This document shows positions 1 through 57,872 of a stretch of DNA of 57,872 nucleotides, one piece after another. Both the position numbers and the translations under genes were made by a program. Position 1 is the stretch's first letter. Every line of letters starts with the position of its first letter. The notes under the pieces are model-generated. The model had not been told where the DNA came from. It did no database searches and worked only from the letters and a program-made list of their open reading frames with translations. The DNA comes from Candidatus Bathyarchaeia archaeon (GTDB taxonomy: Archaea > Thermoproteota > Bathyarchaeia > Bathyarchaeales > Bathycorpusculaceae), in the NCBI GenBank assembly GCA_050010515.1, contig JBEKKX010000015.1:1-57872 (forward strand), read 5' to 3'.

Positions 1-201
1 AGACAGAATGGCGCATGAGAATTCGGGTTTCTCCATCCTTCACCCTAAATATTCAAGCTCAAACAAACTTAAACAGCAACATGTCAACTTTCATAATTTT
101 GCAACAAGCTGGCGCGCGTTTTAGGACTTATTGTTTTTTCTGTAATTTTCCAATAATGCACACGCTTTTGGAAAGGTCTTGCTTAATTATACTTAGAGAA
201 G

Positions 202-670
202 TCATGCAAATGGGTCGTAATAAGTTATTTTGGCATATTTGCTCCTTTTAAACAAAAAATGCCCCCAAATACTTCCCATTACCACACCTATAATCATGCC
301 AGTTACAAGCAACCACTCAAAACTGAAAAGCCCAAGTAAATAGCCAAATGAACGTAATAACACAACAACGCCTATCGCTAATAAGGGTACAGCGAAAAAG
401 CAAATAGCCATTCCAGCTATAGCTCCAACCAATATGTAGCTAATGTGGTATCTGACCATTAATTTTGAAGGCTCATAGGCTGTTCTTTTACGCTCCTCTA
501 ATGCTATTGCGATAAGAATAATGCCTAAAGTAAAACCAACAGAATCGATAAAAAGGGTAGTCTCAGTTATGTATCCGATATAGAGCAACACAAAATTGAC
601 TGATAAAATAGCAATCGCAATAGCAATCGCCAATTTTTTTCCAAGTGCTCATCTGCTTGTGGTTTTCCAT
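202..670 (-). CDS. Small multi-pass membrane protein (cassette 1); ATG at 670 is out of frame by +1 at the homopolymer 634-640, so only TTG-633 is in frame
   Basis: ORF 202-633 has about 4 hydrophobic segments. Removing one base of the A7 tract gives MENHKQMSTWKKLAIAIAIAILS. Confidence 0.6.
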
Positions 671-699
671 GTGAACTATTCAGCCTCTTGGTGAATCTA

Positions 700-730
700 T
701 TTCTATACTGTGCAGATTTAAGACTTATCT
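700..730 (-). promoter_or_regulatory. Copy 1 of a ~31-bp repeated promoter-like element (minus strand AGATAAGTCTTAAATCTGCACAGTATAGAAA)
   Basis: Near-identical copies at 1236, 1917 and 2267. Contains TATA-like TTAAAT upstream of a gene start. Confidence 0.75.
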
Positions 731-818
731 ACTCTGTAATAGCGAAGTTCCTAACCCTTGAATGTACTTGGTAATAGCTCTAATCATTTCGTCTATTCTG
801 GAACTTGGCTCAATTAAA

Positions 819-1226
819 CTATAAAGGTTTCGAGGTATCGCTTTTCTTTTCTGATTTCATCAATTGACCCCCTAAGAGAGTCAAAGGTATGCCTACCAAA
901 AAAACCAAGACAAATGGAATAAGAAACCAACTTGATTTTATGTTCAAAGCCGCACCAACTAAAGCAACTCCTAAACTCGGAAAAAAAATAATTAACCCAA
1001 TTAATGTGACAAATCTCCCTAAAGTCATTTCTTTTGGTCTTTGAATGGTTTTTTCCCGCTGCTTTTGATGGCGGAATCCAGACAAAGCAACTGCCAAGCC
1101 TGTGGTTACTAAAAGCCCTCCTTCAAGCCCAAGTGTTCTGAAAGTGTAAATAACGTAAGTGCCTATTCCAAAAATGACCATTCCAAGCACAAGAAGACCA
1201 ATTTGAATTTTTTTGATTTTATCCAT
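819..1226 (-). CDS. Hypothetical 4-TM membrane protein (cassette 2)
   Basis: 135-aa ORF with four hydrophobic helices; start codon 10 nt from repeat copy 2. Confidence 0.75.
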   Translation of the reverse strand: MDKIKKIQIGLLVLGMVIFGIGTYVIYTFRTLGLEGGLLVTTGLAVALSGFRHQKQREKTIQRPKEMTLGRFVTLIGLIIFFPSLGVALVGAALNIKSSWFLIPFVLVFLVGIPLTLLGGQLMKSEKKSDTSKPL

Positions 1227-1235
1227 AAGGAACTG

Positions 1236-1266
1236 TTTCTACGCTTCTCAGATTTAATACTTATCT
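1236..1266 (-). promoter_or_regulatory. Copy 2 of repeated promoter-like element
   Basis: tttctacgcttctcagatttaatacttatct. Confidence 0.7.
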
Positions 1267-1319
1267 CGAGCCTTAATGTACTCTGGAAACTTTACTAATT
1301 CTGATATGCATATGTTGGT

Positions 1320-1907
1320 CTAAGAAGGGTTCTGTTTTGGTTCTTTGCTTATTAGCAGTTTTATTATGAAACAAGCATTTACCATCAAAGAAAGCATGAA
1401 GACATAAGATGGTAAGTTAAGCTCTCCCCAAATGACCAGTGGAATTGGTGAAGAACCAACCTGCACAGCACCTACATAAATTGACCAAAAATTAACTCCT
1501 AATACTCTTACATAGTTATTCATCGTTCCACTGAGCTGAGAGAGCATTGTTTGGCTGGAAAGAAACATGAGCAAACCAGTTATGATATTGGCAATGATAA
1601 TGGTTACTGGAAATCTCTTTGCTATACCTGAGCTCCTACTGACTTTTATTATGAAATAAGCACTTATTATCAAAGAAAGAAGAAGAAGGTAGAACGCTAA
1701 ATTAGGAAATGCCGTAATGACAAGTGGAGTAGGCGAAGAATAGGGCTGAACAGCACCTACATAAATTTTGTCGATATTAACTCCTGTTACAGTTAAATAA
1801 GGATGACTCGCAGTGAGGTGAAGAAGCATTACTTGGCTGGAAAGATAAAGGAGCAAACCCATTATGACATTGGCAATGATAATGATGGCTGTAAATCTTT
1901 TTGTCAT
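1320..1907 (-). CDS. Membrane protein made of two tandem ~94-aa repeats (cassette 3)
   Basis: KRF..IIIAN...GLL..LSSQ.ML...GVN...IYVGAVQ..SSP.PLVI....NL occurs twice. Confidence 0.8.
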   Translation of the reverse strand: MTKRFTAIIIIANVIMGLLLYLSSQVMLLHLTASHPYLTVTGVNIDKIYVGAVQPYSSPTPLVITAFPNLAFYLLLLSLIISAYFIIKVSRSSGIAKRFPVTIIIANIITGLLMFLSSQTMLSQLSGTMNNYVRVLGVNFWSIYVGAVQVGSSPIPLVIWGELNLPSYVFMLSLMVNACFIIKLLISKEPKQNPS

Positions 1908-1916
1908 GTTAAGCCA

Positions 1917-1947
1917 TTTCTACGCTATGCAGATTTAAGACTTATCT
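1917..1947 (-). promoter_or_regulatory. Copy 3 of repeated promoter-like element
   Basis: tttctacgctatgcagatttaagacttatct; start codon 10 nt away. Confidence 0.75.
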
Positions 1948-2020
1948 TTATGGAAACTCGGAGTCTTAATATTCAAATTCCATGTTCTCTATTGGAGAAT
2001 CTGTTATCGAGTCATGTGGA

Positions 2021-2246
2021 TTAATACTTCGCCTTTTCTTTTGGCTCCAAGATTCGCTTTTCACGTTCTCTCAACCTATTCCCATAAAACTCAATAGCTA
2101 TCCCAACAACCATAACTAATGCAAATAAAAGACCGTATCCGTAACCCCATTTTTCCACAAAAAAGAGAAACCACAAAAAGTAAAAACCCAAAGATTCCGA
2201 TTACCGAACCAATTATAGCTATTTTCCAGCCTCTTGTTAGATGCAA
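2021..2246 (-). pseudogene. Small 2-TM membrane protein gene with +1 frameshift in a T-rich tract (cassette 4)
   Basis: TTG-2246 reads MHLTRGWKIAIIGSVIGIFGFLLF...; the +1 frame continues FVEKWGYGYGLLFALVMVVGIAIEFYGNRLRERE...KY*. Length 226 nt = 3n+1. Confidence 0.55.
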
Positions 2247-2266
2247 AATCTCACTAAGTTGAACTA

Positions 2267-2295
2267 TTTCTATGCTGTGCAGATTTAAGACTTAT
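2267..2295 (-). promoter_or_regulatory. Copy 4 of repeated promoter-like element
   Basis: tttctatgctgtgcagatttaagacttat. Confidence 0.75.
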
Positions 2296-2303
2296 TGTTT
2301 TTT

Positions 2304-2484
2304 CTTTAATTGTAATTGTAACTGTATGTAACTTTAATTGTAATTGTAATAGAGAGATGGGGCAAGGGATTAGAGAGAGAGTATGAGTGGAAGTGAGAAA
2401 GGATTGGTTAAGCGTTTGAGTGTTTAGCCGTAGTCGTTTACTCAGTGAGTGTTATAGTCGTGAGTGTTAGCGTGGTGAGTGTTA
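2304..2484. repeat. Short direct-repeat, strand-skewed region
   Basis: ctttaattgtaattgtaa at 2304 and 2332; gtgagtgtta at 2445, 2460 and 2475 (15-bp period). Confidence 0.7.
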
Positions 2485-2556
2485 GGCGTGTTGGTAGTAG
2501 TTGGATGGAGAGAGAAAAAGATTAAATTTTAATCCAAAAATAATCGTTAGCTTGCC

Positions 2557-3624
2557 TCAACCAATTAGTTTCTTCAAGTATGGTATTTTTTTCAGTAAAA
2601 GAATTATTGCAAGAGAAACAAACAAAACAATTACTGTCATCAATGGAACCCCAATGATGGAATTGATTGTGTTACCATTAATTGCGAAACCGAAATAGCC
2701 TCTTTGAAGGGATTCAAGTATCATTACGTGAAACAGGAACAAAGCTAAAGAGTTTTCACTAATTACTTTAATCAGTTTATTACCTGTGGAAGGGCGGGTC
2801 ACTTTCTGAACCGAAGGCGGCTGAATCGTAAGTAACAGCAGGAACACCATAACTGAGGCTAAAATAAGTGTTGGGCTAAAATACCCTTGAAAGAAATACA
2901 TTTCCCCCCCTCCAACAGTGGCAGCCAGCACGTAAGTGCTAATTGCAGTCAAAGCTATTCCAAGAATCATAAAAATCGAAAGAGTCAAGCGACGTATTTG
3001 TACCGTAAGAAGGTATGTGCCTAAAACGAAGTATCCTACATACCCGGTAATTGTGAAAACATCACTGCTCAACTGGTAAGTGGTTAACAAGCCGAAAACT
3101 GGTATAATGGCTACACCCAAAAACCACAGTATCACAAAGTATTTTATAATCGTTTGATCTGCATGAGCTATAAATATACGCAAGATTGGAGTCAAAAGGT
3201 AAAGGCCAACGAGCATATAGAGGTACCAAAACTGGTAGTAAGGACCATTCAGTAAGCCTTGGATGATGGCGCTTGAAGTAAATGCTTGATGTTCAACTAA
3301 AAAGTCCCAGGCAAAGTAGGCGCCGCCCCAAAATATCCAAGGTAAACCTATTCGAGCCCATCGCTTCTTAAAAAAAACGCTTAGACTTTCATTCTTTGAG
3401 GGTTGGAGCAGAAGAGCGCCAGTCAACATCACAAATAATGGAACCCCAATTCGTCCAATAGATTGGTAAATATCAACCGTAGTCCAACGGATAATTTCAA
3501 ACTGGTTCATTTGTTGAATTGTTAAGTCATTTGAAGCATGAAGCAGGATAACTATTACAATAGCTACCGTCCGAATTAGGTCAACGGGAACAGCGCGCCC
3601 TCTTAGCTGATTCAGCTTCTCCAC
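2557..3624 (-). CDS. Acyltransferase-3 family membrane O-acetyltransferase (WecH/OafA-like)
   Basis: DLIRTVAIVIVILLH, VPLFVMLTG, KKRWAR and FWYLY motifs; about 10 TM helices. Confidence 0.9.
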   Translation of the reverse strand: MEKLNQLRGRAVPVDLIRTVAIVIVILLHASNDLTIQQMNQFEIIRWTTVDIYQSIGRIGVPLFVMLTGALLLQPSKNESLSVFFKKRWARIGLPWIFWGGAYFAWDFLVEHQAFTSSAIIQGLLNGPYYQFWYLYMLVGLYLLTPILRIFIAHADQTIIKYFVILWFLGVAIIPVFGLLTTYQLSSDVFTITGYVGYFVLGTYLLTVQIRRLTLSIFMILGIALTAISTYVLAATVGGGEMYFFQGYFSPTLILASVMVFLLLLTIQPPSVQKVTRPSTGNKLIKVISENSLALFLFHVMILESLQRGYFGFAINGNTINSIIGVPLMTVIVLFVSLAIILLLKKIPYLKKLIG

Positions 3625-3739
3625 CTAAACCAAATCACATTCTAAGAGCATTTTATGCTAATAAAAGTTGACTTCAACGTAGGAAAAAGGGAGCTTTCTT
3701 TCAATGTGCAGCACTCGCTAAGCGCGTGGCAAATTCTGC

Positions 3740-3860
3740 TAATCTGAAAACCAGTTGGATAAGGCTCTATTGCTGCATGAAGCAAAATAACTAAAACTTT
3801 GGCAACCGTGAGGTAGGGTCAACGGGGAAGAGTGATACCCTCATTTTTCGGGTACAATTT
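3740..3860 (-). pseudogene. Degenerate 5' remnant of a paralogous acyltransferase-3 gene
   Basis: Frameshifted NEGITLP/VD..TVAKVLVILLHAAIEPYP resembles the N-terminus of 2557-3624. Confidence 0.55.
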
Positions 3861-4044
3861 CGGTCCTTAATCTCATTTTTCTTCCTCTAAGTGCCGTTTG
3901 TTAATGATACTTTGCAATATACTCCAAAATGCCGTCAAACTATCGAATGGTTAGTTTTTGGGAAACGTCTTTGAAATACTCAAAATTAAGGAGTTAATGT
4001 TGTTAATACAAAAAAGCTACGGCGCTATGCTAGGTGTGTTTTTG

Positions 4045-4707
4045 TTAGATTATAGCCTTGTATATCTCGTTAGCGATTAGTTTTGAGCCTTCACTATTGG
4101 GATGGACTCCGTCAGGAAAACAATCAGAATAGTTAGCCAAAACCGAATACACATTAATTACTGGCAAATGAGTCTCGTTTGCCGCCTGTTCGATGCCGGG
4201 AATTACGGTGAGCCTGAAATATTGGGGGCTTATGCCAGATTCATTGTTGAAAACTGGCGGTGGCAGCACAATCCATATCTTTGGCTTGCTTACAAGCGCT
4301 TGGAACGCGGCAACCAGCTTCACGTAGTCGTCCACAAAGCTTCCATTGTATTGCTCAAGGACTGGGTGAGCGTCATTGGTTCCCAGCATAATGATTACTA
4401 TGTTAGGCTGGAATTCCGTAGCGTTTTGGAATGCGCTCGTGTTCATATACGGTGACTGAGAATTAAGAGAGACCGTGGTTCCGCCAACACCAAAGTTACC
4501 AACCGTATAGTTTGCACCAAGCAACATCGAAAGGTCAGCTGGATACTCGGTTCCCTCCGTGATGCTATCGCCGACGCATGCAACACGGATTTTATCTGCT
4601 GAGGGGTTTTTGTTTCCGACAGCTAAAATGAAGAATGTTGCTATTCCTGACGACACAAGCAAGATGACTAATCCAATCGCCAGTAATCTTAATTTCTTTT
4701 TATTCAT
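4045..4707 (-). CDS. SGNH/GDSL hydrolase with N-terminal membrane anchor
   Basis: GDSITEG, NFGVGG, GTND and DGVHPN blocks. Confidence 0.9.
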   Translation of the reverse strand: MNKKKLRLLAIGLVILLVSSGIATFFILAVGNKNPSADKIRVACVGDSITEGTEYPADLSMLLGANYTVGNFGVGGTTVSLNSQSPYMNTSAFQNATEFQPNIVIIMLGTNDAHPVLEQYNGSFVDDYVKLVAAFQALVSKPKIWIVLPPPVFNNESGISPQYFRLTVIPGIEQAANETHLPVINVYSVLANYSDCFPDGVHPNSEGSKLIANEIYKAII

Positions 4708-4887
4708 TTTACGGTCTCGCTATACGCTAAATTCTATTTTAATCGCTTTATTCTGTTATGTGCTCACTTGAAATAAATGCAAATAAATGCTCATTAACTT
4801 AACGGGAAAATTCAAATTTTTGATTGCACAAAACAGCCTTTTTAAGTCCTAAACAATGTTAGCATCACAATTCAATTGATATATAAG

Positions 4888-4961
4888 TGGACCGGGGGGG
4901 ATTTGAACCCCCGACCTCTTGAGTGCAAGTCAAGCGTTCATACCAGCTGAACTACCGGCCC
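4888..4961 (-). tRNA. tRNA-Ala(TGC)
   Basis: Cloverleaf GGGCCGG...CTTGA-CTTGCAC-TCAAG...GGTTCAAATCC...CCGGTCCA with a G3:U70 pair; no intron. Confidence 0.95.
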
Positions 4962-5098
4962 TAGCTTTCCAATTGATTAACCATTCAATGATATTTAGCT
5001 TTTGTTCGGGCAAAAACAGGGCTAACGCAGAAAAATAATGAAAAATGTAAAAAAAAATAATGAATAAATTTAGAGATTTAATGGGTTAAGCGGTAAGC

Positions 5099-5242
5099 TT
5101 AATATCGTCTTGGCCTTGCTGGTCGTTTCTTAGCCCAGCATTCTCGGCAATAAACTGGTCTGCTTGGGTCTGGTTTGAATGGGACTTCACATTCCTGACC
5201 GCATTCAGAGCAAGTTGCCTTGAACATTTCTTTTCCGGACAC
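5099..5242 (-). CDS. CxxC-x17-CxxC domain small protein (47 aa, below the ORF-track cutoff)
   Basis: MSGKEMFKATCSECGQECEVPFKPDPSRPVYCRECWAKKRPARPRRY. Confidence 0.85.
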   Translation of the reverse strand: MSGKEMFKATCSECGQECEVPFKPDPSRPVYCRECWAKKRPARPRRY

Positions 5243-5471
5243 TACTTTTCAACTCCTTATATCTGTTTATTGTGCAAAAACTGCTTCTTGCACGACGCAT
5301 CTATGCAACGCATTGAAACATATAAAATTTATCGTTAAAAAAAGAGCCACAATGTACATTGTTAAACGCTTGCTTTAGCACGGATTTATCAAAAAAATCA
5401 ACTTACCGATTGTTTTAAAAAAGTTATATGCTAAAAGCGCTGATAAGTCATTAGCTGAGGAGGCTTAAGGT

Positions 5472-5957
5472 TTGGAGTTTAAAACAGTTAAAATTGACCC
5501 GCCGAAAGACTGCAACATCATCTTAGGCATGGCTCACTTCATAAAAACAGCTGAAGACCTCTATGAAGCCATGGTTAACGCTGTCCCAAACATTAAATTT
5601 GGCCTAGGTTTCTGCGAGAGTTCAGGACCTTGTTTGGTTAGGCACGAGGGAAACGACGAGGAATTGCGCCGACTGGCAGCCGCGAAAGCCTTTGAAATTG
5701 CCTGTGGGCATAGTTTTCTCATTTATATAAAAAATGCTTATCCATTAAACGTTCTTGATAAAATCAAGAAGGTGCCTGAGGTATGCACTGTTTACGCTGC
5801 TACAGCTAACCCGCTAGAAGTAATAATCGCTGAAACCGCCCAGGGAAGAGGCATTATTGGTGTTGTTGACGGCTTAAAAAGTAACGGCATAGAAACCGAC
5901 GCTGACATTAAGGAGCGGCGGCAGTTCCTGCGGAAAATCGGCTACAAACTAGGCTAA
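5472..5957 (+). CDS. Adenosine-specific kinase family protein (COG1839)
   Basis: NIILGMAHFIKT, FCESSGPCLVR, ATANP and GRGIIGVVDG motifs. Confidence 0.85.
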   Translation: MEFKTVKIDPPKDCNIILGMAHFIKTAEDLYEAMVNAVPNIKFGLGFCESSGPCLVRHEGNDEELRRLAAAKAFEIACGHSFLIYIKNAYPLNVLDKIKKVPEVCTVYAATANPLEVIIAETAQGRGIIGVVDGLKSNGIETDADIKERRQFLRKIGYKLG

Positions 5958-5963
5958 CACCGA

Positions 5964-6941
5964 TTATTCTTCTGAAGCTATTATGCTCTTCAACAGGGAG
6001 TCGTCGATGTTTCCGCCAGTTACAACTATAGCCACGGTTTGCTTAGTGAATGAGTCGTTGTTTTCCAGCAGCATTGCGACTCCCGCCACGCCGGAACCTT
6101 CCACCACTTGCTTTTCATTTTTCCAAAGTAGATAAACAGCATGCCTAATTGACTCTTCTCTAACCAGCATTACTTCGTCAACGTATTGTTGGGCTATGGT
6201 GAATGTGATGGAGCCTTTTTCGATCCCTCCAGATAAGCCTTCAGCAATGGTGTTGGGTTCATGTCTATGTGGAGGAACGATTTTGCCAGCCTTCAAAGAC
6301 TCGTACATGATGGGTACAGCTTTGGATTGTACGCCGATAACTTGCACATTGGGTCTTTGGCTTTTAATAGCTACGCTTATGCCTGCAATCAAGCCTCCTC
6401 CGCCAACCGGCACAACGACGACGTCAACGTTTGGAAGTTCTTTGAGGATTTCTAATCCGACGGTTCCGTGTCCAGACACGATTAACTCGTCATTGTAAGG
6501 GGAAATGTAGAGGCGCCCTTTTTGTGTTGCAATTTCTTTAGCTTTCTTTTCAGCCTCAGTGTAAGTTTCACCGAACAACAAGAGGTCGGCACCGTACTGT
6601 TTTATGCTATCCACTTTAATTTTCGGCGTGTTAGTAGGCACTACGATTTGCGCTGAGAAACCCAATTTTTTGGCACCATAAGCTACTGCTTGACCATGAT
6701 TGCCAGCTGAAGCTGTCACCACCCCTCTAGCTTTTTCTTCGGGCGACAGGTTGAGTAGTTTGTTTATTACTCCGCGAATTTTGAAGGAGTGCGTTACCTG
6801 CTGGTTTTCAAGTTTCAAAAAGACCTCGCCGCTGCATAGTTCGCTTAGAAACTTTGAACGCGTCAGCAGAGTTGGAATAGCGTATGGTTTTATGGTTTTT
6901 TGTGCTTGCTCTATATCTCGAAGTGTGACCATCTTTTTCAT
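5964..6941 (-). CDS. ilvA: Threonine/serine ammonia-lyase (PLP-dependent, no ACT domain)
   Basis: LKLEN..SFKIRG, ASAGNHGQ and VPVGGGGL motifs. Confidence 0.85.
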   Translation of the reverse strand: MKKMVTLRDIEQAQKTIKPYAIPTLLTRSKFLSELCSGEVFLKLENQQVTHSFKIRGVINKLLNLSPEEKARGVVTASAGNHGQAVAYGAKKLGFSAQIVVPTNTPKIKVDSIKQYGADLLLFGETYTEAEKKAKEIATQKGRLYISPYNDELIVSGHGTVGLEILKELPNVDVVVVPVGGGGLIAGISVAIKSQRPNVQVIGVQSKAVPIMYESLKAGKIVPPHRHEPNTIAEGLSGGIEKGSITFTIAQQYVDEVMLVREESIRHAVYLLWKNEKQVVEGSGVAGVAMLLENNDSFTKQTVAIVVTGGNIDDSLLKSIIASEE

Positions 6942-7037
6942 CGCCTAAAAGACCGTTAACTTACCTGTTAAGTACCATAAACTATTTTAGCTTATTTTAG
7001 AATCAAACTTTAACAGCATTTCAGAACTGGTGTTTTT

Positions 7038-7883
7038 ATGAGTTTAGAGAGAAATATGGCTCAAATTGAAGCTTACAGGCAGCAACAATCAGAGGAGCAG
7101 CGGAGACTAAAAGATAGAATGGGAAAAATTAAACATAAAATCGCCGTCATAAGCGGTAAAGGCGGAGTTGGAAAAAGCACCATAACCGTTAACCTTGCCG
7201 CCGCATTTGCACAAAAGGGAATCAAAGTTGGCATTTTGGATGCGGATATTCATGGACCAAGCGTTCCAAGGCTTCTCGGGTTAGAAGGGCAACGTGTCAA
7301 GTATGGTCCGCCAGGTGCTTTCCCGGTTGATGGACTATTCGGGATAAAGGTTATGTCGATTGATTTCTTTTTGCCTGAACAGGCACCGACTATTTGGCGC
7401 GGACCATTAAAAATGAGAGCGATCCGCCAGTTTTTATCAGATATTGTTTGGGGTGAGCTTGATTTTCTCTTTATTGATTTGCCGCCTGGAACGGGCGATG
7501 AACCACTCAGTATTGCCCAGCTTTTGCCTGACCTAGACGGCGTGGTAATCGTTACAATGCCTTCCCAATTGTCAAGTTCAGTTGTTAAGAAAGCAATTAC
7601 TTTCGCTGAAAGATTAAACATGCCTATAATTGGCGTTGTGGAAAACATGAGCGGTTTTGTTTGTCCACATTGCGGAGAAAAAACTGAAATTTTCCAATCT
7701 GGCGGCGGAAAAAAGATGGCGGAAGAAGCTGGAGTTCCCTTTCTCGGAAGCATTCCCATTGACCCCAAGGTAAGTGTGGATTCCGATAAGGGGCATCCTT
7801 TTGTTGTTGCGGATAAGGATTCTACTGCGGCTAAGGCCTTCATGGAAATTGTCAAGAAAGTTGAGGCTTACCTGAAAAAATAA
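7038..7883 (+). CDS. mrp: Mrp/NBP35 Fe-S cluster carrier ATPase
   Basis: SGKGGVGKST, WRGP, DLPPGTGD and ENMSGFVCPHC motifs. Confidence 0.93.
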   Translation: MSLERNMAQIEAYRQQQSEEQRRLKDRMGKIKHKIAVISGKGGVGKSTITVNLAAAFAQKGIKVGILDADIHGPSVPRLLGLEGQRVKYGPPGAFPVDGLFGIKVMSIDFFLPEQAPTIWRGPLKMRAIRQFLSDIVWGELDFLFIDLPPGTGDEPLSIAQLLPDLDGVVIVTMPSQLSSSVVKKAITFAERLNMPIIGVVENMSGFVCPHCGEKTEIFQSGGGKKMAEEAGVPFLGSIPIDPKVSVDSDKGHPFVVADKDSTAAKAFMEIVKKVEAYLKK

Positions 7884-7951
7884 TACTAAAACATTTTGAT
7901 ATTGTAAAAAGTTTGGAGAGCTTAAAACTCCCAGGTTAATTGTCCGTCAAG

Positions 7952-8242
7952 CTACTCTTTTGTAAGAGTTATTTCTATCGTTGAAACCATTCTTGACCTG
8001 TTTTCGCCTTCTCTTGGTGGCATCTCTACTGTTCCGATTGCGATTTTTGTCACTTTAAGATCTTTTAGGAACCGACTTCTTGTTATTTCTGCAACGTCAA
8101 CAGCGGTAGTTATTGCTTGCCCTCTTGCTTTTAGGGTTATTTCTTTTTCTACGCCTGAAGAGAATGCCGTTATGATAGCGAGCACATAGCTCATTGGTGG
8201 TTTGTTTCCAACGAAGATTACATCTTGTGGTTTTTCTGCCAT
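7952..8242 (-). CDS. albA: DNA/RNA-binding protein Alba
   Basis: FVGNKPPMSYVLA, LKARGQAI and VSTIEITL motifs. Confidence 0.95.
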   Translation of the reverse strand: MAEKPQDVIFVGNKPPMSYVLAIITAFSSGVEKEITLKARGQAITTAVDVAEITRSRFLKDLKVTKIAIGTVEMPPREGENRSRMVSTIEITLTKE

Positions 8243-8501
8243 ATCTATCACTCCTTTTTTTTATTGTTCATTGCGCTAGTAACGTTCTTTTTGTCTTTTC
8301 ATGTAGACGGGAACGTTACTGCATTACTACGTAAAGCTTCCTTATAAACTCAGTTCAGCACCTGATATATGCACTAGCGCTAACTCAAAACGATAACGCA
8401 CATGTATCTTTGATGACAAGCTTATCAATGCATTATCCAGCAAATCCTTAAGTTTAAAACATAATATTCACGAAAAAGCGCTATAGTTTTATACCTCAAC
8501 C

Positions 8502-9302
8502 TTGAAGGAAGAGTACAAGCCGGAGCATTATTTCATGTCAGTGTCGCCTAGCCTCAGAGAAGTTTTAGCAAGAAGGATTGCTGGAGAAATAATTCTTTCA
8601 GGCAAACCAGGCGCTACCATGCGGAAGTGGCGTGAGCTTTTTGCTGTTTCTCAATTGACCCTTTCCGAGATGATGGGGTTGTCATCTTCAGTGATAAGTG
8701 ATTATGAAAGTGGGCGGCGAAAAAGTCCGGGCGCCAAATTCATCCGAAGGTTCGTGCTCTCACTCTTACTAATTGACGAGGGAAAAGGCAGTCGCTTCAT
8801 TAGAGAATTCGCTAAGCTGACCAGTTCGCCAAGCATGGCTGTTGAGGATTTACGTGAGTTTCCCATTCCGGTACGGATTGAATACTTGTGCAGGGCTATT
8901 GGCGGCGAAGTAGTAGCTTGCAAGGACAAATACGTCAAAGAAGTCAACGGATACACAGTCATCGATAGCACAAAAGCGGTTGAAGCGTATTCTGGCTCGG
9001 AGTACGCGCAGCTGTTTGGGGCAACCACTGACCGGGCGCTGATTTTCACAAACGTGGAAGCAGGATGCTTGCCCATGATGATTGTACGGGTCAGCAGCCT
9101 AAAACCGAGGATTGTAGTTTTTCACAAAACCCAACCTGACGCCGAAGCCATACGCATAGCTGAGTACGAGCAGATACCCCTCATCTACTCAACTGCACCC
9201 AGCGTCGAGCAGTTGGTGAAGTCTCTGCGGAAACTGTACCGAATAGCATTGCGCATAAAGCTTGGTAGACGTGTGCGTCCACCGCCAAAAATAAGCGCAT
9301 AA
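8502..9302 (+). CDS. Archaeal HTH transcriptional regulator (COG1709-like)
   Basis: IAGEIILS..PG.TMRKWRE and SVISDYESGRRKSPG motifs. Confidence 0.85.
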   Translation: MKEEYKPEHYFMSVSPSLREVLARRIAGEIILSGKPGATMRKWRELFAVSQLTLSEMMGLSSSVISDYESGRRKSPGAKFIRRFVLSLLLIDEGKGSRFIREFAKLTSSPSMAVEDLREFPIPVRIEYLCRAIGGEVVACKDKYVKEVNGYTVIDSTKAVEAYSGSEYAQLFGATTDRALIFTNVEAGCLPMMIVRVSSLKPRIVVFHKTQPDAEAIRIAEYEQIPLIYSTAPSVEQLVKSLRKLYRIALRIKLGRRVRPPPKISA

Positions 9303-9306
9303 AAAG

Positions 9307-9540
9307 TTAATGGCGTTCGTATGCCCGCGTCTCATCCAATAATTCCTTTGAGGTTTTTCCGTCAGCATTCCCTTTTAATGAGCCAAATTCTTCTTTTGGG
9401 GAAAGAAGAGGTTTTATTATTATGCCTCTTTCATCCTCTTCGATCATAATTTTATCTTTGATTCCGTATTTTTCCCTCAGTGCCTTAGGGATTGTGAATT
9501 GACCCTTTTTTGTAACGCTGCTAACCTTCAAATCAGTCAT
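9307..9540 (-). CDS. AbrB/MazE/SpoVT-family antitoxin (orphan, no toxin downstream)
   Basis: VTKKGQFTIPKALREKYGI motif. Confidence 0.8.
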   Translation of the reverse strand: MTDLKVSSVTKKGQFTIPKALREKYGIKDKIMIEEDERGIIIKPLLSPKEEFGSLKGNADGKTSKELLDETRAYERH

Positions 9541-9626
9541 TTCAATAACCGTTCTGATTTATTTGACCTTATATGGGCGTGGTATATATTTAAGAGTGTG
9601 GGATTAATAATATTAGTGGGAATAAA

Positions 9627-9881
9627 ATGAGTGGAACCACCATTAAAATGGACGAGAAAGGCAGAATAATCATTCCGAAGCGCATAAGGAAGGCAGCCCA
9701 GCTTAAGGAAGGCAGCTATATCACCATTAGATCAAAAGGAAAAACAGTCATTATTGAACCAATTGAGCCGGTTGCGGACAAATATTTTGGTGCTTTCAAA
9801 GTAACTAACTGGCCTGAAGATTTAGATGAATTCGTAGTGGAGGTCAAAAAGGAATGGTGGCAGAAGAAAAGCGGTATATAG
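9627..9881 (+). CDS. vapB: AbrB-family antitoxin
   Basis: MDEKGRIIIPKRIRK; overlaps the PIN gene. Confidence 0.85.
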   Translation: MSGTTIKMDEKGRIIIPKRIRKAAQLKEGSYITIRSKGKTVIIEPIEPVADKYFGAFKVTNWPEDLDEFVVEVKKEWWQKKSGI

Positions 9882-10279
9882 ATGTCAATGTTTTTGTATA
9901 TTGGCTTGGTAGCCATCCAAAATTCGGTGAAACAGCCTGCAAATGGATAAAAAACATAGAAAGCGCTCCTCCAGGAGAGTACATTACCTCTAGCTTGTCT
10001 CTTTATGAGACACTTGTAATTGTCGCAGGGTTAACTGGCAAAAAATTAAAAGACCAAGTTTTCACAGAACAAGTTATTAAAGCTATAACAGGTATCAAAG
10101 GCCTAATAATTGAACCGCTTAATCCTGAAGATTTTGTCAGAGCCGTAGACATAATGAACGACTATAAGCTTGACTATGAGGACTCTATACAATTAGCTGT
10201 AGCCATAAGAACAGGAGCACAAGAAATAATCTCAAATGACAAAGACTTCAAGACAGCACCAATAAAAAGAATCTTCTGA
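9854..10279 (+). CDS. vapC: PIN-domain toxin
   Basis: YIDVNVF, DSIQLA and SNDKDF motifs. Confidence 0.88.
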   Translation: MVAEEKRYIDVNVFVYWLGSHPKFGETACKWIKNIESAPPGEYITSSLSLYETLVIVAGLTGKKLKDQVFTEQVIKAITGIKGLIIEPLNPEDFVRAVDIMNDYKLDYEDSIQLAVAIRTGAQEIISNDKDFKTAPIKRIF

Positions 10280-10289
10280 AAAATCATGG

Positions 10290-11810
10290 TTATTTGTGGT
10301 TGTTTTCGTTGTTGTAGTCTGTTGTTAGCACGTTCATAGCGCTAAGCACAGCTTCCATGCTGGCTTTAACTATGTCTTCGCGTACTCCCATGGCTGTTAC
10401 TGCTCTGTCTCCTTTGCGCATGCGCACGACAACTTCAACCATTGCGTCTGTTCCGCCCGTTATCGCTTTAACATTGTATTGTTCCAGCGTGATGGGTTCA
10501 ACTTCCGCAATGGCGTTTTTGACTGCGTTTATGGCTGCGTCAACGGGTCCTACGCCGACTGCTGCACCCCAAACGTCTTTGCCGTTTAACCTAAGCCGCA
10601 CTGAAGCGGTTGCCGTGACTTTGTCACCGCTGACAACCGTCATCTCCTCAAGCAGTATTGGTTTGGCTTTGCTTAAGCCCATAACGTTCTCGGCGATTGC
10701 CAGCACATCGGCATCCATGACTGTTTTGCCTTTGTCACCTAACTCTTTGATTCGCTTGAATATTTCTTTAAACTGTTCCTCAGTTGGTTTCAAACCCATC
10801 TTCTCCAGTGCAGCTTGTATGCCATGAGTTCCAGAGTGCTTTCCAGGCGATATTCGTCGTGTGCCACCGACCAGTTCAGGAGCAATCGGCTCATAAGTCA
10901 ACGGGTGAGCAAGCAAACCCTGCGTGTGGATGCCTGATTCATGCGTGAAAGCGTTCTCGCCTACGATTGCCTTGTTAGGCTGCACGTTGATGCCAGTTAA
11001 TCTTGAAACCAGCTGTGAAGTGCTGTACAAAAGCTCGGTTTTGATGTTTAAGTCCAAATTGTACAGTTGCTTTAACGAAACCACAATTTCCTCCAGTGAA
11101 GCGTTTCCAGCACGTTCTCCTAAGCCGTTTATGGTTGCGTGAACCTGCGTTGCACCAGCCCTTAATGCTGCAATAGAGTTTGCTACTGCCATTCCGAAAT
11201 CGTTGTGGCAGTGAACGCTGATTGGAACCTTGACCGAATCGTAAAGCGCTGAGAATAGCTCGTAGGATTTTTCAGGAGTTAACACACCAACTGTATCGCA
11301 TGCGACAACCCTGTCTGCTCCAGCGGCGATGCCAACTTCATAGAATTTCTTGAGAAAATCAAGCTCTGTGCGTGTTGCATCTTCAGCTGAAAGCTCAACT
11401 ATCAAGCCGCAGCTCTTGGCAAGTTGGACGTTGTCTTCGGTGATTTTGAGCAGTTGCTCTCGTGTCTTGTTCAGTTTATATTTTAAGTGTATATCAGATG
11501 TTGGGATGACAAGATGTATACTGTCTGCTCCGCTTTTCGCTACGGCTTCAATGTCGCCTCTTGTGCCTCTGGCGCAACTGGAAATTTCAGCCCTCAAACC
11601 TTGCTTGGCGATTAGGGTTACGGCTTCCATTTCGCCTTCGGAAGAAGCGGCGAACCCAGCCTCAATGACATCTACGCCAAGTTCGTCTAAGCGTTGAGCA
11701 ATCCTTAGTTTATTTTCAGGAACAAGCGATACTCCAGGCGTTTGTTCACCATCACGAAGGGTGGTGTCTAAAATTCTTACACGTTTAGGGAAGCGGTTGA
11801 ATAAAGCAAT
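10290..11810 (-). CDS. cimA: (R)-citramalate synthase / 2-isopropylmalate synthase; start uncertain (ATT-11810, or frameshifted GTG-11817)
   Basis: DTTLRDGEQTPG is in frame upstream of the track start. HCHNDFG, GERAGN and C-terminal regulatory domain present. IHLVIPTSDIH is CimA-like. Confidence 0.8.
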   Translation of the reverse strand: MALFNRFPKRVRILDTTLRDGEQTPGVSLVPENKLRIAQRLDELGVDVIEAGFAASSEGEMEAVTLIAKQGLRAEISSCARGTRGDIEAVAKSGADSIHLVIPTSDIHLKYKLNKTREQLLKITEDNVQLAKSCGLIVELSAEDATRTELDFLKKFYEVGIAAGADRVVACDTVGVLTPEKSYELFSALYDSVKVPISVHCHNDFGMAVANSIAALRAGATQVHATINGLGERAGNASLEEIVVSLKQLYNLDLNIKTELLYSTSQLVSRLTGINVQPNKAIVGENAFTHESGIHTQGLLAHPLTYEPIAPELVGGTRRISPGKHSGTHGIQAALEKMGLKPTEEQFKEIFKRIKELGDKGKTVMDADVLAIAENVMGLSKAKPILLEEMTVVSGDKVTATASVRLRLNGKDVWGAAVGVGPVDAAINAVKNAIAEVEPITLEQYNVKAITGGTDAMVEVVVRMRKGDRAVTAMGVREDIVKASMEAVLSAMNVLTTDYNNENNHK

Positions 11811-11896
11811 ACCCCACTTAAATCACATCTCTTTTCAAGGCGTCACCCTTAAATATAAAATTATTGGTGTCTTAATGCAGCACAGAGGCCTTTAAG

Positions 11897-13525
11897 ATGA
11901 GAAGCGACGAGATAAAACTCGGAACAGAGCGGGCACCACACAGAGCCCTGCTAAAAAGTTTAGGTTTAACAGACCAAGACATAGCTAAACCATTCATTGG
12001 GATAGCTAACAGTTACACGTCAATAGTTCCCGGGCACATTCATCTTAGAGCTTTAGGTGAAGCAGTAAAAGAAGGTATTCTTGAAGCCGGCGGAACACCC
12101 TTCGAATTTAACACCATAGCCGTATGCGACGGCCTAGCCATGGGTCACGAAGGCATGCGGTATTCACTTCCAAGCCGCGAATTAATTGCTGACTCAGTAG
12201 AAATCATGATGCAAGCCCACCGCTTAGACGGCATGGTGATGATTTCAAACTGCGACAAAGTCACGCCAGGCATGCTTATGGCAGCAGCACGGCTAAACGT
12301 GCCCGCCATATCAGTCACAGGCGGACCAATGGAGTCAGGCATACTAAACGGACAAAAAGTCGGCGTAAACAACGTTTTCGAAGCAGTCGGCAGAGTCTTC
12401 GCTGGCAAAATGACCGCGGAGGAATCAGCAATGCTGGAAAACGTGGCTTGTCCAGGCTGTGGCTCCTGCAACGGTATGTTCACAGCGAACACCATGGCTT
12501 GCATGACTGAAGCGTTAGGCATGTCTCTTCCTTACTGCGCTACAGCATTAGCGAATGGTGCATTGAAGCAGAGAATTGCCAAAGAGACAGGACAAAAAAT
12601 CGTTGAACTCACAAAGAAAGACATCAAGCCCTCACAGATAATGACTCAGAGCGCCTTTGAAAACGCTGCTGCAGTTGACATGGCGCTTGGAGGCTCCACA
12701 AATACAGTTTTGCACCTCTCAGCCATCGCAAATGAAGCCGGAGCTAAACTTAACCTCTCAACTTATGATGAGATCGGACGGAAAGTGCCTCATTTGTGCA
12801 ACATGGTTCCAACTGGCTCTTTCGATATGGAAGATTTAGGCAACGCGGGCGGTTTACCTGCGTTGATAAAGCAGCTTAAGCCATTTGTGCATTTTGATGC
12901 GTTAACAGTTACGGGTAAAACCATTGGCGAAAATGTTGCAGACGCCAAAGTAATAAACGCTGAAGTAATCCGCCCATTGGATAATCCAGTTCACAAAGAA
13001 GGCGGCATCGCTATACTCAAAGGCAATTTGGCTCCTCAAGGAGCAGTCGTGAAAATGGCGGCGGTCTCGCCTAAGATGATGAAGCATCAAGGTCCAGCGA
13101 AAGTTTACGATTCAGAACACGAAGCGGAAGAAGCCATGAAGCGTCACGAGGTTGTAGCTGGCGACGTCGTAGTTATTCGTTATGAAGGACCAAAAGGTGG
13201 GCCTGGAATGCCGGAAATGCTAATTCCCACAGCTACCATTGCAGGCATGGGCTTAAGCGAAAGCGTAGCCCTGATAACTGACGGCAGGTTTTCTGGTGCG
13301 ACGCGTGGACCATGCATTGGACACGTTGCCCCTGAAGCCTTCGAAGGCGGACCTATTGCGGTTTTAAAAAACGGTGACAAGATAACCATTGACATTCCCA
13401 ACAGGGTTCTGAAAGTTGAGTTGTCAGAGCAGGAGCTTAAAGAACGGTTAGCCGCGTGGAAGCCTAGGAAACCTAAAATCTCTAAGGGTTATCTAAGCAG
13501 GTATTCGCCGACTCCATCGGAATAA
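11897..13525 (+). CDS. ilvD: Dihydroxy-acid dehydratase
   Basis: [27 protein letters not shown] and TDGRFSG motifs. Confidence 0.96.
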
Positions 13526-13785
13526 GCTATCCACGAAGCTTAGGAAGAAAAAGCAAACGAGAAGGGCTGAAACAGCAAAATAGCGTCAATAGTATAATGC
13601 ATAATCTTAGCCTCCGTTTTTAAGCAAGGCTCAGGTCGGATGGTGGTGGGATGGTTGTGGTAGTAGTGTAACTACTGCAAATGTTTTTACGGCAAAAGTC
13701 GTTAATTTTTGTTATCGGCTTGTTTTACTCAAGCATGTTGTTGTTCTGGCGCGCAAAGCATGAATATCGGTTGGAAGTGTTCTTT

Positions 13786-14136
13786 ATGGTTTTAGTTGAA
13801 GGAATCAAAATGAATGCCAAGCCTATACGTAAAAAGCAGCTCGTCAAAGCATGGAAAACTCTATCGTGCAAGCCATTGCCTAAAGTTAAAGCGCTTGAAT
13901 TAAACGATGAGGATTTTAACTATGCTATTCAGCACAGGCACTGCTTTGAAGATGAACTGTGCGAGATTGAGGAATGGGGCAGGGTTCTTTCAACCAAGGG
14001 CACTGATGCGTGTGTGTTTAACGCTGAAGAAACCGACAACGCCGAATACATCATACTTGTCAGGGAAAACCCATACCACAGCTTAGATGAAATTATTCTT
14101 CACGAATTATCGCACATTGCCAGAGGAGACCTTTAA
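13786..14136 (+). CDS. Hypothetical protein with C-terminal HExxH (zincin-like) motif
   Basis: ILHELSHIARG; start codon uncertain (13786 or 13810). Confidence 0.6.
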   Translation: MVLVEGIKMNAKPIRKKQLVKAWKTLSCKPLPKVKALELNDEDFNYAIQHRHCFEDELCEIEEWGRVLSTKGTDACVFNAEETDNAEYIILVRENPYHSLDEIILHELSHIARGDL

Positions 14137-15089
14137 CCGCTCATTTTACCTATAACGTTTTCAGCAAACAGCCTCAATCCATCCAAGCTTGGTAAATCAG
14201 CAAAAAACAACATAAAATAAGTCACACCCAAATCCACATAAACCTGCAACTGCTCAATGCATTCATCCGGAGTGCCCATCAAAGTAGTTTTCTTAAAATC
14301 CTCTAAGCTAACATTTGCTGGTTTTCGTTGAGAAATCTTTTTGCTCAGCTCTCTTTGATTCTGTCCGATCAGCACTTGGCCGCCGGGCCAGCAGGACTTT
14401 TCAATTTCACTAAAGTTTCTGCCAATTGCTTTGCATTGATTCTCTAAAAACGCAAGTTTATGCTTGTATGCTTCAATGGATGGCAAGAAGCCCCAATCAA
14501 ACCTGTCTGCATACGGTGCGGTCACTTTCCCCATCAGTAGTTCGCTGCTGCCGCCTACGGTTATGGGTGGGTGTGGTTTTTGCGAGGGTTTAGGTTCACA
14601 AACAGCATTTTTCAGCGTGTAGTGTTTTCCTTGGTAGTTTGCCTTCTCCTCCGTCCAAAGTCGCCTTATTACTTCCAAAGCCTCACTTAAACGCTCTATT
14701 CTGACGCTTGGCGGGGGAAAACCGAAACCATAAGCGATATGCTCGGTCTCTTGCGTGCCTACTCCTATGCCAAGCTCTAACCTGCCATTCGATAGGACAT
14801 CTAGCGTAGCAGCCATTTTGGCGAGCAAAGCTGGGTTTCTATGAGTATTGCAGGAGACCATTGTCCCAAGCCGTATCCTGCTGGTTAATGCGGAGAGCAC
14901 GGAGAGTGTCGTCCAGCATTCAAGTATAGGCCAGTCATTGTACATTAGATGGTCGTCTAGCCAAACTGCATGGTAGCCTAAGTGTTCACATTCTAAGACA
15001 ATATCTCGAATGAGGCTGAAGTTTTCTTTGGGCTCTTTCGCTTGGAACGCGTAGAATGGAAGGAAGACTCCGAATTTTAGTTTGCCCAA
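14133..15089 (-). CDS. LLM-class flavin/F420-dependent oxidoreductase
   Basis: WLDDHL, RNPALLAKMAATLDVLSNGRLELGIG and PKP.Q.PHPPI motifs. Confidence 0.9.
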   Translation of the reverse strand: MGKLKFGVFLPFYAFQAKEPKENFSLIRDIVLECEHLGYHAVWLDDHLMYNDWPILECWTTLSVLSALTSRIRLGTMVSCNTHRNPALLAKMAATLDVLSNGRLELGIGVGTQETEHIAYGFGFPPPSVRIERLSEALEVIRRLWTEEKANYQGKHYTLKNAVCEPKPSQKPHPPITVGGSSELLMGKVTAPYADRFDWGFLPSIEAYKHKLAFLENQCKAIGRNFSEIEKSCWPGGQVLIGQNQRELSKKISQRKPANVSLEDFKKTTLMGTPDECIEQLQVYVDLGVTYFMLFFADLPSLDGLRLFAENVIGKMSG

Positions 15090-15168
15090 GCCATGCCACC
15101 AGCCTGCTAAGCCATAATTTAAAGGTTAATGTGGCAGTGGAGTAATTAGCCTTTAGTATAGTTAGCTG

Positions 15169-16623
15169 TCATTTAGCGGGTGCTTCTTTTCTTATGTCTC
15201 GTCCCCTAATAAACGACAACACGCCCGCAATCGCCAGTATAGCCACTGAAGCATAAAACGCGTGATCTATGCCAGATACGAACGCTTGGCTTACGCCGCC
15301 AGATAGGCTTTTGGTTCCAATAAACACTTCGAAAGCCACTTGCCTAGGTATTGAGGCTGCCGCAACCGAGATTGCTAAAACATAGCTTCCGACTAATCCA
15401 ATATTTTGCACCGTTCGCAACAAGCCGGAGATGCTGCCGTAGGAACCTGTTCTTGCATTTGCCATTACAGCACTATTGTTGGCTGGGAAAAACATGGAGG
15501 TGCCTAAGCCAGATACTGCTGAAGCGAAAAGCACAATGTAGAGTGGCGAGGTTGCGTTCATCGTTAAATAAATCACTATAGCAACTGCTAAGAAGAATAT
15601 TCCCATTGTCGCAATTTCTCTTGAACCGTACTTGTCGGAAAGTCTGCCCATTATGGGGCCTAGAAAACTGCCGGCGACGTATCCAGGAACCAACAGTAAA
15701 GAAGCATTCAACGGTGTCAAGGCTCTTATTCCCTGCAAGTACATTATTACTAGAAATACCACGGAGAAGTAGCCAATACTCACAAATAACGCTGAAAAGA
15801 TCGCATTCCGCAGAACCCTGCTTTTGAAGGCTTCAAAGTCAATAATGGGATTTTTAATCCTACGATCATACAATAAGAAAATGGGTATCAGTACCGCTCC
15901 AATCACTGCTAAAATAATGTTTAATGCACTGATTCCTTCTGAGGCGAAATTTACCAATCCCAAAGAGAGCAATACCAATGCTGAGGCAAGCAACCCCATT
16001 CCAGCAAGGTCTAGCTTGGCAGATGTTTTTTCGAAATCCTTAATGTATTTTAATCCTACTATTACTGCGATTATGCCGATTGGAATGTTTATGAAAAAGA
16101 TGTATTGCCAGCTTATGAAGGTGGTGATTATTCCGCCTAAAACGATGCCTAGCATTGCTCCAGCCGTAAAGCCAAGTGAATTGTAACCGTAAGCTCTGCC
16201 GCGTCTTTCTCTTGGGAAATAGTCAGCTATTATGGCTCCGCTGGTCGCTTGCAGGATGGCTCCACCTAACGCTTGAACTGTTCTGAAGCCTATGAGAAGA
16301 TAGATGTGAGTTGAGAAACCGCATAAAGCTGAGCCAACAGTGAAAATTACGAAGCCTAAGTTGAATATTCTGCATCTACCGTAGATGTCTCCTATTCTTC
16401 CCATCTGCGTAGTTGCAACGGCGAGGACAAGAAGGTAAGCAAGAATTATCCACAATGATGTCGATAGGTCTGAGTGGAGGCTGTCATTTATAACTGGAAA
16501 AGCCAGAAGAACGATAGTGCTGTCAAGCGCACCCATGAGAGTCCCAAGCATCACGATGGCTAACACTATACTACTGTGCCTTCCAGAACTGGAAATCGGT
16601 TTGCTGGGCGCTTCATTCACCAC
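15169..16623 (-). CDS. MFS transporter, DHA2/EmrB-like
   Basis: ALDSTIV, GRIGDIYG and WQYIFFINIPIG motifs; about 14 TM helices. Confidence 0.9.
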   Translation of the reverse strand: MVNEAPSKPISSSGRHSSIVLAIVMLGTLMGALDSTIVLLAFPVINDSLHSDLSTSLWIILAYLLVLAVATTQMGRIGDIYGRCRIFNLGFVIFTVGSALCGFSTHIYLLIGFRTVQALGGAILQATSGAIIADYFPRERRGRAYGYNSLGFTAGAMLGIVLGGIITTFISWQYIFFINIPIGIIAVIVGLKYIKDFEKTSAKLDLAGMGLLASALVLLSLGLVNFASEGISALNIILAVIGAVLIPIFLLYDRRIKNPIIDFEAFKSRVLRNAIFSALFVSIGYFSVVFLVIMYLQGIRALTPLNASLLLVPGYVAGSFLGPIMGRLSDKYGSREIATMGIFFLAVAIVIYLTMNATSPLYIVLFASAVSGLGTSMFFPANNSAVMANARTGSYGSISGLLRTVQNIGLVGSYVLAISVAAASIPRQVAFEVFIGTKSLSGGVSQAFVSGIDHAFYASVAILAIAGVLSFIRGRDIRKEAPAK

Positions 16624-16848
16624 TTAGTTACCTTTTTCCTTTAGAATTGTTATTGTAAAATTTAAAATTACTTGAGTCTTTTAAAAATATTAACTAATTT
16701 TATCAAGGTAGATAACTAAAAACATAGAATTTCTTAAGTTAAAATGTGTATTGATTGACGGCAGTAAACTGCAAAAACCAGAGGATAAGTAATTATAATT
16801 CATAAAACGTATTTTTAGATTAAACCAGTTTCAGTTGTGGTTCCCTAA

Positions 16849-17421
16849 ATGCCCGAGAAAAACGCTTCTGCTGTCGACATATTCGGCTTGTTATCAGAAG
16901 ACAGCCCTGAGCAGGCAAAAAAGAAGCGCAGACAAGAGCTTTTGGAGCCAACAGGCGTAAAAGAACTATTCAAGGGAGGAAACATAAGCGTAAACAAGTA
17001 CACATGCGATGGCGTGCAATGCAAGTTATGCGTTAAAGCTTGCCCAACTAACGCTTTGTACTGGAAAGCCGGTGAAGTAGGAATCATCGAGGACTTATGC
17101 GTTTACTGCGGCGCTTGCGTGTTAAACTGCATGGTTGATGACTGCATAAAAATCGAGCGGAAACGTGAGGACGGCAAAGTTGAACGCTTCAGCAAGCCAC
17201 AAGACGTTATAATGCTTGAAGAGAAAGTTAACGGAAAAAAGCGTTTTGACCGTGTGAAAGCAATTTTCCCAACCGCTGACGCCTACTGCGAAAAATACAC
17301 CGTCAAGCCAGAAGACATTAACTTATTTTTAGGAAAAACTGCAGGCAACAGGAATACTGATAAGCAAAAACATTATTTTACAAAACCCAGAAAAAGAAGA
17401 AGGCAACCTAAACATGAGTAA
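16849..17421 (+). CDS. 4Fe-4S dicluster ferredoxin-like protein
   Basis: CDGVQCKLCVKACP and CVYCGACVLNC motifs. Confidence 0.8.
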   Translation: MPEKNASAVDIFGLLSEDSPEQAKKKRRQELLEPTGVKELFKGGNISVNKYTCDGVQCKLCVKACPTNALYWKAGEVGIIEDLCVYCGACVLNCMVDDCIKIERKREDGKVERFSKPQDVIMLEEKVNGKKRFDRVKAIFPTADAYCEKYTVKPEDINLFLGKTAGNRNTDKQKHYFTKPRKRRRQPKHE

Positions 17422-18439
17422 AACTTACAATATAGCCGTGCTTAAAGGCGATGGCATAGGACCAGAAGTCACAGAAGCATCTATAAAAGTTCTCCAAGTC
17501 ATCCAAGAAGAATCAAACTTTAAACTTAACTTTCTTTACGGCGAAGCAGGATACCACTGCATAGCCCAATACGGCACAAACCTGCCCAAAGAAACAATAG
17601 AGTTAATAAAACAAACCAGCGCTTGCCTGAAAGGACCAATGACTACGCCTGAAGAGCCAGGTGCACCAGTAAGCGTAGCCGTAACACTCCGCAAAATCTT
17701 CAACCTTTATGCAAACGTGCGTCCATGCCGAAGCTTCCCAAGTGTTGAAGCCTTAAAACCAAACATAGACTTAGTCGTCGTACGAGAGAATACTGAAGGC
17801 TTGTACTCTGGCGCTGAATCTCTGCTTGCTCCAGGCGTCGGCATAGCTCTAAGAATAATCACAAGGGAAGCATCGCTTAAAATAGCTAATTTCGCGTTCA
17901 AGCTTGCTTCTCAGCGCAGAAAACACTTAACTTACGTGCACAAAGGCAACATTCTAAGATTAACCGACGGCATATTCAAAGACGCCGTTAAAGAAGCCCA
18001 GCAAAAGTACCCTGACGTAACCGTTGACGACTTGCACGTTGACGCGGCAACTATGCAACTAATCAAAAAACCGGAAGCCTACGATGTAATAGTTACAACT
18101 AACCTTTTCGGCGACATACTCTCTGACGAAGCAGCACAAGTAACTGGAAGCTTAGGCTTAGCAGCAGGAGCAAACATCGGCGAAACATACGGAATGTTCG
18201 AACCAGTACACGGTTCAGCACCAAAATACACAGGCATGAACAGGGTTAACCCCATAGCTACCATAATGGCGGGTTCCATGATGCTCGATTATCTCGGCGA
18301 AAAAGAAGCCGCAGCCAAAATCGAAAACGCAGTAATAAGCGTGCTCAACGAGGGCAAGGTGAGAACAGCTGATTTAGGCGGTTCCGCATCCACAGACGAA
18401 ATGGCAAATGCCGTAGTAGCAAAACTTAAGGCGGCCTGA
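17414..18439 (+). CDS. leuB: Isopropylmalate/isocitrate dehydrogenase family enzyme
   Basis: GDGIGPEV, RENTEGLY, NLFGDILSD and FEPVHGSAP motifs. Confidence 0.88.
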   Translation: MSKTYNIAVLKGDGIGPEVTEASIKVLQVIQEESNFKLNFLYGEAGYHCIAQYGTNLPKETIELIKQTSACLKGPMTTPEEPGAPVSVAVTLRKIFNLYANVRPCRSFPSVEALKPNIDLVVVRENTEGLYSGAESLLAPGVGIALRIITREASLKIANFAFKLASQRRKHLTYVHKGNILRLTDGIFKDAVKEAQQKYPDVTVDDLHVDAATMQLIKKPEAYDVIVTTNLFGDILSDEAAQVTGSLGLAAGANIGETYGMFEPVHGSAPKYTGMNRVNPIATIMAGSMMLDYLGEKEAAAKIENAVISVLNEGKVRTADLGGSASTDEMANAVVAKLKAA

Positions 18440-19580
18440 TTGAGACAGCCGTTGCACTTCGAGTAGATAACTCCATTTTATCTCCAAAACCCTTTTTCAC
18501 ATAAGCATTTTCCAAGAACAACTTGTCACCAATCTTTAATCCACTAAGGGCTTCTGCGTGTTGACGCCAAGCCGAAACCCGAACAGCACCAGACTCGTCT
18601 TTTAGCTCAAAAACCGTCAGCTTCACGGTTTCGCCTTTTGCTGTGGTTACTTCTTTGCTTTCAGGAACCGTTGAAACTACACCTTCAACGTTGGCGATTT
18701 GGTTCTCAGTTAGGCTGGCTATTTTCGTCAACTGCGGTGCAGCAACTTGAACATTAACGAAACTGGTGAAGTCAACGTGAACTTCTATGGCGCCGTTTTG
18801 GGTTTCTTTCACTTTAGCGTTACCCAATTGCAAACACGCGTTCGCTTTGAGGTTTTTTTCTAATTCTTGGGCTTTTTCATTCCAAGCAACCACTGTCACT
18901 TCTCCCGACTCATCCGCTAAAGTGAATCGCATGACTGTTCCGTCGCTTTGATCACTTCGGGTGAACTTGGTTAAGCCTAAAACCGCTTTTACAGTGCCAG
19001 AAAGATGCACATTCCCAGATGTTTTATTTAGGCATCCTATTTTGGTAGTAAACCTGTCGATGGCGGGGTATTCGCTGGCTTTTTCTTGAGGCTCCACTTC
19101 AATTTGGCTTTTGACGCCAAGATGCAACTCTACTTTGCCATACAGATCTTGCCGCGTGTACCCGTGAAGAAGCCGAACTGCCTGTCCAACTTTCAACTCG
19201 CCCTTCTCAACCAAATCAGCCTTATCATTCCACAACACTACACGCATAATGCCGTCGTTATCAGCAACCATTAACGTTGCGTATTTCCCTGATTTTTCTC
19301 CTTCGAAGGTTCGAGCTGGAAAAACCGCAATTAACCGACCTGCCACTGTAACATCGTTTAAACCAGCGAACAAGCGGCTTGTCGATAGGGTTCCATTGTT
19401 GTGAATTGTGTTTTGTTGCACTTCAACGCCGTATCTGGCGGCGATTAACCTCAGAAGCGTTTCGTCACCAAGCAGACCGCCAGTTCTGGATTTTTCAGCC
19501 TGCATTTTTTCGAGAATTTGCTCTTCATTGACTTCTGGATTTTTTTCTAGGATTTTTTGAATTATGTCTTGTGTGGTCAT
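18426..19580 (-). CDS. rpa: Replication protein A (three OB folds)
   Basis: Repeated D.SG....V.W OB-fold motifs. Confidence 0.88.
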   Translation of the reverse strand: MTTQDIIQKILEKNPEVNEEQILEKMQAEKSRTGGLLGDETLLRLIAARYGVEVQQNTIHNNGTLSTSRLFAGLNDVTVAGRLIAVFPARTFEGEKSGKYATLMVADNDGIMRVVLWNDKADLVEKGELKVGQAVRLLHGYTRQDLYGKVELHLGVKSQIEVEPQEKASEYPAIDRFTTKIGCLNKTSGNVHLSGTVKAVLGLTKFTRSDQSDGTVMRFTLADESGEVTVVAWNEKAQELEKNLKANACLQLGNAKVKETQNGAIEVHVDFTSFVNVQVAAPQLTKIASLTENQIANVEGVVSTVPESKEVTTAKGETVKLTVFELKDESGAVRVSAWRQHAEALSGLKIGDKLFLENAYVKKGFGDKMELSTRSATAVSIRPP

Positions 19581-19706
19581 TTTGCGCCGACACGATTAAG
19601 ATATAATGGTGCTTTTAATTTTTTGCATTTCTCATTTCTCTTAAGTGTTGTATGTTTATTAAAAGCGTAGTTTCATCTTTAGTTTGGGACATCGGAGGAA
19701 AAACGG

Positions 19707-19967
19707 GTGGATCTTGCAGTTTTTTACGCGCTTGGCATAGCCTTGGTTGCTGTGGGAATCATCATTATTGTTATAGCGATTATTTTAGTCTCGATGGGTG
19801 GCGCTGGAAAGGGCAAGGTGAAGGGTGCGGGCGTAATTATGATTGGTCCTATTCCGATAATTTTTGGGACAGATAAGAAATCAGTTAAATCTGTTTTGGC
19901 GCTTGCTTTAGCGCTCACCATAGCGCTTGTGATAGCTATGGTAATATATTACTGGATGTTGAGGTAA
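19707..19967 (+). CDS. DUF131 (TIGR00304) membrane protein
   Basis: GAGVIMIGPIPIIFG motif. Confidence 0.85.
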   Translation: MDLAVFYALGIALVAVGIIIIVIAIILVSMGGAGKGKVKGAGVIMIGPIPIIFGTDKKSVKSVLALALALTIALVIAMVIYYWMLR

Positions 19968-19973
19968 ACTGGT

Positions 19974-20264
19974 ATGTTAAGCGAGCAGGAAACTGAGGAC
20001 GAAGGCATCACTGTATCAAGTAGGCTTTTTGGTTTTTTGATTTTAGGAATTGCCTTAGTTTTCGTTGGCATAGTGGTTTTGGTGGTTGCATCTCTGGTTT
20101 TAGGCAGTTCAGGAAGTGTTGGGGTTGTTATTTTTATTGGTCCATTTCCAATTGTTTTTGGGTCGGGGCAAAATGCTGATTGGCTTATCTTGATTGGTAT
20201 AATTCTTGCTGTTTTGAGTATAGTGCTCTTTTGGGTTATGAACAGAAGATTCGATTGGGTTTAA
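19974..20264 (+). CDS. DUF131-like membrane protein
   Basis: GVVIFIGPFPIVFG motif. Confidence 0.8.
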   Translation: MLSEQETEDEGITVSSRLFGFLILGIALVFVGIVVLVVASLVLGSSGSVGVVIFIGPFPIVFGSGQNADWLILIGIILAVLSIVLFWVMNRRFDWV

Positions 20265-20283
20265 CAGTTAAGAAGAAGGGGTT

Positions 20284-20406
20284 TTACTCGTTTACTATCT
20301 CTTCATCCTTACCGTAATACACGTAGAGGAAGATTAGGATTAGAGCAACAAACACTGAGCCCATTGAGACATATTGTAGAGTTTGGAAGTATGCGCTTAC
20401 ATCCAT
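20284..20406 (-). CDS. 40-aa single-TM microprotein
   Basis: MDVSAYFQTLQYVSMGSVFVALILIFLYVYYGKDEEIVNE, with GGGAG SD-like sequence upstream. Confidence 0.55.
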   Translation of the reverse strand: MDVSAYFQTLQYVSMGSVFVALILIFLYVYYGKDEEIVNE

Positions 20407-20452
20407 AGAGATTCTCCCTGCATTTTATCTTATTCTTGTAACGTCTTAATAT

Positions 20453-20863
20453 TTAAGGAGTAGCTTTTTTCCACTCATTCATCAACATGTCATAGCCTTC
20501 GTCGTTTTCCTCTATGGTTTCAAACCAGCCTAGATTCTGCGCGATCTTCTGCGTTAACAGGTGATAACACATGTGAACCTTCTTGTCTAACACTCGAAAA
20601 TAGAAATCATCGCACATGCAAAATTCAGCTTCCGGCATGATGAGGTAATCTCGCTCTCTGCCGATAACTATCCAGACGGTTTTTCCGCTCGGCTTGAAAA
20701 TGTACTTTTTCACCCGGTTCTCTTTTAACGCATCAAGGGCTTTTGTGAATCTTGACCCAAAAAGTTCATAGAGCTCAGTTAGGCTGCTGCCTGACAGTTT
20801 GCCTGCTGATTTTGCGTCTCTACAAATAGCATTTAACGTGTCTATTTCTGAGTTATCATTCAT
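20453..20863 (-). CDS. SWIM zinc-finger protein (COG5431-like)
   Basis: FCMCDDF...CYH motif. Confidence 0.75.
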   Translation of the reverse strand: MNDNSEIDTLNAICRDAKSAGKLSGSSLTELYELFGSRFTKALDALKENRVKKYIFKPSGKTVWIVIGRERDYLIMPEAEFCMCDDFYFRVLDKKVHMCYHLLTQKIAQNLGWFETIEENDEGYDMLMNEWKKATP

Positions 20864-20914
20864 TCATTTATACACTAGCCACTGGAAAGATTAGGTGGAA
20901 AGTGGATTTTAGCT

Positions 20915-21508
20915 TTAGATTATGTCGATTGGTTCTCCCTTAGGCTTGGTTTCCGCCTCAGCTTTGGGAAGCACCACTTCTAAGACGCCGTTTTTGTAGC
21001 TTGAGTTTGCTTCTTTAACCTTCACTTTTACTGGCAACTCAACTTCCTTATAGTACTTGTACTGCGCAGTATCAACCGAAATCGTCAGCGAATCTTCGGT
21101 GCCGTGAAGTTTAATGTCGCCTTTTTCTACGCCTGGAAGCTCCACAACCACATGGACTTCACCGTTTGTTTCAACAATGTCAACGAGTGGTTCGCGTTCG
21201 TCTTTAACCTGCGGTGCCCCTTTGAGGCCTTTTTTGATGTTTCCAAACTCTTGAATTTCAGGCTTGCCGTCTGGACCAATCTTCATGCTGTAACCGTAAA
21301 CGAAGGGTCCAAGCTCCTTAACTGTGCTGCCGTCAGGCAGTTTGCGCTCCTTAACATACTCTTTAGGCACTTTTTCAGTGAAATTTTTTAGTTCTTCATC
21401 CATCATTTTTTCCATTTCACGGAACATGTCATCTATGTCACCGAAAAACGGTTCTTTAGCCCGTTTCTTCCTTGACCATTCAGGGTAATCCTCATTATCA
21501 GAAGACAT
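20915..21508 (-). CDS. hsp20: Archaeal small heat-shock protein Hsp20
   Basis: GPFVYGYS, EPLVDI, ELPGVEK and YKNGVLEV motifs. Confidence 0.92.
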   Translation of the reverse strand: MSSDNEDYPEWSRKKRAKEPFFGDIDDMFREMEKMMDEELKNFTEKVPKEYVKERKLPDGSTVKELGPFVYGYSMKIGPDGKPEIQEFGNIKKGLKGAPQVKDEREPLVDIVETNGEVHVVVELPGVEKGDIKLHGTEDSLTISVDTAQYKYYKEVELPVKVKVKEANSSYKNGVLEVVLPKAEAETKPKGEPIDII

Positions 21509-21710
21509 ATAGCACTCACCACACTACCTTGCGTTTTCCACTCCAATAAATTTTATGTTACAAAAAATGCTTATTTTATGGTGCTGACAGGCACTTTTCA
21601 AGTGGCTGCTCTGTTGAATGTGACACAACCAAATCGTATTGGTACCTTTAAAAGTTTAAATGATGGAAAACAAACTAAATGGAATCAGCCAGCAAAAAAA
21701 GTGGCAATTT

Positions 21711-21785
21711 GCCGGGGTAGCCTAGCCTGGCTAGGGCGCCAGACTCATAATCTGGTTTTCGAGGGTTCAAATCCCTCTCTCGGCA
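21711..21785 (+). tRNA. Elongator tRNA-Met(CAT), hybrid of host 5' half and element-supplied intronless 3' half (attL)
   Basis: GCCGGGG/TCTCGGC acceptor, CCAGA-CTCATAA-TCTGG anticodon arm and GAGGG-TTCAAAT-CCCTC T arm. G1-C72 argues against initiator. Confidence 0.88.
21740..21755 (+). repeat. attL core (16 bp CAGACTCATAATCTGG)
   Basis: Perfect direct repeat with 31433-31448. Confidence 0.92.
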
Positions 21786-21836
21786 CTAAACAACCGCAAT
21801 TCGCAAAAGAAACCCAAATTAAGCCGCTAATTCAAC

Positions 21837-21848
21837 ATGGTAAACAAT
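21837..21848 (+). repeat. ATGGTAAACAAT arm-type repeat (P' side)
   Basis: Identical copies at 31367 and 31391; 11/12 match at 23175. Confidence 0.6.
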
Positions 21849-21903
21849 TAACAGCAACAGCAAACGCTTTATTCTATGCCATATTAAATGAAGGTGTTCA
21901 AGC

Positions 21904-22761
21904 ATGACCGAAAATGAAGACGTATTTGCTAACTTATTCACCGATTGGATGTTAAACGAAAAAGACCCAAAAAGAAAAGTTAATGCTAAAGTTGCTCATG
22001 AGTATGCAAGAATAGCACACAAATTTACTTCATATGCTAAATTATCTGGGCTATTCAGTAGTGACCCAGAACAGCGAAAAGCTATGATTCAAGGTAAAGT
22101 TAAGGAATTCTTAGACATCGAGAACCCTCATAGCTACAGAAACAACTTAGCCGCACTAAAAAAACTGTTTCAGTTTATCGGTGAAGACGAAGTTATGGCA
22201 GATTTCAAGTACAAGGCAATCATGCCAACATTCAGCATTAAAACCCCAGACCTAAAAGATATGGTAACATTCGGAAAAGCAATACAGAACGAAAGAATCC
22301 AAGTTTACTATTATCTTGGAGTCGTTAGCGCAATCAGACCTGAACACCTTTTGAGATTGACCGTTAAACTCTTTGACACAAAAAACAACATGATAAACAC
22401 CTTCATGAAGACTTTCGGCAAAAAGAATTTCTTCTTTAGCTTCTATACCCCAGAGATTAAGCCATTGATTGAGCAATACATAAGCACAATTCCAGATAAC
22501 GAATTGCTGTTTCCAATTGGCTCACGATACATAATTAAGGAATTTGAAAAAACAAGTAAACAATGCGGAATAAAGATAACTCCAAAAATGATGCGTAAAT
22601 TCTCAACAAATTGGTTAAGAAGACATGGCATGATAAGCGAAGACGTTGACGTTATAACCTCTCATGTGCCTAAATCTGTAGTTGCAAAAAACTATCTTGA
22701 TGTCTCACGCATACATGAAGAATATGACCGAGCAATGACCGACTTAAAACTCGGTCTCTAA
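21904..22761 (+). CDS. int: Tyrosine recombinase/integrase
   Basis: Catalytic R (SAIRPEH), K-x-x-R (KMMRK), H (ITSH) and Y (KNYL); lies next to attL. Confidence 0.88.
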   Translation: MTENEDVFANLFTDWMLNEKDPKRKVNAKVAHEYARIAHKFTSYAKLSGLFSSDPEQRKAMIQGKVKEFLDIENPHSYRNNLAALKKLFQFIGEDEVMADFKYKAIMPTFSIKTPDLKDMVTFGKAIQNERIQVYYYLGVVSAIRPEHLLRLTVKLFDTKNNMINTFMKTFGKKNFFFSFYTPEIKPLIEQYISTIPDNELLFPIGSRYIIKEFEKTSKQCGIKITPKMMRKFSTNWLRRHGMISEDVDVITSHVPKSVVAKNYLDVSRIHEEYDRAMTDLKLGL

Positions 22762-22787
22762 AACCCCTTCTTTTATTAAGTTTTTTT

Positions 22788-23024
22788 TTAAGATTCATCC
22801 ATTTCCTTTCTTCTTTTGACAAACTTATCTTTGTAAATAAAACCATATGCTATGAAAAACACAGCCGCACCATATAATAAGTAGCTATATGGTGCGTAGA
22901 TAAAACGTAATTGCGCTCCAGCTATAAGAAACGCTCCACCTAAAGCAATGCAACCCAGAAACAGACCAAGCCATATCTGAACGTCAGTTTGAATCCTTGC
23001 AAATCTCTTTTCTTCATCATTCAT
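22788..23024 (-). CDS. Small 2-TM membrane protein (element)
   Basis: 78 aa, two hydrophobic helices and a basic tail. Confidence 0.65.
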   Translation of the reverse strand: MNDEEKRFARIQTDVQIWLGLFLGCIALGGAFLIAGAQLRFIYAPYSYLLYGAAVFFIAYGFIYKDKFVKRRKEMDES

Positions 23025-23147
23025 AATTGCATCATATACATAAGTTACTTATCAATTTTTTTGAGTAGCTTCTACACAACACTAACATAATCAGTTAAAT
23101 ATACCCATAAAATACAGTCTTTTATCTATTATACATGTTACATAACG

Positions 23148-23378
23148 AAGACGCTTAATTATATTGGTTAATAATTGGTAAACAATCACCTGACTAATTG
23201 TCTGTCGAGTGTTTACCATTAACTTAAATGTGCGGGAGCGGCTAAAGCATGGACAAATTAGTTGTGTTTTTGACTCAAAGACACATTTTACAACTACTCC
23301 CCTACCTGTTACTGTACAACACAACTACAATTGGCAAGCTCCCCATCAAAAAAATAGACATATAGAATTAAGCGTCTT
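23148..23378. other. Structured intergenic segment closed by a 13-bp inverted repeat
   Basis: aagacgcttaatt (23148) / aattaagcgtctt (23366). Internal stems tggtaaaca/tgtttacca, gggag/ctccc and tagttgt/acaacta. Confidence 0.55.
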
Positions 23379-23395
23379 ATTGGTTAAGTTATTGC

Positions 23396-23965
23396 TTAAC
23401 TATTGTTTTGCCTATTGTGGCGAACTTTAACCCATGATTTGCCACAACTACGACATCGCCACTGTTCGCCTTTACTTATTACTGTGTCACAACCGCACTC
23501 TATACATAATGGTCTTTGTGGCTTAATTGTTGGTTGGCTTGTCTCCATGACACATGCCGACTTTTCACTTTCAAAACCTTCATATTGTAATGGATATGCT
23601 TGATTCCATAATTGCTTTAAAAATTGGTAATTGGCTAATAGTGCACTATATGATTCTGTGTTGTTCAAGTTATTTTGTTCGTAAACATAGCCTATGTGAC
23701 ACAAAAGGCTTAGATAAGTTTCATAGCCTAAACTGTCACTAATAAATGAAGTGATAAAATCCCGTATGCTTTCTTTTTGGGGTTCGTCTAAAATTAAATA
23801 TTGTTCTGGAATTGTTAGTTGACTCCAATCGTATCCATAAATTGTTTTCTTGCGTTGTTTTTCGTGCAATTCAAAAAATCTCTCTTCATTAATATGGGTT
23901 TTATCTATCGTTACCATATCGTAAAGTTTATCCCTTAACCAATAAACTAAATTATTTTGGTACAT
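23396..23965 (-). CDS. Hypothetical protein with C-terminal Zn ribbon (element)
   Basis: CIECG...WRCRSCG motif; GGTGA SD. Confidence 0.7.
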   Translation of the reverse strand: MYQNNLVYWLRDKLYDMVTIDKTHINEERFFELHEKQRKKTIYGYDWSQLTIPEQYLILDEPQKESIRDFITSFISDSLGYETYLSLLCHIGYVYEQNNLNNTESYSALLANYQFLKQLWNQAYPLQYEGFESEKSACVMETSQPTIKPQRPLCIECGCDTVISKGEQWRCRSCGKSWVKVRHNRQNNS

Positions 23966-24049
23966 TTAATCATCACCTTTTAGTATTTGCTTTCTTCTAA
24001 CTTTGTTGCGTTTCTTTTGGCTTTTAAAGCACATAAAGTATAAACGCAT
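23966..24049 (-). CDS. Possible 27-aa basic peptide filling the operon gap
   Basis: MRLYFMCFKSQKKRNKVRRKQILKGDD, with TAAATG junctions on both sides. Confidence 0.35.
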   Translation of the reverse strand: MRLYFMCFKSQKKRNKVRRKQILKGDD

Positions 24050-24373
24050 TTACACCAAATCCTTACAATTTTCGTTTTGGTTTGGGCTAACTTTAATCAA
24101 TGCAGAGTCAAGCAATTTTTGCCTACGTTCACTAAAACGCTGCAAATCGAAATTTAAAGCGCATGTTTCATTGCAAAAGCGTGAGCCTCTATTTTTTGTT
24201 AATTCTGCCTTGCAAAACAAGCAAAAAAAGTTATTTTTATTTCGCTTCCTCAAACTGCTTCTACAAGTTTCACAGTAAAAAAAAGGGTGACACTGCTTAT
24301 GGCAAGTTTGCTTAAACAATTCACCGCATTTTTTGCACGTTTTTTCAACTGTTTTTGACATTTTGTACCTCAC
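24050..24373 (-). CDS. Cys-rich multi-zinc-finger protein (element)
   Basis: CKKC, CETC, CLFC and FCNETC motifs. Confidence 0.65.
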   Translation of the reverse strand: MRYKMSKTVEKTCKKCGELFKQTCHKQCHPFFYCETCRSSLRKRNKNNFFCLFCKAELTKNRGSRFCNETCALNFDLQRFSERRQKLLDSALIKVSPNQNENCKDLV

Positions 24374-24566
24374 TTATTGGTTTAGCGATTAATGTTGATT
24401 CGACTTTTGCAAACCGTTGTTGTTTCCAAATTAAGTAATATTCACGTCGATGTGCTTTATTATGTTCAAAATAATTCCTTTCCTGACAATGGTAGGTGCA
24501 AAACTTTTGGAAATTGCATTTAGGCATAAACCATTTGCCACAGTTTTTGCAAACTTTGTTTTTCAT
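24345..24566 (-). CDS. Small zinc-finger protein (element)
   Basis: CKNCG...FCTYHC; GGTGA SD. Confidence 0.65.
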   Translation of the reverse strand: MKNKVCKNCGKWFMPKCNFQKFCTYHCQERNYFEHNKAHRREYYLIWKQQRFAKVESTLIAKPISEVQNVKNS

Positions 24567-24706
24567 TTTAAGTCACCTTATGTAAGTATGTAATTTGACC
24601 CAGAGATTGCAAGGGAAAACATGGGTAAACCCTTGCATATTGGTGAGATTCTCTGGGTTTTTTTGACGCATATATAGAGTTGGTTTTTGTAAGCATAATT
24701 AACCAC

Positions 24707-25300
24707 TTATGAAACGTTAAACGTGTTGCTGTTTGATGGGATACCGCCGCCTCTGCATTGAATGTGTGTCGAACTTGTTGCGGCATGAACCACGACTTCA
24801 CCAGTCCAAACGCCATGCATAAATTGGATAAAGGGAGGGTCGGTTAACCGTTGATTTGGGATTGTTCCAGCAATCGTTATCAAAGTCGAAACTATGCCAC
24901 ACATCGCATTAAAATCATCTCTCCCATCTTTTCCATTAAGCACATTGCCGTTTGAATCACACGCTGAAATTGAAACGGGAAAAGACACTTCGTGAGTTTG
25001 GTCGCTAATATTTGTAAACGTGAAGTGGTCAACGTTGTAGAAATCGTTAGCGGCGACTCCACTTCTAATTTGAATGGCAAAAAGCATCGAATCGTAAAAT
25101 ACGTCTGAACACACAGTATAAGTTATTGGTGGGATTTGTCCACTGTATAAAATAAATGTTAAGTTGTCAGGGTTTAAAATGTATGCATTGGCAATTACAT
25201 TAAAGCTTAAAATGCTGTCAGCGATGACATCATAAACGATAAATTTCGTGTGACCCTCAATTTCGCTTGGTTGCACATTAACAGTTAAGTAAGTAGCCAT
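24707..25300 (-). CDS. Hypothetical beta-rich protein (candidate structural protein)
   Basis: 197 aa rich in V/I/T/N/F with few Lys; SD AAGGCG upstream. Confidence 0.65.
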   Translation of the reverse strand: MATYLTVNVQPSEIEGHTKFIVYDVIADSILSFNVIANAYILNPDNLTFILYSGQIPPITYTVCSDVFYDSMLFAIQIRSGVAANDFYNVDHFTFTNISDQTHEVSFPVSISACDSNGNVLNGKDGRDDFNAMCGIVSTLITIAGTIPNQRLTDPPFIQFMHGVWTGEVVVHAATSSTHIQCRGGGIPSNSNTFNVS

Positions 25301-25314
25301 TTTTTAATCGCCTT

Positions 25315-25911
25315 TTATGATGGATTATTAATGAATTTTGACACGTTTGTTCTGAAAACATCGCCTTCTATAGCATCGGTTTCAACAGCATCATAGAAAT
25401 AACCCGTTTGCTTCGATAGTTCGTTTGCTTCTTGTGCGGTTATCAATTCAGGTTCAAATTTTTCAACTATGCAATAGTCGCAATCGTTTAGTGGCAGACT
25501 TGTGATAAAGCCTTTATTTATGTCTCGCAAATAATATTTGTTAATTGCAACTAATTCGCCTTGAATGTTCATTTTACTGTCGTTGAATGTTATGTAAAGA
25601 AAAGCGTTATCAGGATTATCTTTTATTGTTGCTGTAACCTTTTGCTTAAAGAATAACTTTTCAATTAAACCACGTTTCTTTAATGAAGGCACAGTGTCGT
25701 ATGTGAGAATGTAGAATGTTGCTGTTTTAGTTAATCCTCTTTGTTCTGGAGATTCCCATGTAGTTATAGGCTCACTTTTTATCCATATACCTTTAGCCTT
25801 ATTGAATTTGCTTGTGGTTGTCACTGTTCGCATGTCAATTTTTGTTTTACCTTCGACTAAATGAACTGCCCAAAACGATGATGATTCGATTTTATCGTAA
25901 ATTTTACTCAT
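25315..25911 (-). CDS. Hypothetical protein (element)
   Basis: 198-aa ORF in a tightly packed operon. Confidence 0.7.
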   Translation of the reverse strand: MSKIYDKIESSSFWAVHLVEGKTKIDMRTVTTTSKFNKAKGIWIKSEPITTWESPEQRGLTKTATFYILTYDTVPSLKKRGLIEKLFFKQKVTATIKDNPDNAFLYITFNDSKMNIQGELVAINKYYLRDINKGFITSLPLNDCDYCIVEKFEPELITAQEANELSKQTGYFYDAVETDAIEGDVFRTNVSKFINNPS

Positions 25912-25912
25912 T

Positions 25913-26536
25913 TTAATCTTTCACCTTAATTTTCATTTCTAATTTCTTTTGCAACTTACGCTTTTGAAATGCTTCTTGCGTTTCGCCTTGTGGGTTTTCT
26001 GTACCTATGCGTTTAGGTGAACGCCACGCTGATAAAAGACTCATTTTACCCGTTTGTGGGTTTAAAGTAGGTTCAAACTCTATATCAAATTTATCGCTTT
26101 TCAAACTCTTTTTAGCGACTTTACCCAATTGATTTTTAAGTTCTGGGTCATTTTTAGCCATTTCGTTAATTGCCAAAATTGCTTGCTCTGCCGTGTCATA
26201 TTCCCCTTCTTTATTTTGTTCGTTATTTTGGCTAAAAATTGACGCTTTGTTATGTTCAAGTTCATAATCCCGAACAGCTTCTAAAGTTGACGCACATCCA
26301 TATTTTGCTGACTTTTCTTTAAGTCTCTGTTCAGCAATTATGTTTAAGTCGCCTTTCAATTCTTCGACTTCACTCTGCAAATTATCTCTCTCACTTTTTA
26401 GGTCTTCGTTGGCTAATTTGGTGTCTTCGCTCTCACTAAGCATTTTCTTTAATTTGCCAATTGCTTCTTTATCACCCGTTATTTTTACCTTTACATTTTC
26501 AATATTTTGTTTAACCTCAATTTCGTCATCACTCAT
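25913..26536 (-). CDS. Coiled-coil protein (element)
   Basis: Heptad-like LANEDLKSERDNLQSEVEELKGDL segment. Confidence 0.7.
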   Translation of the reverse strand: MSDDEIEVKQNIENVKVKITGDKEAIGKLKKMLSESEDTKLANEDLKSERDNLQSEVEELKGDLNIIAEQRLKEKSAKYGCASTLEAVRDYELEHNKASIFSQNNEQNKEGEYDTAEQAILAINEMAKNDPELKNQLGKVAKKSLKSDKFDIEFEPTLNPQTGKMSLLSAWRSPKRIGTENPQGETQEAFQKRKLQKKLEMKIKVKD

Positions 26537-26539
26537 TTT

Positions 26540-26776
26540 TTAACCTTCTATTTTTATGTTTTTGTTAGGGTTTTTTGAACAAACAGTGACATCCCCTAAC
26601 GAAATGCCATTATTTTCTTTTTTAACTTCGACTTTCCAACAGACCAACTGCTTATCATAACTAAGGCACACGCATGATTTTTTATTGCATTCTGGGTTTT
26701 GCGGTCTAAGAGATGTGCCTTTTGGTATCGGAATAGCAATATCTTTACCGTTGACATTCACGATTATTTTTGGCAT
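26540..26776 (-). CDS. Hypothetical Cys-containing protein (element)
   Basis: 78-aa ORF abutting its neighbours. Confidence 0.6.
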   Translation of the reverse strand: MPKIIVNVNGKDIAIPIPKGTSLRPQNPECNKKSCVCLSYDKQLVCWKVEVKKENNGISLGDVTVCSKNPNKNIKIEG

Positions 26777-27148
26777 TTATGCGCCTCTGTGACCGTCACG
26801 TATGTCTTCTTTACCTACACTTTTTGGCAAACCACTGCTTTTTTGACCCGTCACGACAGAACTTGATATTACTTCGTGTTCCTTGCAAAAACGACTCATT
26901 TCACTAAATTTAATACTGTCTGAATTTCCAGCTTTAAGTTGTGGTGCAATTTTGCCTTCACTTTCAACTGTGTAAACGTCTGGATTTGCTGGGTCATTTG
27001 ATAATTCACGGACATCAACGTCATTAACCGATGATTTTAAAGTTTCTTTATCGCCTATCAACGCAATATTTGCATCCATATAGCCCTTTAATCCAGACTT
27101 ATTATGTGCCGCATTATCGCCTTGATTTTGTTTTTGTTCATCAACCAT
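26777..27148 (-). CDS. Hypothetical protein (element)
   Basis: 123-aa ORF; GGAG SD. Confidence 0.65.
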   Translation of the reverse strand: MVDEQKQNQGDNAAHNKSGLKGYMDANIALIGDKETLKSSVNDVDVRELSNDPANPDVYTVESEGKIAPQLKAGNSDSIKFSEMSRFCKEHEVISSSVVTGQKSSGLPKSVGKEDIRDGHRGA

Positions 27149-27150
27149 AT

Positions 27151-27384
27151 TTATTTTTCATCTCCTTTTTTACTTAATTTTTGCGCTTCGTGGTTGAAAT
27201 CGCCAATCGGTTCTTCTATGCGATTAGCCATTTTTTGATTAATTGTAACCGTTTGCGAATAACTGATTTCTTGACTCATTAAATCCCTAAGTAAATCTGA
27301 TTGGTCTTTGTTGGTTGCAACTGCCAATTCCCTAAAACTTTCGGCTACATTCTCTTCTATATGCAACATTTTACGTTTAGTCAT
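27151..27384 (-). CDS. Ribbon-helix-helix (CopG-like) DNA-binding protein
   Basis: RKMLHIEENVAESFRELAVATNKDQSDLLRDLM pattern; first gene of the leftward operon. Confidence 0.65.
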   Translation of the reverse strand: MTKRKMLHIEENVAESFRELAVATNKDQSDLLRDLMSQEISYSQTVTINQKMANRIEEPIGDFNHEAQKLSKKGDEK

Positions 27385-27821
27385 TAATTATCACAGTGTT
27401 ATAGTCTAACAAACTACTATATAAATGTTTTTATTACAATTAACAATATTAATTAATGTTAAAATTACATAATTACTTAAGTAAAGTTGTAAAAACTACA
27501 ATAAAACCATAACATTTAAATATAACGCTGTTATAATTATTATTGTTAACTACTGCCATTGTTAACGCCTTTGTTTCGGGTGTGGTTCTGGGTTACCCAC
27601 ATAAGCAAAAAACCCTTTTCGCTAATATGTCTTTTAGCGTACATATATCTTTTTTAGATATGTACGTTTTTCGACCCTTACAACTTTTTTGTTATTAAAC
27701 AACAAGTGTTAAAGTGCAACCAAAAGATTTAAAAAGGCTAAACTACACTTTATAAGTGTAAGTTTCATTTGAAACAAAGCAGTTAAATAATTGCTTAAAT
27801 CAAAACAAAGGATATGAAAAA
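27385..27821. promoter_or_regulatory. Divergent AT-rich control region of the element with several short hairpins
   Basis: TATA-like boxes on both strands; hairpins such as cgtacatatatct/agatatgtacg and acactt/aagtgt. Confidence 0.5.
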
Positions 27822-28253
27822 ATGGCACAAGAAACATTAACTACACAAATTAAAATTATTGATAATAGACAACGCTCTGCACGATACGCTAAACGAAACA
27901 AATTAAAGATAAAGTGCCGAATAGAAGCACGAAAATATCCGTTAAATGAATGTTGCGAATTTTGTGGTTCAACCGAACACTTAGAGAGGGCGCATTTTAA
28001 CTACAATATCCCAGAACTGTTCATTACTGCTTGCAAACAATGCCATAAGTGGTGTGACCGCAAACACGCAAGCACCTACAAAGGCGACAGACGACTCACA
28101 TTAAAACAAGCCCGACAGTTCGCATATCATTTAGGCACATATGACAAGTATTTTGACATGCAAGGTCAACCATTAGACAAATCCATGTATAAACAACTTA
28201 AACCCATAAGAGTTTACGAAGGCGATAAATTAGTGGAAGTGAGATATGAGTAA
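27822..28253 (+). CDS. HNH-like endonuclease
   Basis: CEFCGSTEHLERAH...ITACKQCH motif. Confidence 0.7.
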   Translation: MAQETLTTQIKIIDNRQRSARYAKRNKLKIKCRIEARKYPLNECCEFCGSTEHLERAHFNYNIPELFITACKQCHKWCDRKHASTYKGDRRLTLKQARQFAYHLGTYDKYFDMQGQPLDKSMYKQLKPIRVYEGDKLVEVRYE

Positions 28254-28474
28254 GTTTAGTTAAGTAATTGTTTAATTGGTTAACTTGGCGAAAAGCGCAA
28301 AAATTGAGCTTATCCCTGAACTTACTATGGTCTGAGTTCCGTGTATTCTGCCATGTGCGTCACACGGCAAACCTATCAACCATATCACGCATTCACGCCT
28401 AAGCAATCAATCCAAGCACTAACTAACCAACAAACAGATTAACCAACTAATAACAAACAACTTAACTAAACTTA
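28251..28474. other. Rod-like structured segment closed by a 15-bp perfect inverted repeat
   Basis: taagtttagttaagt (28251) / acttaactaaactta (28460). Inner stems ttggttaa/ttaaccaa, cttgg/ccaag, tatggt/accata and ccgtgt/acacgg. Confidence 0.6.
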
Positions 28475-28696
28475 ACCATAATAATAATAACAAAATAACT
28501 AACAAAACTATACTTTATTTTTTTATTTATTAGGTTGACACACTAAAATAGGAAGGCAATTAAGTTATTGTTTAAATAAACTAACTACCGCTATATTATA
28601 ATATTTTAACTCATGTAATAACAAATAAATAGCTGTATGGATATAAGGGGTAAAGTATATATATAAGTTTTAGGTGTCGTAATTCTTGATATATGT

Positions 28697-29557
28697 ATGC
28701 CGATGCCAAAATATAAAAAGAAATCGTTAATTCAAATACCAATTATTCAACAGTTTATTAAGAATTATGACATAGTTAGCATTAGGCAAATATTTTATCA
28801 TTTAGTTATAAATCAAATTATCAAAAATGAACTTAAAAGTTATGAAATGGTTGATATGTTAGTAAATAATATGCGCTATGATAAGTTAATACCCTTCGAT
28901 TCAATTAGCGATATTACTAATAAATATGGTTCACCAACCTATAAAAATATTAATGAAGAAATAGAAGTAGTTTTAGAAAATTATCGTAGTAAATGGAATA
29001 ATTATTTTGATGATTATGTCGAAGTTTGGCTTGAAAAAGAAGCTTTATCAAATACAGTTTATCCCATAACTAACTTTTATGGAATTTATTTAAGAGTTAG
29101 CGGCGGCAGAACGAAAGTTAGTCAGGTTCACAGTTTTATTAATGATGCTAATTATTATGATGCGCCGACTACGATACTTTATTTAGGTGATTTTGACCCG
29201 ACAGGCTTAAACATAGATGAAAATTTAGAAAAGCAAATCCTCAAGCAAAAAGAATATATCCACTTTCCAGAACCCGTAAAGATAATCAGGTTAGCATTAA
29301 CAGAATCACAAACTAAGTTTTTGCCTAATAAATACCAACTTGCAAAACCCAAAGATGCCAATTCTAAAAAGTATATTGCGAAATACGGCAATAAAGTTTG
29401 GGAGTTAGATGCTTTAGACCCCAAAGAGTTACAACAAATCGTTAAGGATGTTCTTGAAAGTTACCGTCCAACAACAGACATTAATGACCTAATAGCTGAC
29501 GATAAAGACGAAGTTAAAAATATACGGGATAAAATAGGTTATAGTATTCCCCGTTAA
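28697..29557 (+). CDS. TopoVI-A/Spo11-like WHD-Toprim protein
   Basis: SIRQIFY (candidate catalytic Tyr), WLEKEA, YLGDFDPTG and WELDAL motifs. Confidence 0.75.
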   Translation: MPMPKYKKKSLIQIPIIQQFIKNYDIVSIRQIFYHLVINQIIKNELKSYEMVDMLVNNMRYDKLIPFDSISDITNKYGSPTYKNINEEIEVVLENYRSKWNNYFDDYVEVWLEKEALSNTVYPITNFYGIYLRVSGGRTKVSQVHSFINDANYYDAPTTILYLGDFDPTGLNIDENLEKQILKQKEYIHFPEPVKIIRLALTESQTKFLPNKYQLAKPKDANSKKYIAKYGNKVWELDALDPKELQQIVKDVLESYRPTTDINDLIADDKDEVKNIRDKIGYSIPR

Positions 29558-29578
29558 ATATACCTCTACCCTTATGCG

Positions 29579-29791
29579 TTTTTGACTTTTAATAATTTAG
29601 CCAATTTTAAACAAGGCTTGAGTTAAACGGTTATTAATGTTATTTGGAATTCTGCAAGAATCTTGCTGAAAACCAATCAAAAAACCCTAATAATTGCCGT
29701 TAATTGCCAATAAATAAAACCCTAAACTAAACGAATTATCCAATACTGGACAATTAGCCAGATTAAATTTAGGTTTAGGTTAAGTCAAAAA
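29579..29791. other. Third IR-closed intergenic segment
   Basis: tttttgactt (29579) / aagtcaaaaa (29782); inner cctaaac/gtttagg stem. Confidence 0.4.
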
Positions 29792-29987
29792 ATGCCTATG
29801 TGCAAAAGTGCCAAAAATTGACTAAAACGGGGCTTAAAACGGGCTTATTTTACCATTTAACTGTACAACAAGTCGCCGTTTCGCAAAATAGTTAAGGAAA
29901 AACGCTTAAATACCCTTTCGCCTTCTAATCTGCCACCTATTACAGGTTTAAAAACAAAAAAAAACAAAAAAGGTGATAAAACAAAAA

Positions 29988-31100
29988 ATGACAGAAAAAC
30001 AAAACACAAACAATGTATCTATCCAAAGCAGTTTCACAGTGCAAAACCTAATTGACGATATGAAAAAATGTTTAGGCTTTATAGTGTCGGCAGAGAGCGG
30101 AAGCGGTAAAAGCTATTTGGGATTCACGATTTGCAGAGAAGCAATGAAGGCAGAGAACAAAACAAGGATAATTATATTTTCGCCCAGCACAATCTATAAC
30201 CGCAAATTCGGCAGTTGTGACAATCTAAAGCTAATCAAGGTTGGCACGGCAGACTTTAGCCCCGTTGTTGACTACGATAAAGAAATGTTGGAAAGAGTAG
30301 CCAATGTTAGAGACACATTCTTTTTGAACACAGACAAGAAATACATGTTCAAGCGTTCATTATGGCTTGAGCAGTTGTTAGCCAATGACTCATTAAACCT
30401 CTGTTTTGAAATACATTACCTTAACTCACGGAAAGCTAAAACCTTCATTACCGAATGCTTAAAGCTGATTTTTGAGAGAGAACGAAAGAAACTTGAGCGA
30501 AACCCCGATTACGACTTTCACACTTTAGCTGTATTAGAAGAATGCCAAAATTCTTATGGCACGTATAATCTCAATGACGACTCAAGCCTTGAGGCTCTCG
30601 GAATCCTATCTATGGCTCGGACAGACTGCAACTTGCACTTTTTAGCTATAACTCAGAGATTGGCAGAGACAAGCGTTAAGGTGACTGAGCGGTTAAGGCT
30701 AATTTCGGGTCTCCAAATCGGCTATAATAATTTGAATCGTGTTAGGGCGCAAATAACCCCAGAACTGAGAGAATTAGTGCAGAGATTGCCACAAAAAACT
30801 TTCCTATACATCAACGGCAAAGATAACCCTATTTTCCAGATTCCGCAATACAGCTTTAAAGGCAAAATGACACAGATTAGACCAATGACACAACCGACAG
30901 AACAACCAAAAAAGAAAGATGGTTTTATTAAACAAATGAAACAATTGTTAAAGGCAATGTTTAGCGTGCCACAGCAATATCAACCACAAACACAGCAAAA
31001 CAATAATGAAGAGCAAAATAATGATGATATAGAGCAATCACAAGCCGATGGATTAATGACCGATGATTCCGACATAATGTTTCCAGAGGATGAATACTAA
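29988..31100 (+). CDS. P-loop ATPase of the HerA/FtsK superfamily (possible packaging or DNA-pumping ATPase)
   Basis: Walker A AESGSGKS, Walker B AVLEEC, R in SMART, sensor AITQRL; acidic Gln-rich tail. Confidence 0.75.
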   Translation: MTEKQNTNNVSIQSSFTVQNLIDDMKKCLGFIVSAESGSGKSYLGFTICREAMKAENKTRIIIFSPSTIYNRKFGSCDNLKLIKVGTADFSPVVDYDKEMLERVANVRDTFFLNTDKKYMFKRSLWLEQLLANDSLNLCFEIHYLNSRKAKTFITECLKLIFERERKKLERNPDYDFHTLAVLEECQNSYGTYNLNDDSSLEALGILSMARTDCNLHFLAITQRLAETSVKVTERLRLISGLQIGYNNLNRVRAQITPELRELVQRLPQKTFLYINGKDNPIFQIPQYSFKGKMTQIRPMTQPTEQPKKKDGFIKQMKQLLKAMFSVPQQYQPQTQQNNNEEQNNDDIEQSQADGLMTDDSDIMFPEDEY

Positions 31101-31198
31101 ATGATGGCAAACGATAATATTCTCTCAGTTAAAACGGGTTCTGAGAGTGAAATGAACGGACAAAAACCCAACAAAAATAAAAGGATGCGATAAAAAAA

Positions 31199-31448
31199 AT
31201 GATGGTAAAATGTCCAACATGCGGTATTAATGGTTCGGCACAAATTAGAGGTAATAGCGTAAGAGTCGGTCACTATGTCGGTTACAAAGGCGACACAAGA
31301 ATAGTTAATTGGCATTGCACAACCTTAGAAGATTTGAGCAAATTAAACAACTGCTTAAAAATCAATATGGTAAACAATAACGGTCACAAAATGGTAAACA
31401 ATGAACAGTTATCCATTGATTACCATGCGCCTCAGACTCATAATCTGG
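31199..31448 (+). CDS. N-terminal part of a Zn-ribbon ORF split by att (133 aa on the excised circle, joined to 21756-21907)
   Basis: CPTCG...GH...WH. QTHNL is read in the same frame at both att sites. Confidence 0.65.
31367..31402 (+). repeat. Two ATGGTAAACAAT arm-type repeats (P side)
   Basis: 31367-31378 and 31391-31402, identical to 21837-21848. Confidence 0.6.
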
Positions 31449-31533
31449 AGAACATAAATGGTGGCCAAACGCTCCTGTCCAGAAGTCGCGGGCTCGAAGC
31501 TAGAAAAAAGCGAGAATCCCGCTCCCGGCACCA
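31433..31533 (+). tRNA. attR: displaced 3' half of host tRNA-Met with two BHB introns (31451-31484 at 45/46; 31499-31516 at 59/60)
   Basis: BHB1 CTGG-AGA-ACA...TGT-CCAG-AAG; BHB2 CTCG-AAG-CT...AG-CGAG-AAT. Splicing gives AGGTC-GCGGG-CTCGAAT-CCCGC-TCCCGGC-A-CCA. Confidence 0.88.
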
Positions 31534-31880
31534 CTTATTTTTGATGCTTATGCCTAATTTTTGTGGCGAATTCCGTCAACAAATAGTAGGGTACCCCTCT
31601 GGGTAATGCTGGAAAACTCTGTTTTGGGTTGCTTTTTTGATTTGAAGCTTGAATCAGGCTTAGTCACCACTGACTTCCTTAAGCTGTATATAAAGCGCCG
31701 TGGAAAGGGAATAGAGTGACTAAACATGCAGGCAAAATTGCTGAGCGAATTAATTACCATTTGATCTCTTGCTGGAGTTTGACTGGTTATTTTGAAAGGC
31801 TGGCGTTTAGGCTTACTTTAATTTTGGAAACTGAAAGAAATTTAAGTGCGTTTAGTAGCTCACTAATTAGGTGTAATTTA

Positions 31881-32102
31881 TTGGTAGCAAAGGTTAAGGT
31901 TACTAAAGAAGGAATTCTTGTTCCAGAGCAGCTTTTCAGAGAAATGATTGGTACTTACGTTAAGATGGAGCAGATTTTAGCAACTTTAGAAGAGCTTGCA
32001 GACCCTGAGGCGTTAAAAGCGATTGAAAAAAGCAAGAAGCAGGTTGCTGAAGGCGAATACGTTGAATGCTCCATAAACGACTTGGAGAAAGTCCTGAAGT
32101 AA
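31881..32102 (+). CDS. Antitoxin upstream of RelE
   Basis: ILATLEELADPEALKAIEKS...GEY pattern; AGGTG SD before TTG-31881. Confidence 0.7.
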   Translation: MVAKVKVTKEGILVPEQLFREMIGTYVKMEQILATLEELADPEALKAIEKSKKQVAEGEYVECSINDLEKVLK

Positions 32103-32103
32103 T

Positions 32104-32370
32104 ATGCCTTACACTGCTAGGTTCTCAAAGGCATTTCTCAAAAAGTACCAAAGATTGCCGAGCGACATAAAGTCAAGAATAACTGAAAGTCTGAGAGAAA
32201 TTCTTATCAAACCTGACAATGGCATAATGTTGGTTGGTCCTTTGAGAGGCTTATGGAAGGTGAGGGTTGGAAAATACAGAATAATTTACGAGATTGATGA
32301 GAAACAAAACACTGTCGTTTTTCATGATGTTGAGCTTAGGAAAAATGTTTACAAACAGTTTCTGGGTTAA
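32104..32370 (+). CDS. relE: RelE/ParE-family toxin
   Basis: LRGLWKVRVGKYRIIYEID...RKNVY motif. Confidence 0.9.
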   Translation: MPYTARFSKAFLKKYQRLPSDIKSRITESLREILIKPDNGIMLVGPLRGLWKVRVGKYRIIYEIDEKQNTVVFHDVELRKNVYKQFLG

Positions 32371-32454
32371 TTAGGGTCATAATGACAGTTCTGTGCCGCT
32401 GACGGCAAGCTATGGGCTTTAGTTTTGCTTTAGGCGCGTTTGTGTTTGCTCGTA

Positions 32455-32536
32455 ATTGAAGCTGAGCTTTCTGGTCAAGAGTTCTGATTTGTTTCGAAAA
32501 ACGATTGGTCAGCTCACCTGTGAACTTGTGTTTCAA
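32455..32536 (-). pseudogene. Truncated RelE-like toxin 5' fragment
   Basis: KFTGELTNRFSKQIRTLDQKAQ overlaps the antitoxin stop; similarity ends at a direct repeat. Confidence 0.5.
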
Positions 32537-32720
32537 GGTGTAAATCCCGCACTAGCTCATCTAGCGTCATGGTTTTTCCCTGTTTAGCTTCGCGCAAAGA
32601 AGCCCGCAGGTCTTTTACCAATTTCTTGTCCTGCATGACTTCCAGCGTCTCAAGCAGTTCTTCCATCAGGCATGCTGCTTTCGTAAGCAGTTCTTTTTCG
32701 TCGGCTGTTAAGAGAGTCAT
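32514..32720 (-). CDS. Antitoxin (RelB-like)
   Basis: LLETLEVMQDKKLVKDLRASLREAKQGK pattern. Confidence 0.7.
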   Translation of the reverse strand: MTLLTADEKELLTKAACLMEELLETLEVMQDKKLVKDLRASLREAKQGKTMTLDELVRDLHLETQVHR

Positions 32721-32943
32721 AATTGTATGCGCAGTTGTTAAAATATGAGCGATATGGTTCTTACCTTTTGCTTTCCCTTAAGGAAAAATTGTGAAAAGTT
32801 TTAAGCGTCTTAATCTGGAGCCTTAAGCGGGTTTGTGTTTGCTCGTACAACCTACCCCTCGGTCTACTATATGCTTCAAATAACTCTGTAAAAAGCCTAT
32901 GCGCTTTTGGTTATCTTAATTAAGATAATAGCCACCTAAAGAA

Positions 32944-33192
32944 GTGATAAATATGGAAGCAATCAAAGAGTACAGTTTCACAATAGTACTCCTTTACATT
33001 ATAATCGGTGTTATACTGTTTTTTTCTGATGTAGTATGGCATGTTATTTTTTCGGGGCTAGCTTATTTTTCGCTATCGGTTTTTTGGATTGACTTGGCAA
33101 TTGAAATTTCGGTTTACACTGTGCTGTACGTCGCAATAGTGATAATTTTATCAGTTTTATCACAAAAAAGGCACAAGAAAAGAAGGCTTTAA
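32944..33192 (+). CDS. Small membrane protein
   Basis: Hydrophobic with a basic C-terminus; 18-bp palindrome ttatcttaattaagataa upstream (32911-32928). Confidence 0.6.
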   Translation: MINMEAIKEYSFTIVLLYIIIGVILFFSDVVWHVIFSGLAYFSLSVFWIDLAIEISVYTVLYVAIVIILSVLSQKRHKKRRL

Positions 33193-33284
33193 TATGCAAA
33201 CTTGTTCGTTTAGAAAAGGTGATTTAAACGGCTGCAGATGACCCTATGAAAGCTACCCTTCGTGTAAAAGGGTCGTGATTTTTT

Positions 33285-34046
33285 ATGATTGACCAAAGTG
33301 CGGTTCTTTTATTTATTACAGTAGCACTGGCTAGCGCGGTTGAAGCGACTGAGGCTCTAACCATTATTCTGGCATCAGGCATTACTAGGGGCTGGCGTTC
33401 CACATTTGAAGGCGCATTACTTGCCATAGCTTGTTTGGCTGTAATTGCGGGGGTAGCTGGTACTGCACTAATTCAATACGTCCCCCTTTATGCCTTGCGA
33501 ATCGTAGTTGGAACACTGCTGCTTATCTTTGGGTTGCAGTGGCTCACAAAAGCTATACTGCGCCAAACAGGGTTTAAGGCGCCGCATGATGAACGCGACA
33601 TATACGACAAACAGGTAGCGGCTCATGAGAGAGGAATTCTTCGGGGCCAACGAGATTCTTTAGCGTTTGCAATCAGCTTCAAAGGCGTGCTTTTGGAAGG
33701 TATGGAAGTCGTCATGATTGTTATCAGCTTTGGTTTAGCTAACGGAAGTCAGGATCAACTGGAAACTGCCGCGCTCGCTGCTCTTGCCGCGGTAGCAGTT
33801 ATGACGGCAATAGGCGCTGTAGTCGCGAAGCCTCTGACTAAAGTACCTGAGAATTATATGAAGCTGGGAGTAGGTAACTTGCTAACCGTTTTTGGCCTCT
33901 TCTGGATGGGCGAAGGCGTTGGCGTCCAGTGGCCTCTGGGAGATATATTCCTGTTAGTGCTCCTAGCGATAATCGTCTTGGCAACATTGGGATTGATTGC
34001 TTATTTCAAACGAGTTCACGAAAGCCAAACGGAGGTTGAGCTATAA
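33285..34046 (+). CDS. COG4280-like membrane protein (FTR1-related ExxE motifs)
   Basis: VEATEA, GLQWL.KAILR, FKGVLLEGMEV and VPEN..K motifs. Confidence 0.8.
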   Translation: MIDQSAVLLFITVALASAVEATEALTIILASGITRGWRSTFEGALLAIACLAVIAGVAGTALIQYVPLYALRIVVGTLLLIFGLQWLTKAILRQTGFKAPHDERDIYDKQVAAHERGILRGQRDSLAFAISFKGVLLEGMEVVMIVISFGLANGSQDQLETAALAALAAVAVMTAIGAVVAKPLTKVPENYMKLGVGNLLTVFGLFWMGEGVGVQWPLGDIFLLVLLAIIVLATLGLIAYFKRVHESQTEVEL

Positions 34047-34294
34047 TGCCCTCCGATAAAACGCTAAGCGCAGTCTGGAAAGGAGTTAAAAGCTTTTTCA
34101 CATTCTGGAAGGACTTTCTAGTTGGTGATTCTCCAATATTGGCATTAGGCGCAGTAATCATCCTAAGTGTCGCTTATCTTTTACGCGACTCCGCCATCTT
34201 AGCCTCAGTATCCACCATTATTCTGGTGTTGGTCTTGATAACATTTGCTGTCTGGCAAAAAACCAAGGCACGACGCCGGTACGCCCACAATTAA
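34046..34294 (+). CDS. Small membrane protein partner of COG4280
   Basis: FWKDFLVGD motif; translationally coupled. Confidence 0.7.
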   Translation: MPSDKTLSAVWKGVKSFFTFWKDFLVGDSPILALGAVIILSVAYLLRDSAILASVSTIILVLVLITFAVWQKTKARRRYAHN

Positions 34295-34434
34295 CACGGA
34301 CAAAGGAGACAAAACAAGAGCACAAAACTCCGCGGGTAATTTCACAACAAACATGCGTGCATCAGTTAAAAATCGGTCTTTTGTCAAATCTTATTAACCT
34401 CTTGCTACAGAACTCACAACTCGAGCTGAAACTA

Positions 34435-34788
34435 ATGAAAGATTACGATAATTTTTTCCTGCCCAGTAGCGACTTAAAGAAAGGCAAAGAATTCTACCAA
34501 GACATTTTAGGTTTATCGGTTAAATTTGACTTCTCAGGCATGGGTATGATAGCGTTTAAAGTTGGCGACAATGAACCTGCAATCATCTTAAAAGACACCA
34601 GCAAGTTCCCAGAGGCTAAACCGACCATTTGGTTTGTTGTAGACAACGTGCAAGAAGAGTACAAACGATTGAAAGCTAAAGGGCTAAGTTTTCTGTCCGA
34701 GCCTTTTGCGATTCATACCGGGATGGCTGTTGAGTTTGAAGACCCCTTCGGCAATAGACTAGGCCTAACAGATTATTCTAAGCGTTGA
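34435..34788 (+). CDS. VOC/glyoxalase family protein
   Basis: FYQDILGL and FEDPFGNRL motifs. Confidence 0.88.
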   Translation: MKDYDNFFLPSSDLKKGKEFYQDILGLSVKFDFSGMGMIAFKVGDNEPAIILKDTSKFPEAKPTIWFVVDNVQEEYKRLKAKGLSFLSEPFAIHTGMAVEFEDPFGNRLGLTDYSKR

Positions 34789-34904
34789 ATTTTTCTGTAG
34801 CCTAAAATGTTTGTTTAGGTGTTACTCAAATTTTTATTAAGTCTATGTTTAGTTGAGCGCAAAATTTATATCGATAAGCGAATCGTTGTACTATTCGATG
34901 AACG

Positions 34905-35114
34905 ATGGAAACGGTTACAGTTTCAAAGAAGTACCAGGTTGTGATTCCAGAAAAGTTGCGCAAGAGCGCAGGAATCAAACCCGGCGACAAAATGGTTGCA
35001 ATAACCAAACATGGAATCATCCAGTATATTCCAGTGCGCCCAATAAAAGAAACTGAAGGATTTATCCCTGGACTTGACACAGAAAACCTACGCGATGAGT
35101 CTGACAGAAATTGA
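34905..35114 (+). CDS. vapB: AbrB-family antitoxin
   Basis: VSKKYQVVIPEKLRK motif. Confidence 0.88.
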   Translation: METVTVSKKYQVVIPEKLRKSAGIKPGDKMVAITKHGIIQYIPVRPIKETEGFIPGLDTENLRDESDRN

Positions 35115-35482
35115 TTAGTGTTGACAGTTCCGGTTGGATTGAATGGTTCACCAAAGGACCCAAGGCGCCACAGTACAAACAGGTAATTGAGTCAAGTCAG
35201 CCTAAAGAGATAGTCACTTCGGTTGTAGTACTTTATGAGGTTTACAAGAAGATAAAAAAGCTGAAGGGAGAGGAAGAAGCGCTACTGGCAGTTGCCGCCC
35301 TTAGTCAGACGACGATTGTGCCCATTGACCAAACAATATCACTTGAGGCTGCAGATTTCAGTCTCGAAAATAATCTGCACTTCTCAGACGCTATCGTTTA
35401 CGCTACTGCTCGCCACTGGAAAGCTAAACTTTACACTAGCGATAACAATTTGCGACCACTAAAGACGGTATGCTTTATCTAG
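35111..35482 (+). CDS. vapC: PIN-domain toxin
   Basis: VDSSGWIE, DAIVYATA and TSD motifs. Confidence 0.9.
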   Translation: MISVDSSGWIEWFTKGPKAPQYKQVIESSQPKEIVTSVVVLYEVYKKIKKLKGEEEALLAVAALSQTTIVPIDQTISLEAADFSLENNLHFSDAIVYATARHWKAKLYTSDNNLRPLKTVCFI

Positions 35483-35755
35483 AATATGACTTGCTTAATT
35501 CAAAATGTTCAGGCGATTTGGGAGGGCACGATACGAGTATTAAAAAGACGGGTAAATGGAAAAGAAAACAAGTCAAAAAATAGTAAGAAAAGCTAAAGGA
35601 CGAACATGGGCTTACAGGACAATAAAAGGAACCTTTAATCGCTAAACGCAACTTCAATCACAAAATAGAAAAGATAAGTGCTAAATAATTGATGTTAAAA
35701 ACCGCGTTAGGATAAGCTTTTTACATATTCCCTCATATGGTAACGCGAGCATACC

Positions 35756-37396
35756 TTGAACAATAAGATTAAGCCTTGGACTGCCGAAGCACCCAAAAAC
35801 ATAAAATACCCTCGGCTTCCTCTCCAAAACATCCTTCACAAAAGCGCTAAGAATTTTCCGCAAAAAGTTGCCCTTGTCTACGAAGGGCGAGAAATCACCT
35901 ATTTGCAACTGGAATCGTTTTCAAACCAGTTTGCCAACGCCCTTGCATCTTTGAGCGTCGAGAAGGGCGACCGAGTGGCGCTTTTTCTGCCCAACATTCC
36001 CCAGTTCATAATCGCTTATTTCGGAATCCTTAAAGCAGGCGCGGTTGTAACGGCGATAAGTCCTTTGCATCGGGAGCGTGAAGTTGAGTATCAACTGTGC
36101 GATTCAGAGGCTGAAACCATAATCGTTTTGGGTTCTCTTTATGCCGTTGTGGAGGATGTTTGGGCTAAAACTAAGCTGAAAAACGTTATAGTTACAAGCT
36201 TAGATGAAGCATCCGAAACAGCATTTATCCCGAGCAAACCGAACCTGTTGGATTTTCAGAAACTTCTAAAAGAAGCCCCAGAAACCCCTCTCAAGGTCGA
36301 AATAAATCCAGAGAGGGATTTAGCGGCATTGCAGTACACGGGCGGCACCACAGGAACAGCCAAAGGCGCAATGCTAACCCACACCAACTTGGTTTCAAAC
36401 GCGCTCGCTTTCGCCGCTTGGATAAAAGGCACAACAGCAAAAGAAACCTTCCTAACAGCACTGCCCCTATTCCATATTTACGGCATGACAACCAGCATGA
36501 CTGTGCCCATCAGTTTAGCGGCGAAAATGGTTCTTATGCCCAGATTCGAGCCCGTAAAAGCCTTAGAAGCCATCCAGAAGCATGGAGTTACGGTTTTTTG
36601 CGGCGTCCCAACCATGTACTCTGCCTTGTTAGCTAACCCGGAGCTTGGCAAATATGACTTAACCTCGATTCGCGTCTGCATCTCTGGCGCGTCATCTCTG
36701 CCGCCGCAAATTCAAAAGAAATTCATGCAAATCACAGGCGGATTCCTAGCTGAAGGCTACGGGTTAACTGAGGCATCTCCAGTCACCCACTGCAACCCCG
36801 TCGACAGGACAATGAAGACGGTGAAGGTTGGTTCAATCGGTTTGCCCCTGCCCGATACTGAAGCGCGAATAGTCGATTTAGCTACAGGTGAAAAAACGCT
36901 TACGCAAGGCGAGACGGGTGAACTGGCGGTGAAGGGACCACAAATCATGAAGGGTTACTGGCGCAAGCCTGAGGAAACCGCTTTGGTCCTGCGTGATGGG
37001 TGGCTTTTCACAGGCGACATCGCACACATGGATGAGGATGGCTACTTTTACATTACTGACCGCAAAAAAGACCTCATAAAATACAAGGACTACAGCGTTT
37101 ACCCACGCGAAATCGAAGATGTCCTCTATGAGCACCCAGCCGTGAAGCTCTGCGCGGTCGTCGGCAAACCAGACACTGCGGCGGGAGAAGTTCCGAAGGC
37201 TTTCATAGTGCTCAAAGAAGGCATGGCTGCGTCGGCAAAGGAAATCATGGCTTTCGTTAACGACAAAGTCGCGCCCTACAAGGCAATCCGCGAGATAGAA
37301 TTCAGAAAAGAATTGCCTATAAGCTCTGCTGGAAAAGTCTTAAGGCGACTGCTTCAAGAAGAAGAAAAAGGAAAAGCCGCTTGGGGCAGAAATTAG
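35756..37396 (+). CDS. fadD: Long-chain fatty-acid--CoA ligase
   Basis: YTGGTTGTAKG, EGYGLTE, TGD and SSAGK motifs. Confidence 0.9.
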   Translation: MNNKIKPWTAEAPKNIKYPRLPLQNILHKSAKNFPQKVALVYEGREITYLQLESFSNQFANALASLSVEKGDRVALFLPNIPQFIIAYFGILKAGAVVTAISPLHREREVEYQLCDSEAETIIVLGSLYAVVEDVWAKTKLKNVIVTSLDEASETAFIPSKPNLLDFQKLLKEAPETPLKVEINPERDLAALQYTGGTTGTAKGAMLTHTNLVSNALAFAAWIKGTTAKETFLTALPLFHIYGMTTSMTVPISLAAKMVLMPRFEPVKALEAIQKHGVTVFCGVPTMYSALLANPELGKYDLTSIRVCISGASSLPPQIQKKFMQITGGFLAEGYGLTEASPVTHCNPVDRTMKTVKVGSIGLPLPDTEARIVDLATGEKTLTQGETGELAVKGPQIMKGYWRKPEETALVLRDGWLFTGDIAHMDEDGYFYITDRKKDLIKYKDYSVYPREIEDVLYEHPAVKLCAVVGKPDTAAGEVPKAFIVLKEGMAASAKEIMAFVNDKVAPYKAIREIEFRKELPISSAGKVLRRLLQEEEKGKAAWGRN

Positions 37397-37457
37397 AAAA
37401 TTGGGCAATTTTTAAATTTAAAGGATTACTATTGTTGTAATCTGTCAGTGAATTATT

Positions 37458-37718
37458 ATGTCTGTGGTAGAAATCGACGCGAGAGGCAGAATGACTATCC
37501 CCAAAAAAATAGGCATCAAAAAATCCAGAGCAATAGTCATATCAGCAGGCTCCTTTTTCATAACCATCCCTCTTCCGAAAAATCCCCAAAAAGAAGCAGA
37601 AGGCTGGTTACCTACCACCAAAGAAAGAAAAGAACTAAAATTTGAAGCTGAAAAACTTGCCAAAGAAGATGCTGTTAGTAGGGCAAAAAGGCGACATTAT
37701 GTCGTGGATCCCGTCTAA
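37458..37718 (+). CDS. AbrB-family antitoxin (orphan)
   Basis: EIDARGRMTIPKKI motif. Confidence 0.7.
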   Translation: MSVVEIDARGRMTIPKKIGIKKSRAIVISAGSFFITIPLPKNPQKEAEGWLPTTKERKELKFEAEKLAKEDAVSRAKRRHYVVDPV

Positions 37719-37790
37719 GACTCTGCTTTTCGAGTAAGATAGTTTTGGTGTCAGCTATGCATATATATGCATATGCACATAGTATTTGGC

Positions 37791-38015
37791 ATGACCAAAG
37801 TAATATCCCTCTCAAACGAAGCGTACAAAACATTGAAAGACCTCAAGAAGTCTGGAGAATCATTTTCAGATGTTGTTTTGCGAGTTGCAAGTAAGGAACA
37901 TAAGATGTCCATTCTCGAATTCGCTGGAACTTGGAAAGGCGATGACATAGATGAAGTTTTTTCAATTGTCTTGAAGGATAGAGAGCAATCAAAATCAAGA
38001 GAGATTGAAATATAA
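37791..38015 (+). CDS. vapB: VapB antitoxin (UPF0330/DUF217)
   Basis: KVISLSNEAY..LK..K..GESFSDVV and FAGTW motifs. Confidence 0.88.
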   Translation: MTKVISLSNEAYKTLKDLKKSGESFSDVVLRVASKEHKMSILEFAGTWKGDDIDEVFSIVLKDREQSKSREIEI

Positions 38016-38402
38016 TTGACGATTATTGACACCACCGTTATGATTGCTTTATTGAAAGGAAAGCCAGATACCGTCAAGAAAATTAACGAGCTACTAGACA
38101 AGAATGACACAATCGCCATTACAGTCATCACAGTTTACGAACTGCTAAAAGGCGCGTATCTTTCATCCAGACGCCAAGAGAACCTATTGGATGTGAAAAA
38201 AGCGATTTCCAACATTCAAATATTAGATTTGTCACCTGAAGCATGCGCAGAAGCTGCTGGAATTTACTGTGAACTAAAAAACGCAGGAAAATTAATCAGC
38301 GAATTTGACATTCTTATTGCAGCGATTGCTAAAACTAACGGTGAACCTATCCTTACACATGATCAACATTTTAAAGCTATACAGGGATTGCGGCTAATCT
38401 GA
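38016..38402 (+). CDS. vapC: PIN-domain toxin
   Basis: IDTTVMI, DILIAAIA and THDQHF motifs. Confidence 0.9.
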   Translation: MTIIDTTVMIALLKGKPDTVKKINELLDKNDTIAITVITVYELLKGAYLSSRRQENLLDVKKAISNIQILDLSPEACAEAAGIYCELKNAGKLISEFDILIAAIAKTNGEPILTHDQHFKAIQGLRLI

Positions 38403-38543
38403 TGGTAATCAACTTCAACCATTTTTGTAAGCCAATCTTAAGAGGATTCAAACCCGCCCGAAACTCCAATTAACTCTGCTATTTAGTCTTTGGCTTGTCG
38501 AAATGTATAAGAGAAAATCTCTATTCTGAAATAGCTAAGGCTC

Positions 38544-40832
38544 ATGTCTTTGCGCGTAAAAATAAACGTCACCGGCATTGTTCAAGGCGTCGGTTTCCGC
38601 CCATTCATCTACCGCTTAGCCACAAAAAACGGTTTGGCAGGTTACGTTCGCAACCGAGGCGATGCGGGAGTAGAAATTCTCTTGGAAGGCGACGCACAAA
38701 GTGTCAAGAGTTTTATGCGTGATTTGACTGAGAAGAAGCCGCCTTTAGCGCAAATTGACGCGGTTAAATCCACTGAGCTTTCAGGCAAAAATCAATATGA
38801 CAAATTTACGATTTACAAGAGCTCTGAGGAAGCGGAGCTTTCAGGCTCAATAATACCGCCAGACATCGCCATATGCAACGAGTGCCTCGCTGAACTGCGA
38901 GACCCAAAAAACCCACGTTACGAATACTTCTTTATCACCTGCACCAATTGTGGTCCACGCTTCACAATTATCGAGCGATTGCCATACGACCGAGAAAACA
39001 CCACCATGCGTGAGTTTCCCCTCTGCAGCTTCTGCCAAAAAGAATACAATGATCCAGCAAACAGGCGGTTTCACGCGCAAACCGTGGCTTGCCCAGAATG
39101 CGGTCCAAAAGCCTACTTAACAACACAAACGGGCGAACCAATCAAAGCTAAAGACCCAGTGCGTGAAGCGGGAAAACTGTTATCCGCAGGCAACGTGCTT
39201 GCAATAAAAGGCTATGGCGGCTTCCACATTGCAGCATCCACCATACAAGAGACGCCTCTGAAAGCACTTCGAACAACGAAGCATAGGCGCGAAAAACCCT
39301 TCGCCATCATGGCAAAAAGCCTAGAGGCAGTAAAAAGCTTCGCCGAAGTAAGTTCGAAGGAGCAAAAACTGTTATCTTCCCCAGCACGCCCAATAGTACT
39401 GCTAAACAAAAAACGCAGTTACAATCTTTCACCTTTGGTTGCGCCGAACCTGCATAACGTCGGTGTCATGTTGCCCTACACTGGCTTGCACTACATGCTT
39501 TTTGACCAAGTTGATGACTCGGCATTTGTGATGACCAGCGCCAACCCGCCAAATCAGCCTATCGTGAAAGATAACGATGAAGCACTCAAAACATTAGGCG
39601 GCACAGTGGATTATTTTTTGTTTCACAACCGCAAAATTGCCCACCGATGCGACGACTCAGTCATGCGCCTTCATGGAAATCGCCAAGTTTTTCTTAGGCG
39701 AAGCCGAGGTTACGCTCCAGCACCAATCAGGCTCAAAGCTAAATCAAAACGGTGCGTCGTCGGTTTAGGCGGCGAACTAAACAACACAGCCTGTGTTTTG
39801 CTTGATGATAAAGCATTCATCAGCCAACACATCGGCGATGTAGAAAACGTAGAAACCCGCGTTTTTCTTCAAGAAGCCACAAATCACCTCTACCAGTTAA
39901 CTAACTGTCATGCGGAAACCGTGGTTTGCGATTTGCACCCGAAATTCACAACGACCATCCTTGCCAAAGAGATGGCGGAAGCGGACGGTTCACCGCTGAT
40001 TCAGGTGCAACATCACCATGCTCACGCCGCCGGTTTAATGGCTGAACACAACTTGGAAGAGGCTGTTACTGTTGTTTGCGACGGGTACGGCTACGGAACT
40101 GACGGCGGGGCTTGGGGTGGCGAAATCTTGTTTTGCACGCGTGAGTCGGCGAAGTTTAAGCGGCTGGGGCATCTGGAACCGCAACCGTTGCTTGGTGGAG
40201 ATGTGGCTAGCCGTTACCCCTTGCGTGTAGCCGCTGGAATGCTCGCTAAAGCTGGCGTAGAGGTTGAGCCTTGGCTGATGCAGAACAGTGGGCATTTGCC
40301 TTTCGGCGAAACTGAAGCCAACCTGATTATTGGCCAACTTTCAAGAGGCTTTGGAACGGTTGAAACTACGAGTTGCGGCAGAGTTTTAGACGCTGTTGCC
40401 GCCGTTTTAGGCGTATGTTACGAGCGCAGTTATGAGGGTGAACCAGCCATGAAACTGGAATCAGCGGCGGTAAATGGCAAGGTCGCTTTAAGCCTAAAGC
40501 CCATTGTGCATGGAGACACGCTGGATACTACAACTTTGCTGAGGTCAATATTCGAAAACAAAGAAAAATTATCCATAGGCGATTTAGCTTATTCTGCTCA
40601 TGCTTACTTAGCAAAAGGTTTAGCTTCTTTAGCGGTAGAGAAAGCTTTGGTGCTAGGCGTTAGAGACGTTGGATTTTCGGGTGGCGCTGCTTGCAATCAG
40701 ATACTTGCTAAAGTCATGCGTGAGACTGTTGAGGAAGCTGGATTGAGGTTTCTGGTTCATGAAGCTGTTCCAGCTGGAGATGGGGGGGTTTCGTTCGGTC
40801 AGGCAGTTGTAGGTGGATTTTCACGGTTTTAG
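38544..40832 (+). CDS. hypF: [NiFe]-hydrogenase maturation carbamoyltransferase
   Basis: GIVQGVGFRPF, Zn fingers, QHHHAH and DGGVSFGQ motifs. Confidence 0.96.
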   Translation: MSLRVKINVTGIVQGVGFRPFIYRLATKNGLAGYVRNRGDAGVEILLEGDAQSVKSFMRDLTEKKPPLAQIDAVKSTELSGKNQYDKFTIYKSSEEAELSGSIIPPDIAICNECLAELRDPKNPRYEYFFITCTNCGPRFTIIERLPYDRENTTMREFPLCSFCQKEYNDPANRRFHAQTVACPECGPKAYLTTQTGEPIKAKDPVREAGKLLSAGNVLAIKGYGGFHIAASTIQETPLKALRTTKHRREKPFAIMAKSLEAVKSFAEVSSKEQKLLSSPARPIVLLNKKRSYNLSPLVAPNLHNVGVMLPYTGLHYMLFDQVDDSAFVMTSANPPNQPIVKDNDEALKTLGGTVDYFLFHNRKIAHRCDDSVMRLHGNRQVFLRRSRGYAPAPIRLKAKSKRCVVGLGGELNNTACVLLDDKAFISQHIGDVENVETRVFLQEATNHLYQLTNCHAETVVCDLHPKFTTTILAKEMAEADGSPLIQVQHHHAHAAGLMAEHNLEEAVTVVCDGYGYGTDGGAWGGEILFCTRESAKFKRLGHLEPQPLLGGDVASRYPLRVAAGMLAKAGVEVEPWLMQNSGHLPFGETEANLIIGQLSRGFGTVETTSCGRVLDAVAAVLGVCYERSYEGEPAMKLESAAVNGKVALSLKPIVHGDTLDTTTLLRSIFENKEKLSIGDLAYSAHAYLAKGLASLAVEKALVLGVRDVGFSGGAACNQILAKVMRETVEEAGLRFLVHEAVPAGDGGVSFGQAVVGGFSRF

Positions 40833-40881
40833 ACCAATTTCTTTTTATCGCCGTTTAATGCGTGCTTAATAATTGATAAGT

Positions 40882-41106
40882 ATGTGTTTAGCAATTCCCG
40901 CCAAAGTAATGAACATTGATGGCAGCAAAGCCAACGTGGATTTCGGTCAAGGCGTTTTAAGAGAAGTTAACGTGTCGCTTGTTGAGGCTAAAGTGGGCGA
41001 TTACGTTCTGGTTCACGCTGGCTATGCTATTCAAGTTATTGAAGAAAAAGAAGCCTTAGAAACCCTGAGCTTATGGAATAGCATTCTTGAAGCTAGCTCA
41101 GAATAA
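40882..41106 (+). CDS. hypC: Hydrogenase assembly chaperone
   Basis: MCLAIPA and VLVHAGYAI motifs. Confidence 0.95.
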   Translation: MCLAIPAKVMNIDGSKANVDFGQGVLREVNVSLVEAKVGDYVLVHAGYAIQVIEEKEALETLSLWNSILEASSE

Positions 41107-41127
41107 AGCGGCGGGTGAGCGATAGGC

Positions 41128-42216
41128 ATGGCTGAAAACCTAAAGTTCAGAAACCCCGAACTGGCGCAAAATATAGCGGCAAAAATCAAAAGTTTGTCAC
41201 CGAAAGCTGGAAAAACAAAAATCTGTCATGTCTGCGGAACCCACGAGTGGACTATAACTCATTATGGCTTGCGTAGTCTTTTGCCTGAGGACGTTGAGGT
41301 TATTGCTGGTCCAGGATGCCCCGTTTGCATTGTGCCAGCGGCTGAAATTGATGAAGCTGTACAGTTAGCGCAGATGGGCATCGTGGTCACATGTTTCGGT
41401 GACGTGTTGCGAGTGCCAGGCAGCAAAATGTCGCTTTTAGAAGCTAAAGCAGGTGGCGCTGACGTCAGAATTGTATATGCGGTTTCTGACGCGGTTGAAA
41501 TGGCAAAACATGAGCCCCAGAAGCAGTTCGTGTTTTTCGCGGTCGGTTTCGAAACCACTGCTCCGTCAACGGCGGTTGAAGCGCTCGGCAACCCGCCGAA
41601 AAACCTTAGTTTTCTAGTTTCTCACCGTTTGATTCCTCCAGCCATGGAGTTGCTGCTCGGTGTGGGCGATTTGCAGATTGACGGTTTCATTGCGCCAGGG
41701 CATGTGAGCGCGATTATTGGTTTGAAGCCTTATGAGTTGTTTCCAAGGGTTTATCGGATGCCTACGGTTGTGGCTGGTTTTGAGCCCATTGACGTGTTGA
41801 TGGCTATTTATATGATTGTAAAGCAGCAGAGCGAAGGGACAGCTAAGCTGGAGAATGAGTATCCGCGTGTGGTTAAGCCTGAAGGCAACATTCGGGCGCT
41901 GGAAATGATGAATAAAGCATTCACTGTTACAGGCGGCAACTGGCGTGGCATCGGTAGACTTCCAGACTCAGCATTGCAGTTGCGTGAATCGCTTGCAGAT
42001 TACGATGCAAGGTTAAAATATGGTGTCCATGTAGAGCAGGGCAAAGATATCCTGCTTGGCTGCGAATGCCACCTTGTAATCATCGGAAAAATCAAACCGA
42101 ACCAGTGTCCCATGTTCATGAAAGCCTGCACGCCTGAGAAACCTGTTGGCGCATGCATGGTGAGCAGTGAAGGCACCTGCAGGGTTTGGTCGAAAAACGT
42201 GGCTACCGAGGCTTAG
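41128..42216 (+). CDS. hypD: Hydrogenase formation protein
   Basis: VCGTH, GPGCPVC, GFETT and CMVSSEGTC motifs. Confidence 0.96.
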   Translation: MAENLKFRNPELAQNIAAKIKSLSPKAGKTKICHVCGTHEWTITHYGLRSLLPEDVEVIAGPGCPVCIVPAAEIDEAVQLAQMGIVVTCFGDVLRVPGSKMSLLEAKAGGADVRIVYAVSDAVEMAKHEPQKQFVFFAVGFETTAPSTAVEALGNPPKNLSFLVSHRLIPPAMELLLGVGDLQIDGFIAPGHVSAIIGLKPYELFPRVYRMPTVVAGFEPIDVLMAIYMIVKQQSEGTAKLENEYPRVVKPEGNIRALEMMNKAFTVTGGNWRGIGRLPDSALQLRESLADYDARLKYGVHVEQGKDILLGCECHLVIIGKIKPNQCPMFMKACTPEKPVGACMVSSEGTCRVWSKNVATEA

Positions 42217-43280
42217 CAGATTCTTGGCACTGGGTCGCCTATGGGTCTTGCGATTATTCTTTTGCCGCCTACCAGTGTTTGCATGGCGGCGCCTTTGAAT
42301 TGTGTTGTGGCTTCGCCGATTATCTGCGCGTTTTTTCCCTCTTCCGTCTGCTTTAAAAATTCTAGGGCTTGCTGAGCCTTCTGAGGAACGATGCCAATTA
42401 TGATTTTTCCCTCATTCCCAACTTCCAGTGGGTCTAAACCAAGCATATCGCATGCCGCCTGTACGTCCTCTCTGATGGGCACTTTGTCTTCGTTGATTAA
42501 TATGCCAACTTTCGATTTCTCAGTCCACTCATTAAGCGCATCAGCTAAGCCACCTCTGGTCGGGTCCTTCATAGCGACAACTCCGCCAACCTCGCCCAAA
42601 AGCCGTTGAATCATGCGGTTAAGCGGTTTCACATCAGATTTAATTCCGCTCCCAAAAGTCAATCCCTGCTGCGCCGAAAGCACTGCTAATCCGTGGTCGC
42701 CGATGGTTCCTGACAGGATTATTTTGTCGCCCGCCACAAGGTTCGAGTCAAGTGTCCAGCGCGAAGCGACGTTTCGGTATTGCCTCGCCACTTTTATGTC
42801 GCTGTCTAAGGCTGGGGTTCTTTTGCCGATTCCTGAAACGTTCATGACAAGGCCGCCTAAACTGCCCTTCTCAACCACTTTAGTGTCGCCCGTGACGATG
42901 CCAACGCCTGCTTCGATGCAGGTTTCTCGCATACTCACCAAAATCCGCTCCAAATCCGAGAGTAGCAAGCCTTCTTCCAAAATAAACCCGCAAGCCAACG
43001 CATAAGGTTGTGCGCCCATTGCTGAAATATCGTTAACGGTGCCTGAAATTGCCAAGCGTCCAATGTCGCCGCCTGGGAAAAAAATTGGCTTAACTGCGTG
43101 AGAATCACTCTTAAACACGACGTCGCCGATGACTGCGGCGTCATCCATCGCTTCCAGCGGCACCTCAGCATCGTTACCTAAGCCGCCAAAATATTTTACT
43201 ATGTAGTTTTTGACTAAGTTGTGCATGACTGTGCCTCCAGCGCCATGCAGCATCGTGATTTTCTCGTTTTTAGTTGCCAT
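42213..43280 (-). CDS. hypE: Hydrogenase maturation dehydratase
   Basis: HGAGG, GDTKV, DPTRGG and C-terminal PRIC. Confidence 0.96.
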   Translation of the reverse strand: MATKNEKITMLHGAGGTVMHNLVKNYIVKYFGGLGNDAEVPLEAMDDAAVIGDVVFKSDSHAVKPIFFPGGDIGRLAISGTVNDISAMGAQPYALACGFILEEGLLLSDLERILVSMRETCIEAGVGIVTGDTKVVEKGSLGGLVMNVSGIGKRTPALDSDIKVARQYRNVASRWTLDSNLVAGDKIILSGTIGDHGLAVLSAQQGLTFGSGIKSDVKPLNRMIQRLLGEVGGVVAMKDPTRGGLADALNEWTEKSKVGILINEDKVPIREDVQAACDMLGLDPLEVGNEGKIIIGIVPQKAQQALEFLKQTEEGKNAQIIGEATTQFKGAAMQTLVGGKRIIARPIGDPVPRIC

Positions 43281-43612
43281 TCAATTGCTTCCTATTATTC
43301 AAGTGCAGTAGCAAATATCGCGTAGGTAAACATAAACGTTTTAGAAATATGAACTATTCAAAACGAAAAAACCCCCAAATAGGCGGCTGATGCTTTATGT
43401 GTGCTGAGCATTAAGATAGAGCGCTTGCTGCAATTTAGGAAAATTTTTATGGTGTGTTTGCCGATATGTGGATTCTTATGAAAAAAGAAGATATCTCAAG
43501 TTTCAACGGCTTGTCTTAACAATTGAGACCACGTTATGGAACAAACATTTGAAGTTGAGTCAATCGAAGAGCTTATAGGGGAAGTGATGGTAATGGCATA
43601 TGGTGATTCCAT

Positions 43613-43849
43613 TTGGAAGTCGCTATTGACAAGCAAGGACGCATAGTCATACCAAAAGAAATCAGAGAGAAATACGGTCTTTCGCAGGAAGGTAAATTAG
43701 AACTGGTAGCCCGCGAAGACGCTATCGAGCTGATTCCGTTAACTGAAGAAGACGATTTGGCAATTCGTTCTCTAAGAGAGCCTTGTAAGACGGGTAGCCC
43801 AGAAGCATGTGACAAGCTTTTCTCGCGGGAGAAGGCTTGGAAACGATGA
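43613..43849 (+). CDS. vapB: AbrB-family antitoxin
   Basis: IDKQGRIVIPKEIREKYGL motif. Confidence 0.85.
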   Translation: MEVAIDKQGRIVIPKEIREKYGLSQEGKLELVAREDAIELIPLTEEDDLAIRSLREPCKTGSPEACDKLFSREKAWKR

Positions 43850-44292
43850 GAATTATCGACGCAGATATCCTTTCCTACGCTCTCTTCCAGAAACATGATG
43901 CTCACCCATACTGTTGGTCGCTACTGCAGAATGCAATTCACGGTAAGACAAATGCAGCAATCGCTACTGCGAATCTGTTGGAAGCATATCATGCACTAGT
44001 AGAAGATTATGGTGTGGAAAGGGAAGAAGCATCGTATAAACTTGATGCGCTGACTAGAAGCAAAAGAATACGACTTTTACCCTTAACGGTTGATATCGCC
44101 CGAAAAGCCCTAGAAATAGCCAAACTTCACAAGGTCAGGTCTTTTGACGCGAACCTGATAGCTTCTGCAGAAATAAATGGGATATCCGTGATCGTAAGCA
44201 ACGACGCCCATATCGCTAGACTATGCAAGGAGCGAGGTCTTATCATCGAAAATCCGATACCTAAAGAAGCGGCAAAGAAAATGAGGCTTTAG
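43837..44292 (+). CDS. vapC: PIN-domain toxin
   Basis: IIDADIL, DANLIASA and VSND motifs. Confidence 0.85.
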   Translation: METMRIIDADILSYALFQKHDAHPYCWSLLQNAIHGKTNAAIATANLLEAYHALVEDYGVEREEASYKLDALTRSKRIRLLPLTVDIARKALEIAKLHKVRSFDANLIASAEINGISVIVSNDAHIARLCKERGLIIENPIPKEAAKKMRL

Positions 44293-44386
44293 AGCGCATT
44301 ACTGCTTTTGACACAAATGCAACGCTAGTCTGAAAGCAAAGTGTTTTGCTGAAACGAGCAAGACATAGGACCAAAATTAAGTACTG

Positions 44387-44414
44387 TGGCGGGCGGGGAG
44401 GGATTTGAACCCGC
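44387..44414 (-). other. Isolated tRNA 3'-end fragment (possible att scar)
   Basis: GGGTTCAAATCCCTCCCCGCCCGCCA with no upstream D or anticodon arm. Confidence 0.6.
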
Positions 44415-44520
44415 ATGGTACAGGCGCGAACTTTTTCTAACATTTAGAAAATTGCCATTTTTAGTTAGTGAAGAGATAGCTTTTTTAGGTAAGAAAGTAA
44501 GATTACGTTAGGTAATGTAA

Positions 44521-44811
44521 ATGGCTCAGAATGAAAAAGCCGACCTTACGATTCTTAGTGAAAAAGGCCAAGTTGTTATACCTGCAAAAATAAGGTTACG
44601 AATGGGCTTGAAACCTAAAACAAAATTCCTCGTCTATGCGTACAATGACTCAGTTATACTGAAAAAATTTGAAGAGCCTGACTTATCAAAAGAGCTTGAA
44701 GCCATGTACAAAAGAGTCGATGAAAGAATCGCAAAATACGGCGAGCTTTCAAACGACGAGATAAACCAGATAATCCATGAGCATAGGCAAAAGAAAAAAC
44801 GTTCAAAGTGA
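44521..44811 (+). CDS. AbrB-family antitoxin
   Basis: LSEKGQVVIPAKIR motif. Confidence 0.82.
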   Translation: MAQNEKADLTILSEKGQVVIPAKIRLRMGLKPKTKFLVYAYNDSVILKKFEEPDLSKELEAMYKRVDERIAKYGELSNDEINQIIHEHRQKKKRSK

Positions 44812-44821
44812 CAACCACAGA

Positions 44822-44863
44822 ATGAAAATGGTCCTTGACACAAACGTCTTAGTTTCAGCTTAA
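44822..44863 (+). pseudogene. Truncated PIN toxin (first 13 codons only)
   Basis: MKMVLDTNVLVSA* directly after the antitoxin. Confidence 0.7.
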
Positions 44864-45224
44864 CCACGTAAACCTCGAAATCCAGCAAACCTCGCCTCAA
44901 AAAGTCGCAACTTTCACACAGGCAAAAGTCGCAACATAATTATTTTCACAATCAGCTAATTTGTTAAACATTTTTTTTACTCAGATTTCAACCGTAAACA
45001 TCAGAGCCAACAACACAAAAAACGCCACTATATAGAACTAATACCTTTTTTTGGCAAAACTATAAAAGCTTAAACGCAATCCCAAAATTGTACACCTCGC
45101 GAAACGAAATTCATCCCTCTATTCGGGGAACTTTACTAGTCGGTTTAGACTAAAATCTTAGTTGTGATACGGAAAGCCATATAAATTGCTTTTACGTGTT
45201 TGATTGCGCATCGGAGATGTAATA

Positions 45225-45713
45225 ATGCCAAAATGGGGATACTCAATAATCGAAGAAATGCTTGATCCAGAAAAAACAGCGAAAGCAAGCGGTAGAGAAC
45301 TCAAAGTATCCCATAAAGCGGCAAGAGAAGTCTGCAAAGCAATCAAAGGCATGATGCTAAACGATGCGAAACAGTATTTGCGGGATGTCGCAGCCAAAAA
45401 GAAAGCTGTTCCCTACACAAGATACAATAAAAAACTGCCCCATCGCCATGGGCTCGTAAATAGCTTTTGTGGACGATACCCAATTAAAGCTTCACAACAA
45501 ATCCTCGACGTTCTAGGATCGGCCCAGTCTAATGCTGAAAATAAAGGTTTAGACGTAGACAGGTTGCGCATAATTCACGCAGCAGCCTATCAAGGCATGA
45601 AATTGAAGCGTTATGCGCGAAGAGCGCACGGTAGATCTTCACCAAAATTTGACACTACAACGCATGTCGAAATAGTTCTAGACGAGAAACCCACCGCCCA
45701 AGGAGAACAATAA
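45225..45713 (+). CDS. rpl22: 50S ribosomal protein uL22
   Basis: AREVCKAIKG, GRYPIKA and RAHGR motifs. Confidence 0.95.
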   Translation: MPKWGYSIIEEMLDPEKTAKASGRELKVSHKAAREVCKAIKGMMLNDAKQYLRDVAAKKKAVPYTRYNKKLPHRHGLVNSFCGRYPIKASQQILDVLGSAQSNAENKGLDVDRLRIIHAAAYQGMKLKRYARRAHGRSSPKFDTTTHVEIVLDEKPTAQGEQ

Positions 45714-46442
45714 ATGAGCATAGTCAAACGTTTTATAACAGAATCAATCAAAAGAACAGAAATAGATGAATTTTTACAAAAAAAACTTGACCGAGCCGGA
45801 TACGGCGGAGTAAACATTTCCAAAACTCCGCTTGGAACACATGTTGTAATTTACGCTATGCGTCCAGGTTTAGTCATCGGCAGAGGCGGAGAAACAATAA
45901 AAGAACTCGCTTCAGCCCTAGAGCAAAACTTCAAAGTTTCCAATCCTCAGATTTCAGTTTCAGAAATCGAAGTTCCAGAATTCAACGCTTACGTGGTCGC
46001 GTCACGAGTTGCCTCAGCGCTTCAGCGAGGCGTTCACTTTAGGCGCGCAGGTTTTTGGGCATTAAATCAAGTTATGGATGCAGGTGCCCTTGGCGCTGAA
46101 ATAGTTATAAGCGGAAAACTTAGCACAGAACGAGCACGTTTTGAAAAGTTCAGAGCTGGCTACTTCCCACGATGCGGAGAACCAGCTTTAGTAGCTATGA
46201 GAAAGGCTGAAGCTCATGTACAATTAAAACCAGGCATTATCGGCGTAAGAGTAAAAATCATGCCGCCGGACGCGTATTTCCCTGATAGAATCAAAATTCT
46301 CGAGGTAGCGCCCGAGGAAGAAAAAATAGCTGTTCCAGAGCAAGCACCACCTCAAACTAAAGAAGAGTCTCAGGCAGAGCCAGAAGCAGAAGTGCAAGCA
46401 ACAGAAATCGCAGAGGAACCAAAAGAGGAGGCAAAAAAGTAA
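45714..46442 (+). CDS. rps3: 30S ribosomal protein uS3 (acidic C-tail)
   Basis: RPGLVIGRGG and GIIGVRVKIMPP motifs. Confidence 0.96.
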   Translation: MSIVKRFITESIKRTEIDEFLQKKLDRAGYGGVNISKTPLGTHVVIYAMRPGLVIGRGGETIKELASALEQNFKVSNPQISVSEIEVPEFNAYVVASRVASALQRGVHFRRAGFWALNQVMDAGALGAEIVISGKLSTERARFEKFRAGYFPRCGEPALVAMRKAEAHVQLKPGIIGVRVKIMPPDAYFPDRIKILEVAPEEEKIAVPEQAPPQTKEESQAEPEAEVQATEIAEEPKEEAKK

Positions 46443-46748
46443 ATGGCAAAAATGCGAATCAAAGAAATCGTCGACATGTCCTCTGAAGATAGAACAAAGC
46501 AACTTGTTGATTTACGCGTAGAACTATCCCGTATCAGAACCATGATTAACGCAGGCGGAGCAGTTGAAAACCCAACAAGAGTAAGGGAACTGCGAAAAAC
46601 AATCGCTCAAATATTAACAGTGGAAAACGAGAATAAATTGGGCATTAGGAAAGTCTTCCAGGAACCTGAGAAGAAACAAAAGAAAAAAGCGGATAAGCCA
46701 GCAAAGAAGCCTGAGGCTGAAAAAGAAACTGAGGAGACTTCCCAATGA
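46443..46748 (+). CDS. rpl29: 50S ribosomal protein uL29 (extended C-tail)
   Basis: ENPTRVRELRKTIAQILT motif. Confidence 0.92.
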   Translation: MAKMRIKEIVDMSSEDRTKQLVDLRVELSRIRTMINAGGAVENPTRVRELRKTIAQILTVENENKLGIRKVFQEPEKKQKKKADKPAKKPEAEKETEETSQ

Positions 46749-47026
46749 AAGTAACCCCCGATATTATTCGTTATGAGTTTATTGGCACTGAAGGCAAAGT
46801 CGCCAGAAGCCCTCATGAATGCTACGTTGGCTTAAGCGGCAAAGTCATTGGCGAAACAAAAAACACTTTCACTTTCCTACGGGAAGGGCAAACGAAGAGT
46901 GTAATTAAAGAATCAGCCGTCTTCAACTTTAAGTTTGATGATGGCACAGTTGTAGAGATTGACGGTAAACTTTTAGTCGGCAGATCTGAGGATCGACTTA
47001 AAAAAAGCATCAAGAGGTTATGGTAA
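46745..47026 (+). CDS. rnp1: RNase P protein Rpp29/Pop4
   Basis: EFIG, GKVIGETKNT and GRSEDRLKK motifs; conserved position. Confidence 0.9.
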   Translation: MKVTPDIIRYEFIGTEGKVARSPHECYVGLSGKVIGETKNTFTFLREGQTKSVIKESAVFNFKFDDGTVVEIDGKLLVGRSEDRLKKSIKRLW

Positions 47027-47346
47027 TGTCATTATCTTTTAAGCAACCTAAAAAAACATGTGATGACCGAAACTGTCCATTCCATGGGACTCTTGCAATA
47101 AGAGGGCGTGTGCTCGACGGCATAGTCCACACGGCTAAAATGGATAAAACCGTTATAGTTGACAGAGAATTCTTACAGTTCTCATCGAAATTCCAACGGT
47201 ACGAACGAAGGCACGGTCACATTGCATCTCATAACCCACCTTGTATCGATGTTAAAGAAGGCGACAGAGTAAGAATCGCCGAGTGCAGACCAGTCAGCAA
47301 AACCGTATCTTTTGTTGTGGTTGAAAAATTAGGAGAGGAAAAGTAG
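47020..47346 (+). CDS. rps17: 30S ribosomal protein uS17
   Basis: CDDRNCPFHG and ECRPVSKTVSFVV motifs. Confidence 0.96.
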   Translation: MVMSLSFKQPKKTCDDRNCPFHGTLAIRGRVLDGIVHTAKMDKTVIVDREFLQFSSKFQRYERRHGHIASHNPPCIDVKEGDRVRIAECRPVSKTVSFVVVEKLGEEK

Positions 47347-47787
47347 ATGGCGGCAAAGGCAAAACAGAGAGCACTTGTAGCAAAAGGAATGCTTTCACAC
47401 GGACAAAAAATTAGCCGTGGTCTTTTATCAGGTTCAGAATTAAAGTGCGCCGATAACACGGGTGCACGAGTACTGCGCTTGATTCAAGCCATGGGTTATA
47501 AAGGTCGTCTGCGACGTTACCCATCTGCCACTGTAGGCGATAAAGTAACGGTTTCTGTTAGGCAAGGGTCGCCTGACATGAGGAAAAAGATTTTCCAAGC
47601 AGTAATTGTTCGTCAAAGAAAAACTTTCAGACGCGTGGATGGTGTTTGGGTTCAGTTTGAAGATAACGCGGCAGTAATCATTACTCCTGATGGTGAAATG
47701 AAAGGTTCAGAAATAAGAGGTCCAGTAGCTAGAGAGGCAGCCGAAAGATGGCCAAGAATTGCAAGTGCCTCAAGCATAATAGTGTAG
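47347..47787 (+). CDS. rpl14: 50S ribosomal protein uL14
   Basis: CADNTGA and FEDNAAVI motifs. Confidence 0.96.
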   Translation: MAAKAKQRALVAKGMLSHGQKISRGLLSGSELKCADNTGARVLRLIQAMGYKGRLRRYPSATVGDKVTVSVRQGSPDMRKKIFQAVIVRQRKTFRRVDGVWVQFEDNAAVIITPDGEMKGSEIRGPVAREAAERWPRIASASSIIV

Positions 47788-47795
47788 GTGCAAAG

Positions 47796-48689
47796 ATGAT
47801 GCAAGATACTAAACGAGTAAAAAATCCTGGTAAACAACGAAAAAAACTTTTTAACGCTCCTGCTCACCTGCGTCACAAGCTTATGGCGGCTCCCCTATCA
47901 AACGAGCTTGCTGCTTCAAGAGGCGCAAAAACTCTTCCAGTAAGAAAGGGCGACACAGTTCGCATTCAACGCGGAGACAACAAGGGCTTTGAAGGCAAAG
48001 TTTCACGCGTTGACACGAAAAAATACCGAATCTATATTGAAGGGTTCACACGTGAAAAGGTTGATGGAACAAACATTTTCCTCCCAGTTCACCCGTCCAA
48101 AGTTGAAATAAGAAATCTCAACCTTGACGATAAATGGCGAAAAGACATTCTTGACAGAAAGAAGGAAATAGAAAAGCCTGAGAAAAAAGAAAAAGAAAAA
48201 GCAAAGCCATCAAAGAAAGCTGAAAAGGCTCCAAAGCAGCCGCAAGCAAAGGTTGAAGAGATAAAAGAAGAAAAACCTGTAGAAGCACCACCTGTTGAAG
48301 CACCGCCTGTTGAAGAAAAGGCAGTAGCGCCTGAAATTGCAAAAGAAGAAGCACCAGCAAAACAAGTTCCTGAGAAAGTAGCAGAGAAGGCAGTGGAAAA
48401 AACTCCAGCAGCAAAGAAAGCACCAGCCAAGAAACCTGCCGCCAAGAAGCCTGCCGCCAAGAAACCTACCGCTAAAAAAGTAGCTCCAGCGAAAAAGAAA
48501 CCTGCCGAGGAAAAAGCTCCGGTGGAAGAAGAAAAGGCGCCTGCTAAAAAAGCAGCAAAGCCAAGGACAGCAGCAAAAAAAGCAGCTGCATCGAAAGAAG
48601 CACCAGCAAAAGAGGCGGCAGCCAAGAAAACGGCGCCTAAGCCGCGTGCTAAACGTAAAGCCTCTAAAGAAACTGAGGGAGGACAATAA
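47796..48689 (+). CDS. rpl24: 50S ribosomal protein uL24 with long K/A/P/E-rich C-terminal extension
   Basis: KOW region VRKGDTVRIQRG and PVHPSKV, followed by PAAKK-type repeats. Confidence 0.92.
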   Translation: MMQDTKRVKNPGKQRKKLFNAPAHLRHKLMAAPLSNELAASRGAKTLPVRKGDTVRIQRGDNKGFEGKVSRVDTKKYRIYIEGFTREKVDGTNIFLPVHPSKVEIRNLNLDDKWRKDILDRKKEIEKPEKKEKEKAKPSKKAEKAPKQPQAKVEEIKEEKPVEAPPVEAPPVEEKAVAPEIAKEEAPAKQVPEKVAEKAVEKTPAAKKAPAKKPAAKKPAAKKPTAKKVAPAKKKPAEEKAPVEEEKAPAKKAAKPRTAAKKAAASKEAPAKEAAAKKTAPKPRAKRKASKETEGGQ

Positions 48690-48691
48690 TT

Positions 48692-49456
48692 TTGGGTAAA
48701 AAAGGAAAAACAGCAAGGCTGAAACGTAAGCCAGCTCCAAGGTTCTGGCCAATTCACAGAAAAGAACTGCCTTGGATAGTGAAGCCCTCATCTGGTTCTC
48801 ACTCGCTCCAGAACTGTCTACCGTTAGCGCTAGTTCTTCGAGACATTCTTGGCATTGCGCAAACAAGGAAAGAAGGCAAATTGATACTTGCTCAAGGCAA
48901 AGTACAGGTTGACGGAAAAGTCAGGAAAAAAGATGATTTTCCAGTCGGTTTGATGGATGTTATCTCCATGCCTGATGCAAACAAGTATTACCGTGTGATG
49001 CCGTCCAATAAGGGACTGGTTTTAAATCCAATAAGCAAAGAAGAAGCAAACTTCAAACTAGTCCGCGTTGAAGATAAAACCACTGTTAAAAACGGCATGC
49101 AAATCGCACTTCATGACGGCTCAAACATGCTCATAAAAGTTGCAGACCCGAAAAAACCGGCAGAAGTCACCTACGACACTTTTGGCATTCTAAAAATCGC
49201 TTATCCAGAAAAACAAGTAGTTCTTAGCTTGAAAACCAAGGAAGGAAACTTAGCAGTGATTACTGGCGGAAAAAACATTGGCAAACAAGGCAAAATAGTT
49301 GAAATAGAAAAGACTGAGGCTAAAAAACGACGGCAAGCCCTAGTAGTTATAGAAGACGCGAGTGGGGTTCGTTATCAAACAATCTTAGACTTCATCTTTT
49401 CCATAGGTGAAGCTGAACCACTAATAGGTGTACCGGAGGCATCTGCGGTTGTCTGA
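48692..49456 (+). CDS. rps4e: 30S ribosomal protein eS4
   Basis: LKRKPAPRFWPI and FPVGLMDVI motifs. Confidence 0.95.
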   Translation: MGKKGKTARLKRKPAPRFWPIHRKELPWIVKPSSGSHSLQNCLPLALVLRDILGIAQTRKEGKLILAQGKVQVDGKVRKKDDFPVGLMDVISMPDANKYYRVMPSNKGLVLNPISKEEANFKLVRVEDKTTVKNGMQIALHDGSNMLIKVADPKKPAEVTYDTFGILKIAYPEKQVVLSLKTKEGNLAVITGGKNIGKQGKIVEIEKTEAKKRRQALVVIEDASGVRYQTILDFIFSIGEAEPLIGVPEASAVV

Positions 49457-49991
49457 GGAAGCTGCTTTAGTTAAGAGTTGGGAAGAGCATCCAATGCTTA
49501 AGCCCCGAATTGAAAAAGTTGTGGTGAACCTTAACGTTGGAAAATCAGGTGAGCCACTTGAAAAAGCTAATAAAGTGCTCAAAGAAATAACGGGTCAGAC
49601 GCCGATAAAGAAAAAAGCCAAAAAAACTATCCGTGAGTTTGGCATACGTGAAGGAGAATCAATCGCTGTTGTCGTAACTCTGCGAAAGCAAAAGGCAATT
49701 GACTTCCTAAAGAAAGTGTTAACTGTCGTTGATAACAAGATTTCAAAGTCTTCCTTTGATGTGCATGGTAACTTTGCTTTCGGTCTTAAAGAGCACATTG
49801 AAATTCCAGGTGTAAAATATGACCCTGACATAGGCATCTTTGGAATGGATATTTGTGTTTCTGTTAATCGTCCAGGGCAACGAGTGAAAATTCGACGCAG
49901 AGAGAAGCAAGCCATTGGTCGTAAACACATGTTAACACCTGAAGAATCAATTATCTTCGTCAAACAAACGTTAGGAGTCGAAATCGTTTAA
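49449..49991 (+). CDS. rpl5: 50S ribosomal protein uL5
   Basis: IEKVVVN and EHIEIPGVKYDPDIGIFGMD motifs. Confidence 0.95.
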   Translation: MSEEAALVKSWEEHPMLKPRIEKVVVNLNVGKSGEPLEKANKVLKEITGQTPIKKKAKKTIREFGIREGESIAVVVTLRKQKAIDFLKKVLTVVDNKISKSSFDVHGNFAFGLKEHIEIPGVKYDPDIGIFGMDICVSVNRPGQRVKIRRREKQAIGRKHMLTPEESIIFVKQTLGVEIV

Positions 49992-50006
49992 ACAGAGGCT
50001 GAATGT

Positions 50007-50171
50007 ATGGGAAAACAACAATTGAAGAAAGAAAGAAAATACGGCAAAGGTTCACGGCCATGCGTCAGATGCGGCTCTTATGGGCCAGTTATTCGACGGT
50101 ACAATTTATATTTATGCAGGCACTGTTTCAGAGAAGCAGCCCCAAAACTTGGGTTCAAAAAATATGAGTAG
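50007..50171 (+). CDS. rps14: 30S ribosomal protein uS14 (54 aa, not in the ORF track)
   Basis: [12 protein letters not shown]...[19 protein letters not shown]. Confidence 0.95.
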
Positions 50172-50183
50172 GAGCTAAAAAAC

Positions 50184-50567
50184 ATGGACACTTTAACAAA
50201 TGGGTTGATCACCATCGTAAACAATGAAATGCGAAACAAGCGTGAATGCATAATTAGTCCTGCCTCTAAACTTTTGGGGCGAGTCCTACGCATAATGCAA
50301 CTTAACGGTTACATAGGCGAATTCGAGTTTATCGACGATGGACGCTCTGGAAAATTCAAAGTTCAACTATTAGGCAGAATAAACAAGTGTGGACCAATTA
50401 AACCACGCTACCCAGCTAAAGTGGGTGAATTTGAAGATTGGGAAAAGAAGTACTTGCCCTCCAGAGACTTAGGGATAATGGTTGTTTCCACTTCAAAAGG
50501 CGTAATAGCACACAAGGATGCGGAAGAAAAGAATCTTGGAGGAAGGCTGTTAGCCTTCGTGTATTAG
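50184..50567 (+). CDS. rps8: 30S ribosomal protein uS8
   Basis: [15 protein letters not shown] and GGRLLAFVY motifs. Confidence 0.96.
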
Positions 50568-50577
50568 GGTGTAATTT

Positions 50578-51123
50578 ATGCGGCTTCCAGAAGTATCTAA
50601 AACTATTCAGGTTCCTGATAACGTAGACGTCAGCCTAGAAGGCAAAAAAATCAACGTTAAGGGTGCCAAAGGGTCTTTAACACGCGACTTTTCCTTTGCT
50701 CCAATCGCAATAGAAGGCGAGGGCAAAAATATTCGCGTTTGGGCAAAGTGGCCACGCAAAAAGGAAGCCGCTCTTGTAGGAACAATATACTCGCACATTC
50801 AAAACATGATTACTGGAGTAACAAAAGGCTATTCGTATAAACTAAAAATCGTGTTCTCGCACTTCCCAATTTCAGTAAAGATTCAAGACAAATCTATTTT
50901 GATTGAAAACTTTACTGGTGAACGCAGGGCACGCAGAGTAAAAATAATCGGCGATGTCAAAGTGAAAATTGAACCTGAAGACATCATTGTTGAAGGCGTA
51001 AACTTAGAAGATGTAAGCCAAACCGCTGCTAACATTGAACAAGCTACAAGAGTAAGGCGCAAAGACCCACGTGTTTTCCTTGACGGCATATACGTGTATG
51101 AAAGAAATGAGGGAGTTGCCTAA
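50578..51123 (+). CDS. rpl6: 50S ribosomal protein uL6
   Basis: NMITGVTKG and KDPRVFLDGIYV motifs. Confidence 0.96.
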   Translation: MRLPEVSKTIQVPDNVDVSLEGKKINVKGAKGSLTRDFSFAPIAIEGEGKNIRVWAKWPRKKEAALVGTIYSHIQNMITGVTKGYSYKLKIVFSHFPISVKIQDKSILIENFTGERRARRVKIIGDVKVKIEPEDIIVEGVNLEDVSQTAANIEQATRVRRKDPRVFLDGIYVYERNEGVA

Positions 51124-51773
51124 TGACCGAAAAGACTGAAAAGAAACCATCATTATCACAAAAAGCACTTAAAGTTAGAGCACGCGCTAAAAACAAGAAA
51201 CCTAAATTCGTGAGAGCTGAAAGCTGGAAGTATGATAGGTTCAGCTTAAGTTGGCGGAGACCCAGAGGATTAGATAATAAGATTAGACGAAAAATCAAGG
51301 GTTGGCCAGCCGGCGTAAGCGTTGGTTATAAGGGACCAAAAATCGCCAGAGGCTTGCATCCATCAGGATACAGGGAAGTTTTAGTTTACAATGTAAAAGA
51401 CCTATCCACTGTTGACCCTAATACTCAAGCCGCACGCATAGCGCACACAGTCGGCAAAAGAAAGCGCGCCCTAATTATTGCCGAAGCCAAAAAACTTAAC
51501 ATTAAAATCTTAAATTTCAAAGCTTCACCAGAAACTGAAAAGAAAGAAGAGGAAGCAGCTGAAGGCGAGGAAAAAGAGCAGGAGCAAACAGAAGAAGCGA
51601 CCGAAGAGAAAGAAGTCGAGGAAGAAGAGGAGAAGCCAAAGAAAGAAAAAGCACCAAAGAAAGAAAAAGCACCAAAGAAAGAAAAAGCACCAAAGAAAGA
51701 AAAAGCACCAAAGAAAGAAAAAGCACCAAAGAAAACCAAGCCTGAACCTGAGGAAGGAGAAGAGGAACAATGA
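51123..51773 (+). CDS. rpl32e: 50S ribosomal protein eL32 with acidic tail and PKKEKA repeats
   Basis: WRRPRGLDNK and GLHPSG motifs. Confidence 0.95.
   Translation: MTEKTEKKPSLSQKALKVRARAKNKKPKFVRAESWKYDRFSLSWRRPRGLDNKIRRKIKGWPAGVSVGYKGPKIARGLHPSGYREVLVYNVKDLSTVDPNTQAARIAHTVGKRKRALIIAEAKKLNIKILNFKASPETEKKEEEAAEGEEKEQEQTEEATEEKEVEEEEEKPKKEKAPKKEKAPKKEKAPKKEKAPKKEKAPKKTKPEPEEGEEEQ
51636..51734 (+). repeat. Perfect 18-bp tandem repeat x5.5 (CCAAAGAAAGAAAAAGCA) within rpl32e
   Basis: Directly visible; encodes (PKKEKA)5. Confidence 0.95.
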
Positions 51774-52225
51774 CGAACCTAAGCAGTCAGAGACGGTTAG
51801 CGGCTCAAATCTTAAAGATTGGGCAAAACCGCGTGTGGATTGATCCTGAACGGATGGATGATGTTGAAGGCGCAATTACACGCGAAGAAGTTAGAAAGCT
51901 AATTCACGAGAAAATCATTGATTCTCTGCCTGAGAAAGGCGTAAGCAGATCCAGAGCAAAAATTATCCGAGAGAAAAAGCGTAAGGGCAGGCGTAGCGGT
52001 CCCGGCAGCATCACTGGCGCTGGCTACGCTAAGGTAACTAAGAAAGAGGCATGGATGAAAAAGATCAGGTCTCTGAGGCGTAAGCTTCGCGAGTTGAAGG
52101 CTAGCAGAATCATAACTGAAGCCACATACAGCCAGTATTACAGGATGGCTGGCAGCGGAAGGTTCCAGTCTATAGCTGAACTGGAGCGCAATTTAAAAGC
52201 TAATGATTTATGGAGGAAACGTTAA
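51770..52225 (+). CDS. rpl19e: 50S ribosomal protein eL19
   Basis: QRRLAAQIL, RVWIDP and WMKKIR motifs. Confidence 0.95.
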   Translation: MTNLSSQRRLAAQILKIGQNRVWIDPERMDDVEGAITREEVRKLIHEKIIDSLPEKGVSRSRAKIIREKKRKGRRSGPGSITGAGYAKVTKKEAWMKKIRSLRRKLRELKASRIITEATYSQYYRMAGSGRFQSIAELERNLKANDLWRKR

Positions 52226-52226
52226 G

Positions 52227-52979
52227 ATGGCAAAAAGCGGCAATTACCGTGTGCAATTAAGACGCAGGCGGGAAGGAAAAACTGATTACCAAGCGCGGAA
52301 GGCTCTGGTTATTTCTGGAAAGCCTCGGCTTGTTACTCGAGCATCATTAAAGAATGTTACAGTACAAATAACGGTTGCTAAACCGCATGGTGATGAGATT
52401 TTAGCTTCAGCCAACAGCCGTGAACTCGTCAAAAATTACGGTTGGAAGGCTCCAACTGGCAATGTTCCCGCAGCCTATCTTACAGGTTTGCTTTGCGGTT
52501 TAAAGGCGAAAGCTAAAGGCGTTGAACAAGCAATCTTAGATATTGGCTTGATTTCTCCCACCAAGGGCTCAAAAATTTTTGCTATACTGAGCGGGGTTTT
52601 GGATGCTGGTGTGGATGTTCCTCACAGCGAAGAGAAGATTGTTAAGGAACGCATGAAAGGCGAACACATAGTCAAGTACGCTAAAAGCTTAGGCGCTGGG
52701 TCTGAAGAGTATACTGCCAAATTCTCAAAGTACACAGCGCAGGGTATTGCGCCTGAAAAAATCTCTGAGCACTTCACTAAAGTGAAGGCTGAAATCACAG
52801 GCTCATTTAAGGCTGCCAAACCAGCAACTGAAGAGAAAAAGGCACCTGCTGTGGAAGAAGCTTCCGTCGAGGAAAAAAAGGCGTCCATTAAGAAAGCAGC
52901 AGCAAAGCCAAAGACTGCAGCAAAGGAACCAGCGGCACCAAAAGAAAAGGCAAGTAAGCAAGGTGGTAAGAAAGCATGA
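52227..52979 (+). CDS. rpl18: 50S ribosomal protein uL18 with K/A-rich C-tail
   Basis: RRRREGKTDY and NVPAAYLTG motifs. Confidence 0.95.
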   Translation: MAKSGNYRVQLRRRREGKTDYQARKALVISGKPRLVTRASLKNVTVQITVAKPHGDEILASANSRELVKNYGWKAPTGNVPAAYLTGLLCGLKAKAKGVEQAILDIGLISPTKGSKIFAILSGVLDAGVDVPHSEEKIVKERMKGEHIVKYAKSLGAGSEEYTAKFSKYTAQGIAPEKISEHFTKVKAEITGSFKAAKPATEEKKAPAVEEASVEEKKASIKKAAAKPKTAAKEPAAPKEKASKQGGKKA

Positions 52980-53620
52980 GTCGAATGGAAAAGGAAAGAC
53001 GAACTAACTTAGAAACATGGATTCCTAAAACCCGTTTGGGCAAAATGATTCAGGAAGGCAAAATTACCACCATTGAAGATGTCTTTCTCAGCGGCATAAA
53101 AATTTCTGAACCTCAAATCGTTGATTCGTTGATTCCTGATCTTCAAGAAGAAGTCATAAACGTTAACCTAGTGCAGAAGCAAACTGACGCTGGCGAAAAA
53201 TCCCGTTTCAAAGCCATAGTTGCCGTTGGGAACAGAGACGGCTACATCGGCTTAGGCTCAGGGAAAGCCAGTCAAGTGCGAAACGCTATTGAGAAGGCTG
53301 CTGTCAACGCCCGCTTAAACATTATTCCAGTAAAACGCGGATGCGGAAGTTGGGAATGCGGTTGCGGTAAACCTCATTCAGTGCCGTTCCAGGTTGAAGG
53401 GAAATGCGGCGGCGTACGAGTGATTATTGTTCCAGGACCCAGAGGCTTAGGCTTAGTTTCAAGCGAAGTAGCCAAAGTCATCTTTGGCTTAGCTGGCGTG
53501 AAAGACTTGTGGATGAGAAGTTACGGTTCAACACGGACAGTGCCGTCTTACGCTTACGCGATCTTTGATGGTTTACGGAAGACCTATAATTTGATTACTC
53601 AAGTGGACTGGGTGAAATAA
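52976..53620 (+). CDS. rps5: 30S ribosomal protein uS5
   Basis: WIPKTRLG, RGCGSWEC and PGPRGLGLV motifs. Confidence 0.96.
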   Translation: MSRMEKERRTNLETWIPKTRLGKMIQEGKITTIEDVFLSGIKISEPQIVDSLIPDLQEEVINVNLVQKQTDAGEKSRFKAIVAVGNRDGYIGLGSGKASQVRNAIEKAAVNARLNIIPVKRGCGSWECGCGKPHSVPFQVEGKCGGVRVIIVPGPRGLGLVSSEVAKVIFGLAGVKDLWMRSYGSTRTVPSYAYAIFDGLRKTYNLITQVDWVK

Positions 53621-53621
53621 G

Positions 53622-54110
53622 ATGGCGCAGAAAACTGAAGAGTGCAAGTGCCTTGTCGTCGTTAAAGTTCGTGGTACAATTAGTGCCCAGCGGGAAACAA
53701 GAGAAACCCTTGACTTCTTGCATTTACTGCATACTAACCATGCAGTACTCATAGATAGCCGACCTGCCTATAAGGGAATGCTGCAACGCGTAAACAGCTA
53801 TGTCACATATGGCGAACCCTCAAAAGAAACCGTTGCCATGATGCTTCAGAAACGCGCAAGGCTAGCGGGCGACAAAAAACTAACAGATGAATACATCCAG
53901 AAAGCAGGATACAAATCCATCGATGACCTTGCAGAAGCCATAGTGAGTTGCAAAGTGCAATTCCAGAAACTGCCAGATGTGCAGCCACTATTCAGGCTGC
54001 ATCCGCCAAGCAAAGGCTACAAGGGCAAAACCAAGAAAGGCTTTAAGGCAGGCGGCGAAGCAGGCTACCGCGGAGAAGCAATAAACGAACTAGTAAAACG
54101 CATGATTTAA
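53622..54110 (+). CDS. rpl30: 50S ribosomal protein uL30
   Basis: FRLHPP and GYRGEAINELVKRMI motifs. Confidence 0.95.
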   Translation: MAQKTEECKCLVVVKVRGTISAQRETRETLDFLHLLHTNHAVLIDSRPAYKGMLQRVNSYVTYGEPSKETVAMMLQKRARLAGDKKLTDEYIQKAGYKSIDDLAEAIVSCKVQFQKLPDVQPLFRLHPPSKGYKGKTKKGFKAGGEAGYRGEAINELVKRMI

Positions 54111-54392
54111 TCTCCCGTTTAACATAGTTTTTTTATTTAGCTTAATCTTTTCTTGTTTTTTTTGATAGTGATAAACTCCGAGCGCTCGAGTTTCCTGACC
54201 CAGAATAGCATGCAATCATCATTTTCATGGGTAAACTGCTTTAGGGCTAATGCGTGTTTTCTCACTGTTTCTGTGCGATACGTTTTATAGTGTCGATGAA
54301 GAAATTCGTTAGTTAATTGGAGGGGGAAAGACACGAGCGCAAAATGGCGTAGAAGCACAAAAAACCGTAAATGGCTAGATTTTAACAACCAA

Positions 54393-54791
54393 GTGGCAAA
54401 AAGCAAAAAACAACGAATAATTCAACCTGAGCATGCTTACCGTCTAAAATCAATAGCTGTTCACTCAAGCTTTCGGCCATCTAAAAGCTTTGCTGAACGC
54501 AATTTCCAGGAGCCACAACCGTTAATCGATATATTCCAAGAAAATAATTATATAACGATTGTAGCGGAGATCGCAGGCTTTAATAAAGAAACCCTCAAAA
54601 TTCATGTAAAGAATCAAAAAATTATCCTCTCGGCGAAATCGAAAGATCGCAGATACTATAAAAGTTTAAATCTGCCGAAGGAAGTGATTCCAGACGTCAT
54701 GTACACCAAATTCAAGAACGGTGTGCTAGAAATCAAACTTAAAAAAGCTGAAACAGCCATAAATAAAGAAGCTGATCAAAATGCCGCATAA
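54393..54791 (+). CDS. Hsp20/alpha-crystallin domain protein between rpl30 and rpl15
   Basis: PLIDIFQE, AEIAG, YYKSLNLP and FKNGVLEIKL motifs; the frame is open back to ACG-54333. Confidence 0.8.
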   Translation: MAKSKKQRIIQPEHAYRLKSIAVHSSFRPSKSFAERNFQEPQPLIDIFQENNYITIVAEIAGFNKETLKIHVKNQKIILSAKSKDRRYYKSLNLPKEVIPDVMYTKFKNGVLEIKLKKAETAINKEADQNAA

Positions 54792-55206
54792 ATTAAGAAA
54801 AATACGGAAATTTAGAGGCTCAAGAACAGTAGGCTACGGAAGGGTAGGTCAACACCGAGACTCAGGCTCCAAAGGGCACAGGAAAGTTGGACGACACAAA
54901 CACTTATGGAGTTATGTCGTAACCAAAGAACCTGATTATTTCGGTAAAAATGGCTTCACCTCACCCCAAAGTCTTCATCGCCACGAAAACACGATTAACC
55001 TCAAAAAGGTAGAAGAAATAGCACAAACAAGTCAAGGGGAAAAACCTCAAATCGACCTAACAGCCTTAGGCTACACAAAACTTTTAGGCACAGGTAAAGT
55101 CACGAAACCTCTAACCGTACAAGTGTCATCATACTCAAAATCGGCGGCTGAAAAAATCAAGAAGGCAGGCGGAGAAATCCTAGGCTCCCCAGTCAACGGA
55201 GAGTAA
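54781..55206 (+). CDS. rpl15: 50S ribosomal protein uL15
   Basis: RGSRTVGYG, FGKNGF and KLLGTG motifs. Confidence 0.95.
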   Translation: MPHKLRKIRKFRGSRTVGYGRVGQHRDSGSKGHRKVGRHKHLWSYVVTKEPDYFGKNGFTSPQSLHRHENTINLKKVEEIAQTSQGEKPQIDLTALGYTKLLGTGKVTKPLTVQVSSYSKSAAEKIKKAGGEILGSPVNGE

Positions 55207-55215
55207 AGTTACTAA

Positions 55216-56649
55216 ATGCCCGGAAGATTCCTTGGACTCTTCAAACCAATAGGAAGAGTTTTACCTGAAATTAAAAAGCCTGAGCGAAAGGTAAGTTTTA
55301 ACGAGAAAATCTTCTGGACTGGGCTTGTCTTAATTATTTATCTTGTTATGGCTGAAATCCCGCTTTACGGTATTTCAGCATCAGCTCAAAGCTCGTTTAG
55401 TTCATTGAGAGTTATTTTTGCTTCGAATAATGGAACGTTGATGCAGTTGGGTATTGGGCCTATTGTTACGGCTGGTTTGATTTTGCAGTTGCTTGCTGGT
55501 TCCTCTATTATTGAATGTGACATGTCGAATGCTGAGGATAGAGGATTATTCACTTCTGCAAGTAAAGTGTTCACTATTCTTCTCACAGGCATTCAGACTT
55601 CTGCGTACCTTATAAGCGGCATGTTCGGTACGATTACTGGATCTGCAACGCTAGTTATTTTCTTTGAGCTTCTTAGCACTGGCGTAATTGTTATGTTAAT
55701 GGATGAACTTGTTCAGAAGGGCTGGGGACTAGGCAGCGGAATCAGCTTGTTTATCATGGCTGGCGTTGCTCAGAGTGTTATTTGGGATACATTTTCGCCG
55801 ACTACTGGTCTGTTTGTGGGTTCTCTTTCAGCTTACCTTAGCCATGGGCAGACGTTTTTGTCTTGGGTAGTTGGGACTGCTTCTGGAGTTTATCCGTCTT
55901 TGATTGGGCTCTTTGCTACTATTGGGGCCTTTTTGGTGGTTATTTATTTGAATGGAGTTAGAATTGAGCTTCCTATGAGTTATGCAGGGTACAAAGGCTT
56001 CAGAAGTAGATATCCAATTAAACTGCTGTACGTTTCTAACCTTCCAGTTATATTTGCGTCAGCATTGTTTGCAAACGTTTACTTCTTCTCAGAATTACTA
56101 TGGAGCTCTCAGGGTCGTCCTGCTCCCGGAACGAATCTTTTATTCCGGATAATAGGTGACTTTAACGTCACAACTTCAGGTACTGGTACTAGTGCTAGTA
56201 CTAATATCGTGCCTGTAGGCGGGCTTGCTTTCTTTACGACTGCGCCAGCGAATATTGAACAAGTTTTGCTGAACCCGTTAAGGGCTGCTGCTTACTTGGG
56301 TATTCTTGTGGCTTTCTGCGCTGTTTTCTCGTTGATTTGGCTTGAGGTTGGCGGTTTGGGTCCCGCAAAAGTTGCGAAGCAGCTTATGGATTCGGGCATG
56401 CAGATTCCTGGTTACCGCAGGTCAGGAAGACCCATAGAAGCTGTCCTTAAACGTTACATTCCTGTAGTCACGGTTCTCGGCGGAATCATCGTTGGGTGTG
56501 TAGCTGCGTCTGCAAATTTCTTTGGCGCCTTCGGTACGGGCACAGGCATACTGCTGTCGGTGGGTATCATTTACCAGTATTATGAATTGTTAATGCAAGA
56601 AAGAGCAGCCGAGATGTATCCTGCTTTCAGGAGAATCCTTGGAGAATAG
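55216..56649 (+). CDS. secY: Preprotein translocase SecY
   Basis: LGIGPIVTAG, GLGSGISLFI, YPIKLLYVSN and IPGYR motifs. Confidence 0.97.
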   Translation: MPGRFLGLFKPIGRVLPEIKKPERKVSFNEKIFWTGLVLIIYLVMAEIPLYGISASAQSSFSSLRVIFASNNGTLMQLGIGPIVTAGLILQLLAGSSIIECDMSNAEDRGLFTSASKVFTILLTGIQTSAYLISGMFGTITGSATLVIFFELLSTGVIVMLMDELVQKGWGLGSGISLFIMAGVAQSVIWDTFSPTTGLFVGSLSAYLSHGQTFLSWVVGTASGVYPSLIGLFATIGAFLVVIYLNGVRIELPMSYAGYKGFRSRYPIKLLYVSNLPVIFASALFANVYFFSELLWSSQGRPAPGTNLLFRIIGDFNVTTSGTGTSASTNIVPVGGLAFFTTAPANIEQVLLNPLRAAAYLGILVAFCAVFSLIWLEVGGLGPAKVAKQLMDSGMQIPGYRRSGRPIEAVLKRYIPVVTVLGGIIVGCVAASANFFGAFGTGTGILLSVGIIYQYYELLMQERAAEMYPAFRRILGE

Positions 56650-56932
56650 GCTAAAGCAGGTTTGCTTTAAAAATCTCCTCTTTTTGAGTTAATTTTATTT
56701 TAGTCTAAATTCAAATTTTTCTTTATTTTGCTTTATTAAAAAGAGCTTTTTTGGATTTTTGTTGCCATCGGCATAATGCCTCATAAATAAATGATGTCTT
56801 TCTTGGTTCTGTTAAGTTCTTATGGGACGGGCTTTTCTGTTAAGTTTCGTGGGATACGAATTACTAAGAGAACACAACTGTTAACTTTCGTGGGATAAAC
56901 TTTTTCTACTCGGTAAACTTTACGTTTTAAGG

Positions 56933-57055
56933 AGCTATTTCCGACCGCATGAAGGCTTAGACGGCAAAACCCCAGCCGAAGCATGCGGAATATAAATAGA
57001 AGGAAAAAACAAGTGGAAAACACTAATACAGAATGCCAAACACCATGAAATTTGA
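56933..57055 (+). pseudogene. C-terminal fragment of a DDE transposase/integrase
   Basis: YFRPHEGLDGKTPAEACGI*IEGKNKWKTLIQNA, with an internal stop. Confidence 0.75.
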
Positions 57056-57200
57056 GAAAAGTGATTTCTGCTTGTGTAGAACAATATTGTTGTATACCCG
57101 CGCTAGGCACAAAGCTTTTAAAGTGTTTAGTATTACACTACAATCATATTATAAGGCATCAGGCGATAACCCTAATTCAAGGGTTGCCTGTATTTAGTAC

Positions 57201-57737
57201 CTATGAAAGTTTTATTTGGTGAATATAATCATCTAGAAACCACTTTGTTAAAGCCGCTTCTTTCAGTTCTTTGCTTAAGGATTTCCTAAAAGATGCTACT
57301 TCCACATTTTTACCTTTACTCATGACCTTTCCAACTGCACCTGCATAATCTGCATCACCAGACACTATTATGGCGACATCATATGCATTTTCCCAAGCCA
57401 TGCCAATTAAATCAGTTGCCAGTGCCACATCCACACCTTTTTCAACATAACGAACTGCTCCTGTGGTACTGTCCGACCTTGTTTTGAGTGGTTTGTCAAG
57501 AACTTGTATCCCGATTGACCGTAAGTAGTCAAAAAACCTAACTTGTGAGGGTAATGTAGGGGGTATAGGTTTGCTACAGTAATATAATGTTCGAACTACT
57601 ATTCTGTCTTTTGCTAAGAGGGAAATGAATTTAGTATAATCTATTTTCAGATTTACTTTATTATCTTCGTTGTAACTTTTTATTCCCCAATGAAGGTTTG
57701 AACCATCTATGAAAATCATAACCCTGATATTATTCAA
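57201..57737 (-). CDS. NYN/LabA-domain protein (PIN-like nuclease)
   Basis: FIDGSNL, EKGVDVALATD, VSGDADY and GKNVEV motifs. Confidence 0.9.
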   Translation of the reverse strand: MNNIRVMIFIDGSNLHWGIKSYNEDNKVNLKIDYTKFISLLAKDRIVVRTLYYCSKPIPPTLPSQVRFFDYLRSIGIQVLDKPLKTRSDSTTGAVRYVEKGVDVALATDLIGMAWENAYDVAIIVSGDADYAGAVGKVMSKGKNVEVASFRKSLSKELKEAALTKWFLDDYIHQIKLS

Positions 57738-57872
57738 CTAATTCATTCCTCTTACTATAAATTATTGTTAGCAGTTTTAAGCGTTTGCACATTTGCATAC
57801 TTGGATGTACTCGCTAAAACTCTAAGATGGTCGTAGTAAAATGAGTTATCCCACGAAAGTTAACACGGAGAA

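Follow-up and report, generated by a model that had tools for sequence, protein, structure and literature searches.

Changes in tRNA intron content driven by mobile genetic elements have a precedent in archaea. A gain of this kind was proposed for tRNA-Thr of Caldiarchaeum subterraneum (Sugahara et al. 2012, PLoS One 7:e32504, PMC3293823), so that an attP-driven change is already published as far as intron gain is concerned. The same paper quotes Randau and Soll (2008) for the notion that tRNA introns protect against integration. Among the classical targets of integrases is the anticodon stem-loop (Williams 2002; Campbell 2003; both summarised in PMC8371274), and in the SSV-type, or 'suicidal', archaeal integrases, such as those of SSV1/SSV2, pTN3 and pT26-2, attP lies within the integrase gene, which is split into Int(N) and Int(C) (PMC8371274). 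As reported for thaumarchaeal integrated elements, att sites have a median length of 17 bp and 10 out of 39 tRNA integrations hit intron-containing genes (Krupovic et al. 2019, PMC6563490), which indicates that introns do not prevent integration.

Here, we describe an integrated integrase element of 9,693 bp (~9.7 kb; 21756..31448, no strand assigned) in the Bathyarchaeia genome G000 (GCA_050010515.1). All positions are those of the window, that is, the whole stretch analysed, 57,872 nucleotides of contig JBEKKX010000015.1. The element was delimited by an empty site in the closest relative, G004, by a dip in GC content (0.31-0.39 vs 0.40-0.49 in the flanks) and by contigs running across both junctions. 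A 16-nt core, CAGACTCATAATCTGG, occurs in exactly two copies in the window, as a direct repeat on the + strand, at attL (21740..21755) and at attR (31433..31448). With up to two mismatches allowed, 0.03 matches were expected by chance and two were reached in none of 100 shuffles. The core corresponds to the anticodon stem-loop of an elongator-type tRNA(CAU) whose gene is present in one copy; its 7-nt loop, CTCATAA, is flanked by CAGA and TCTGG. This exact repeat count confirmed a prior reading of the sequence alone, according to which attL and attR have only 16 bp of the anticodon arm in common. The two stretches of the window that align with G004, 21647-21755 (99% identity) and 31433-31596 (93%), overlap by exactly this core. 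The locus has what characterises a site-specific integrative element, namely a tyrosine recombinase beside one att site, and direct repeats with an empty site in a relative.

The integrated form was found again in four metagenome contigs, at 99.1-100% identity, and in contigs from 20 runs of peat or wetland origin. The depth of the element in run X6 (58) was about that of its flanks. No RNA run contained the locus. Neither attP nor a circular form was seen in the four metagenome contigs, all of which were of the attL type, and no go-back joint appeared among the contigs of four runs, contigs being known to drop rare variants. A protein of the attP form had no match in the protein collections searched.

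At attL, both ARAGORN and Rfam (RF00005, 62.6 bits) called a tRNA-Met(cat) at 21711..21786 on the + strand, which could be drawn as a cloverleaf. It is an intron-free hybrid, as anticipated from the sequence-only reading, which had seen a complete intronless tRNA-Met rebuilt there. Its 5' part (21711..21739, +), made of the acceptor 5' strand, the D arm and the start of the anticodon stem, is host-derived: it lies in the 99% alignment with G004 and differs by at most two bases, in the D arm or at position 9, among 20 of 20 relatives' loci. Its 3' half (21756..21785, +) is element-borne and comprises the variable loop, T arm, acceptor 3' strand and A73, with CCA not encoded. It reads TTTTC-GAGGG-TTCAAAT-CCCTC-TCTCGGC-A, as first proposed, and was unmatched in the collections searched: 119 further genomes from the genus (up to three mismatches), the GTDB representatives (exact 22-mer) and IMG/VR all lacked a copy. 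This half had been described as divergent but structurally compensated. It differs from the host mature half at 8 of ~33 positions, and a true compensatory change is present at the T-stem pair 50-64 only. In the hybrid, the variable loop is U-rich (UUUUC, against AGGUC in the host) and there is an extra G5-U68 wobble, and both features could weaken this tRNA. We infer that the hybrid tRNA is functional.

The displaced host 3' half lies past attR (31449..31533, +), where it contains two introns and an encoded CCA. The order 3' of the second core is AG, a 34-nt insert (31451-31484), GTC-GCGGG-CTCGAA, an 18-nt insert (31499-31516) and T-CCCGC-TCCCGGC-A-CCA, the gene ending at 31533. ARAGORN did not recognise the unspliced attB reconstructed in silico. 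After scripted removal of both inserts, it called a 78-nt tRNA-Met(cat) with the AGGTC variable loop and CCA end that had been predicted. By definition, a BHB intron has a 4-bp helix between two 3-nt bulges at the exon-intron borders (PMC7714728). This arrangement, with a perfect 4-bp central helix, is present in both host introns and in all the element-borne introns tabulated. Intron 1 (34 nt, position 45/46; 31451..31484, +) has no exonic outer helix (h, 0 bp) and is therefore a relaxed HBh' motif. Intron 2 (18 nt, position 59/60 in the T loop; 31499..31516, +) is hBHBh', with the 5-bp T stem as h and 2 bp as h'. On requiring at least two Watson-Crick pairs in both outer helices, the 59/60 intron and the element-borne 37/38 introns were retained as strict hBHBh' and the 45/46 intron was not. 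The earlier mention of two well-formed BHB introns thus holds fully for 59/60, but not for 45/46. The host has two separate PF01974 splicing endonuclease genes (99.5 and 75.3 bits), a pair consistent with an (alpha-beta)2 endonuclease, and from these it is predicted to splice tRNA introns, relaxed motifs included.

The gene was then compared among relatives. In G004, the empty site harbours an uninterrupted, contiguous two-intron gene. A contiguous gene with the 45/46 intron was found at 20 of 20 relatives' loci, and every other listed row of the family scan had this intron as well; the 59/60 intron is also present in G004, G075, G078, G130, G076, G074, G068, G091 and G110. Within the family, the anticodon arm was followed by CGGCA within 25-160 nt in 252 of 332 genomes and within 18-40 nt in G000 only (1/332, and 1/401 at class level). 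None of the 331 other family genomes had an intron-free version of the gene, so that an element-free relative with an intronless gene, the counter-example envisaged in the sequence-only reading, did not turn up among them. This distribution points to the host form of the gene as ancestral. Since the window comes from a 66-contig assembly (98.5% complete), one might argue that the junctions are mis-assembled or that polarity is reversed, the intron-free gene being native and the attR piece an element-borne pseudo-tRNA. We give this next to no credence: besides the absence of the intron-free form from the rest of the family, the attR half and its flank are 93% identical to the contiguous G004 gene, the attL junction is spanned by a 9.3-kb metagenome contig, and the attR junction is spanned by contigs of runs X6 and X4.

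We consider it likely that the element recombined with the single-copy tRNA-Met(CAU) gene by exchange of the anticodon arm, the intron change being a consequence of attP/attB divergence and not an anti-intron device. What was directly observed comprises the locus anatomy, the empty site in G004, the way the host form is conserved among relatives, and the sister elements described below. The recombinase is probably related to archaeal SSV-type (PF16795) integrases. Strand exchange would occur in the anticodon stem-loop, the 7-nt loop acting as the overlap and the stem halves as core sites, and this would account for a shared core of 16 nt. The expressed gene 3' of the core would now come from attP, with a variable loop, T arm and acceptor strand that are diverged and intron-free, and this half would pair with the host 5' half into a normal cloverleaf. 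The host 3' half, with its 45/46 and 59/60 introns, is left 9.7 kb downstream. The altered intron content would follow from the difference between attP and attB 3' of the crossover. A crossover within the anticodon arm, on the 5' side of both introns, with the 3' half swapped and the expressed copy going from two introns to none, had already been put forward, and both the G004 empty site and the att anatomy agree with it. In principle, conservative excision would bring back both introns.

Elements at the same core, with both att sites kept, were found in G081 (~10.2 kb) and G077 (~5.3 kb). Integrases of the sister elements are 62-75% identical to that of G000, with 75% for G081. The element half has introns at 37/38, 45/46 and 68/69 in G081, and at 37/38 and 45/46 in G077; intron numbers in the host half vs the element half are 2 vs 0 in G000, 1 vs 3 in G081 and 1 vs 2 in G077. 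G016 has the same kind of intron-bearing half, with a broken integrase and attR lost (absent within 40 kb). In all three of these closest related elements, the element half has 2-3 introns and exceeds the host in intron number. Furthermore, G086 has an element-type three-intron half with no element present, and G099 combines a native-type gene with a 37/38 intron located 2 nt from the element-borne one. In G016, G086 and G099, transfer may have run in either direction. Since sister elements with the same core bring 2-3 introns, intron content shifts both ways, and these elements would have added introns to their hosts.

These data bear on the idea of a counter-strategy, put forward in the sequence-only reading, whereby the intron-free half is a selected adaptation with which the element overcomes the protection that introns would give to the tRNA gene. 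In its favour, such protection has been hypothesised (Randau and Soll 2008, quoted in PMC3293823), the stretch of the host gene that an ordinary 3'-end attP must match contains two introns, and a working-looking tRNA is rebuilt with only the 16-nt core in common. Yet the closest sister elements, with the same core, themselves carry introns, and a dedicated anti-intron device seems improbable to us. Moreover, the crossover is 5' of all host introns every time, leaving nothing to bypass, and the core survives even a canonical 37/38 intron because this intron begins with ATCTGG. Because the anticodon stem-loop is one of the standard targets of integrases (PMC8371274), introns 3' of it never were an obstacle.

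Only three CAU tRNAs were found in this 98.5%-complete genome. One, on C2, is initiator-like; another, on C10, has a canonical intron and shares its D and T stems with tRNA-Ile(GAU); the third is the elongator-type target of the element. Resemblance to tRNA-Ile(GAU) is the sole basis on which we tentatively call the C10 gene 'Ile2' and the target 'elongator Met'. A second elongator-type tRNA-Met, which the sequence-only reading had seen as a potential objection, was not found by CAU-anticodon scans of the genome. Might the hybrid nevertheless be a non-functional by-product, with elongator function provided by an undetected multi-intron or split gene? As a matter of fact, a search that allowed for introns still gave only 45 tRNAs, lacking several isoacceptors, so that cryptic genes do exist in this genome. 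tRNAs with multiple non-canonical introns are missed by both ARAGORN and Rfam, and a further cryptic tRNA-Met could therefore exist; besides, the variable loop of the hybrid is unusual. Still, we regard this explanation as very unlikely, because most relatives have one copy only of the GCCGGGG-type gene, the CAU-anticodon scans gave no further candidate and several samples contain the element-bearing strain in abundance. In addition, the element-type half must work in G016 and G086, since the displaced host half is gone there.

The integrase gene (285 aa; 21904..22761, +) starts 118 nt past the tRNA end. Its product matched PF00589 at 29.7 bits (cut-off 27.1) and, marginally, PF16795 at 28.1 bits (cut-off 27). 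In the reconstructed attP, the element tRNA half, introns included, lies inside an ORF for a zinc-ribbon Int(N)-like protein, and this protein-coding frame had been overlooked in the sequence-only reading. In the integrated form, the N-terminal zinc-ribbon part (31199..31432, +), conserved in G081 and G077, is separated from the C-terminal part (21756..21907, +), whose frame is set at attR and whose TGA stop overlaps the integrase start (ATGA). The attP ORF is open for 55 codons from the core, with a probability of 0.017 by shuffling. In all three attP reconstructions (G000, G081 and G077), which are not independent because the elements are related, it is open across the core and the tRNA half and has the ATGA overlap with the integrase gene. 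Its C-terminal motif is conserved in G081 and G077. The profile search with the zinc-ribbon part gave 146 relatives, and one of them, P0064, is a 365-aa fusion to a PF16795 integrase (31 bits). The attP ORF would be translated in the episome, where the tRNA half would encode a linker between the zinc-ribbon N-part and the conserved C-terminus, and integration would split the ORF. The overlap of the tRNA half with the attP ORF is a new feature.

The core is flanked on both sides by candidate arm-type repeats. The 12-mer ATGGTAAACAAT has seven matches in the window vs 0.53 expected, six of them within the element. A candidate arm-type binding site on the P' side lies at 21837..21848 (+), and on the P side three copies (31367+, 31391+ and 31415-; 31367..31426, no overall strand) adjoin the attR core. 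An inverted pair, with one mismatch each, was found at 23175..23219 (no strand assigned). Other genes of the element encode a ribbon-helix-helix (CopG-like) protein (27151..27384, -; PF01402, 23.2 bits), a 286-aa protein (28697..29557, +) matching phrog_6247, labelled 'DNA topoisomerase' (E 8.7e-41), and a P-loop ATPase (29973..31100, +) with weak DUF87/HerA, PhoH and DnaC-like matches and 40% identity to an ORF of the G081 element.

The locus resembles the case described by Sugahara et al. (PMC3293823) in having a recombinase-bearing insertion beside a tRNA gene, an attP tRNA part of different intron content and a displaced tRNA fragment left behind. As that model holds, the tRNA part brought by attP in G000, G081 and G077 has a different number of introns from attB, and integration passes this state on to the expressed gene. 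In their case, however, a 1.8-kb element replaced the 5' part and added one intron, whereas here the 3' half was replaced and two introns were removed. Their description also differs in that here a set of sister elements with 0, 2 or 3 introns occupies one site and empty sites exist in related species. With SSV-type integrases, as presented in PMC8371274, the element shares a PF16795-type catalytic domain, an attP with a tRNA piece inside the coding sequence of the integration module, and an ORF split on integration; P0064 even has the zinc-ribbon N-part and the integrase in one protein. Unlike in that type, attP is not within the integrase gene but in the upstream ORF. The catalytic integrase has a reading frame of its own, linked by ATGA to that of the split ORF; integration therefore splits the upstream ORF and leaves the 285-aa catalytic ORF intact. 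The integration module therefore seems to work like an SSV-type one without being a single gene. A further difference is that the tRNA piece embedded here amounts to an entire 3' half, diverged from that of the host and able to include BHB introns. From the classical anticodon-loop integrases summarised in the same source, we recognise the 7-nt loop and palindromic stem as core, the tRNA rebuilt from the element copy under the host promoter, and the candidate arm-type repeats around the core. In those systems, the match between attP and attB usually extends as far as the gene's 3' end. In the present case identity stops at position 43, and sequence, intron number and the encoded CCA all distinguish one half from the other. 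Short att sites and intron-containing tRNA targets are found in thaumarchaeal elements as well (PMC6563490), but the text consulted from that study does not mention an altered intron number, which is what we see here.

Beyond the anticodon-arm exchange, we tentatively propose a broader possibility. The elements may act as shuttles of BHB introns, with removal in G000 and gain in G081 and G077, and the new state may become fixed by decay of the element or by homologous recombination between the 3' halves (G016, G086, G099). The same DNA would serve as an Int(N)-like linker in the episome and as a spliced tRNA in the chromosome, and splitting of the ORF would cut the integrase from its operon promoter, in the manner of a two-gene 'suicidal' switch.

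How archaea gain and lose tRNA introns at non-canonical positions, and whether introns protect against integrating elements, are unsettled questions. The locus and its sister elements form a natural series for a single gene within a single genus, with empty sites, a remover of two introns, adders of one or two, and decayed elements in which the swap is possibly permanent. It follows from this series that introns at 45/46, 59/60 and even 37/38 give no protection from this integrase family, and the model of mobile elements as intron vectors becomes testable through it. A tRNA half that overlaps, together with its introns, the coding frame of an integration module represents an unusual double constraint, and the range of 'suicidal' integrase architectures is extended to Bathyarchaeia.

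The genome under study, G000 (2.38 Mb, 66 contigs, 42.6% GC, completeness 98.5% by a CheckM-type estimate), carries on contig C15, which is the window, a 76-nt tRNA-Met(cat) gene at 21711-21786, recognized by both ARAGORN and Rfam. Positions 28-43 of this tRNA, that is, its anticodon stem-loop, form the 16-nt core CAGACTCATAATCTGG. A second copy lies at 31433-31448, with no third copy anywhere in the window; 0.03 matches were expected there by chance with up to two mismatches allowed. Between the two core copies GC content was 0.31-0.39, vs 0.40-0.49 outside, and a 285-aa tyrosine recombinase gene begins 118 nt past the tRNA (PF00589 and PF16795, each barely above cut-off). The same locus in G004, the closest relative, is an empty site: it aligned with window 21647-21755 at 99% and with window 31433-31596 at 93%, and the two alignments overlapped by exactly the 16-nt core. 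This placed the element at 21756-31448 (9,693 bp), with attL at its left end and attR at its right end. A single copy of the 12-mer ATGGTAAACAAT adjoins the attL core and three copies adjoin the attR core; with seven matches in the window vs 0.53 expected, these look like a candidate set of arm-type sites. Neither capsid nor conjugation genes were detected in the element with Pfam and PHROGs, and it may be a provirus or an integrative plasmid.

A few neighboring features were noted. Directly downstream of attR, ~860 bp (31597-32455) are missing from the G004 empty-site locus. In this segment, a 128-aa ORF (31716-32102) comes before one for a ParE-like toxin (32104-32370, PF05016). The segment is probably a small toxin-antitoxin insertion in its own right; pieces of it matched G013, G012, and G022 at 73-76% identity, at times twice per contig. 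Within it, a ~35-nt stretch (31620-31655) has many copies at 86-100% identity across genus genomes (at least nine places in G016, several in G004, G013, and G009, and five other places in G000) and looks like a dispersed short repeat or MITE end. The tRNA-Ala(tgc) gene at 4887-4961 has a twin with equal Rfam score at the extreme start of contig C46 (20-94), which may stem from duplication of a contig end or from a mixture of strains in the assembly. Last, a second, distant integrase-like frame (C7:22031-22660, minus strand; tblastn E 2e-4) adjoins a 76-nt tRNA-Ser(gct) at C7:21865-21940 and may mark another tRNA-integrated element in G000.

The native 3' half, displaced to attR, reads 3' of the second core AG, 34 nt, GTC-GCGGG-CTCGAA, 18 nt, T-CCCGC-TCCCGGC-A-CCA. 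The unspliced host gene goes unrecognized by ARAGORN. Deleting both inserts by script yielded a normal 78-nt tRNA-Met with the AGGTC variable loop and CCA end that the sequence-only reading had predicted. We then paired each insert explicitly against the published definition of the bulge-helix-bulge (BHB) motif, in which a 3-nt bulge sits on each side of a 4-bp helix and the outer helices are named h and h' (PMC7714728). Both the 45/46 and the 59/60 inserts showed a perfect central helix (CTGG/CCAG and CTCG/CGAG, respectively) and both bulges. Together with the in-silico spliced product, this confirmed that the host half holds two introns. That both were well formed, as claimed, proved true of the 59/60 intron, in which the T stem serves as h and h' has 2 bp, but not of the 45/46 intron, which has h' and no h and is thus a relaxed motif. 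The cut was placed after the second nucleotide of each bulge. MFE folding of the entire in-silico pre-tRNA did not by itself produce the BHBs. Two separate splicing-endonuclease genes are present in G000, on contigs C6 and C14, which fits the two-subunit enzyme described as tolerating relaxed motifs in TACK archaea (PMC7714728).

Which form of the gene is native was addressed by comparing relatives. All 20 loci examined (genus and order) had a contiguous tRNA-Met gene. Their 5' halves differed by two bases at most, and the anticodon arm was the same except for one base in locus L026; next came AG and an insert of 29-37 nt, after which T arm and acceptor strand were almost identical. The G004 gene holds both inserts. 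On a larger scale, the anticodon arm was followed by CGGCA within 25-160 nt in 252 of 332 family genomes. At the intron-free length (18-40 nt), G000 alone matched in the family (1/332), and 1 of 401 genomes did in a class-level sample; an intron-free version in element-free relatives, which would have refuted the sequence-only reading, was looked for and not found. Nearly all genomes listed have C at position 54 of the native T loop (CTCGAAT), unlike the element half, which has the usual T.

The hybrid tRNA at attL retains the CAU anticodon and A73, with one compensated T-stem pair and one new acceptor-stem G-U pair. It does not encode CCA, like many other tRNA genes of G000. Its recognition by both programs upheld the proposal that the element half rebuilds a complete intron-free tRNA-Met. 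Two further CAU tRNAs were found by scanning. The one at C2:85057 is initiator-like, given its A1-U72 pair and three G-C pairs at the anticodon-stem base. The one at C10:19302, with a 23-nt canonical intron, is probably tRNA-Ile2, since its D and T stems are shared with tRNA-Ile(GAU). In most relatives, the GCCGGGG-type tRNA-Met gene is single copy. Four metagenome contigs also carried the integrated form (99.1-100% identity), as did contigs of 20 peat/wetland runs from 19 studies (seven flagged as possible sources), and in run X6 element depth equaled flank depth. This recurrence is indirect evidence that the hybrid works as a tRNA, as its persistence would suggest.

Integrases >60% identical to that of G000 were found in only three other genomes among the 332 (G081, G077, and G016), and the elements bearing them sit in the same tRNA at the same core. 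Both att sites are kept in G081 (~10.2 kb) and G077 (~5.3 kb). In these two, the host half at attR has the 45/46 intron alone. The element half at attL carries a 45/46 intron and, at the canonical 37/38 position, another one (27 and 30 nt) that forms a strict hBHBh' motif; G081 adds a 30-nt intron at 68/69. These elements thus add one or two introns, while that of G000 takes away two. In every element, all host introns are located 3' of the crossover. Moreover, the 37/38 intron begins with ATCTGG and recreates the core in DNA, so that the target survives even a canonical intron. Integrases that target tRNA genes classically use such a core, an anticodon loop flanked by its palindromic stem (PMC8371274).

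The sequence-only reading had held that the element crosses over 5' of the first intron and swaps the tRNA 3' half, and this half-swap mechanism is well supported by the G004 empty site and the 16-nt core. It had also presented integration as a counter-strategy to introns, a framing that we do not favor. Indeed, sister elements at the same core bring introns, the crossover always falls 5' of those of the host, and the core is the standard anticodon-loop one. For these reasons, we take the intron swap to be a side effect of attP/attB divergence 3' of an ordinary crossover, rather than as an anti-intron device. Wherever attP and attB differ 3' of the crossover, integration would pass the intron state of the element half to the expressed gene. 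As a separate observation, native tRNA-Met genes of other genera or families (L026 on G032:C126; G185, G187, G188, and G066) are interrupted by an intron at 68/69, within the 3' strand of the acceptor stem (in L026, its H helix is CGCC/GGCG), and the G081 and G016 element halves carry an intron at this same position.

Some loci hint at what might follow such a transfer. The G016 integrase holds stop codons, no displaced host half was found within 40 kb, and host DNA returns ~3.7 kb past the tRNA. In G086, a three-intron gene with ~57 nt of flank is 92.7% identical to G081 attL; neither an element nor a second tRNA half was found in this genome, and the host genes located beyond attR in G081, G077, and G016 come within 0.9 kb. 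In G099, T arm and 45/46 intron are those of its own clade and match G071 exactly. A 37/38 intron is present there as well; it differs by 2 nt from its counterpart in the G081 and G086 halves and is lacking in 10 other listed members of this T-arm clade. In G012, G093, G106, and G129, 37/38 introns are followed by native flanks. The G016, G086, and G099 patterns are consistent with introns having been transferred by an element that was later lost, and such transfer may have run from host to element or from element to host.

Neither the genus nor the family nor the class sample yielded a source for the intron-free half. The element half was absent from all 119 other genus genomes (up to three mismatches), its exact 22-mer from GTDB representatives, and its exact 26-mer from IMG/VR, where the G000 integrase had no tblastn-confirmed relative either. 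The 22-mer occurred in four metagenome contigs, all in the attL form and from the same organism. Independently, locus L079 (G000:C50:4291-4376, minus strand) is an odd tRNA-like gene, GCCGAGA ... GAGGG-TTCGACT-CCCTC-TCTCGGC-A-CT, whose 3' end, including the trailer, shares 24 of 27 positions with the element half. ARAGORN called it a poor 86-nt tRNA-Gln, no Rfam match was obtained, and an attempted tRNA fold failed; it is a lead to where the intron-free half may have come from. As for the free form, the junction search rested on Logan contigs, among which neither an attB joint across the element nor a go-back joint was listed. Loose contig ends at 31433 (runs X9 and X4) and 21755 (X14) showed uninterrupted tRNA genes but were rejected as excision evidence because they bore SNPs of other strains. 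One low-depth joint, 31329 to 31433 (side 22), was seen in X14.

The last ORF of the element (31199-31606) spans the attR core, and its N-terminal part is a CPxCG...WH zinc ribbon conserved in G081 and G077. We rebuilt attP by script for G000, G081, and G077 by joining the left side of attR, the core, and the right side of attL. In all three, one frame remained open from the zinc ribbon across the core, translated as QTHNL, and across the entire element-borne tRNA half, introns included, with the T loop read as GSNP, up to a conserved C-terminal motif, LF[YF]xILxEGV. Its stop codon TGA overlaps the integrase ATG at window 21904-21907. On the attL side, it stayed open over 55, 99, and 94 codons, with probabilities by shuffling of 0.017, 0.005, and 0.003; both other frames reached a stop after 2-29 codons. 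G081 and G077 carry five element-borne introns (27, 33, 30, 30, and 30 nt), every one a multiple of three in length, a weak argument for a coding frame because 30 nt is the commonest host intron length too.

A profile search with the N-terminal part returned 146 proteins at E ≤ 1e-3 among 1.84 billion representatives, and 22 of them were fetched for inspection. Many of the 22 were stubs of ~90-190 aa with tails like translated tRNA genes. The QTHNL core recurred in P0010, where a tRNA-Met half containing a 45/46 intron came after it. In P0064 (365 aa), the zinc ribbon was fused to a PF16795 integrase domain that aligned to the window integrase. Two other relatives, P0015 and P0023, contained an inserted CxxC...HEIHG...CxxCH segment, HNH-nuclease-like and with no Pfam match. 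Against 90% protein clusters, the zinc-ribbon part retrieved only the integrated form of the window, and no attP-form protein; no episomal copy was found in IMG/VR or the four metagenome contigs. From the rebuilt attP, we infer a two-ORF, SSV-like module that integration would split. Integration would cut the Int(N)-like ORF in two, leave the catalytic ORF whole, and part int from its presumed operon promoter.

PF16795 is described as marking SSV-type "suicidal" integrases, which have attP inside the int gene (PMC8371274). The G000 module would work similarly, yet it is made of two overlapping ORFs. A recombinase-bearing insertion at the tRNA-Thr of Caldiarchaeum subterraneum, with an extra intron in the attP-derived part, was reported by Sugahara et al. 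in 2012, who put forward mobile genetic elements as intron vectors (PMC3293823), a proposal restated in a 2021 review (PMC8371274). According to Krupovic et al. (2019), 10 of 39 thaumarchaeal tRNA integrations lie in intron-containing genes (PMC6563490). Searches of open-access full text turned up no account of introns being lost through an intron-free attP, of sister elements with unequal intron loads at one site, or of BHB introns within an integrase-module ORF. With G000 and the sister elements, the idea of mobile elements as intron vectors can be tested on a natural series, and the suicidal integrase module would now be represented in Bathyarchaeia by a two-ORF version in which a tRNA half is embedded.

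Follow-up and report, generated by a model that had tools for sequence, protein, structure and literature searches.

An SSV-type integrase gene contains its own attachment site and is interrupted when the element integrates. In the 57,872-nt stretch of DNA analysed here (the window), the integrase (Int) is left whole by integration, and it is an ORF just upstream of it, ORF1, that contains attP and is cut. The locus raises the question whether this is a different integration system, a damaged SSV-type integrase or a derivative of one. Our data make it likely that an SSV-type "suicidal" integrase gene has been split into two translationally coupled genes, the attP-bearing ORF1 and the catalytic Int.

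The att core CAGACTCATAATCTGG is an exact 16-nt repeat with two copies on the forward strand, at 21740-21755 and 31433-31448, and none on the reverse strand. By itself, a 16-nt repeat is weak evidence for an att site since 92 positions of the window have an earlier identical 16-mer. In a genome of the same genus (G007/L028), the empty site was found, with the same left and right flanks around a single uninterrupted, intron-bearing tRNA-Met gene, and a contig of run X19 joined 21755 to 31456 at a depth of 75, the depth of the element there being 0-5. The empty site and this joint therefore set the bounds of the element (Table 1). Its GC content of 34.5% compares to 42.6-43.6% in the flanks. The attL copy of the core lies in the anticodon arm of a chimeric tRNA-Met(CAT), the 5' part of which is the host's while the 3' part, from 21756 on, is supplied by the element and free of introns. 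Contigs of four runs break at the shared core; no attP joint of a circular form was among them, which is uninformative as to its absence. The runs containing the window sequence are labelled as peat and wetland metagenomes, and among the 22 runs listed none is an RNA run.

Table 1. Features of the integrated element and of the two-gene integrase module in the window.
Feature	Position	Strand	Remarks
Integrated element, one core copy counted	21756..31448		9,693 bp; GC 34.5%; basis: cores, empty site, X19
attL core copy, 16 nt	21740..21755	+	
attR core copy, 16 nt	31433..31448	+	
Chimeric tRNA-Met(CAT)	21711..21786	+	ARAGORN; Rfam tRNA 62.6 bits
Displaced native tRNA-Met 3' part, two non-canonical introns	31449..31533	+	contiguous with 5' half in G007
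ORF1 N-part, 83 codons	31199..31448	+	ORF list; zinc-ribbon-like domain and linker
ORF1 C-part including stop	21756..21907	+	crosses element-borne tRNA 3' half; ends in putative helix LFYAILNEG
Chimeric ORF of the integrated state, 135 aa	31199..31606	+	P0046
ATGA stop/start overlap, ORF1/int	21904..21907	+	13/15 entries examined
GAAGGTG, Shine-Dalgarno-like box	21890..21896	+	7 nt before int ATG
Integrase, 285 aa, core-binding and catalytic domains	21904..22761	+	PF16795, PF00589, phrog_5127
ATGGTAAACAAT repeat	31367..31378	+	read MVNN
ATGGTAAACAAT repeat	31391..31402	+	read MVNN
Inverted ATGGTAAACAAT copy, 1 mismatch	31415..31426	-	6 nt from core; read IDYH
ATGGTAAACAAT repeat, other arm	21837..21848	+	different frame (HGKQL)
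Inverted pair of ATGGTAAACAAT, downstream of int	23175..23219		23175-23186 (+), 23208-23219 (-); possible operator

Int matched the Pfam families PF16795 (Phage_integr_3; 28.1 bits with a cut-off of 27.0, E=2.2e-6) and PF00589 (29.7 bits, cut-off 27.1) as well as phrog_5127 (E=2.5e-18), and for most of its homologues PF16795 is a precomputed annotation. R145, K228, R231 and Y264 were invariant in 35 integrase sequences and make up R...KxxR...Y, given in the review PMC8371274 as the signature of the SSV type (type I). The KxxRKF block and the tyrosine aligned with SSV1 Int (3vcf, KyfRKF), albeit weakly, with E=0.12 in a profile search. The integrase profile matched the archaeal XerA 5hxy at E=7.9e-5, and a phmmer search of Int against PDB sequences gave no match at E<=1. 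The AlphaFold2 model of a sister protein, P0005, showed the two-domain tyrosine-recombinase fold, matching XerA structures 4a8e and 5hxy with E=5e-7 to 1e-6 and also Brujita Int and lambda Int. One trait of the SSV type, attP within the ORF of the integrase itself, was present in sister clades (P0009, P0021, P0005, L009, L011-L016) and absent from the clan to which the window belongs; in the window, int (21904-22761) is intact in the integrated state. Since int is whole here and split by att in the sister clades, the window represents a derived variant of the SSV-type family.

The core is read as QTHNL in one and the same frame at both ends of the element, in ORF 31199-31606 and in ORF 21578-21907. 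Computed joining of 31199-31448 to 21756-21907 gave 402 nt, made up of 133 sense codons and a TGA; this stop codon (21905-21907) overlaps the ATG of int (21904-21906). ORF1 reads across the replacement 3' half of the tRNA, which is thus protein-coding, too. The earlier note had put forward all four points, the common frame at the core, the 133-aa ORF upon circularization, the overlap and the double role of the tRNA half, and they hold. Homologous elements likewise keep the frame open across the junction, which removes one of the objections considered there. In a contig of 2,775 nt (L004), ORF1 is unsplit, with 161 codons, and leads by way of ATGA into an intact Int of 281 aa; it is the only direct view of an unsplit ORF1 in the two-gene clan, and the same junction would also arise in a tandem array. 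Two further integrated copies, G001 and G002, have the N-part at the opposite end of the element, at distances of about 10 kb and 5 kb, respectively. Virtual joining of G002 at the same core yielded an open ORF1 ending in ATGA, and G001 has QTHNL in frame in both halves, as in the window. In the free form, ORF1 is preceded by a gene for a P-loop NTPase that has the same orientation. A side observation on G001 concerns a longer shared stretch of 25 nt in the T arm; joining there would break the frame.

Codons 1-50 of ORF1 (31199-31348) encode a zinc-ribbon-like beta domain of CCHH type, followed by a linker, predicted to be disordered, which contains repeats and the attP core. In the AlphaFold2 model of the N-part, residues 1-50 formed four strands and one helix with pLDDT values of 83-93, and residues 51-83 were disordered; the middle of ORF1 as a whole is weakly conserved and predicted to be disordered. 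An exhaustive protein search with the 83-aa N-part found 84 relatives at E<=1e-3, most of them 60-200 aa long and running into peptides coded by various tRNAs. In a word-indexed protein search restricted to near lengths, the chimeric ORF of the window was the sole match. The fold could not be assigned to a known family: Foldseek gave no match to the zinc-ribbon model at E<=0.001 (best E>1), in the wide VIA search Z reached 3.7 at most, and the tied rows included SH3/Tudor/KOW-like barrels and PSV ORF131 (2x5c; Z 3.3, 28% identity), Pfam on the ORF1 pieces returned a sub-threshold match to PF22415 only (E=0.021) and PHROGs on ORF1 of L004 nothing.

Where ORF1 comes from can be seen in the relatives of Int. 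The proteins P0009 (386 aa) and P0021 (380 aa) start with the zinc ribbon found in ORF1, from which a single frame leads through an att-coded stretch into Int. In P0005, P0014 and P0044, the tRNA-Met is read in frame into Int, and three distant genomic relatives are single-frame as well. As every relative outside the clan of the window is single-frame, with either a zinc ribbon or a tRNA-coded peptide leading into the integrase, ORF1 is, by sequence homology, an N-terminal module that became detached from an SSV-type integrase and not an unrelated partner. The earlier note had described a recombinase that stays whole while an upstream partner is split. This stands as far as the core-binding and catalytic part is concerned and has to be amended for the partner, which is the homologous N-module of P0009 and P0021; the question it raised, whether some homologues fuse the zinc ribbon to Int in one frame, is answered by the same two proteins, which do. 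Because ORF1 is homologous to their N-module, the window holds, judged by its genes, a gene-fission derivative of the SSV-type split integrase and not a different system.

The phylogeny gives the same picture. An IQ-TREE tree was calculated from 44 rows after removal of locus duplicates, of P0001 (98% identical to the window) and of six unlabelled proteins shorter than 240 aa. The eight two-gene rows verified on DNA formed one clan with seven proteins starting with MTxxxD and with L018 (support 100/99). All 23 single-frame rows fell on the other side of the tree, the nearest neighbours of the clan being P0003, P0005 and P0044. The tree was rooted at its midpoint only, and the polarity of the change rests on the single-chain state being common to all other clades. 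A class-wide search matched 4 of 401 genomes at E<=1e-30 and added no new two-gene copy; among IMG/VR viral contigs, 570 pattern matches yielded no confirmed relative. The AlphaFold2 model of P0005 indicates where the chain may have been divided: its residues 1-52, i.e. the tRNA-coded stretch and repeats, are disordered, and a helix at 76-86 directly precedes a helix at 91-105. In an alignment made by eye, the initiator methionine of the window's Int falls on M86 of P0005, and the tail of ORF1 takes the position of helix 76-86.

The linker of ORF1 draws attention for its repeats. With at most one mismatch, ATGGTAAACAAT occurs seven times in the window (0.53 expected; none of 100 shuffles reached seven), six copies lying inside the element and one outside. 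Candidate arm repeats distinct from the core are present on both arms of attP, three on the left and one on the right. Within ORF1, one and the same DNA word encodes MVNN in the left arm and HGKQ in the right one, and both readings, the latter as [N/H]GKQ, recur in relatives. With one word read in two frames, it is the DNA that is conserved and not the peptide. Zinc ribbons reading GYTQIRKxYARIAHY (L024, L025, P0060) go together with a different repeat, ATTGATAAC, which is read as VIN or IDN, and elements of this type have an inverted pair downstream of int likewise. An analogous layout was found in L004, L007, L009 and L011, and with ATTGATAAC in L005, L017 and L021-L025. A tripeptide is repeated within the 40 residues following the zinc-ribbon domain in 39 of the 60 family members with enough linker, as against 16% of shuffles. 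Across the family, the type of repeat varies with the zinc-ribbon variant. This joint change of repeat and zinc-ribbon sequence suggests that the 12-nt repeats are putative arm-type sites. Since no structural match was significant, we infer from the repeats alone that the zinc-ribbon domain would bind them.

Does ORF1 also bind Int? Complex prediction for Int of L004 with residues 113-161 of its ORF1 gave a score of 0.75, compared to 0.00 for the best of three controls. Of 80 solved complexes, 58 attained this mark, as did 2 of 110 mismatched pairs; these are rough counts since the author's own alignments were used. The runs agreed in at least 68% of contacts, with a pLDDT of the partner of only 52-56 (at least 51). 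The predicted interface brings residues 143-159 of ORF1, the conserved tail, into contact with residues 2-15, 38-43 and 87-90 of Int. The prediction thus supports a docking of the ORF1 tail helix on the N-terminus of Int. The score may, however, reflect learned intramolecular packing of recombinase N-domains, since the two proteins are halves of a split gene and solved XerA structures (5hxy, 4a8e) resemble Int.

An ORF1 that is made and does not assemble with Int would serve only to regulate by DNA binding or to set directionality, perhaps as a repressor at 23175-23219, and Int would work alone. The inverted repeat pair found downstream of int in several elements would fit such a role, and so would two observations in the accessible text of PMC8371274, namely the weak activity of SSV1 and SSV2 Int(C) on their own and the absence of interaction between Int(N) and Int(C) of IntSSV2 in solution. 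We nevertheless regard this explanation as unlikely. The conserved tail helix abuts the start of Int and matches the position of a folded N-domain helix in the single-chain relatives, docking is predicted, and coupling at ATGA favours co-translation of both products.

The junction between the two genes can be read in several ways. ATGA with the ORF1 stop at +1 was present in 13 of 15 entries, representing seven distinct sequences with Int identities of 61-100%; the remaining two were L017, with a TAG junction, and L018, whose contig begins inside int. Of a wider sample of 23 loci, collected with the integrase profile, 20 include the region of the junction; in L018, L019 and L020 the sequence begins within int. 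Twelve of the 20 had the ATGA overlap (L001-L008, L010, L021-L023), and seven (L009, L011-L016) read in a single continuous frame from a tRNA-coded or linker peptide into the integrase. In L017, an in-frame TAG is followed by 3 nt and then ATG, and the integrase is truncated. The seven distinct ATGA sequences are those of the window type, L004, the L005 type, L007, L008, L022 and L023. In all seven, the ATG is preceded at 7-8 nt by a box resembling GAAGG(T)G, which matches GGAGGTG, a presumed consensus for the host, in five to six of seven positions. A 16S rRNA gene for comparison of the anti-Shine-Dalgarno sequence was not found in the organism's own genome, a MAG of 98.5% completeness.

In IS3-type transposases, OrfAB is fused by a programmed -1 frameshift. 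The same could be imagined here: a frameshift at the overlap would yield a single-chain integrase, the separate products being by-products or regulators. The ancestral state was one chain and the overlapping ORFs stand in the -1 relation usual for frameshifting. The details of the junction make this explanation very unlikely. Nowhere in the seven junctions is there an X_XXY_YYZ heptamer in the stretch where both frames are open. Five of them lack any slippery heptamer, and the AAATTTA of L022 and L023 sits where the Int frame is closed. In six of seven, a stop closes the Int frame 1-5 codons upstream of the ATG. The junction of L017, with TAG, 3 nt and no overlap, would need a different recoding event, a weak point since it concerns one degraded copy. 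Having no usable slippery heptamer and an Int frame closed upstream, the junction is best read as a site of termination-reinitiation or of coupling driven by the Shine-Dalgarno-like box, and not of frameshifting. The TAG junction of L017 is in weak agreement with coupling, its integrase being truncated.

Alternatively, ATGA might be a frameshift mutation or a sequencing error in a single-chain SSV-type integrase, and the element dead. Single-chain relatives do exist and some integrated copies are decaying: Int genes are broken in L022, L023, L017 and L018, so some of the conserved junctions are in decaying copies. An indel is nonetheless contradicted by the conservation of the junction, by the clan and by purifying selection, and we hold it to be extremely improbable. 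The identical junction was found in four independent metagenome contigs with 100% integrase identity (L001, L002, L003, L010), and for contigs of runs X6 and X9 covering 21900-21910 no differing letter was listed. It is conserved in the seven distinct sequences of one clan, with the Shine-Dalgarno-like box before it and purifying selection on either side, and Int is intact in the window, L004, L005, L007 and L008. The view taken earlier that ATGA is genuine thus passes this check. In L003, the host flank is somewhat different.

The coding evidence for ORF1 comes from both of its ends. C5, C8, H25 and H39 are invariant in 41 aligned zinc-ribbon sequences. At the zinc-ribbon end, synonymous changes prevail (window against L004: pS 0.47, pN 0.06; L024 against L025: pS 0.60, pN 0.10). 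At the other end, the tail motif LF[Y/F/N]xI[L/I]x[E/N]G is kept in eight sequences with changes mostly in third positions, and its pooled pN/pS over 28 pairs is 0.25 in the ORF1 frame versus 0.74 and 1.32 in the others. The two remaining frames of the joined region have stops throughout, and 399 nt stayed open in only 16 of 200,000 shuffles. That chance or DNA-level constraint alone keeps the reading frame open across attP, with no ORF1 protein made, is practically untenable: although the linker with its tRNA 3' half and its repeats read in two frames is under constraint at the DNA level, this explanation is contradicted by the shuffles, by a pN that is lower than pS at either end, in the ORF1 frame and in no other, by the conservation of the 84-member zinc-ribbon family with its invariant cysteines and histidines and by the frame preserved in L004, G001 and G002.

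The anatomy of the locus, its conservation, its single-chain origin and the fact that integration cuts ORF1 only are solid. Arm binding, assembly of subunits and a switch between integration and excision are what we would expect from them in the proposed split of an SSV-type integrase into two genes. For the arm binding and the switch, which the earlier note had put forward as possibilities, the repeats, their covariation with the zinc ribbon and the predicted docking give indirect support. ORF1 would then have four parts: the zinc-ribbon-like domain of CCHH type; the disordered linker, in which the arm repeats lie; the attP core together with the replacement tRNA 3' half; and a short helix at the C-terminus. 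Both proteins would be made, Int by reinitiation or by initiation driven by the Shine-Dalgarno-like box at ATGA. Packing of the tail helix on the N-terminal helices of Int would rebuild the ancestral enzyme as a heterodimer; the zinc-ribbon domain would sit on the 12-nt repeats of both attP arms as the arm-type contact, and ORF1 would, through its tail helix, tether Int to these repeats. Integration at the core would carry the zinc-ribbon part to the right-hand prophage end, where 52 residues coded by the host follow it in the chimeric ORF and the docking helix is lost. The tail helix and Int would come to lie at the left-hand end, directly behind the tRNA gene of the host. Int would persist as a complete ORF, devoid of its targeting and assembly subunit. 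Since it keeps the Shine-Dalgarno-like box and its ATG, it could be made in the prophage by read-through of the tRNA transcript, as discussed for pTN3 int(C) in the accessible text of PMC8371274. An intact ORF1 from an episomal or related element might then set the direction of the reaction. Only tentatively, and with the odds rather against it, do we propose that the integrase is a two-subunit enzyme in which the detachable ORF1 subunit of 130-160 aa, arm binder and docking helix in one, carries attP and acts as a directionality factor, so that ORF1 supplied in trans by any related element could trigger excision.

With SSV1/SSV2-type integrases (PF16795), the system shares the PF16795 match, the R...KxxR...Y signature and an att site that lies in a tRNA gene and inside the coding sequence of the integrase module. 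It differs from them in that the attP-bearing N-module is a separate ORF with its own stop, that the catalytic protein has its own Shine-Dalgarno-like box and ATG in an ORF not interrupted by integration, and that the N-module consists of a CCHH zinc-ribbon-like domain followed by repeats; the accessible text of PMC8371274 does not mention zinc. The pTN3/pT26-2 suicidal integrases of Thermococcales (Badel et al. 2020, PMC7253208) also have att translated inside the gene, and according to the accessible part of that paper, frames across att can differ between relatives and the histories of Int(N) and Int(C) are separable. Their frameshifts, however, are described there as local, compensated or inactivating. 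The terms "two ORFs" and "zinc" and a conserved stop/start overlap of two genes are absent from the main-text passages that our search covered.

The element resembles the lambda Int/Xis system in that both attP arms contain repeats that differ from the core, which implies a putative N-terminal DNA-binding module, small and separate, and in that the direction of the reaction could be governed by a small protein. It differs in that lambda has its arm-binding domain within Int itself, with Xis unrelated to it. The putative arm binder of the element is a polypeptide of its own, encoded by the gene in which attP lies, and no likeness of the zinc-ribbon model to the fold of the lambda Int arm-binding domain was found by Foldseek (E>1) or VIA (best Z 3.7). 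Wang et al. are said to have described in 2018 that the archaeal integrase of SNJ2 is co-transcribed with the small Orf2 and Orf3, which modulate integration. In contrast to ORF1, these are not reported, in the text available, as homologues of an integrase N-domain or as carriers of attP. The pNOB8-type (type II) integrases resemble the present one in that integration leaves their ORF whole. The att site of pNOB8, however, is not located within a gene of the integrase module. The pNOB8 signature R...YxxR...Y, as given in the accessible text of PMC8371274, differs from the one found here, where lysine K228 is invariant. The open-access literature searched, including main-text passages of PMC8371274, PMC7253208, PMC10848311 and PMC6563490, contained neither a two-gene SSV-type integrase nor a zinc-ribbon N-module with arm repeats.

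In its accessible text, PMC8371274 leaves unresolved the activity of the halves of suicidal integrases after integration and the role of the N-terminal part. In this respect, the two-gene clade is a natural experiment, in which the gene was divided between two domains, into N-module and catalytic part, and selection has maintained both. Because the two pieces are separated by nature, they should be expressible as native proteins and could be tested with and without the small one. The clade also points to arm-type sites and to a zinc-ribbon arm binder as candidate components of archaeal integrases. One stretch of DNA would here serve as recombination site, as part of a tRNA gene, as an array of putative binding repeats and as coding sequence. 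If the proposed mechanism is true, the targeting and assembly subunit is all that integration destroys, and a complete, translatable catalytic subunit comes to sit downstream of the promoter of a host tRNA gene.

Several copies of the integrase gene (int) appeared to be in decay. It was frameshifted or truncated in four metagenome or genome loci: L022 (3001-3811), L023 (3001-3817), L017 (1034-1618) and L018 (13-799), the last on a contig that begins within int. Despite the interruption of int, L022 and L023 still had the ATGA junction, at which the stop of the attP-bearing zinc-ribbon ORF overlaps the int start; L017 had a TAG junction in its place. In addition, three long proteins (P0047, 1430 aa; P0071, 1004 aa; P0124, 966 aa) were seen to have 5-12 tandem segments similar to the hairpin part of the N-terminal CCHH zinc-ribbon domain.

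Each element carried its own arm repeat, the repeat flanking the att core, as an inverted pair that lay a few hundred nucleotides 3' of int, its two copies spaced by about 30 nt. This pair looks like a candidate operator for the same putative DNA-binding domain as the arm repeats.

Among the other genes of the element, the 286-aa protein had, besides its PHROG match (see table), a weak match to DUF2399 in Pfam. The 78-aa ORF gave no match in the PHROG search. Its two hydrophobic stretches with a short turn are a shape shared with the capsid proteins of spindle-shaped viruses, as PMC10848311 describes them. The element may represent a small provirus of the spindle type.

Coordinates of element genes, inverted arm-repeat pairs and intron-bearing tRNA-Met sequences
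Feature	Location	Strand	Characteristics
78-aa ORF	window 22788-23024	-	two long hydrophobic stretches, short turn between
286-aa protein	window 28697-29557	+	phrog_6247, annotated 'DNA topoisomerase', E=8.7e-41
Inverted arm-repeat pair	window 23175-23219		
Inverted arm-repeat pair	L004 1657/1689		
Inverted arm-repeat pair	L008 1090/1122		
Inverted arm-repeat pair	L011 4083/4115		
Inverted arm-repeat pair	L005 1428/1458		
Inverted arm-repeat pair	L022 4239/4269		
Intron-bearing tRNA-Met sequence	window 31449-31533		
Intron-bearing tRNA-Met sequence	L028 (empty site) about 1440-1625		
Intron-bearing tRNA-Met sequence	L034 about 1430-1580		

Just right of the element, a 36-nt stretch (31620-31655), single copy within the window, matched many scattered places in same-genus genomes. 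The whole 652-nt query gave 22 matches in G019 and 17 each in G007 and G016, and among the matches listed most fell on this stretch, which may be a small dispersed repeat.

The window's element was found behind two slightly different host flanks, the window's own and that of L003 (203-607). L017, over the whole locus, held a different element of the same two-gene clan in the same tRNA-Met, with an L003-like host flank. The site has therefore been used repeatedly. In peat runs X15 and X19, contigs of the empty site were present, and contig depth, a poor measure, was 64-240 on the left flank (21400-21746) and 19-36 on the right (31463-31800) versus 0-9 on the element (21747-31462); most of the host population in these runs seems to be without it.

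The native host tRNA-Met had two non-canonical introns, the first after the anticodon stem and the second in the T loop; that of a relative, G021, had the first only. The 3' half brought by the element is intron-less, and integration therefore converts an intron-bearing tRNA gene to one read as a plain tRNA by ARAGORN and Rfam.
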